Positions 1 through 40,361 of a stretch of 40,361 nucleotides of DNA are shown piece by piece (position 1 is the first letter of the stretch; the number at the start of each line of letters is the position of its first letter). The translations under genes and the position numbers were made by a program. The notes beneath the pieces are model-generated. The model was not told where the DNA came from and did not search any database. It was given only the letters and a program-made list of their open reading frames with translations. The stretch is from Geosiphon pyriformis uo1. Lineage: Eukaryota > Fungi > Glomeromycota. The DNA is taken from assembly GCA_016748015.1 (NCBI GenBank), contig JAAOMT010000048.1, positions 1 to 40,361 of the forward strand, in the 5' to 3' direction.

Positions 1-898
1 AAACAATAATGGAAACAATAATGTAAAACGTGGAAATAACGGAAACAATAACGGAAACGGTAACAAAGGAAGCAATAACGGAAACAATAATGGAAATAAT
101 AATGGAAAACGTGGAAATAACGGAAACAATAACGGAAACAATAACAAAGGAAATAATAACGGAAACAATAATGGAAACAATAATGTAAAACGTGGAAATA
201 ACGGAAACAATAACGGAAACGGTAACAAAGGAAGCAATAACGGAAACAATAATGGAAATAATAATGGAAAACGTGGAAATAACGGAAACAATAACGGAAA
301 CAATAACAAAGGAAATAATAACGGAAACAATAATGGAAACAATAATGTAAAACGTGGAAATAACGGAAACAATAATGGAAACAATAACAAAGGAAATAAT
401 AACGGAAACAATAATGGAAACAATAATGTTAAACGTGGAAATAACGGAAACAATAATGGAAACAATAACAAAGGAAATAATAACGGAAACAATAATGGAA
501 ACAATAATGTTAAACGTGGAAATAACGGAAACAATAACGGAAACAATAACAAAGGAAATAATAACGGAAACAATAATGGAAACAATAATGTAAAACGTGG
601 AAATAACGGAAACAATAATGGAAACGGTAACAATGGAAGCAATAACGGAAACAATAATGGAAACAATAATGTAAAACGTGGAAATAACGGAAACAATAAT
701 GGAAACGGTAACAATGGAAGCAATAACGGAAACAATAATGGAAACAATAATGGAAAACGTGGAAATAACGGAAACAATAACGGAAACGGTAACAATGGAA
801 GCAATAACGGAAACAATAATGGAAACAATAATGTAAAACGTGGAAATAACGGAAACAATAATGGAAACGGTAACAATGGAAGCAATAACGGAAACAAT
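1..898. repeat. 81-bp tandem repeat (about 11 units) built from GGAAACAATAAY-like 12-bp subunits
   Basis: ACGTGG recurs at 28, 109, 190, 271, 352..., an exact 81-bp period. The array runs into the N gap. Confidence 0.97.
2..898 (+). CDS. Partial CDS: Asn/Gly-rich tandem-repeat protein with Lys-Arg every 27 aa (putative Kex2-processed repeat-peptide precursor)
   Basis: Frame +2 is stop-free from base 2 to the gap. It reads NNNGNNNV-KR-GNNGNNNGNGNKGSNNGNNNGNNNG-KR-GNNGNNNGNNNKGNNNGNNNGNNNV-KR... KR codons (AAA CGT) start at 26, 107, 188, 269, 350, 431, 512, 593, 674, 755 and 836. Many unit-to-unit differences are synonymous in this frame (AAT/AAC, GTA/GTT). The start and stop codons are not in the window. 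Confidence 0.7.
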
Positions 899-1795
899 NN
901 NNNNNNNNNNNNNNNNNNNNNNNNNNNNNNNNNNNNNNNNNNNNNNNNNNNNNNNNNNNNNNNNNNNNNNNNNNNNNNNNNNNNNNNNNNNNNNNNNNNN
1001 NNNNNNNNNNNNNNNNNNNNNNNNNNNNNNNNNNNNNNNNNNNNNNNNNNNNNNNNNNNNNNNNNNNNNNNNNNNNNNNNNNNNNNNNNNNNNNNNNNNN
1101 NNNNNNNNNNNNNNNNNNNNNNNNNNNNNNNNNNNNNNNNNNNNNNNNNNNNNNNNNNNNNNNNNNNNNNNNNNNNNNNNNNNNNNNNNNNNNNNNNNNN
1201 NNNNNNNNNNNNNNNNNNNNNNNNNNNNNNNNNNNNNNNNNNNNNNNNNNNNNNNNNNNNNNNNNNNNNNNNNNNNNNNNNNNNNNNNNNNNNNNNNNNN
1301 NNNNNNNNNNNNNNNNNNNNNNNNNNNNNNNNNNNNNNNNNNNNNNNNNNNNNNNNNNNNNNNNNNNNNNNNNNNNNNNNNNNNNNNNNNNNNNNNNNNN
1401 NNNNNNNNNNNNNNNNNNNNNNNNNNNNNNNNNNNNNNNNNNNNNNNNNNNNNNNNNNNNNNNNNNNNNNNNNNNNNNNNNNNNNNNNNNNNNNNNNNNN
1501 NNNNNNNNNNNNNNNNNNNNNNNNNNNNNNNNNNNNNNNNNNNNNNNNNNNNNNNNNNNNNNNNNNNNNNNNNNNNNNNNNNNNNNNNNNNNNNNNNNNN
1601 NNNNNNNNNNNNNNNNNNNNNNNNNNNNNNNNNNNNNNNNNNNNNNNNNNNNNNNNNNNNNNNNNNNNNNNNNNNNNNNNNNNNNNNNNNNNNNNNNNNN
1701 NNNNNNNNNNNNNNNNNNNNNNNNNNNNNNNNNNNNNNNNNNNNNNNNNNNNNNNNNNNNNNNNNNNNNNNNNNNNNNNNNNNNNNNNNNNNNNN
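899..1795. other. Assembly gap (N run)
   Basis: Continuous Ns. The gap is probably caused by the tandem array or the adjacent AT-rich repeat. Confidence 0.99.
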
Positions 1796-4700
1796 TTTTT
1801 TTTTTAAATGTCAATAATGTTTCAATAAATAATTGTATATTTAATATTTTTTGCTTAAGTGAGTGTAGCTCTACTATTATCTACTAATATAGTTATGTAA
1901 ATATTAAAAGTAAATGTTACTTGCACATTTTTCTATGCATAATTACCATCTGAACAGTTAAAATTACATTATATTACATTAAGCATTTTTATGCTAATTC
2001 TGATACCAAAAAGTATTTTTGGTATTTGTAAAAAATATTTATTATTTTTATAACAAAGCAATTTAATTATTCATTTTAATTTTTTAAAATAAAATCTTTA
2101 AAAATGGTTTAAGATTATAAATTCAAAATAATACCAAATTAATTGTTAATTACTTTTGAAATTTATTTTAAAAGTAATTAATATTTATTTATATTTGTAA
2201 TTAACAAATTTAAGATATAATTTAATAAAAATAAATTAAAAGATTTTTTATTTTAAGTTTTAATTAATAACAATATAATAATAAAAATATTTGTTGCTTT
2301 TTTTTGTTATTTTTTATCATGCTTTCATAAAATGTAATTAAACAACTATTTAAATACACTTATTTAAATACACTCAAAATGTTTATTTTTACATAAAATA
2401 TAATTTATGTGTTTTTTACATATAAATAACCATTTAAATTTACGTTAAAACCATATTAAGTTAGATATTAAACCTTGCTTAATTACTTAAATTTTTTAAC
2501 AAAAATATATTACTAATTTAAACTATTTTAGTTTTTTATTGCATTTTAATCCCAAATTTTTTTATAAGATTTTAATTAATAACAATCAAGTTAGGCAAAT
2601 ATTACAAAAAACTTTTATTTTTCAATTTTTATAAAAAGTCTTTTAGATATTAAAGTACTAAATTTTGTATTTTTTGTATTTAACTTATTTTTATTTTTAA
2701 ATATAATCTAAAACTAAACAAAATTAAAAAGAAATTATTATTTATGGCTTTGTAATTTAATTAGTTACTTGAACATATAACTTAGATTTAATAAATTGAA
2801 GCCAAATAATTAAAAGTTTTTTATAAATACAAGTTTTAACAATAATAATATTAAGCATTTTATAAATTATAAAAATTATTATTACATATATTTAACAATA
2901 ACTAAACTTAAATAACAAAATAATAAAATATATTTAATCATAATTTAATTATTTATTAATTTATTTATTAATTTATGTAAATAAAGTTTTATTATTAATA
3001 TTATTGCATTTATTAAGTATAATTCAATTACAACTTAATAATATATAATATATAATTTTATTATCTATAAAAGCAGTCTATAAACTTTTTATATATAATT
3101 AATTATTTAAACTAATTAAAACTATATTAATTAATTATACAAAACAATAATTAAAAGCAAAATTATCTAATTTTGATAAGTTTAAAAATATCATATTAGA
3201 TATAATATAAATAACTTTTTTTTAATCTTAAAACTTAATTAATTTATAATATAATTGTAAAATCTGATTGCTTTATTAAATTTTTATTAAATTATTGATT
3301 TTAATTATGTTTTTTTTTTGCCTTGGTTTTAAGTTTGGCTTAAAATTTTAAATTTTTTTTATAATAATTATTTAGTATATTTTTGAATAAAATTTGCAAC
3401 TTTTAAGTTAACAATATATAAAAATAAATAGTTAAACTATTTTATTTTTATATCAGATTTATTATATATTTTTTAATAAAATTTTATGTAATGTTTTTAT
3501 TATGTAAATTATAAATCTGCTGTTTTTATGTTTGTTTAATAATTAATTATATTATTATTAAAACGCCAAATTATGATTTTGTATTTTTAGTTTATTTTGT
3601 TTTTTAAATTTTAAGTTTAATAATCTATATAACTTATAAAAGTTTTGTTTGGTGTATAATACTGTATTAAAAAGTTTTTTTATATATTTTTTAATATTGT
3701 ATAATATTAGCATATTATAGTAATTAAACAAATAAATAAAAAAATTTAATAAATAATAAAAATCATTTTTTTAGCCAAATCTATTAAACTGTTAGCTTTT
3801 TTATTATCAAAATTGTCTAAATAACTCTTATATTACTTCAAAAAAAATCTATTGTTAATTTAATATTATTTTTCTTATTTAAAACATTTATATTAGTCTT
3901 GATTTTCTAAATTGGCAAATCTTAATTATATATTTATTATTAATAAATATATTGTACTTTTTATTTAATAATACATATTTAAATATAATTTTTATAGCTT
4001 TAATTTTAGCCACTATTTATAATATTATTTTACGTATTTTAAGATAGACATACTTGTTTAAAATATTAAAATAAGCTATAATTTTACTTAAAAAAAGATT
4101 CATATTAAGATATTTAACTTATTTATTTATGTAAATATTGATTTTTATTAATTGATTTATTTTTAAAATCTTTATTATCTTTTTAACTCGTGTCAAAATT
4201 TTTGAAAGCTGGCACAATTATAATACACTTAATATTCTTTATTATTAAATCAGTTATTATTTAAATATAAATTCTTTTGAATTTAATCTCTTTTTTTTTT
4301 AAATTTAGTTCATTTTATTACTTACTTTTTTTTATGTAATAATTTAATTAATAAACATAATTCTTTTTCTTTTAAATTAACTTTTAGTTTTAAAAAAAAT
4401 ATCAAAATTTAATATTTTAAATATTAAACTTTTTTTTTAAATCTATTTATTAAAATATTTGCCAAATACAAATTACACTTGACTAATATTTATACTATTT
4501 TTGCAAAAAATATATATAATTGAATTTATTTTTAATGTTATAAACTTGATTAACAGATTGTTTAAAAACCATTTTATAATTTTTAAAGCCAAAATTTTAT
4601 ACTTAAACAAAAATTTAATTAGATTAAAACTATTAACAAATTTAATAATAATAAAAATCTTACTTTTAACTTGTATCTGTTTGAATGTTTTTAACTTATA

Positions 4701-5300
4701 CATATAAGAATAATAAATAGCTTTACTAAGAAAATCTTTTATAAAAGAATTAAATTTTGTTAAAGCATAAAACAAATATATTAAAATATAATAATATGAA
4801 AAAATAAATAAATATCATATTAATTACATTATTAAAAAATAGTTTTTCAATAAATGTTAAATTTATTTAAAATATTTGTTTATATAAATATTTGTAATTC
4901 TAATTGTTTTTTTAAAACTATTTTTGTTTTCAAATTTAAATAAAATCTTAAAATAATTTCGAATTAATTATAAAAAAATTTGTAAAAGTGTTAAAAAAAT
5001 TGTTTTTATTTTGTTTGTTTAAAAAACAAAACGTATAATTTTTTGGGATAAATAGACATTAGATTATAGATTAAATAAACACTTTAATTTATTTGCTATT
5101 TATATAAACAAACAGTGAATTATTTTAATTACATAATTATACATGAATATTATAACAAAAAAATATTGCTTATATAAATTTTTTGTATAAAAATGTATAT
5201 TACAAATATTAATCAATAAGTATTATTATATGTTAACAAAAAATTAATTTTAAATTATAATAATCTGTAAAAATTACATCTTAAGTTAAACTAACAATCA
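1796..5300. mobile_element. Highly degenerate AT-rich transposon relic, probably LTR-retrotransposon derived (boundaries approximate)
   Basis: Extreme AT content, almost no CpG and no credible ORFs. The texture matches the block at 10.1-13.5 kb, where gag and RT remnants are readable. No domain could be identified confidently here. Confidence 0.5.
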
Positions 5301-5756
5301 TTTACTTCAAATAAAATGAAATAGCTTTATACTTTTTATCCACTTTGAAAGAAATAAATAGAAAAGAGAATTAACTGATAAGGTTGAAAATAGGAAAATT
5401 ACCAATCGATAGCAAATAGGCTAATACATAAAAAGAAAAAAATTAAATGTAAGAATAGCATAATCTAAATATCTATAGGGGTTTTAAAACCTTAATTTTG
5501 ATGGTCCCAATTTCGGATCATTGGTAAAATAACTGAAAATAGCAAATTCATGTGTTATGAAAACTTTAATCTTCTGACCAAAAATGGATGATTCCCATTT
5601 GAAAATTATAAATATTTCCTCTGGCTTACGAAACTTCAAAAATTCGAAATGTTAGTGTATGAATTAATGGATTTAAAAATTTTCGAAATGAGCTTTATAG
5701 TAATAAGTTTAATATTAAAATTCCTCACAAACGATCCAATCAAGCAAAAAAATTGC

Positions 5757-7237
5757 TTAGACCTTTCTAACTTCCTCTGTATTACTATTATAGATAACAA
5801 TATCCTGGAAAATCATGAAATTATTGAAAACTATTGCACATCCAATAACTATTAGGCAATTGAATATGAACAGCGCTGGAAAGTTTTTTTTGATTGATGT
5901 TTGAAACGAAGGATGACTTTCTTTGCAAGGGGATAGTCTAACGTAATCAATATCCTGAAATAAAATTTCACAATATAAAATTATCAGGTAGAGAATAATG
6001 AAGTATAAGTTTTGTATAACCTCAAATTTAAGAAACCTACCAATCCTGAGAATGTATTTGGAATATCAGCGGCTATACCAACCATTACAGTTTTTGCTGA
6101 AGGTTCAACAATTATGGTTGTTGGAACACAGTATTCGACCCATTTATAGTGCGCAAAGTGTGCTTCTAATTCTCCCATTTTGGGACAATATTGAATTGGA
6201 AGTGTTCTCTATATATTGATGATAAATTTTTTTTTGCTTTTTTCCATTATCATACTTGAATTGAAAACTCAGAAAAGCTTACCTGAAAATTACTAATATT
6301 TAAAATAAATTTAATTCCTTTTATGCATTGAACTTCCTTCGTTCGTAAACGCCAGACCACATGATAACTACCTGGAGAAACGTTCTCTAAGCTTGTCCAT
6401 ATCTAGCAAAAAATCTCAATATAGGCCCAATGTAGTGTAAAATCAGTCTGATAATCATTCATTAAAAAACATTTCTCACCGAATTGAAAGAGGACATAGA
6501 TGGTAGTTGAACAATTCGACCTAACAAACTTGAATGGATAAGATTATTAAATATTGTAATTTATCTGGAGAAATTCGAATCTGGTAATTGAAACCCACCC
6601 CGAGCTATCTTTTCTCACAAATTTCTCTCGCGCATATTCTTGAGTTAAACTATGATGGGAATTTGATCCAATGATCGTTCCAACTGAGATAAATGGAAAA
6701 AATCTTCGCTCTGCAAGGGTCAAACCAAAATTAAATTTTACAACATTTAAACTTATCTTTTATAATTTTCAAAATTGCAAAATTTACTATACCAAGTGTT
6801 AAGCTCACACTTTTCCATTTAGGCAGATCCAATTTTTTTACAACCTCGTGACCGTGTGAATCTTGACACTTTAGGTGACACGTACTAATTTTCATTTGGT
6901 AATTATCTAAAAACTTGGAAACTTGATCCATTAACTCGTCTTCATATTTCTCGCGACCTATTTCTCGCCAAAGGTAATCATCCTGACTATGTAATCTCAA
7001 GTTTCTATTAACCTAATTTTTATGTGACGTTTACGTTAATAAAACCAATGCTCAATATATCATAGAAAATATCGTGGTTATAAAGCAAAAACTTGCCTGT
7101 GCAAATTTCAAAATTTCTCTTGGCTCCAGATACCTTAAAATAATGCAAATAACTTCGTGCGGAATCCTTTCAAAAATATCTTTATCGCTTTTTAGCTTTA
7201 AAATACCTCCATTAAATCTTGATATATTTTGACCCAT
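5757..7237 (-). CDS. Multi-exon F-box protein with a PP2-like C-terminal domain and hydrophobic tail; possibly pseudogenised
   Basis: Exon 7237-7097 reads MGQNIS...IFERIPHEVICIILRYLEPREILKFAQ. A GC-AG intron (7096-7013) joins it to VNRNLRLHSQDDYLWRE, completing an F-box. Later exons read GRIVQLPSMSSFNS / IWTSLENVSPGSYHVVWRLRTK...FQ / RTLPIQYCPK...KWVEYCVP...FSGL / DIDYVRLSP...ALFIFNCLIVIGCAIVF...KV*, with the stop at 5757-5759. The middle segment has in-frame stops at 6645, 6615 and 6561 in the frame that joins downstream. Confidence 0.65.
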
Positions 7238-10200
7238 TTAAAATGACTCGTGCAAAACAAAAAAAATAACTTTGAAGAAGAGTTATAATTTTTGAAAATT
7301 TCATTCCCAATGGTGTACTTTAATAGAAAGATGTTAATCAATTTATTTAAAGAAAGCACTGTTTTATGTAGATAAGGAGATAATTGCTTCATTATTCTGT
7401 CATCAATTTCGGCTTGGGTACAACTGATAGAACGAAACACATTATGATCATCATAAGGTTTTTGCTCAATGGAGATTTTCCGAATGAGAGGGACGCTGAT
7501 TAAACTGATTCGCCTTATGCATCATTATTAAAAATTGGTTCTTTAAAGGCTTTCATTATTTCTGAGCTTCCAGTCCGACTTGAATGGGGCTGATATTGCA
7601 TGATTCTTAGAAAACTCTATTACATGTACTCCTTATGACATGAATATTATGATTTTGAATAAATTACTAGTTAATATCCTTCAAACATGAAACACTTTGA
7701 AATCCCTGAGCAACATTGGGAAACAAAGAAAAATAGAGATTTTTTCAAAGAATTTACTTGTTTCATTGCTCACACGCAGATAATTCTAATATAAATAGTG
7801 ACATATTAACCACGCCTTGAATTCTTCTCTTAAACGGAATCAAATGAAGTAAAATTTTAGTCACATTTTTACTTTAAGCCATAAATGGAATGAAAATATT
7901 AAAAAATCCAGATTAATCTCCAACTTTCATTAATATTTTTATGAATAGAAGTGAAATCCAAAAAATTTTCTATATATTAATTAATTTTGGGAAACTGTTT
8001 AAATTCAAGCCCTTATAAAGTTAGATAGTGTAGCTTATCTAATTAAATCGATTTAATTTATCATCTTAGCCTTAAAGAAGAAAATGACGAAATCAATTTA
8101 TGGAGGTTTATCAGTTTTTAAATTTTCTCAATTGCATTTTATTAGTTACTTTTTTGTGGACAAATATTTTAGATGGATTAGTGATTGAATTTATTGAGAA
8201 AATGTTAAAGAAAATTTTTAAATAAAAATTTGAAATTTGAAAAATTAAACAATAAATTTACCTTTGAAATAGATTTTTTATGAAAGTTTTTGACATAAAA
8301 CTTTTAAATTTTCAGTTGAATATTCCCAAAAAAATTTATAAATTTCTAATGTTAAAGTCTTTTTGCTCTGTTAATATTTTGGAAGCAGCAAAACCTTTAA
8401 TAATTATACAATACATGTGAGTTTTAAGAAAATCTCGATTGAAATACAGATTAAAAAAAAATAAACTTTACTTTATTATTGACACTTTACTTTCGGGGAA
8501 ATTATTTTGATTTGGAAATAATTATAATGATTTGAAAGTAATTATGTCGACGATTTTTATTAAACCCTCTAGCGGAACATTTTATCCCAAGTTCCCACTT
8601 TCATCTACCTATGGCTTTGAAAATATCACTCAAGAATATTGTCATCATTTAGTAGGCCTAAATTGAAAAAATTGGTTTTCTTGTCTATTCTCATTTAATC
8701 GATTCAAAAAAGGGAAACTTTGATTTATGTCAAAATTCACATTCTTTGATTTCTCAGTTTTGTACAAAAGAAATGCCATCTCATCATTTCTACTTTAATC
8801 TCATAATGGGTGGCAATCGTTTAATTCAGGTTTTTTTTGGAGTGACCTATTGGCGGTAGCTTCTTACCCTTACTTTTTTAGTAGGTTTATAAAATTTATT
8901 TTAAGCAGAAAATTGAGACAATCCGCATGAAAAATCAATTCATTCACTATAACAGAAATTTAACTTCTATCTTAATTTTTTTGCTATAATTTTGATTTTT
9001 AATTGTTTTTCGCTCCCACTTTGTCACATGGTAACCATAATTCTAGCATTGTTGTGCTTTAGAAATCCTCTTGAACTAATATAATAATTTTTACATCCAA
9101 TTGGGCCAATTTTTTTAAAAAATTGAGGATTAATAGGTGAATTTGCAGTGAAAAGACTTTGCTTTCCGATGATTGTATCAAATGAAAGCAGATGTAGTAA
9201 TTTCTTTTTCTATAGATTGATCAAAGCATTTCCTAATAAAATAATAAAGGATCACAACAAGAATCAGAATTGAGGGCTTATTTTTTGTTCACTCAAAACC
9301 AATGCATTGCAGAAATTAAATGCAAAGAACCAAATAAGATTGATGTTATTGTTTTTATAGCTCCCAAAACTTATCTGTCCCAAATTTCAATAATCACGCA
9401 ATCCGAGATTTGACTTTAAAATACGAAATTTTCATTGTAAAAGTTCCCCTTCCCAAATCATTTTTCATGCCGATAATACATGCAGAGTATCCCATTCAAT
9501 GAAAAAGATTAATGTGCTTTTTCCGGTTAGTTAGCCAACATTGTGAAATGATTCAAAATAGATTCCTCACAAAGCCTTCCCAAACCATCTTCTCTTTGCT
9601 TTTTTTTTTACAAAAAGGAAGACCAAGATTTTGTAATAACCTGCATTTGAAAAGACCAAAAACCCCCAGTTGAAAGGAATTTAACCAATTTAAGGGTTTT
9701 TTTTAGATTGAATTTTTCTTAAAGCGTAATTTTATTTATCAGGAATATCTTGGTTGAGATCAACACAGGATGCTTTGTTCCCATCATTATCTATGGATAA
9801 ACATTGGGTGTGCTAAATTTCAATTTCTTAATGCGAAGATACAATGTGTGACAAGGAGACTTAACCACATTTCACAAGGTATGCATACTGTTGCAGTTTT
9901 TTCGAACATTCCAGAAAAATTACACTTTCGTGTTATTTGATTACAATGATAATGTAACTGTTTATTTAATTTTATATCTAACATACACAAATCAGGTTAA
10001 CTTATGGTGTTTTAATAATAATGAACCATCTTAAATAATGTGACAAGCAATTCTACTTTTTATAGATATAAAAACCAATGGTAACAACCTATTTAAAAGG
10101 CAAAAATTTAAATTACTAGCAAAAAAATTTTGAACAACTATTAATAATATTAATGATTATCCAAAAAATTGGTTGTATTATTTTAAATCAAAATTTTTAA

Positions 10201-11318
10201 AATAAATTTTTTTAGAAAATAAAAGTTTGATTTATGATCTTTTTTTTAAAATCTTAATGTTAAAAACAAAATTAGAAAACTCATGAAAATTTACTTTCTA
10301 TTGTTACAGTGTTTGTAACATAACATAATGGTTTATATTTAATTAACAACTACAAAAGATGAGCACTTTTTAAAAAATTAAAGTAATTAAAAAGTACTAA
10401 TAAAAAAGTACAGAAAGTTCAATTCTATTTAAATTTACAAAAAAAGCAAATTTTTAGAAATGTACAATTAATAGATTATTATAATCAATAAAAATTATTT
10501 AAAGTTTAAAATATTATTTTATATTACAAAAACTTTTTAAAAAATTATTGTTTCATATCTAAAACATCAAAATATGCTTTTTTATAATTATATCTTTTTA
10601 TTTAAATATAAAATGTTTTTTGGATTTTTTTGCAAAGCTTAAATGTAATAGCCATCTTATAATAAATTATTTGAATAAATTCTATTTGAGCATATTGCAA
10701 TTATTTAATATGTAACCTAAAATTAAAACTTTATTAAAAAAAACATAAATATTATATTTTCGAATTCTTATATAGATATATTTATAATCAGTTATAATTT
10801 TAATAAAATAATAATTAATCAAAATATTAATTAGAAATATTTTTAATAATGTTATTAAAAGAATGTTTTTTGCTTGATTTTTTTAAGATATACACATATT
10901 TTTAATAATTAATTCGCATGAAATCTTATTTTTAAAATATTTTTAACTTAATTTGTTTTCATAAATTTTAATTTAATAATCTATGTTTCAAGTTTAAAAT
11001 TAAAACAATAATTAATTTTAAAAATATTAAGTATTTTAAAAAAAATTTCTAATAAGCATTTTTAAAATTGAAATTTATTTTGTGTTTATTAACTTCAATA
11101 AAATTGGTAATTATTATGAATCTTTAAAGTATTATAAACTTTTCCAAATTGTCTTATCTGTTTTTCTGTCATAATAGTTTTATATGCTTTTTATTTGTAA
11201 AGCAAATTAATTTTATTCAGGTTATTCAAGCTTTTTGTATTGTTTAGCAAAAAAATACTTATTTAAAAAAGTCTTTTATACAAATTATTTAAATTACTTT
11301 ACTTCAATCTATATGCTT

Positions 11319-13220
11319 GAATCTAAAATTAATTTGTTTGAAAAATTTTACAGTAATTATTTAAAGTTTTAAGATTTTGTTAATTGAATCTGACTTGTTA
11401 TACAACTTTATTCTTATTATTACTTAAATAATATAACCAAGTTAAACTTGTTAACATATCTTTTATAAGTACTGTTCTTACTTAATTTGCCTTATTAATT
11501 AAAATATCTTTTCTATTACTCGAAAACTTTAAAATTTTTGAAACAACTTTTAATGATACAAATAAAGTTTGCGTTTTAGCTAATTTTTTATGTTACTTTT
11601 ATTAAGAAAATTGTTTTGTTATAATATATATTACTAAATTTTGTTAATTAAAGAGAGAAACTTTGATAAAATAATTCTATTTTAATTTTTCAGTTTTTAG
11701 TAATAGATTAATTAATATTTACATTATATAATAATTTAATTTTAATTAATACAACTTATTTTAAGTCTTTTATAGAAGCTAGAAATTAAATATTATTAAA
11801 TCAACAATTTTTTGTTTATATTATAAAGACATTAGTTAAATTGTTTACTAATGTTTTATTAAATTAAACAATAAAGTTATTACAGTTTTATTAAAAAATA
11901 ACTCAATTTAGACGTAATAAAACTAAGTATTTAAATATTTATATTTAGATTTTTAGTGTTCAAAACTCTGTTGATATAATAAATCAAATTTCTTATTTGT
12001 TTTAATTTTACCTTAAGTTCCAATTTTAAATTAAAGTTTTTACCAAGTTTATATTTTAGTTTTAAGAAAAGATTAAGTTTCAGTCTTTGTTTGGATTCTA
12101 GTTTTAATTTTGTGTTATGTTTAAATCTTATAAGTATTTTGTTTAAATTTCTGAATCAAGTTTTAGTATTATTATAAAAACATTCATTAATTCTAATAAA
12201 ATTTTTTGTTTTATTAATAAAGTGTTTATAAATTTACATGATATTCCAGTTGCAAAAAACGGCATTTTATTTTATTAAAATTTATTAATAATTAGTCAAT
12301 TGTCTTTGAAAATATTAGCTATAAAACTCAAAAATGGTTTTTTTTATTAATAATTACTAAAAAAAATTGGTTTCAATATTATTATTCTGAACCTACTATA
12401 GTTACAATTAAATAATTTTTTAATTTATTAATAATTTTGAAAAGTTAAATTTGCCAATGTCTTGAAAGTAATAATTATTTGTTATTCAAAAAAAACTATT
12501 AAATTTTTTTAGACGTCTCAACTATATTATAAACAGTCTAAACTAATTTAGCATTTGTGTTTTATATTATGCCAGTAGAAAAAACAAAGTAAAATTTGTT
12601 AAAAAATTTAAATTACCAGATAAATATTAAGAATATGTTAATGTATTTAATAAAAGAAAAGTTAATTTGCTTTTCACATATTGTTTGTGAAATTGTCTTA
12701 TTAATTTAAAAAAAGCTTAACCACTTTTATTTGAATCTATTTATAATTTTTCTAAACCAAAATTTAAAAAAGATTTATTTATTATTTTAAATTTTCAACG
12801 GATGCTTTAATATTGTTTATTAAAAAGAAAAATAGTTTTTTAGACTTTATGTTAATTATTAAAGCCTTAATTAAATTATTAATAATAATTATTATCTATT
12901 GTTTGTAACTTCAAACCTATTAGATTAATTACATTTTGTTTAAATGTTTGCTAAAATTAATCTTTAAAATCCTTATAATCTGGTACATATGTATAAAGAC
13001 AACAAGTAAAAAACAGCTTTTTGAACGCATTACGATTATTTTAACTATCTAGCTATGTCATTTGGTTTGAAAAATACATCTATTGTGTTCTAATATTTGA
13101 TGAATAATATTTTTAATAATTATTTGAATCAGTTTATTGTCTATTATCTTAATAACGTTCTTATCTATTTCAAAAATAAAAGAATTATGATAAACATATA
13201 TGTTTGTTTTTAAATAGTTG
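11319..13220 (+). mobile_element. Hypermutated Ty3/Gypsy LTR retrotransposon relic (gag to reverse transcriptase) inside an AT-rich block of about 10150-13500
   Basis: The gag remnant ESKINLFEKFYSNYLKF*DFVN*I*LVIQL from 11319 corresponds to EPKISLPEKFDG..KFRGFVNQIRLVIQL. The RT remnant from 12613 reads LPDKY*EYVNVF...ILFIKKKN..LRLYVNY*SLN...K*KTAF*THYDYFNYLAMSFGLKN...YYLNNVLIY. The catalytic YLDD appears as YLNN at 13145-13156. No RNase H or integrase is recognisable after it. Confidence 0.9.
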
Positions 13221-13736
13221 TAAAAGTAATTAGCCAATTGCAGAATTATTAAATTTAATCATAAAAAATCAAATTTAAAAAGTAATTTTTATTTAAAATA
13301 AAAATTAGTTTCAGTGACTTATAAAAATTTCAGCAAAATCTTCTAAAAAAATTTTTTGAAACATTCAAATTGTAATAAATTTTTAATTATTAAAAAATTC
13401 AAAATATTATACAAATTAATTTAATTATTGCATTTAATTATATTTGTAAATTTTTACAGATTATATTATTGAAAATAAAATAATTTAAATGAATCAAATA
13501 ACTAGTAACTAATAATATTAGTTTCTACCATGAACATAATAATATTTAATACCATCCATAACAAGATAAATAAACACAAGTGTTACCGATAGTTTATAAT
13601 AATTGAATACATAAATATCTTTATATTATCTATTATAGTTTACAACATGTCACGATATGTATATGTGTTGCAAATCACAATTATCCTTAATCAAAATTCG
13701 ATAGGGATATGGCTAAAATTAGGGTTATAGTTAGAA

Positions 13737-14101
13737 TTATTGTTGGAAGAATGATTGATATTTAGGTTTGGGGCACGAAACTACACATCTCAATTGTCCA
13801 TGAGGGTAAATTTGTAATTCAGGGCACAACATATATCTGTCGTTTGGCAAATGATTATTATTACAAGCTTGCCAAATAACTTCTAAAATTATGAGGTCAT
13901 CAGATATGAATAACAATGCATTTGCTCTAAGACTACCCAAGCAAAATGTACATACTCACATTTTTGCTTTTGCCAGCATCTAATCCATAAGACACGCAAG
14001 TGCCATGGTGTCAAGCAGTTAGTTGTACGGAAAAATCCACAAGTTTTACTTGTGGATTCTGTGGTCACATTCATTTCAATAGGAATATTAATCGTGCTCA
14101 T
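13737..14101 (-). pseudogene. Possible remnant of a small Cys-containing gene of unknown identity
   Basis: Coding-like composition with a clean GTGAGT...TTTTAG intron and a last exon VIWQACNNNHLPNDRYMLCPELQIYPHGQLRCVVSCPKPKYQSFFQQ*. Splicing in the upstream ORF frame creates TAA, so no intact model was found. Confidence 0.2.
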
Positions 14102-14533
14102 AGCATTCTCCTTTGCTATCTTACTATAAATGAGGTCTACCCCGTTATAAAACTTACATATTACGTAAATTGGTAATATGAAATTTAATTAGAAATGTAT
14201 AGGTTTTAACATAGGCTATGCACACATATGTGAACGATGAAAGCTATCGAGTTAGTTTTTTAAATTCTTAAATGCTTTATTGAAATATATTTGGCGGAGT
14301 AGCATTAAATGCATATTTTGAAAACTGAAAAGGCGATAAAGAAGGATGATGTTTTTGTTTTTCAAGAGATTTGGCGGTAATGACACAAGAATAATATTGT
14401 CTTGCAATAAAAGGGATCTATAATAAACCAACAGCTCGAAGAATGATCATGAGGCAATCTCTATCTTTTTTCTAAATTATTCCCCATGATATGAGATGTC
14501 GTGTACACGACCTTCAAAAACGAATCCAAGTTC

Positions 14534-15874
14534 TCAAGCAAGATCAAAAAGGGAGTTTACAATACCGAAAAAAAATATTCCGATAAATGTGAAATAGGTG
14601 CAATAAAAATTTTCTGGGTCATAGGATCGAGCCAATGGTAACATACCATGCAAAACTGTGTAAAGCAATATCCCGGTGACTATCGAAAACAGGATTCCAG
14701 AAACCCCTTCGTTCCAATATGAGACGAAAACAACGTAGCCGCATAAAGCACCTAACATAGTTGAAATTGCCCCAGCTGCAGCAGCAATTAGGAATGCCTG
14801 CCATTTTGATCGAGTGGCGTAGTAGATAGGTAAGGAAATGACGAGTCCTTCAGGCAATTTGCTAAAATAAAAATAAATAATTTGACATATAAATAAATTT
14901 AAAGTGAGATATTTTATATAAAAAACAAAGCATGTCATTAAAAAAACAGATATTTATTACTGTAAGATGAGAGCAATCGCATAGACTGTGCCGATACGAG
15001 TAGACGCGATTGTTGTGGTGAACAAGGCTAATCCTTCAGGAAAGTTGCTAAAAAAGTAAGTGAACAATCAGATTAAAAAAGATAAAACAACAAAAGAGGA
15101 TCTAAAAATATCAGAATATGACGATTCAAGTACATACTGGATCACTAAAGCAAGTGTAATTTGAAGGCCAAGACGTCGTAGTCTTGCTGCATCATATTGT
15201 GTGGCAGCGAGGTTTTCTGGTAACTCCAATTTCGATTGCTTTTCATCACCATTGTTATTAGATGTGGGCGAAGGACCTGACTCATTTAAAACAACAGCGA
15301 TCTCGCTATCATGACTATGATCATGTTGAAATATTTTCGGCAAATATCTTTTTGCCAAAAATATCAAACATACCGTCAAGATAAAAATAGCTGTAGCTAC
15401 AATGGAACTGTACTTTTTGTCGAACCAGCCTGATTCACGAAAAGAATTTCCAGCTTCTGGAAATAAATCGCCCAATGAAAGATTCAATAAAATACCAGCT
15501 CCAAGAGCTAGTGAGCCCGCCATAAATCCTTTGGATGTTGTAATCCGAAATTCCTTAAACCATGAAAGGTAAGGAAAGAGAGAGTCCAAAAAAGGGATGG
15601 CTGACCCAAGGACACAAGCTACAGCAGCGAGAGCAGTTAGCCCAAATCCAAGTTTAATATTTCCTTGGGCTATTGTTTCTTTACTCGAATCTTGGAGGAA
15701 TACGGAAGGAATTTTTGATTGATCACTAAGATTTGATTCATTATCTGACAAACCACCATGTGCATATATTGTTCTTGGGAAAAGTATCAAGAGCAAAAGA
15801 TATAACAAAACAGCATAAAGAGAGTGATTTTTTGCTCTTACAAAATTAAATAAATTCATATATATGGTCGTCAT
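14534..15874 (-). CDS. ZIP-family zinc/iron transporter (ZupT/GufA-like), 3 exons, about 383 aa
   Basis: Exons 15874-15138, 15047-14961 and 14861-14534 with GT-AG introns. Splicing restores the signature motifs VIHNFPEGL and ILHKLPEGL. There is a His-rich loop (QHDHSHD), multiple TM segments and an N-terminal signal-like segment. Confidence 0.93.
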
Positions 15875-16667
15875 TATAGTGACTTTAGAAGGTGTTTAGT
15901 GTTAAGGTTGTAGCCGTCAATAATTTTAATTGAGCATGAAAAGGCTTTTACAAAAACTGAACAAGAGAAAGGAGAATATTATTAATATACTATGCTCGAA
16001 AAAATGCAGCATAATGAGTACCCCAAAAGTTGTCGGGCTGAAAATTTCAAAGCGTCATACCACCCAGAATAGGAATAGGCGACCGAGTACTAAAGCGAAA
16101 GAATATATCGCTGGTAACACTGAATCACGGGTGAAATGAGTACCCGAGAAGTTACTGAAAAAAATCGTTTCTTTCATAAAATATTAATTATAAAACTGGT
16201 AAAGAGTTATTTGTTCACAAATTTTACTTTTATTGCGTGTGTAACTTGTTCACAGATAATTTGAAAACGCGCAGTTGAAACAAATACACAAAATTTTCGT
16301 AAACTTTTAAAAAAGAGGAGAGTTTTATGTAATCCAACTACCTTTACAAGATCTAATAGCAAAGATCTGGTCTTTTTAAATAAAAGTTCTTACCAACTGT
16401 GTCAGATGAACTAACCCATTCTATCACTAATGCCAATAGTATCTGGACACATATAGTCAATCTTGAGACAGGGTGTCTTTGAAGAACCTCTAAAATCATG
16501 ACCATTTTGATATTGGATTAATATAATATTTGATAATATTTGAGTTGCCTATTGATTGGTTTCCAAGACTATATGCCAAAATTTGCAAAATATAAGATTT
16601 TAAGTAAAGAAAAAAGCAAAAATACAAAGACTTTGAAATTTCTCTTGAAAATTATGGTTTAAAGGTA

Positions 16668-18082
16668 CAGAGGGTGTCCAAAAGTTTCCGAACAAACTTT
16701 GGAGTAACATTCCACATGCTTGAATAATTAGAAAAGCACGAGTTTATTACTAAATTAAGTTAGTTAATTATTTAATTACGCGTTTTTTATTTTTTAAACA
16801 CGCGTGTATAATGTTTTTTCGCAACACGCATAATCGATTTTATTCATACTCGTTTTTTTATAAAAATGAAATGTAACGTGCATATAAAATTTTTTCGTCA
16901 TTTTTATTAAAACAAAATGGGAGCAAAAAAAGATTTAACGATTGCTCAGTGTAATACTATATGCTTATTACAACAGCATGGCAAGAAATATCGTGATATT
17001 GCCAACATAGTCAATTGCAGCTTGACAACAGTTTCGGATACAATAAAACGATTTAAAGAAACTGGTTCAATTGATTCAAGACCTCGTTCAGGACGTCCAC
17101 GTTTATTTACTCACCAAAAATATCGCCGACTTAAACGTTTAGTAACACTTAATGGAAAAAATCGTCGTTTATGTATTGCAAATATACGAACTCTTTGGAA
17201 ACGAAAAACAAAGCAAACTATTTCTCTTAGAACTCTTCGGCGTGCTCTTAAATCGGTTGGATTACGAAATCGTTATGCAAGAAGGAAACCTTTAATCTCA
17301 CCAGCAAATATAGCAGCACGTCTTGCTTGGTTTATTAAACATCAAAATTGGACAAATCAAAAATGGGCAAGAGTATTATGGAGTGACGAATCAACTTTCT
17401 CTCAATTTCAACACAATCGGTCTAGTAAAGTATGGCGTGAACCATCTGAAGAATGGCAATTGTCTTGTGTATCAGCAACAGTCAAACATAGTACAAGTCG
17501 AATGTATTGGGCTTGTTTTTCACGACAAAACATTGGACCAATTGTACCATTATATCAAACGGTAAATGGTACTAGACATGTTGAAATTCTTAACCATTAT
17601 GCCTTACCAACTTTACACCGCATGTTTCCTAAAAACAATGGATGGTTTCAAGAAGATAATGCTACCCCTCATCGATCAAAAACTGCCAAAGAATTTCATA
17701 GCAAAAACAAGTTACGTATTCTTTCTTGGCCTCCTCAAAGTCCAGATCTCAATCCAATTGAAAATTTATGGGCTATAGTAAAATGTAATATTCGTAAAAA
17801 AGAAAAACCGCCAATTACTCTTAAAAAACTTGAAAAGTGTGTTAAAGAAGCTTGGAAAGCAATTCCTAAATCAACGATTATAAAATTAGTTGATAGTATG
17901 CCTCGACGTATTCAAGCAGTAATTATAGCACAAGGAGGACCAACAAAGTATTAAAAGCTTAATAGAAAATTTAGAAAATTACTATAAAATTATAAATATG
18001 TTGTTTATTTTGTTTCATTTTATAAAAAAATAAATATTATTGTTAAATAAAATCTTGTTCGGAAACTTTTGGACACCCTCTG
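16668..18082 (+). mobile_element. Intact Tc1-family DNA transposon (1415 bp)
   Basis: Perfect 28-bp TIRs CAGAGGGTGTCCAAAAGTTTCCGAACAA at 16668-16695 and 18055-18082. TA target-site duplication at 16666-16667 and 18083-18084. Intact transposase inside. Confidence 0.98.
16917..17954 (+). CDS. Tc1-like DD34E transposase, 345 aa
   Basis: N-terminal HTH with a GRPR linker. Catalytic motifs WSDES, FQEDNA and SPDLNPIEN, with 34 residues between the second D and the E. C-terminal GGPTKY. Confidence 0.97.
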   Translation: MGAKKDLTIAQCNTICLLQQHGKKYRDIANIVNCSLTTVSDTIKRFKETGSIDSRPRSGRPRLFTHQKYRRLKRLVTLNGKNRRLCIANIRTLWKRKTKQTISLRTLRRALKSVGLRNRYARRKPLISPANIAARLAWFIKHQNWTNQKWARVLWSDESTFSQFQHNRSSKVWREPSEEWQLSCVSATVKHSTSRMYWACFSRQNIGPIVPLYQTVNGTRHVEILNHYALPTLHRMFPKNNGWFQEDNATPHRSKTAKEFHSKNKLRILSWPPQSPDLNPIENLWAIVKCNIRKKEKPPITLKKLEKCVKEAWKAIPKSTIIKLVDSMPRRIQAVIIAQGGPTKY

Positions 18083-20158
18083 TATCAGTTAAAAACTCAT
18101 ATAGTTCAATGAAAATCCGTATATTAGTTTTCAAAACCTCTTGATAATTTAAAATAGTCCAATAAAAATTAAAGAATTTTATTGAACTTGTGAATTTGAA
18201 TTATGCGCCAGGCTGCAAGTTAATTACCCTTTGGATCTTATTTGATTTGGATTGAAAAAGTTTTATATATGCTAATTTTTTTAGTCACACACTTTATATA
18301 TCGATATTGTTACTTTTTATAACATAATCCCCTAAAATGTGGCTTTTTTGAGAAATCAAGCATTCTCGTTCTTTTATTGATAACCAAAGATGTCCTGTAT
18401 AAAGAATTTGAAATTTTTTATGAAATAATAATGATACATGTAGTAATCAATAAATTGTTTTTTTTTTTCAAGAAAATTCTTAAACATGTGTCATGCGGTC
18501 TATTATTTATTAAGACGCTTAATAGCATAGAAGCTAAAAGAACATGTATAAACGATTTACATATTATGAGAATCAAAAAATTACCTACTAAAAATTTTAA
18601 TGACCAATATTTAGAAGTGAGAACCTAAAAATTTTGATTTCATATTGTAAAGCAAAGCAAAAAATATGTGTATTAGATTATTGAAAATTTATTAAATTTA
18701 AAAAGTGTTTATAGTATTTTCAGCTGAGAATTGCTTTGTTATTATTTCTGATTAGAGTTTTTTTATTAAAGTTCAAACAAGTTTCAAAACTTGATACATA
18801 AAGGAAAGGGTATGTAAAACATGAAAGAAATTTTCAAAAAAGTGGTTCAAAAAGTTTGATTCAAGTTCTATCAATAAATGTTAACTCATAAAACATTTGA
18901 TAAAAACAGGACTTGTTTAGATGGCTCCTGAATTTACTCTAACAGGAAGGTGACCTTTTCATGCAAGTTCCTATCTTATTTGGGTCAATTGAGCTGCCAC
19001 TTTAGCAAAAACTAATCGTTATCTGAAAATTTATTCTTATCAGACAATTGCATGAAAATTCATAACAATTTGGGCTTTAATGTAAATAGATATAGCAGCC
19101 AGTAATGATCCTGAGAATTTTGAATTATAGCTGATTCACTTTTAGTATGGTTTTGATTGTGAAAATAATTGGACTTCCAGTAATGGGAATCTAACATAAA
19201 AAACCTAGATTTCAGGTTTCTTACCATATTTTTTCCATTCAAAAACTTCGGGACATATATCCAAGTAATTTATTAGAACAAATCATATTCAATTTTTTCG
19301 ACTGAATTATTAAGCAATGCCGAATGATTGTGGGTCCGTTATGAAGGTCAGCGTGAATAAGATTGGTTTCAAAAATATGACAAAGTCAATATTTATTGCC
19401 AAACTGGGGTCTTGAAATGAAATAAAATTTTGAAAATAGTTTTTTAATGAATGAAAATACCTACAAAAGAAAAGATATTGCATTAGTAAAAATACTTATT
19501 CCTTGGGGTATTGCAAGAAAAGTAAGCTAAAGAGGCTAGTAAAAGTTGCTTTAATTACAAAAATTAAAGTCCTATGAATTTATTGAATCAAATATAACAG
19601 ACTCGAAAAGTTAAATATATCAAACTACAGGGTTTTTAATATACAAAATATCAATTACCTAAATTATTTCATAGTTTTCATAAAAATTTTAAATTTTACT
19701 GGTTTTTAATGACCATATTACTGCAATAAAATGAATAATTAGCAATCTATTTAAATAGATTGAAAATTTTATTTTTACTTTTAATATATGTACAAATGAA
19801 AAATATTTAAATAAAGATGTTATTTGAGTCTAATTAAAATAATTGGTTCTCTCATTAATTTTGCTCGAGAAAGCTTTATTCCAATTTAATATTATCTGTC
19901 ACTATGTGTCAACATGATTATCAAGTCTGTTCGTAGGCAAAATTTTGGTTCCCTAAAAAGTAAATTAAATAGAAAGGGATTTTAGAAAAGAAAAAAAACA
20001 ATTTAATTGCATAATATATCAACTATTTTCATTCTTTTGATTTCATCATCCCACCCCCAGAGTTTATTAAATAACTAAATTTCAGGATTCTAGTAGCAAA
20101 ACTGTGGTTTAAATGAGTATAAATATTTGGCAAGTGTTTAATTCTCAAGCACTTCATA

Positions 20159-20978
20159 ATGGTACGAGAAACTATGGAAAAAAACATCAACCCACACTTT
20201 TATTTCGATGGTGATCTGATAATTAATTTCCACGGAGTCCCTCAAAAGTCATTCAAAGTTCACCGCAATGTTTTGGAGTTATCCTCCCCAGTTTTCAAAG
20301 AAATTATTCTTTTCTACCCCCCCCCCCCTAACTCAAAATACTAGAGGATTTCCCGTTTTAACGTTACATGAATCACCAGAACATGTGGAGGATCTTTTAT
20401 CCTTTATTTATCCGGCCTCATATTTGTCCATCAAATGGGAAAACATTTCATATATGCTTTCTCTAGCAATTAAATATGTAATAAAAGGCCTGAAAGAAGC
20501 TTGTGAAGAATTTCTTGACCGGTGTGCGCATGAATAACCGCTCTTATTCTTGCAGATCAATACAACTTTCCAACTGCATTCAAAAAATCATCTAAACTCG
20601 TGCTTGAAATACAGGGAATAAGTCGATTTCCAGACTCTTTCCTTAAAAGCTCGAAATAAGTTCCAAAATAGATATATTGATTTTGTGACAGCAGTCGGAA
20701 AGTTACCGATACTTAGTAAGAGCCTTCCCGCTTTTACAGGCAATGACGTTAAAACGATATTCCAACAGAGGGTTAATGAAATCTTGAAAAGTGCTGGAAT
20801 TAAACCCTCAGAATTAAGAGCTTCGCTTTTGGACCCGCATTTGGAACGGGGTTATAGCTATGTGGCATTTAGACCTGAACAAATCTCACAGCACTCTGGA
20901 CAATTCGAAAATTTGAATGCTCATTTCGGTGAAAACTCTGATGCTTTTTACATTTTTGTTGAATTATCATCTAATTGA
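20159..20978 (+). pseudogene. BTB/POZ-domain protein pseudogene (paralog of 25009-25887)
   Basis: HFYFDGDLII..FKVHRNVLELSSPVFK and LHESPEHVEDLLSFIYPASYL match the intact paralog. It has a frameshift at a C12 run (20317-20328), in-frame TAA at 20535 and 20619, and small deletions. The C-terminus FENL..FYIFVEL matches FEKL..YIYIEL. Confidence 0.85.
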
Positions 20979-21460
20979 TGGATGTTAAGGCTTCTTATTC
21001 TCATGCTAAAGACAAATCTTGACTAAATTGGAACGTTCTTTAAAAATCCTTTTTATCATCCGGTTTACAAGAGAAAATATTCACTTATGAAAGCTGAAAA
21101 GATCAATTTTAATTGCTTATAATTGGGGCAATACTAGTTGCAAGGCTGATTTTGAATTGATGCATGCATGTGCTATGTTTTATCGTCACTTTGTGAAATT
21201 GAAGAATCGGGGTCTTTTGATTTCAAGAAACTGACTAGAACCACCCTGTCATATTCATTATCACATTACTCATATATTTCAATAGCTTATCTTAACCTAA
21301 TTTTAAGTTTATATCATTATATGACCTAGATAGCTAAAATAAAAGCTTGAAAAGAATAAAAAGGAATATTTTTTGAAAAAACAAGATATAAGTCTGGGAC
21401 AACCTAACCAATTCGGGGCCGATTTGCATTCTGTTAAAAAAAAAACCTTTGAAATTTCGG

Positions 21461-21714
21461 GTTTCCAAGACAGAAATGCAACGCCAAGCCGTATTATATT
21501 TGTGGAAGGAGGGTATAGAAAGTGCAAGCTCGAAAAAACGTCCCTCTCACCACAATCTATTGCTTATTAAAAAGCTAGAAGAAACAGGAACAGTAAACCA
21601 TGCGGGTGGAAATGGATGGATATTACCCGATCTACCCTAATCAGGTTAGCAGGATCGATGAAGCGGCGTTGCGAACTAATTATAGAAGGAAATGGTAATC
21701 GAATTTCCTATTAA
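21461..21714 (+). mobile_element. Internally deleted Tc1/mariner transposase relic
   Basis: An N-terminal HTH-like segment (SKTEMQRQAVLYLWKEGIESA...IKKLEETGTVNHAGGNG) is fused directly to a transposase C-terminus (ITRSTLIRLAGSMKRRCELIIEGNGNRISY*). The DDE core is missing and TIRs were not found. Confidence 0.7.
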
Positions 21715-21991
21715 AAAGATTTAAATATAAACTCTGGTTTTTTAGCCTTAAAAATAAGATATTTTTTATTTAATTTGATTTTTTAATTGAGATATTAAAG
21801 CCATTTAATTAATTTCTATTTTTTTTTGTATATTTTTTAAAGTAAAACGTCGCGAAACCTGTTAAAATATTCGTAATGAGTGGATAACATGATTTGAAAT
21901 ACGTAGATAATGATTTAAGAAATATTAAGAATTTCGACCAGCGTATATTTTATAAAAATGTTTTTACTTGATCAATTAGTACAGCCAAGAA

Positions 21992-23748
21992 TCAACAATT
22001 ATCCTTCTCTTTTGCAAAATTTCCATTTGAAAGTTCTTCCAATGATCGACCTTTTGTTTCTGGTATAAAAGTAGTGACTAAAAGTCCAAGCAACATGAAG
22101 AATGCAAATAGTTGCAAGAGATGAGGCATAAATTCATTGGGACCTCCAATGTCTTTAAGTTGAGAAAATCCAATTTGGGAAACAATTGCACCCAGTTTTC
22201 CAGAAGCTGCTGAAATACCATGACATGTAGACCGATATCTTGTTGGAAAAACTTCTCCAGGTATAATAAATGTTGTTGTATTTGGACCAAAATTTTGAAA
22301 GAACTTGAGGCAATTGATAGAATATAAGTGTTAATTATTAGAGAAAATTATAACATTCAAGCCATAAACTTATAAAATTTACCTGAGACAAAGTGAATAA
22401 AATAATGAATAATACAGTCGAGGATGATATAATGATGTTGTACAAGAAGCCGAGAATGAGAAATAGTAGAGTCAAAATGCTGAACCCCAAAATTTGAATT
22501 CGTTTACGACCCCATGAATCAATCAAGAAAACCGTAAACCAATAGCCGGGTACCGTCCCCATTACTGTGATAATCAAATTTCCCAGGGCGATTCTTTGAA
22601 GAGTTTCATAGGCATTTGAGCCCCCAGAATAACCAATGGCATTCAAGATAATTGCATTATTCAACCCAAGACCATAATATGCGATATCAACGCAAAACCA
22701 AGCGACCGTCGTTCCAACCAAAACTTTACCATTTCTCCATTTACCAAAATATTCGCAGAATTCTTTAAATCCGCTTTTAGGAGGCTCACCAGGACGAACT
22801 GAAACATCTGGATTTCTTTCATGCTCTGCTTGTTTAACAATCCCCTTAACATCCATAACATAACGAGGAGTTTCCGAGATTGTAAGACGAAAGTAAAGTG
22901 CAATAATGGCCGGAATTATACCAAGCCCAATAATCAGCCGCCAGCAGTAATCAATATACATCGCATCTCTCCTTATATCATCTTTGTAAATGGCCAAGCT
23001 CACGACCGAGACAATAGTGCCAGCTAATATCCCAAAGCCTTGCATGGCAAACACAGAAGCCATCATTGCACCCCTTCTCGCGGTTGTTGCATATTCGGAT
23101 GTGATAACAGCAGATAACGGATAGTCACCACCAACTCCCAGACCTAAAATGAAACGCCAAAAGATGAGCGTGCCATAAATCCGAATCGCAAATGATTCTG
23201 CTGCCAAGGCTGACCCGATAGTTGCAATTATAATGAGAATTAATTCTACTCCATAAATCTAAAATATTCAAGGAAAAAGTAATAGACAGAAAAGACAAAA
23301 TCTTGGTAAATTCAAAGGTTTCTAAAGTCAAATAAAAATTACAATTTTCATTTAAAACAACATTTACTCGTTTACGACCAAAATGATCTGCCAAAAACCC
23401 GAATAGCAATTGTCCAATAAAAGTGCCAATTGCGGCTGAACTTTTTAATCCCAAATCGATATTGTTTGGCACTACATTATCCTTATCAGCAAAATATATA
23501 TATCCAAGCATAGCGGAGACAATGTTAATTGCAAATAAATCATACGCATCCGTAAAAAATCCGATTCCAGCTATCAAAGAAGTCCGAATATGGAACCAGC
23601 CAAAATTTTCATTATTCATCTCTGCAAGTGTTCCTCGTCGTCTTTGATGGACTTTTTGTGATTCAGGTAATTGAATTTGGTCGATCAGGGGATCATTCTT
23701 GTGTTCCATTTCCACATATTCTGTATTTGAGTTTTTTAATTGGGACAT
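21992..23748 (-). CDS. PHO84: High-affinity inorganic phosphate:H+ symporter (MFS, PHS family), 3 exons, about 522 aa
   Basis: Exons 23748-23368, 23258-22383 and 22303-21992 with phase-0 GT-AG introns. Motifs GFFTDAYDLF, DHFGRKR, GGDYPLSAVITSE, ETPRY, FFQNFGPNTTTF and PETKGRSLEE. Confidence 0.96.
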
Positions 23749-25008
23749 TTTTCAAGGTCCAAGAAGAAATATATTTTCCTGTCTCTTAAAAAGTGATCAA
23801 TTGACTTTTTCTGATTGTTATTTGGATCTCTAAGTGAAGAAAAGAAATTAAAAGTCTTTCTATTTATTTGAATATTTAACTGCGATCTTTTTCCGCCTTT
23901 AAATGAGATAAGGAATACATAATTGATTAGGGAGTAGCATTCTAAAAAATAATTTCTTGAAACGGAATTTTTTATTCCGTTATATATTTATGTTTATATA
24001 TGTGATTGTAATTTGATTACATTTTTTTAGAATTTTTACCAAATATTTGGCAAGGCAAAAATATTATATATCTTGTTTGGCTTTCTTCAACCCTTCAGAT
24101 AAAGGAGCTTAAATTTTTAATTAATCACTGAATTATTTCAAATGACTTTTGTTGGTGTGATATACCGATTTTAATCGCTCCTTTAAACTCATGAATTATT
24201 TTTTAATGGGCTGTGGGAGTTTGCTTTTGAAAAGGTTTTCTCTTTCAAAACTCAAAAGATATGCTATTAAATTAGGAAGGTATCACGATCTATGATTCAA
24301 GATTTAAAAGCATAGGAAACTAAATAATCATTTTGGATAGCTGAAGAAAGTTGCCATGAAGAAATAATATTTTGAAATAAGTGCTAAAAATCATTCTAAA
24401 AAAATGATTTTTTTAAAATATTCAAGATTTTTAATGTGTGAAAATGTTCGAGATTTTGTTTTTTTTTCTGTTCAGTCTAAAGTTGTTTATAAGTTGAAAC
24501 CGACGAGTTTTTATCCAATGAGTTTTCTTTTAAGACAAAACCCCCCATTAACATTAAAACAAAGTAGCAGAGACTTCAATTTCTTTTATCAGGTAAGTTA
24601 CGTAAATTCGTGGCGGAAAAGAGTAAATAAAAATTAATTTTTTAAAGTAACGTGTCTCTTTTGAAGTTGAAACCAAAAATTTTAAAATTTGTGATTTTCC
24701 CACGAAAAAAGGAGAAATTTTTTTTTTGTTTTTATACCAATTTTTCTGATAACTTAAAAATGTGCCAGTTGCTCTATCATAGTGATTAGATATACTTTTT
24801 CTGTTAGAATAAGGTCCGATTTTGTTCTTACTTATTCCGACATCTTTTCGAAAATATTCTACTTTGAGTAGGATGTTAAACCTAGAGATCTTGATGAAAG
24901 GTAGTCATAAACCAAAGAATTTTGTTTAGTTCTAAAGTTTGGTGATATTTTACATTCGACGAATTCTTAGCTGCAACATTGATTGGCTTCAAAATAAATA
25001 TCCTCAAA

Positions 25009-25887
25009 TCAAAGTTCAATGTAAATGTAATGATTAAAATTGGATAATCTGTCGGGATAGGCTTCTAATTTCTCGAAATCTCCCAAGTGTTCCAATAATT
25101 CTTTTTTAATATGTCTTTCATATATATAATTTTCACAATTTCCTTTACCCTCTGCAGCAAATTCCGAAAAAGTTTTCCACAATTGGGAAGGCCTGATATC
25201 CACATTTTTTTGGATCTTCTCAATCAGTTCCATAACCCTCCTTTTAGACGCCTTTCCGTGTTGGTGTATATCCCCATGCCAGCATGTAGCATGGCAAGAT
25301 CTTGGGATGTGGCATAAAGAACTCTTGGTCACATTTCGAATTGCCTCGATAAAGTCGAGATAATAATTTTGTAGCTTGTCTTTGGTTTTCAAGGAAATTT
25401 GATAAAACAAGTGTCTCGTTCTGTATTCAAAAAAATCATCAATAATAATTTTTGATGAATCTTTATATGCTTTTGGGAATTGGTACTTTTCTGCCAAAAA
25501 AAGGGTTTCAAGGGGGTTTTCATAGACAGAACTTTCGAGAAATTCACAGCAAATTTTCGTGAGACTGTTCAACTCATACTTATCCGATAAAGGAAGCAGG
25601 TACAGGACGTTTTCCCATTGAATCCTTAGGAAAGAGGCTGGGTAAATAAAGGTTAACAGATCCTCAATATAATTGGGTGCTTCATACAATGTGACAGCCT
25701 CAAGAGAACGTTCATGATTTTCTATACTGTTACAGCTCTGAAACATAGCCTTGAAGACGGGAGAAGCTAATTCCATGATTTTTTTATGAACTTTAAAAAC
25801 GGCTAGCGATTCATTGATATTGATTAAAAGATCACCATCTTCGTAAAAGTGGGTCCCCTGATCAATTTTATTTTCTCCAGCTGTCAT
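25009..25887 (-). CDS. BTB/POZ-domain protein, intronless, 292 aa
   Basis: DGDLLINI..FKVHKKIMELASPVFKAMF, EDLLTFIY and LSDKYELNSL..CCEFL, followed by a BACK-like helical region LFLAEKY. The C-terminal region contains Cys/His residues (CHIPRSCHATCWH). Confidence 0.9.
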   Translation of the reverse strand: MTAGENKIDQGTHFYEDGDLLININESLAVFKVHKKIMELASPVFKAMFQSCNSIENHERSLEAVTLYEAPNYIEDLLTFIYPASFLRIQWENVLYLLPLSDKYELNSLTKICCEFLESSVYENPLETLFLAEKYQFPKAYKDSSKIIIDDFFEYRTRHLFYQISLKTKDKLQNYYLDFIEAIRNVTKSSLCHIPRSCHATCWHGDIHQHGKASKRRVMELIEKIQKNVDIRPSQLWKTFSEFAAEGKGNCENYIYERHIKKELLEHLGDFEKLEAYPDRLSNFNHYIYIEL

Positions 25888-26184
25888 TTCTATAAGGTTT
25901 TTGTCGTTAAGAGTTAATCGAGTTCAAAGTTTATATCTTCTTAGTTACTAAATAATTTTTATTAGCTGAGATAAAGATAGCATCTAAATAGGTCGCACTT
26001 TATATCTTTTCAAAGTTGCAAAAATGTGACACATTTATTAAGGTATTATCTTTAGCTAAGATCATTAGTTTGCAAAGATAATTTCATAAATCTTTGGTGA
26101 ATCAAGAATAAAATGATTTATAACATGTCCTTGCAATACGGATAGTGAGTCTAATTTATCTTCCAATTAGTTTATTATCTAGTA

Positions 26185-26935
26185 CAGTGGCTCACAAAAG
26201 TTATCATATTACCCGAGATAATTTATTAAATTTTAGTATCATGTCAGATAAATCTTAGATTTTTCTTCAATATCTATTTTTGTACATATATCAATCAACA
26301 TAAACCAGACTTTCAGGTGTATAATTTATTTATGTTTTTAGAACCCTTATATAAGTTACATAGTAACGAATATGGCATTTATTTTACTTATTCATGAATA
26401 TGTGTGTAGATATGGTTACGATAAATAGTTATATTATGCTTCTATTATGTTACCCCTTAACCTTTAAAACATCCGCTATTCTATTGGGAATGAATTCAAT
26501 TAGTATTCGTCCAAACTTCCATTTCAATATTATTCCAAATGCATTGAATTTTTTCCGACAGTTTTTCCTTGGTATGCACTTGCTCAGGTAGATGGCGAAG
26601 ACGTCGATCAAGCTTATTCCACAAGTGTTCAATGGGATTTAAGTCTGGAGATTATGGGGGCCAAACAAGAACATTAATATTATTCTTCTCAACCACTTCT
26701 TGGTAAGTTTTAGGGTCATTATCCTGTTGGAAAATAATACCTTGTGTATCCAAACCAAATTGGTTTAAGACTCCAATTAAATCATCTATAAGTATTTTTC
26801 TATGCCCTTCACCGTTCAAATTTCATTCAATATGACAAAGATTGCCAAGGGTGTGTATTGTAAAACAACAATACCACCCCCCACCAAATTTACTGTTGAT
26901 TGTACAACACTAACATTAATATTATTGTCGATTTG
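26185..26935 (-). mobile_element. Truncated Tc1-family relic (3' half plus one terminal repeat)
   Basis: Minus-strand remnants VQSTVKFGGGG..CF..IFQQDNDPK..VLVWP..SPDLNPIEHLWNKL..IPNRIADVLKVKG with frameshifts. A TA|CAGTGGCTCACAAAAGT terminus lies at 26183-26201. The 5' half is lost where the AT-rich block begins. Confidence 0.9.
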
Positions 26936-29900
26936 ATTTTATTTAATTTTGAATTTCTACTGCTGTTGAACATTCTTGGGTAGAAATAGTAATCAAGTTA
27001 ATAACTAAGTTAATAAATCATACTAACAATTTATTTAAAAAATAAGATAGTTAATATATATAACTAAATATAATTAGATAATTAATATAACTAAAAATTA
27101 AAAGATTTAATTATAACATTATTTTTTTCCAAAAAAAGTATAAAAAGCATTTTGTATATTTTAAATAAAAAAATATTTTTTTATACTAAACAAAAATATA
27201 TCTGTTTTAAAACTACAATAATTCTGCTTATATTTATTTTGGTATTTTATTAATTAATATTATAAATATTATAATAATTAATAACTAATTAAGTCTTTTG
27301 TAATATTTTTAATTTATGTATTATAAACAAATTAATTATTAAATACTATTTTATATTAGTCTTATAAGATATAAGATCTATTGTTTAATATTTTGTCAAT
27401 TATAAATAGTTTTTTCTATTAACTTGAAAATTTATTACTAAAAATATTGTTTTATTTAATTAATTTTCAAGAATTATGTTACTAATTTATAGAAAAAGTG
27501 TTTTATATATTTTTATTTTTTATAAGCAATTATTTGTATTTTTATTAAAAAATCTAAAATTATTTAAAGTTTTTATTGTAATATGTTTTTGTAATTAAGT
27601 TTTATTATTTCTTTAAAAAGTACTGTCTTAATATTAATTTTAATAAGTAATATTGTCATATATTTATAAATTAAATAAAAAATTTTATAGTCAATTATAT
27701 TATAATTGATTATTAAATAAGCAAAAATATTAAAGACAAAAATTTGTCTTATAAATTGGTTTTTTGCTGGTTTTTATTAAGATTTTACAAAGTATTTGAT
27801 TAAAATATTTTACTAATTTATTTATTTAAAGATAATAAGAAAAAAAAAATTTGTAATATACTTTGAATTTTTTAAAAGATTTTTTTATTTAAAAGTAATT
27901 TTAAAATATTTAAAACAGTATATAATTTCTTATATATAAAGTTATTAATTAAAATAATCGTTTAATTTTATTTTATGAAGTAATTTGTTGTTATAATAAT
28001 AAATTTGTTTAATTATATTAATTTTAATATTGTTAAAAAGTTAATCAACAAATATTAAATAAATATTTTCTTTTTAATTGAGTTTTTTTGTTAGTAAATA
28101 TTAAAGATTTAAATATATTTTGTTATCTTCTTTCTTAAAATTACCTAATAAATTTTATTAATATTTTCTAAATTATTTTTGTTTTTTTAAATTATTTTGT
28201 CAATAAGTCTGTTTGTATATTTTATATCATAATTTCTTTTTTCCAAATTATAATTTTTTGGTTTTTTTAATACAATTGGTTTTGGTAAATTAAATAAATT
28301 TGAATGTTTTTACAAATATTCTCTTTGTTATTAATTATAATTTAATGAATATTGTTTTTTATCTAAAAATTTAGTAAATATTAAATAATTTTTCAAGTTT
28401 ATTATTATGTTTAATATTAAACAAAATATTAATAAAGTTTTTGCTAAAAAATTTTATTATAAAATTATTAATAATAATAAAATATTTGTATTTAAATTTT
28501 TTTTTTAATATTTAATTTTGTAATTGTATTTGTCTAATTAAAAAATTCAGTAAATGATTTATTTATGTTTTAATTTTATTTTATTATATAATTAAATTAA
28601 AACTTAATATAAATTTTTAAGAAATATTAAATTTAATAATTAATTATTTAATAATAATATAATTTTGTTTAATAAAGAATATTGTTTTGTTTATATAAAC
28701 AATAACATATTTTTTTGTTATTGTTTAATTAAAATAGAATAATATTTAATTAATATTTTAATGTATTAATATAAAAAATAAAAATTTATCTAAATTAAAT
28801 TGTTTTAAGATAAGTTTAAAAATTCAAAATATTTTTTAAACCAAGATATATTTAAAGAAAACTTAAAAAATACATTTTTTGTAGTTTTAATTAAAACAAT
28901 AAAGTAAGTATTTATTAAAAAAAAAATTTATTTATATAGTTTAAAAATTATTAACATTCAAAATTAGAAAACCAATTTACTTAACAAATATATATTTAAC
29001 AAATTTAATAAACTTAAAACAAATTTATTATAATATTAAACAAATTAACAGCTTTATTATTTAGAAAATTTTTAATTACAGCTAACGATTTTTAATATTT
29101 TATCTTTTTTATTATTTTAAAAAATACTGTATTATTTATATAGTTTAATAAGATATATTGATAATATTATAACTTAAATTTTATTTAAGATTATTTAATT
29201 TTTAGTTTATTTTTTTATAATCTTATTAATCTTAGAATTAATTTTATTAACTTTCAAAATTAATTTATTATTTATAATTAAATAATCCACAACAAATTTT
29301 TAAAACAGATATTTTAGATTACTTTTATTACAAGTAAAATTTTTTATATATTTAGTAATAATTAATTTAATTTTGAATTTTTTAATCATCTGTAATTTAT
29401 ATAGCTTAAATATTTAATAAACTTTTTTAATTTTTAATTTTTAATTTATTATATTTTAAATATTTAAAGCTTTTAAATTATTTGGAAAAAACTATATACA
29501 TAAAAGTTTTATGTATTTATTACTAAATTTAAATTTAAATTTTTTAATAATTTTTAATACAAAAGCTTTAATCTATAAAATTTAAAAAAAAATTTGTTTT
29601 TTTTAGTTTATTAAACTTATTTACTGTATTAATTGTTTTTAACTAAGAAAAATTCTTGATTTTTTCTATTTAAAATCTTTAATTTTGTATTTTTAATAGT
29701 TTTAATTTGTTTAATTTTATAAAATACTGAATAAAATATTTAATAAACTATTTAAACTAATTAATATAAAAACAAATTTGTAATTAGTATTAAAAGACTT
29801 TTTATATTTTGTATTTTTTACTTAATTATAATATTAATTAATAAATCTAAATTTAAACATTTATTATTTAAAATCACAAATAAATTATTATTAATTGTCT

Positions 29901-32174
29901 TAATAATTATAGTATTAATATTAACAGTTTGTTTTTATTTAACTATAAAAAATATATTTATATAAAAATCTAAAACAATAACCAAAAATTTATTTTAAAA
30001 AAACAAATAAATAAACAAAACCAATTTAATATATTAAAATTTTTGCAAATATGCTTTGTTAAATTATTGTTTAAAATAATTAAAATTTAAGCCAAAAATA
30101 AAAACTTTAATTTTGTTAAATTTATTTATTATTTAAAATCAAATTTGATTTTTTAATTGTATTTTAATAACAATAAAAATCAAATTATTTATATTTTTAT
30201 GTTATTTATCATATTTTTTTGCTTAGTAAAATTGTTTATATTATATATTACATATAATTATTTTTTAAATTAAGTTGATTATTAAAACAGTAATTTGTTA
30301 AATCTTAAAAACAAAAATTGTTTATTTTTATTATTAAGTTTATTATTATATTTATAAATTTCTTAATATTTAATTTTTTTTTAAATCAAATAATTTTTGG
30401 TTATTAATAGTCTTATTATTAATAAATATATACAAACTTTTTTTATTGTTAAATTATTTATTTAATTTTGCTTAAAAAAGATTTTTAATAACTTATATTT
30501 AAAACAAAACTAAAAAAATATTAATATAAATATATTTAATTTCTTTGTCAACTTATTTATATATTTTATAAAATTAATAAAATTGTGTTTTAGACTAACA
30601 ATTATAATTTTAATATTCTTAATAAACAAAAAAAATAAATTCTTATAAAAAAACCAATGATAAAAAAGATTCAAAAAATAATTAAAAAACAAACTTTTAA
30701 TAATTAATATTCATTAAAAAAACAGAACGAAAAATAAAAGCTTGTTTTTTTTGATATATATATGTATTAATTATTGTTTAATAATATTAAAAATATTTTT
30801 TTATATTTAACTAAAAACTTTTTTATTAGAATTATATTTATTAATAATATGTTTAACTTATTTATACTTGACTTAAAAAAATATTATTAAATTACTCCAG
30901 CACAATATTGTTTTTTTTATAAACAAAAATTATATAAAAAGCATTTTTTTAAGACTTTTTAATTTTAAAATACATAATTATATATTTAATATAATTATAA
31001 AATACAAAGTTCTAATTAATTATATTTATTTTTATAATATAAAATTAAAAGATTAAAAGATTATAAATTATTATTTTTATTAATAAAATATGAAAAAATG
31101 TTTAATACAGATTTCTTAATATTAATTTTAATTTATTAATATTAATTTTTTTTATATATATTAAATTTTTTTTATTTAAATAAATTTATTTAGATACTAT
31201 TAACTAAATAATATTATTATTGGCAAATTTTATTATAGTTTTTTATTATAAATTAATAAGTTATACTTTAATTTACATTATTTTACCAAATTTAAAAAAA
31301 AATTAATTCTAAAAAAATTAATTAAGATTTTTTTAATAATTATTTTTATATTTTAACTAAATATAATTTAGTTAATAATTAAAATATAAAATATTATTAT
31401 TTTTAACTATTATACTTATTTATTTGGTAATATTATTTGTATTTAATTTAATTTTAAAAGTTTAAAGCTTTTTAAAATCATTATTTGATTAAATAGTTAT
31501 TTATTAATTTTATTATTAAAAATATTTATATTATATTTTTAAGTTTATATATCTTTTTGAATTTATTATATTTTTTATATATTTTATATATTTTATTTTT
31601 AAAAACAATTTTTTGAATTTTAATACACTTTTTATTTATTTAAAAAAATATTAATTAATTAACCAAAAAAACCAAAATACTAATAAACTTAATAATAAAT
31701 TTAATTAGTAAACTTAATATAACCAATTTAAATTTTAAAAAACCAATTAAAAACTAACAAAAAATTAACAACATTAATAATAGCAAAAATAAGCAAAAAT
31801 ATAATAATAAAAAAAACCAAAAAACAAATATTTTAATATAAAACTTAATATTAATAAAACAAGATTCAAAATTTTAAACCAATTACAAATTTAAATAAAA
31901 ACTTAAAAAAAAAATAAGAACATCTTATAATTTAAAGCCAAATAATTAAAACTTTAATATTTAAAACAATATTAATAGTTAAAATTTTTTATTAAATATA
32001 ATATTTTTTTAAAATATCTATTTTAATAATTATAGTTTCAAATTTTTTTAAAAACAAAAAATAAATTAAAAAAACAAAAAATAAAACAAATATAATTATA
32101 AACCTAAAAAACCAATTTGTTAATTTTAAAAACAATATAATTAAAAAATTAATTAATTTAATCTTAAATAATTT

Positions 32175-33587
32175 TATTTTATTTTATTGTAAGTTTAACA
32201 AATAAAGTCTAACTACTATTTAGTATATAGAACCAAACTAAATGGAACTAACTAAATACAGCTCATGTATTTATTACATATGGCCAGCCACTTGGGTCAA
32301 ATAAAACAACACTATATGTCTATATTAACAAATGTATTACCACCTAAACCAGAAAAAAAATAACACAACTTGTACTTACTAAATCCAACAGCAAAAAATT
32401 CTATAACTTCAAATATACAGACAACTTCAACCAACAATATAGAAACTAAACAGTAAAACAAGCCCAAAATCACATCATTATTTCCTACCAAGCCAGTCTT
32501 TTTTATATTTACTCTATGTTTGGCTTTGACAACTCATATCTTGGTATGGTACAATTCCACCAAAAATCTACTGAATTTTACAAGGGCAAGAGCAGCTTTT
32601 TTTTTCCCTTCAAAAACCAAAACAGTCTTGGCATACCAATTTCTTAACACAAAGTCTTTACAAATAGCTGTATACAAGTTCATATTTAAAAAGCACATAG
32701 AAAATGACTGCAAAATTGCAAAAACAAATGAGCATAAAATACCAGACAATAATGTCTATTTACTGATAGCCTCAGCTAAAATGTTTCCACAAAGACCAGA
32801 TTTATCAGAACAAGTAAAACTATGATTAGACAATTCCATATTGTCACACAATAAGCACAACACCTTAGGATAACACCTGTTATACAATCTTTTTCTAACT
32901 GTTACTAGTAGTCATCTATAAACAGTTTTTATCAAATATGTATGCAAATTGGCCGACTTTCTACCAGTAAACTTAGAAAGCATGTGTAAATTAGGATGCC
33001 AAACCTCTGTAGTAGTTTTTTACTCAATATCTTTAATCATAATACCTGGAATTATGTTATAACCAGGACCAGCTTCTCAATAAGCATAGCAAATTGATCA
33101 GTACAAATTACAAACAAAGTAATAAGCATTACCAAACACAACAGTTTTTTCAGCAATCAAATATCTCTTCTGAATCCTAGCCAGCAAAGAGAAGAGTAAA
33201 AACATGGTTTTACTAACCAATGTATTAGCCTTAATATTGCCAAGTATACCAAAATGTCTTTTAATTTTCACTCACTTAATAAAAATGTCTTTATCCTTAA
33301 GAAGATTGACTATCTGCAATCTTTTGATTTAACATTAGTTATGGAAGTCGAGCACAGTAAAAGAAGCCTCAGATGTATAGACATTAATTGCAAATTGGCT
33401 ATCTAAGTACAGAACTACAGCACATGAAAACAGAACACATTCCAAAGCCAAAGCAATAGCCTGTAATTCAGTTAAAGTAGAAGACCTAAGTCCAGCTACC
33501 CTAATCTCAATATCTGTATCTACAGCTGGAAAGTAAGCAGTTGTCATATCTGCCACCTTATTGGAGCCAGCACCTTTTAAGAAACCA
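32175..33587 (-). mobile_element. 5'-truncated non-LTR retrotransposon (LINE) with RNase H, CCHC zinc knuckle and 3' UTR
   Basis: RNase H remnant GFLKGAG..TELQAIALAL..LYLDSQ..*VKIKRHFGILGNIKAN, corresponding to WVKVKGHSGILGN.KAD. Zinc knuckle CLLCDNMELSNHSFTC at about 32.81-32.86 kb. (TAAAA)n tail. Candidate TSD TAAATAATTT at 32165-32174 and 33588-33597. Confidence 0.88.
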
Positions 33588-34166
33588 TAAATAATTTATA
33601 AAAAACAAATAATTTTTTTTAAATTAATAAAAAAAATTCTATTATTATTTTTTTAAAATTTTAAAATAAATAATAATATATTACCAAATATTAACAAATT
33701 TTAATGTAATTTAAAAAATCTTATCAAAAATATTAAGAACTGTTTTAATATTAATAATAAAACCATTCTTAAACATATTATATAAAGCAATAACAATAAA
33801 AAAATATAAACTTAAAAATTATTAAAGATTTAACAATTTTAAAAATAAAAAAAACAGATAAAAATAGCAAATTTAATTTAAAATACAGTATTTAAAAAAA
33901 CTTAAAAAACAAATTTAATATAAAACAACTTTATATTATTTTTAAATATTAATTTAATATTAATAAAATTATGTATAAACTAAAAAATATGTTTAATATA
34001 AATTAATTTTAACTTAAAAAAACATTAAAAATTAAAATAAAACTACTTACTTAATAAATTTTTAATATTTAATAATTGTTTTTTGCCAAAAATCAGAAAA
34101 AAATAGCTTTAATTTTTATTTAATTAATTTAATTCTTAAAATTTAGTAATTTAATAAGTTAAGATT

Positions 34167-34315
34167 CTGGTGAGTGTGTAATATTGCCTTGATGGGTCCG
34201 AGTGGCTGGTCACATGTAGTAAGTACATGAGCCACATTTAGTTTGAAATATTTTGCTTTATCTCTGTATGCTAGATAGTAGTTAGGCTGCATTCATTAAT
34301 TAATAAAAAAAAAAA
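34167..34315 (+). mobile_element. Very short LINE 3'-end fragment with poly(A), same family as 32175-33587
   Basis: It aligns to the reverse complement of about 32190-32325, e.g. GTGGCTGGTCACATGTAGTAAGTACATGAGC vs GTGGCTGGCCATATGTAATAAATACATGAGC. It ends in an A11 tract. Confidence 0.8.
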
Positions 34316-35502
34316 CAAGTTAATTTATTAAAAATATATGTAAAAAAATAATTTAGTTTGTTTTTAAGACTAGTAAAAATTAATTAAACACTAATATATT
34401 AAGTAATACAACCAAAAATTAATTTAAATCAAAATTAATTAATGTAATTTTATTGTTATTATTCAAAATAATATTTTTTTATTTACAATTATAATAAAAA
34501 TTTAATAATATGATTAATACAAATAATATAAAATTAATTAAAAACCAAAAAAAACTAAATAATATTTTAAAATTAATAAAAAGCTGTTTAATAATTACTT
34601 TATTTAAAAAAAAATTTTTTATAAAATATTAAGCAAATTTAACAATTATAAATGTTTAATTATAAAAATATTATTTATTACTTTAAAAAAACAACTTTTT
34701 TACTTTTTGCTTTGATTATAATTATAAAAATATAAAAAAAAAAGTTTTTTTAATAAAAATAAAAATAATTTTATTATTTAAATTAATTATTAATTATTGA
34801 TTATTAATTTTTAAGCTTTAAAAAACTTTTTAATATTATTAATTAAAAATATTTAATATTTAAATTATACTTATAATTTATCATAAATCGAATTATTAAT
34901 AATAAAAATAATTAAATATGTTAAATAGTATTAATAAATTAAATTATTGAATTTTAGAAATTTTATTACTATTTTATAATATTATTGTAAATAAAATATA
35001 ATTTAATAATAAGCATTTTTTATAATAAATTAGTTATTATTTAACAATTAAAAAATCTTATGCTTAAATATAAAAATAAAGTAAATAAATTAATAAAAAA
35101 TTTTTACATAATATTGGTTAAAAGTTGGCAAAAATAATTAATTATATATAAATTGTTTTTAATATGTAATATTTTTTGTCACGTATTTTTAAATTAAATT
35201 TAAATTACATTTAAATAAATAAATAATACTGTTTGGAAATTTGTATATAAATTATAAAAATATATATCATTAAATGTGATAAAAATCTTGTTATTTGATT
35301 GGTCATTATAGAATGATCGCCACGATTCTCAGATTTAGATTTTTTGCAGCATATGTAGATTTTTTGATAAGCATTTTATTAATCCTCCTGTTTCACCCTC
35401 AATGGCGTCATCACGCTTTGGCGGAATTCTGAGTTCCTTATATGGTAATTAGGGTAATAGTAAAGTCTCCCACTGTAAACCATTACACGGTTACAAGACA
35501 CA

Positions 35503-38159
35503 ATGCCTACAATCTTGTTTCCGAAAGGTATTTTTTACTTTTACTTTTTTTTCGCTTTTCCGATCACTTTACACTAGCTCCCTGTTTATTTTGTAAAATT
35601 ATTTTCCTTGCGGCAAAAAGATCAAAATCTCACACCCCAACTCTGTTAGATGTGTTTATCAGGCTGAACCCAGCAGACGTTAACGATGGAACTCCATCGC
35701 AAGGTATTCTGTTCGGGTTGCGAGAAAAAAGCCTAGATCAAGGCTTGATCGTTCACGTTAAGGTACATTTCAACTTTCAATCTGGAAACTTGTCACGATC
35801 GTCACTCAATTTTCTCAACTTTTAGGGTTTTGTCCCATATATATCTAATTCACAAGATTTAGTCAGTACAATTGCCAAATACATGAATTGGAATGGGCAA
35901 ACAGTCTTAGGCTGGTTTGCGGTAAGTTTAACAAAGGAAATTATGTGACATTGTTATTTTTCAGGAAGTATTCACCGCCACCACTGATAGTAGTTGTCAA
36001 TTTCAATAGGCACCTACCATGGACGTACTTCAAATTTGTGATGCCACAAGTATAGCATCTGCATATTTTCGCTCCGTTCAATCTGCGATGCTTCAAGTAA
36101 TTGCAGCGAATCATTTAAGTCGACATATTGGTAAGAATCCTCTTTACCGTAATAGTCACATTTCATGACTCTCTTTTGAAACGGGTTGTTATTTGTTATC
36201 CCTTCTCTAATATTATTGATTGAAAAAGTCATTTAATAATATTGAACTACCGACGCAACAATCAAAGAATATGACGTTAAAGAAATCCCCAATCTGATTG
36301 CCCAGGAATCATATAACCTTTTTCAAGACCTCATCGGAATTGTCATTGGTGGACATACCATTTCTACGAATAAAACGACAAATTCTCCCGCAACAGACAT
36401 ACTGAGCACTAGAGCCCAGGCATTCGTATCCACCCCAACGTTGATTCAGGTTCTAAACCAATTGCAATCATTAGCAAAGGAACCTGAAATCAATACCAAT
36501 GAGATGCAACAACATGCGTCTGATCCCCTTTCTACTGAATTTGACGGACTTGCTTTGCTTGCTGCAGCGGTAAGTAGCACTATCAGCGATAATCATGATA
36601 CTGATGTCATTTCGAAGAATGATAGTGAGGAGGAAGGTGGTAAATTGGGTGAATTGAATGCCGTTTGGGGACATGGCCTGCCATCTACCTCCATCGGTGG
36701 GTCAAAAGTCAAGCAAAGAACAAGGAGAGCGAGTACCACTGATATAGTTGATTCTCGAAATTTGAGAACTACTATCAACACCTTGGAGCTTCCGAATGGT
36801 AGTAGTAAAAAGAGAAAGGATATCGAGGGAGTAAATTCTGGACGTGTTTCCAAGAAAAAGGTGTGTTTTTTAATGAATTCCCATCTACTATGGGCCTTGG
36901 GGTTAGATAATTTTGTACTCTAATCTGTGATTATTTGATCAGACCAAAACAGTAATAACAACGACTACCGATGATGTTAAACCTGTTCCTTTTAACATCA
37001 TTTCTGGCCAAGGATCAGAATACTTGCATGAATCCCATAGTGCCAACAGGCAAGAAAAGAACAGCGAAAAGAAATTTGCTTCGCTTTCATCATCCAAAGC
37101 TAAGTTAACCCACCATAAATTGTTGATATCAGTTTCTATCATTCCACAGAGTTTGACGAATCGGTCTTCCCAACACTCACGGCGTCCTTTTTCACCCCCA
37201 TCGAGAATAGTACAATATCAACTCAAGAATATGAGATTTTTGCTAACACTGACGTATGCACTCCTGCTGAACAACGTATAAAAACTGCCTTCAATGCGAT
37301 CACATATCATCTCACGACTCACACACAAGAAAAAATTGAGCTATATGAGAAATCATGCAGAGAATATGAAATGTTAATGAAAATTCTCGAAGGGCTAGGT
37401 AAAGCGGAAGAAGACGAGGCATTAGTTAAAAGATTGGAATCATCAATGGATACTGGCTCACGTCGCAAAGAACTAAAAAGTGAAATGGAATCAGCTGAAG
37501 TCACCAAAGAGGAAAATCTTCATACATCGATAGAAAGTTTCCTCCATGGCGGAGAGAAAATAAAGAAAGAGATCTTGGCGAAGGAACTTGAGATGCCATC
37601 TAGCGAGAATCTCCTTCAAGAAAATATAATAGAGGGAGAACAGTCTGGAAAAAACTCGGTTTCCAAGTTGAATAAGGCTTCCGAATACCACATTACGGGA
37701 ACCGAACCTCCAAACTCGGACAAGGAGGTAATAGAAGAAATTCCTGAAATAATTATAGAAAATGGGAAAAACCGTAAAAGTGAGGAGGAAGAGGCCGACA
37801 TGAAACCAGAAGAGGGCGAAGTTCTTGACGAAAGGCTTTTAATTGTTTTATTAAAGCCTGATAAGTCCAATCAAAAAAGTGGAAATGGTAATATCGCAGA
37901 AACTATTTTGTCTTCTACAGAAGATGGGGAAATTGATGATGACGATCCTGGGATTTTTACCAAATCTCGACCACGATTGCAACGTTCTCCAATCTTTAAT
38001 GTGAAACCAACATCTCACACTAACTCAAAAGAAGTAAGGCCATCATTCACTTCAATTCCAAAAGAAAGCAATAGTCGTCAACTAGAAATACCGAAGGAAA
38101 AATCAACCACTAGAATTAAAAGCCCTGATTGGGCTTGGGATGATGAAGAGCTCGGATGA
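35503..38159 (+). CDS. Multi-exon hypothetical protein: MPN-like N-terminus, predicted coiled coil and acidic disordered tail
   Basis: Spliced reading MPTILFPK/DVFIRLNPAD..SQGILFG..IVHVK/GFVPY..VLGWFA/APTMD..., with later exons through about 36860. A GC-AG intron at 37050-37132 leads to the terminal exon ending SPDWAWDDEELG* at 38159. An alternative first exon starts at ATG 35402, and one acceptor near 36.27 kb is uncertain. Confidence 0.75.
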
Positions 38160-38586
38160 AAAATATTTTATAGAATAGTGTCATGGTGAAACAATTTTGT
38201 TCAGAGCACTATTCCATATTTTCTTCAGTTTAAGTCATTGCACTTTTCCTTCTCAGCATTTACAGCTCTCCTATTACCTGCCATTCCTTCATTTTTGCTT
38301 TAAAGTTAATTTGTACGCAAATCCCATTGGTTTGGAAGCTTTTCGATTCTATAAATTTTACATAAGAATCAAGCCCAATTTGGATGGTTAGTTGGTTCTT
38401 TTATAGATAATCTAATATGATTCTTCCGTATATATCTGGTCTAAGCTTAAATTACCTTTTTAAACAAGAGAGCAAAGCAGAATTTAATTCAGAAAATTTT
38501 GAACTAAAATGTAAAACTAATGATTAAATGATTGTCATTTGCGTACAAGTACAAACAGACTTGGATTAAGCCACACTTTAATCAGA

Positions 38587-39198
38587 TTAGTAAGGTAAAT
38601 TAGGCTTGTTCCTCTCTTTTTCCGCGCGTTTCTCCTATGAAGTTGAAATAGAACCAGGATTAAATAACATGCATAAAATCTACTCGAACCGATAATCCGG
38701 GCCAAATTTTACTTACCGCACGCCATTTGGCGACAGTTTGCGGCATTTCTGCCAATGCCTTTTCAATCTTGGCAATCCTAGAGGTGTATGAAATGAATAA
38801 ATTCAGTAGAAAATCAATCATTTATATCCAGCATTGCAAATACTCAAAAACTCTTCATGCCATTACCTGGCTGGTAACTCTCGTTCCCATTTGTGTCCCT
38901 CACGTGGGGTATCTCTCGGCGGTTTCCTCGGCGGCTTGTCAGGCATTCCTATACTTGCTGGATCAATGCCCAAGTAGAGACAGTTTTTTCGCATATCCCC
39001 TTGTTGACGAAGTGGAATGCGAGGACCAAGCCATCTCCGGCGGTTAGTAACTTTATTAATGAGCCAGCGAGGTTTAAAGTCTTCTGGTTTATAGATTTGT
39101 TGAATATGGGCGAGTTTTTTGGGTGAAATATACTTTTTACCAAAGCCTCTTATAAAATTCAGGGCCGGCGTAACAGCTTTTTGGAGAGGTTGCGTCAT
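38587..39198 (-). CDS. MRPL25: Mitochondrial large-subunit ribosomal protein mL59 (YmL25), 3 exons, about 146 aa
   Basis: Exons 39198-38867, 38777-38717 and 38634-38587. The motifs W..PRIPLRQQ..M.K, EGHKWER...RIAKIEKALAEMP..VAKWR and C-terminal KPNLPY match the fungal mL59 pattern. It is a basic protein. Confidence 0.82.
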
Positions 39199-39332
39199 TT
39201 TTGGAGAAAACTTTTTAATCGATCGGTTGGCCCTGATTCAAATTAATGTAAGATGCATCTGATCGAGATACATTATATCAGCATCATCATGCAGATTATT
39301 GCGACTAGCCTTCTTTTGACTTACCTTTTGAT
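39199..39332. promoter_or_regulatory. Compact bidirectional promoter between MRPL25 and the peroxidase
   Basis: The divergent start codons are only 134 bp apart. Confidence 0.6.
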
Positions 39333-40361
39333 ATGTTAGGCACAAAGGGAGATTTTGCAGCCGTACGAGAGGCCATTAAAGAAGTGCTGCCACAACCCGG
39401 CTATGACGACGGTTCCGCTGGTCCGGTATTCGTCAGATTAGCCTGGCACGCCTCTGGTACATATGATCTCCACACCAAGACGGGTGGTTCCAACGGTGCT
39501 ACTATGCGGTTTGCGACGGAAGCAAATGACCCGGCGAACGCAGGTTTGGAACGCGCGAGAGAGTTTTTGGAACCTGTAAAAAAGAAGTTTCCTTGGATTT
39601 CTTGTGAGTTTCTAGGTTTAAAAGAGAAAGGAAATTTTAGATCTTGAAAAATATTTCTTTCAATGAAAATTTACAATTTAAATCTCATCTGTGATCCATC
39701 TTTTTGCTCCCATCTTTATGAACAATTTGAGAGGGTAGATGTAAAAATATTATTGTAGCATCAATTCACAAATATTGATCGTCTTTTGGTTTCTAGACGC
39801 TGATTTATGGACTATTGCTGGTGTCGTTGCAATTGAAGCTATGGGTGGGCCAGTTGTCCCATGGAAGCCGGGTCGAACAGACAAGACCAAAGAAAGTGAA
39901 TGTCCATCAAACGGTCGTCTTCCGGACGCTGCTCATACCCAACAACACGTGCGTGATGTATTTTATCGAATGGGTTTCAATGATCAGTGAGTTTTTTCGC
40001 TCACTTGACTGCCATTTGAATATGCTCTCTTATTTTTCTTATAAAGATTTTCGTTTTTGAAGGCCTCAGTTAATTAAGCATTTTATTCGATGATAGGGAG
40101 ATTGTTGCGCTGATTGGTGCGCATTCAATTGGTCGTTGTCATAAGGACCGTTCAGGGTACGATGGTCCATGGACGTACACTCCTACCCGGTTTTCAAATC
40201 AATAGTAAAGCATTTCTATTTCAAAATATTATTGCTATTTCGTGTTTAAAAGTTCCTTTACATAATCATAAAAGTTTGTTTCATTTTAATTTAATCAGCT
40301 TCATCCAATTATTAAAGCAGAACTGGTCACTGAAAAACGTGAATGGGAAAATACAATTTAA
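39333..40361 (+). CDS. Class I heme peroxidase (cytochrome c peroxidase family, CCP2-type without an obvious mitochondrial presequence); 3'-incomplete
   Basis: Distal-His motif [16 protein letters not shown], plus [17 protein letters not shown] (across an intron), [28 protein letters not shown] and SGYDGPWT. At least 4 exons; the gene runs off the window. Confidence 0.95.

Follow-up and report, generated by a model that had tools for sequence, protein, structure and literature searches.

A candidate kexin-processed Asn/Gly repeat precursor of the GpRIC family, missing from the annotation of Geosiphon pyriformis

By comparing a repeat array at the end of a scaffold with its relatives in the same genome, we identified what the codon patterns indicate to be a real coding fragment of an unannotated gene of the GpRIC / GN-rich family in Geosiphon pyriformis. 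The array opens the window, by which we mean the whole stretch of 40,361 nucleotides analyzed here; scaffold C409, whose first 40 kb the window covers, belongs to a genome assembly of 128.3 Mb and 792 pieces. On balance, we slightly favor a model in which the gene encodes a secreted RIC precursor that is cut by kexin into 25-mers, which then stack into a solenoid or cross-beta fibril of the wall or matrix. No fungus other than G. pyriformis is known to take up a cyanobacterium into its cell. Among the genes reported for Geosiphon, those of the RIC family rank with the most highly expressed, yet they are nearly absent from its annotation.

The copies of the array agree with 95% matches and 0% indels, and its units fall into six distinct DNA types, arranged A B A B C C B D E F (Table 1). 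Frame +2 contains no stop in 299 codons, compared with 75 stops in frame +1 and 6 in frame +3, which confirmed the preliminary description of a plus strand that is open in this frame only. The KR pairs of the frame are spaced exactly 27 codons apart. At least ten complete KR-bounded peptides had been reported; exactly ten were found, and the three sequences quoted at the time are among them. They represent four sequences (5, 2, 2 and 1 copies) of 2.4-2.5 kDa and are composed of 65% Asn and 27% Gly (92% together), with no Pro, no aromatic residue and hardly any hydrophobic residues. No transmembrane segment was detected in the 299 aa of the fragment, whose C-terminus falls in the assembly gap.

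Table 1. Features located in the window; coordinates count from its first base.
Feature	Position	Strand	Basis or remark
81-bp tandem array, 11.1 copies	1-898	+	repeat detection, unit comparison
Putative internal part (299 codons, without visible start or stop) of an Asn/Gly repeat precursor in the GpRIC family	2-898	+	
First of 11 KR codon pairs (AAA CGT)	26-31	+	predicted kexin site
Further KR pairs	every 81 bases, last at 836-841	+	predicted kexin sites
Ten predicted 25-aa peptides, four variants	32-835 (32-106, 113-187, ... 761-835)	+	
Assembly gap, 897 N	899-1795	none	
ZIP zinc transporter	14537-15895	-	
Tc1/mariner element, apparently intact	16666-18084	+	transposase frame and inverted repeats
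Pho84-type phosphate:H+ symporter	about 21995-23751	-	TIGR00887, E 1.8e-99 (one exon)
BTB-domain protein	25012-25923	-	
Long open frames of 225 and 346 codons, both rich in Ser/Thr/Asn	36246-38156	+	
Mitoribosomal mL59	38866-39237	-	
Class I haem peroxidase	39309-39644	+	

The open frame alone is weak evidence for coding, because 31% of shuffled 81-mers also have an open plus-strand frame. The constancy of KR is likewise uninformative. All 11 pairs are indeed fixed, as had been emphasized, but the array is 95% identical and 21 of the 27 codons of each unit are invariant, so that the chance of K and R both being fixed is about 0.6. Moreover, the variation had been characterized as largely synonymous, and this proved incorrect: four of the six variable codons in the unit change the residue (N/G, K/N, S/N and G/V) and two are silent, with GTA/GTT as a further silent difference in the array.

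Therefore, the case for coding rests on the paralogues and not on the array alone. The array DNA gave 62 matches in its own genome. The loci retrieved include about two dozen different ORFs in which a hydrophobic leader precedes a body made of the window's repeat, with between 0 and 19 KR sites each. Mismatches to 22 paralogous loci numbered 454 at the first, 448 at the second and 1222 at the third codon position of frame +2; these counts are not mutually independent, but the third-position excess appears at every locus and, at the level of sequence comparison, genuinely supports a coding role for frame +2. A non-coding minisatellite, or a gene on the minus strand, where two frames over the array are likewise stop-free, would agree with the frequent openness of shuffled units. 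However, this alternative is largely refuted by the codon-position counts, and in the paralogues the same frame stands behind an ATG and a signal peptide, which leaves it extremely improbable.

The relationship to the family extends to the details of the unit. From 251 distinct 13-mers of the paralogues, we obtained the consensus xG[SND]xNGNxNGNxN, which the window unit fits, each 27-residue unit being one family 13-mer plus a 14-mer bearing KR. The closest paralogue (C584:180837-182138; 73% DNA identity to the window) is an intron-free and complete ORF of 434 aa with a signal peptide and 4 KR sites, and its segments measure 26, 93, 92, 92 and 131 residues. The exact KR junction of the window is also present in C584, and a genome search for the 20-base junction pattern recovered only the window, C584 (three times) and two broken relatives. 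The length of KR-delimited peptides among the paralogues varies between 25 aa and more than 140 aa. Among the KR-bounded repeat units seen, the 25 aa of the window are the shortest (the next being 32, 59, 68 and 92), and the window copy has both the shortest KR spacing, 27, and the simplest composition.

The preliminary description had anticipated that annotation would miss the gene, and we found that neither the fragment nor any of nine complete paralogues is present in the protein collection; the family is therefore poorly annotated. The sole annotated member, G9A89_006378 (P0001), is identical over its last 353 aa to locus L007 (C580:250.9-252.5 kb) and appears to join an F-box-like protein wrongly to a RIC gene, with an assembly gap between the two. 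Pfam holds no family for the window fragment or for two complete paralogues, protein searches with the fragment returned compositional matches only (best E 5e-3), and all Atlas features for the fragment stayed under 0.8. A profile of the 13-mer matched 127 proteins among 1.84 billion, some of them named as Coccomyxa, hop or apparently bacterial, so the 13-residue repeat is not confined to Glomeromycotina, whether by homology or by convergence. Only 2 of the 127 show the repeated KR-plus-repeat architecture, and one of these is the Geosiphon protein. In P0004, P0006, P0010-P0012, P0014 and P0029, the 13-residue frame forms the N-terminal region of secreted proteins. Within the Geosiphon set formed by L004, L006, L018 and L055, some loci interleave the Asn/Gly segments with KR-bounded peptides of 3-5 residues that have a high content of Trp, Tyr and acidic residues, and others finish each segment with three Trp.

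The peptide family had not been recognized in the preliminary description, but it has been published. GN-rich secreted proteins were described in Ambispora, Paraglomus and Geosiphon, including GpRIC1-3 (MH580277-9); their KR motifs were proposed as Kex2 sites, their GN-richness was linked to amyloid, and the family was regarded as disordered proteins (PMC8786786). Kex2 cleavage and amyloid tendency are thus already in print for the family as proposals, and the surprise offered by our model is limited for this reason. Reads of a cDNA library were assigned to GpRIC1, GpRIC2 and GpRIC3 at 22.3%, 5.0% and 3.0%, respectively (PMC8786786 Table S9). The window copy is either a new family member or possibly the already cloned GpRIC1. 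We also considered GpRIC2, given that a 26-aa leader, 15 units and a last peptide would sum to 456 aa, but we rejected this assignment, since the measured parts of the C773 gene by themselves add up to 456. That locus (L054; C773:379.1-380.5 kb) encodes a leader of 23 aa, and its first and last segments, on either side of a gap, are identical and 143 aa long; its three segments sum to 456 aa, the length of GpRIC2. GpRIC2 is therefore probably the C773 gene, the agreement at 456 aa being one of length arithmetic only; junction motifs common to C773 and Pabra_AGL2, the best query for GpRIC2, point to the same gene.

The start, the signal peptide and the stop of the window copy are out of sight, because the array begins at base 1 of the scaffold on the left and runs into the gap on the right. 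Leftward extension of the contig, which had been recommended, is thus impossible. If the scaffold join is right, the gap must contain the remaining array and the stop codon; the DNA downstream of it is AT-rich and non-coding, with 12% GC. Searches of the assembly revealed no orphan 5′ end or 3′ end of the window's subfamily and no second piece of its array. With both ends missing and 4 of about 6 members of the nearest subfamily broken (three in C401 and one at C580:153.9 kb), a pseudogene is a real possibility. On this reading, the array would be a pseudogene or an uncleaved or unsecreted RIC remnant, homogenized by unequal crossing-over. The predominance of residue-changing differences within the array would suit such a remnant, and homogenization by itself keeps a frame open. 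However, the 11 units contain neither an indel nor a stop, and frameshifting variants of the unit length, which had been named beforehand as evidence against a gene, do not occur among them. Additionally, the residue changes all fall within the variable positions or the alphabet of the family, and the broken relatives are short, whereas the long homogeneous arrays of the family sit in intact ORFs. We consider a degenerate copy quite unlikely.

We next turn to processing. KEPs are defined by at least three motifs between KR, RR or KK sites (Le Marquer 2019), and the window copy has ten complete motifs; they are also defined by a kexin in the genome, and one kexin gene, C608, was found, with a P-domain (E 2.7e-12), a leader, a prodomain and a C-terminal hydrophobic segment. 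The genome also encodes S10 carboxypeptidases, which are placed at class level only and carry no Kex1 assignment. Kex2 selectivity lies mostly in P2 and P1, with an aliphatic P4 preferred (PMC8528282); the window sites fit at P2 (Lys) and P1 (Arg), but have Asn at P4. The residue preceding KR is Val (8 sites) or Gly (3 sites), and Gly-Asn follows it at all 11. None of the 11 window sites is followed by a Ste13 XA/XP dipeptide, the feature by which alpha-pheromone-type precursors are recognized. A search of the genome for PF11807 (UstYa/DUF3328), a gene expected close to precursors of dikaritin-type RiPPs, gave no match, and the positive control likewise gave none. As for the earlier proposal of a secreted precursor cut by kexin, the complete paralogues, with their signal peptides and KR sites, and the kexin gene uphold it for the family, while the signal peptide of the window copy itself lies outside what can be seen. 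We regard secretion and cleavage of the window copy as rather likely. Cleavage is not needed throughout the family, since many paralogues have no internal KR.

We propose the following putative route from gene to material. The gene would be an intron-free member of the RIC (GN-rich) family, of which the window holds an internal part, and its product would resemble the complete paralogues in having, at its start, a signal peptide followed by a short pro-piece that closes with KR. The precursor would enter the secretory pathway, where Golgi kexin would cut after each KR and, by analogy with established Kex2/Kex1 biology, a Kex1-type carboxypeptidase would trim the ends, so that ten or more 25-aa Asn/Gly peptides would be freed per chain. 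Before cleavage, the KR spacer may prevent the chain from falling into register; once freed, the peptide copies could stack into a hydrophilic beta-solenoid or cross-beta fibril, which would provide bulk material for the extracellular wall or matrix. The cDNA abundance of GpRIC1-3 suits a bulk structural product. Self-assembly as the function of the window peptides nevertheless stays tentative, with a chance that we place just short of even.

The structural models bear on this last step. When folded alone as a single sequence, the window chain reached a pLDDT of 39. The fold with an alignment is that of the closest paralogue, computed for eight repeats of C584 with 26 rows. The best AlphaFold2 model of the C584 repeat had a pLDDT of 79 and a pTM of 0.71, and the other four had pLDDT values of 63, 58, 44 and 44, so that one of the five passed a threshold of 70. 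The best model contains two short strands every 13 residues; on this prediction, each 13-residue repeat of the family would make one coil of a narrow beta-solenoid that carries ladders of Asn. The nearest solved fold was the Tenebrio antifreeze protein (Z 7.6, rmsd 2.7, 82 aligned), where a Z under 8 for a repeat protein may reflect merely a common arrangement; a Foldseek search of the PDB found nothing. The released window peptide comprises 12 + 13 residues, which is about two coils, and the coil, if real, could therefore form only by stacking with other copies. We speculate that such two-coil peptides are mass-produced and stack in trans into a kexin-triggered beta-solenoid fibril with Asn ladders and hardly any hydrophobic core, which would be a structural component of the bladder wall or of the compartment housing Nostoc, and that the gene may be GpRIC1, whose transcript class is the most abundant of those reported; in this specific form, the idea is doubtful.

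The same gene and the same processing may instead yield peptides that remain soluble or disordered and act as a signal or effector toward Nostoc, as a water-binding or osmotic filler, or as an antifreeze-like binder of surfaces. The treatment of the family as disordered in the literature (PMC8786786), the disordered single-sequence model and the scarcity of hydrophobic residues are consistent with this explanation, and ice-binding solenoids are among the nearest folds. However, the strict 13-residue period, with Gly and Asn fixed in 251 variants, argues for a structural constraint, and the wide range of peptide lengths among the paralogues is unlike that of a receptor ligand. The peptides also have neither Ste13 dipeptides nor a Thr-x-Thr ice face. 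We judge this explanation rather unlikely. A polymer that stores or transfers nitrogen fixed by the cyanobacterium, banking ~41-43 N atoms per 25 residues, would account for the high Asn content and fit both the very high expression of the family in the cDNA library and a host whose partner fixes nitrogen. However, the family also occurs in Ambispora and Paraglomus, neither of which has a Nostoc partner, and storage would require neither a strict period nor secretion, which makes such a role very unlikely. As the shortest and simplest of the units seen, and cheap to synthesize, the window 25-mer is the easiest handle on the family, and in particular on the question of whether RIC proteins are self-assembling solenoids or amyloids or are disordered.

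The remainder of the window holds several further genes. The transposase of the Tc1/mariner element has 347 codons (16911-17951) with HTH and DDE_3 domains, and the inverted repeats of the element are 44 bp long, 86% complementary and start with TACAG. The Pho84-type symporter is of interest for nutrient exchange in the Geosiphon symbiosis. Nothing in the ZIP, BTB, mL59 and peroxidase genes points to a link with the repeat gene, and the two long Ser/Thr/Asn-rich frames gave no Pfam or NCBIfam match.

Several known systems resemble the window copy in part. The coil geometry of the Tenebrio molitor antifreeze protein 1EZG (Z 7.6) and of the Lolium ice-binding protein 3ULT (Z 6.7) is similar to that of the predicted 13-mer, but the RIC repeat has no Cys core and no Thr ladder, and identity is 8-11%; the likeness is one of shape alone and implies no function. 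KEPs, as presented in the literature passages considered (PMC6339444, PMC7329392), share with the window at least three near-identical motifs between KR sites; they differ in that the signal peptide lies outside the window fragment and that the window carries no Ste13 XA/XP dipeptides, and those passages do not include the window peptide family. Rep1 of Ustilago maydis yields about 11 peptides through Kex2 from one precursor, and a surface amyloid has been proposed for it (PMC3133707, PMC8528282). The release of many peptides from a single precursor is thus common to both, but there is no sequence likeness, and the repellents are amphipathic and ~37 aa long, whereas the window peptides have 25 aa and are strongly hydrophilic; a water-repellent role is therefore unlikely for the latter. 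The proteins Amlep_AGL4/5 of Ambispora leptoticha and Pabra_AGL1/2/4 of Paraglomus brasilianum (PMC8786786) share the 13-residue frame of the window and, as in its family, have a signal peptide followed by KR. Unlike the window, they contain longer uninterrupted runs and hydrophobic or aromatic residues, and the sequences seen are without its 27-residue KR period. GpRIC1-3, finally, come from the same organism as the window copy and have in common with it the GN-rich repeats and the KR sites, with the architecture of a secreted precursor displayed by the paralogues.
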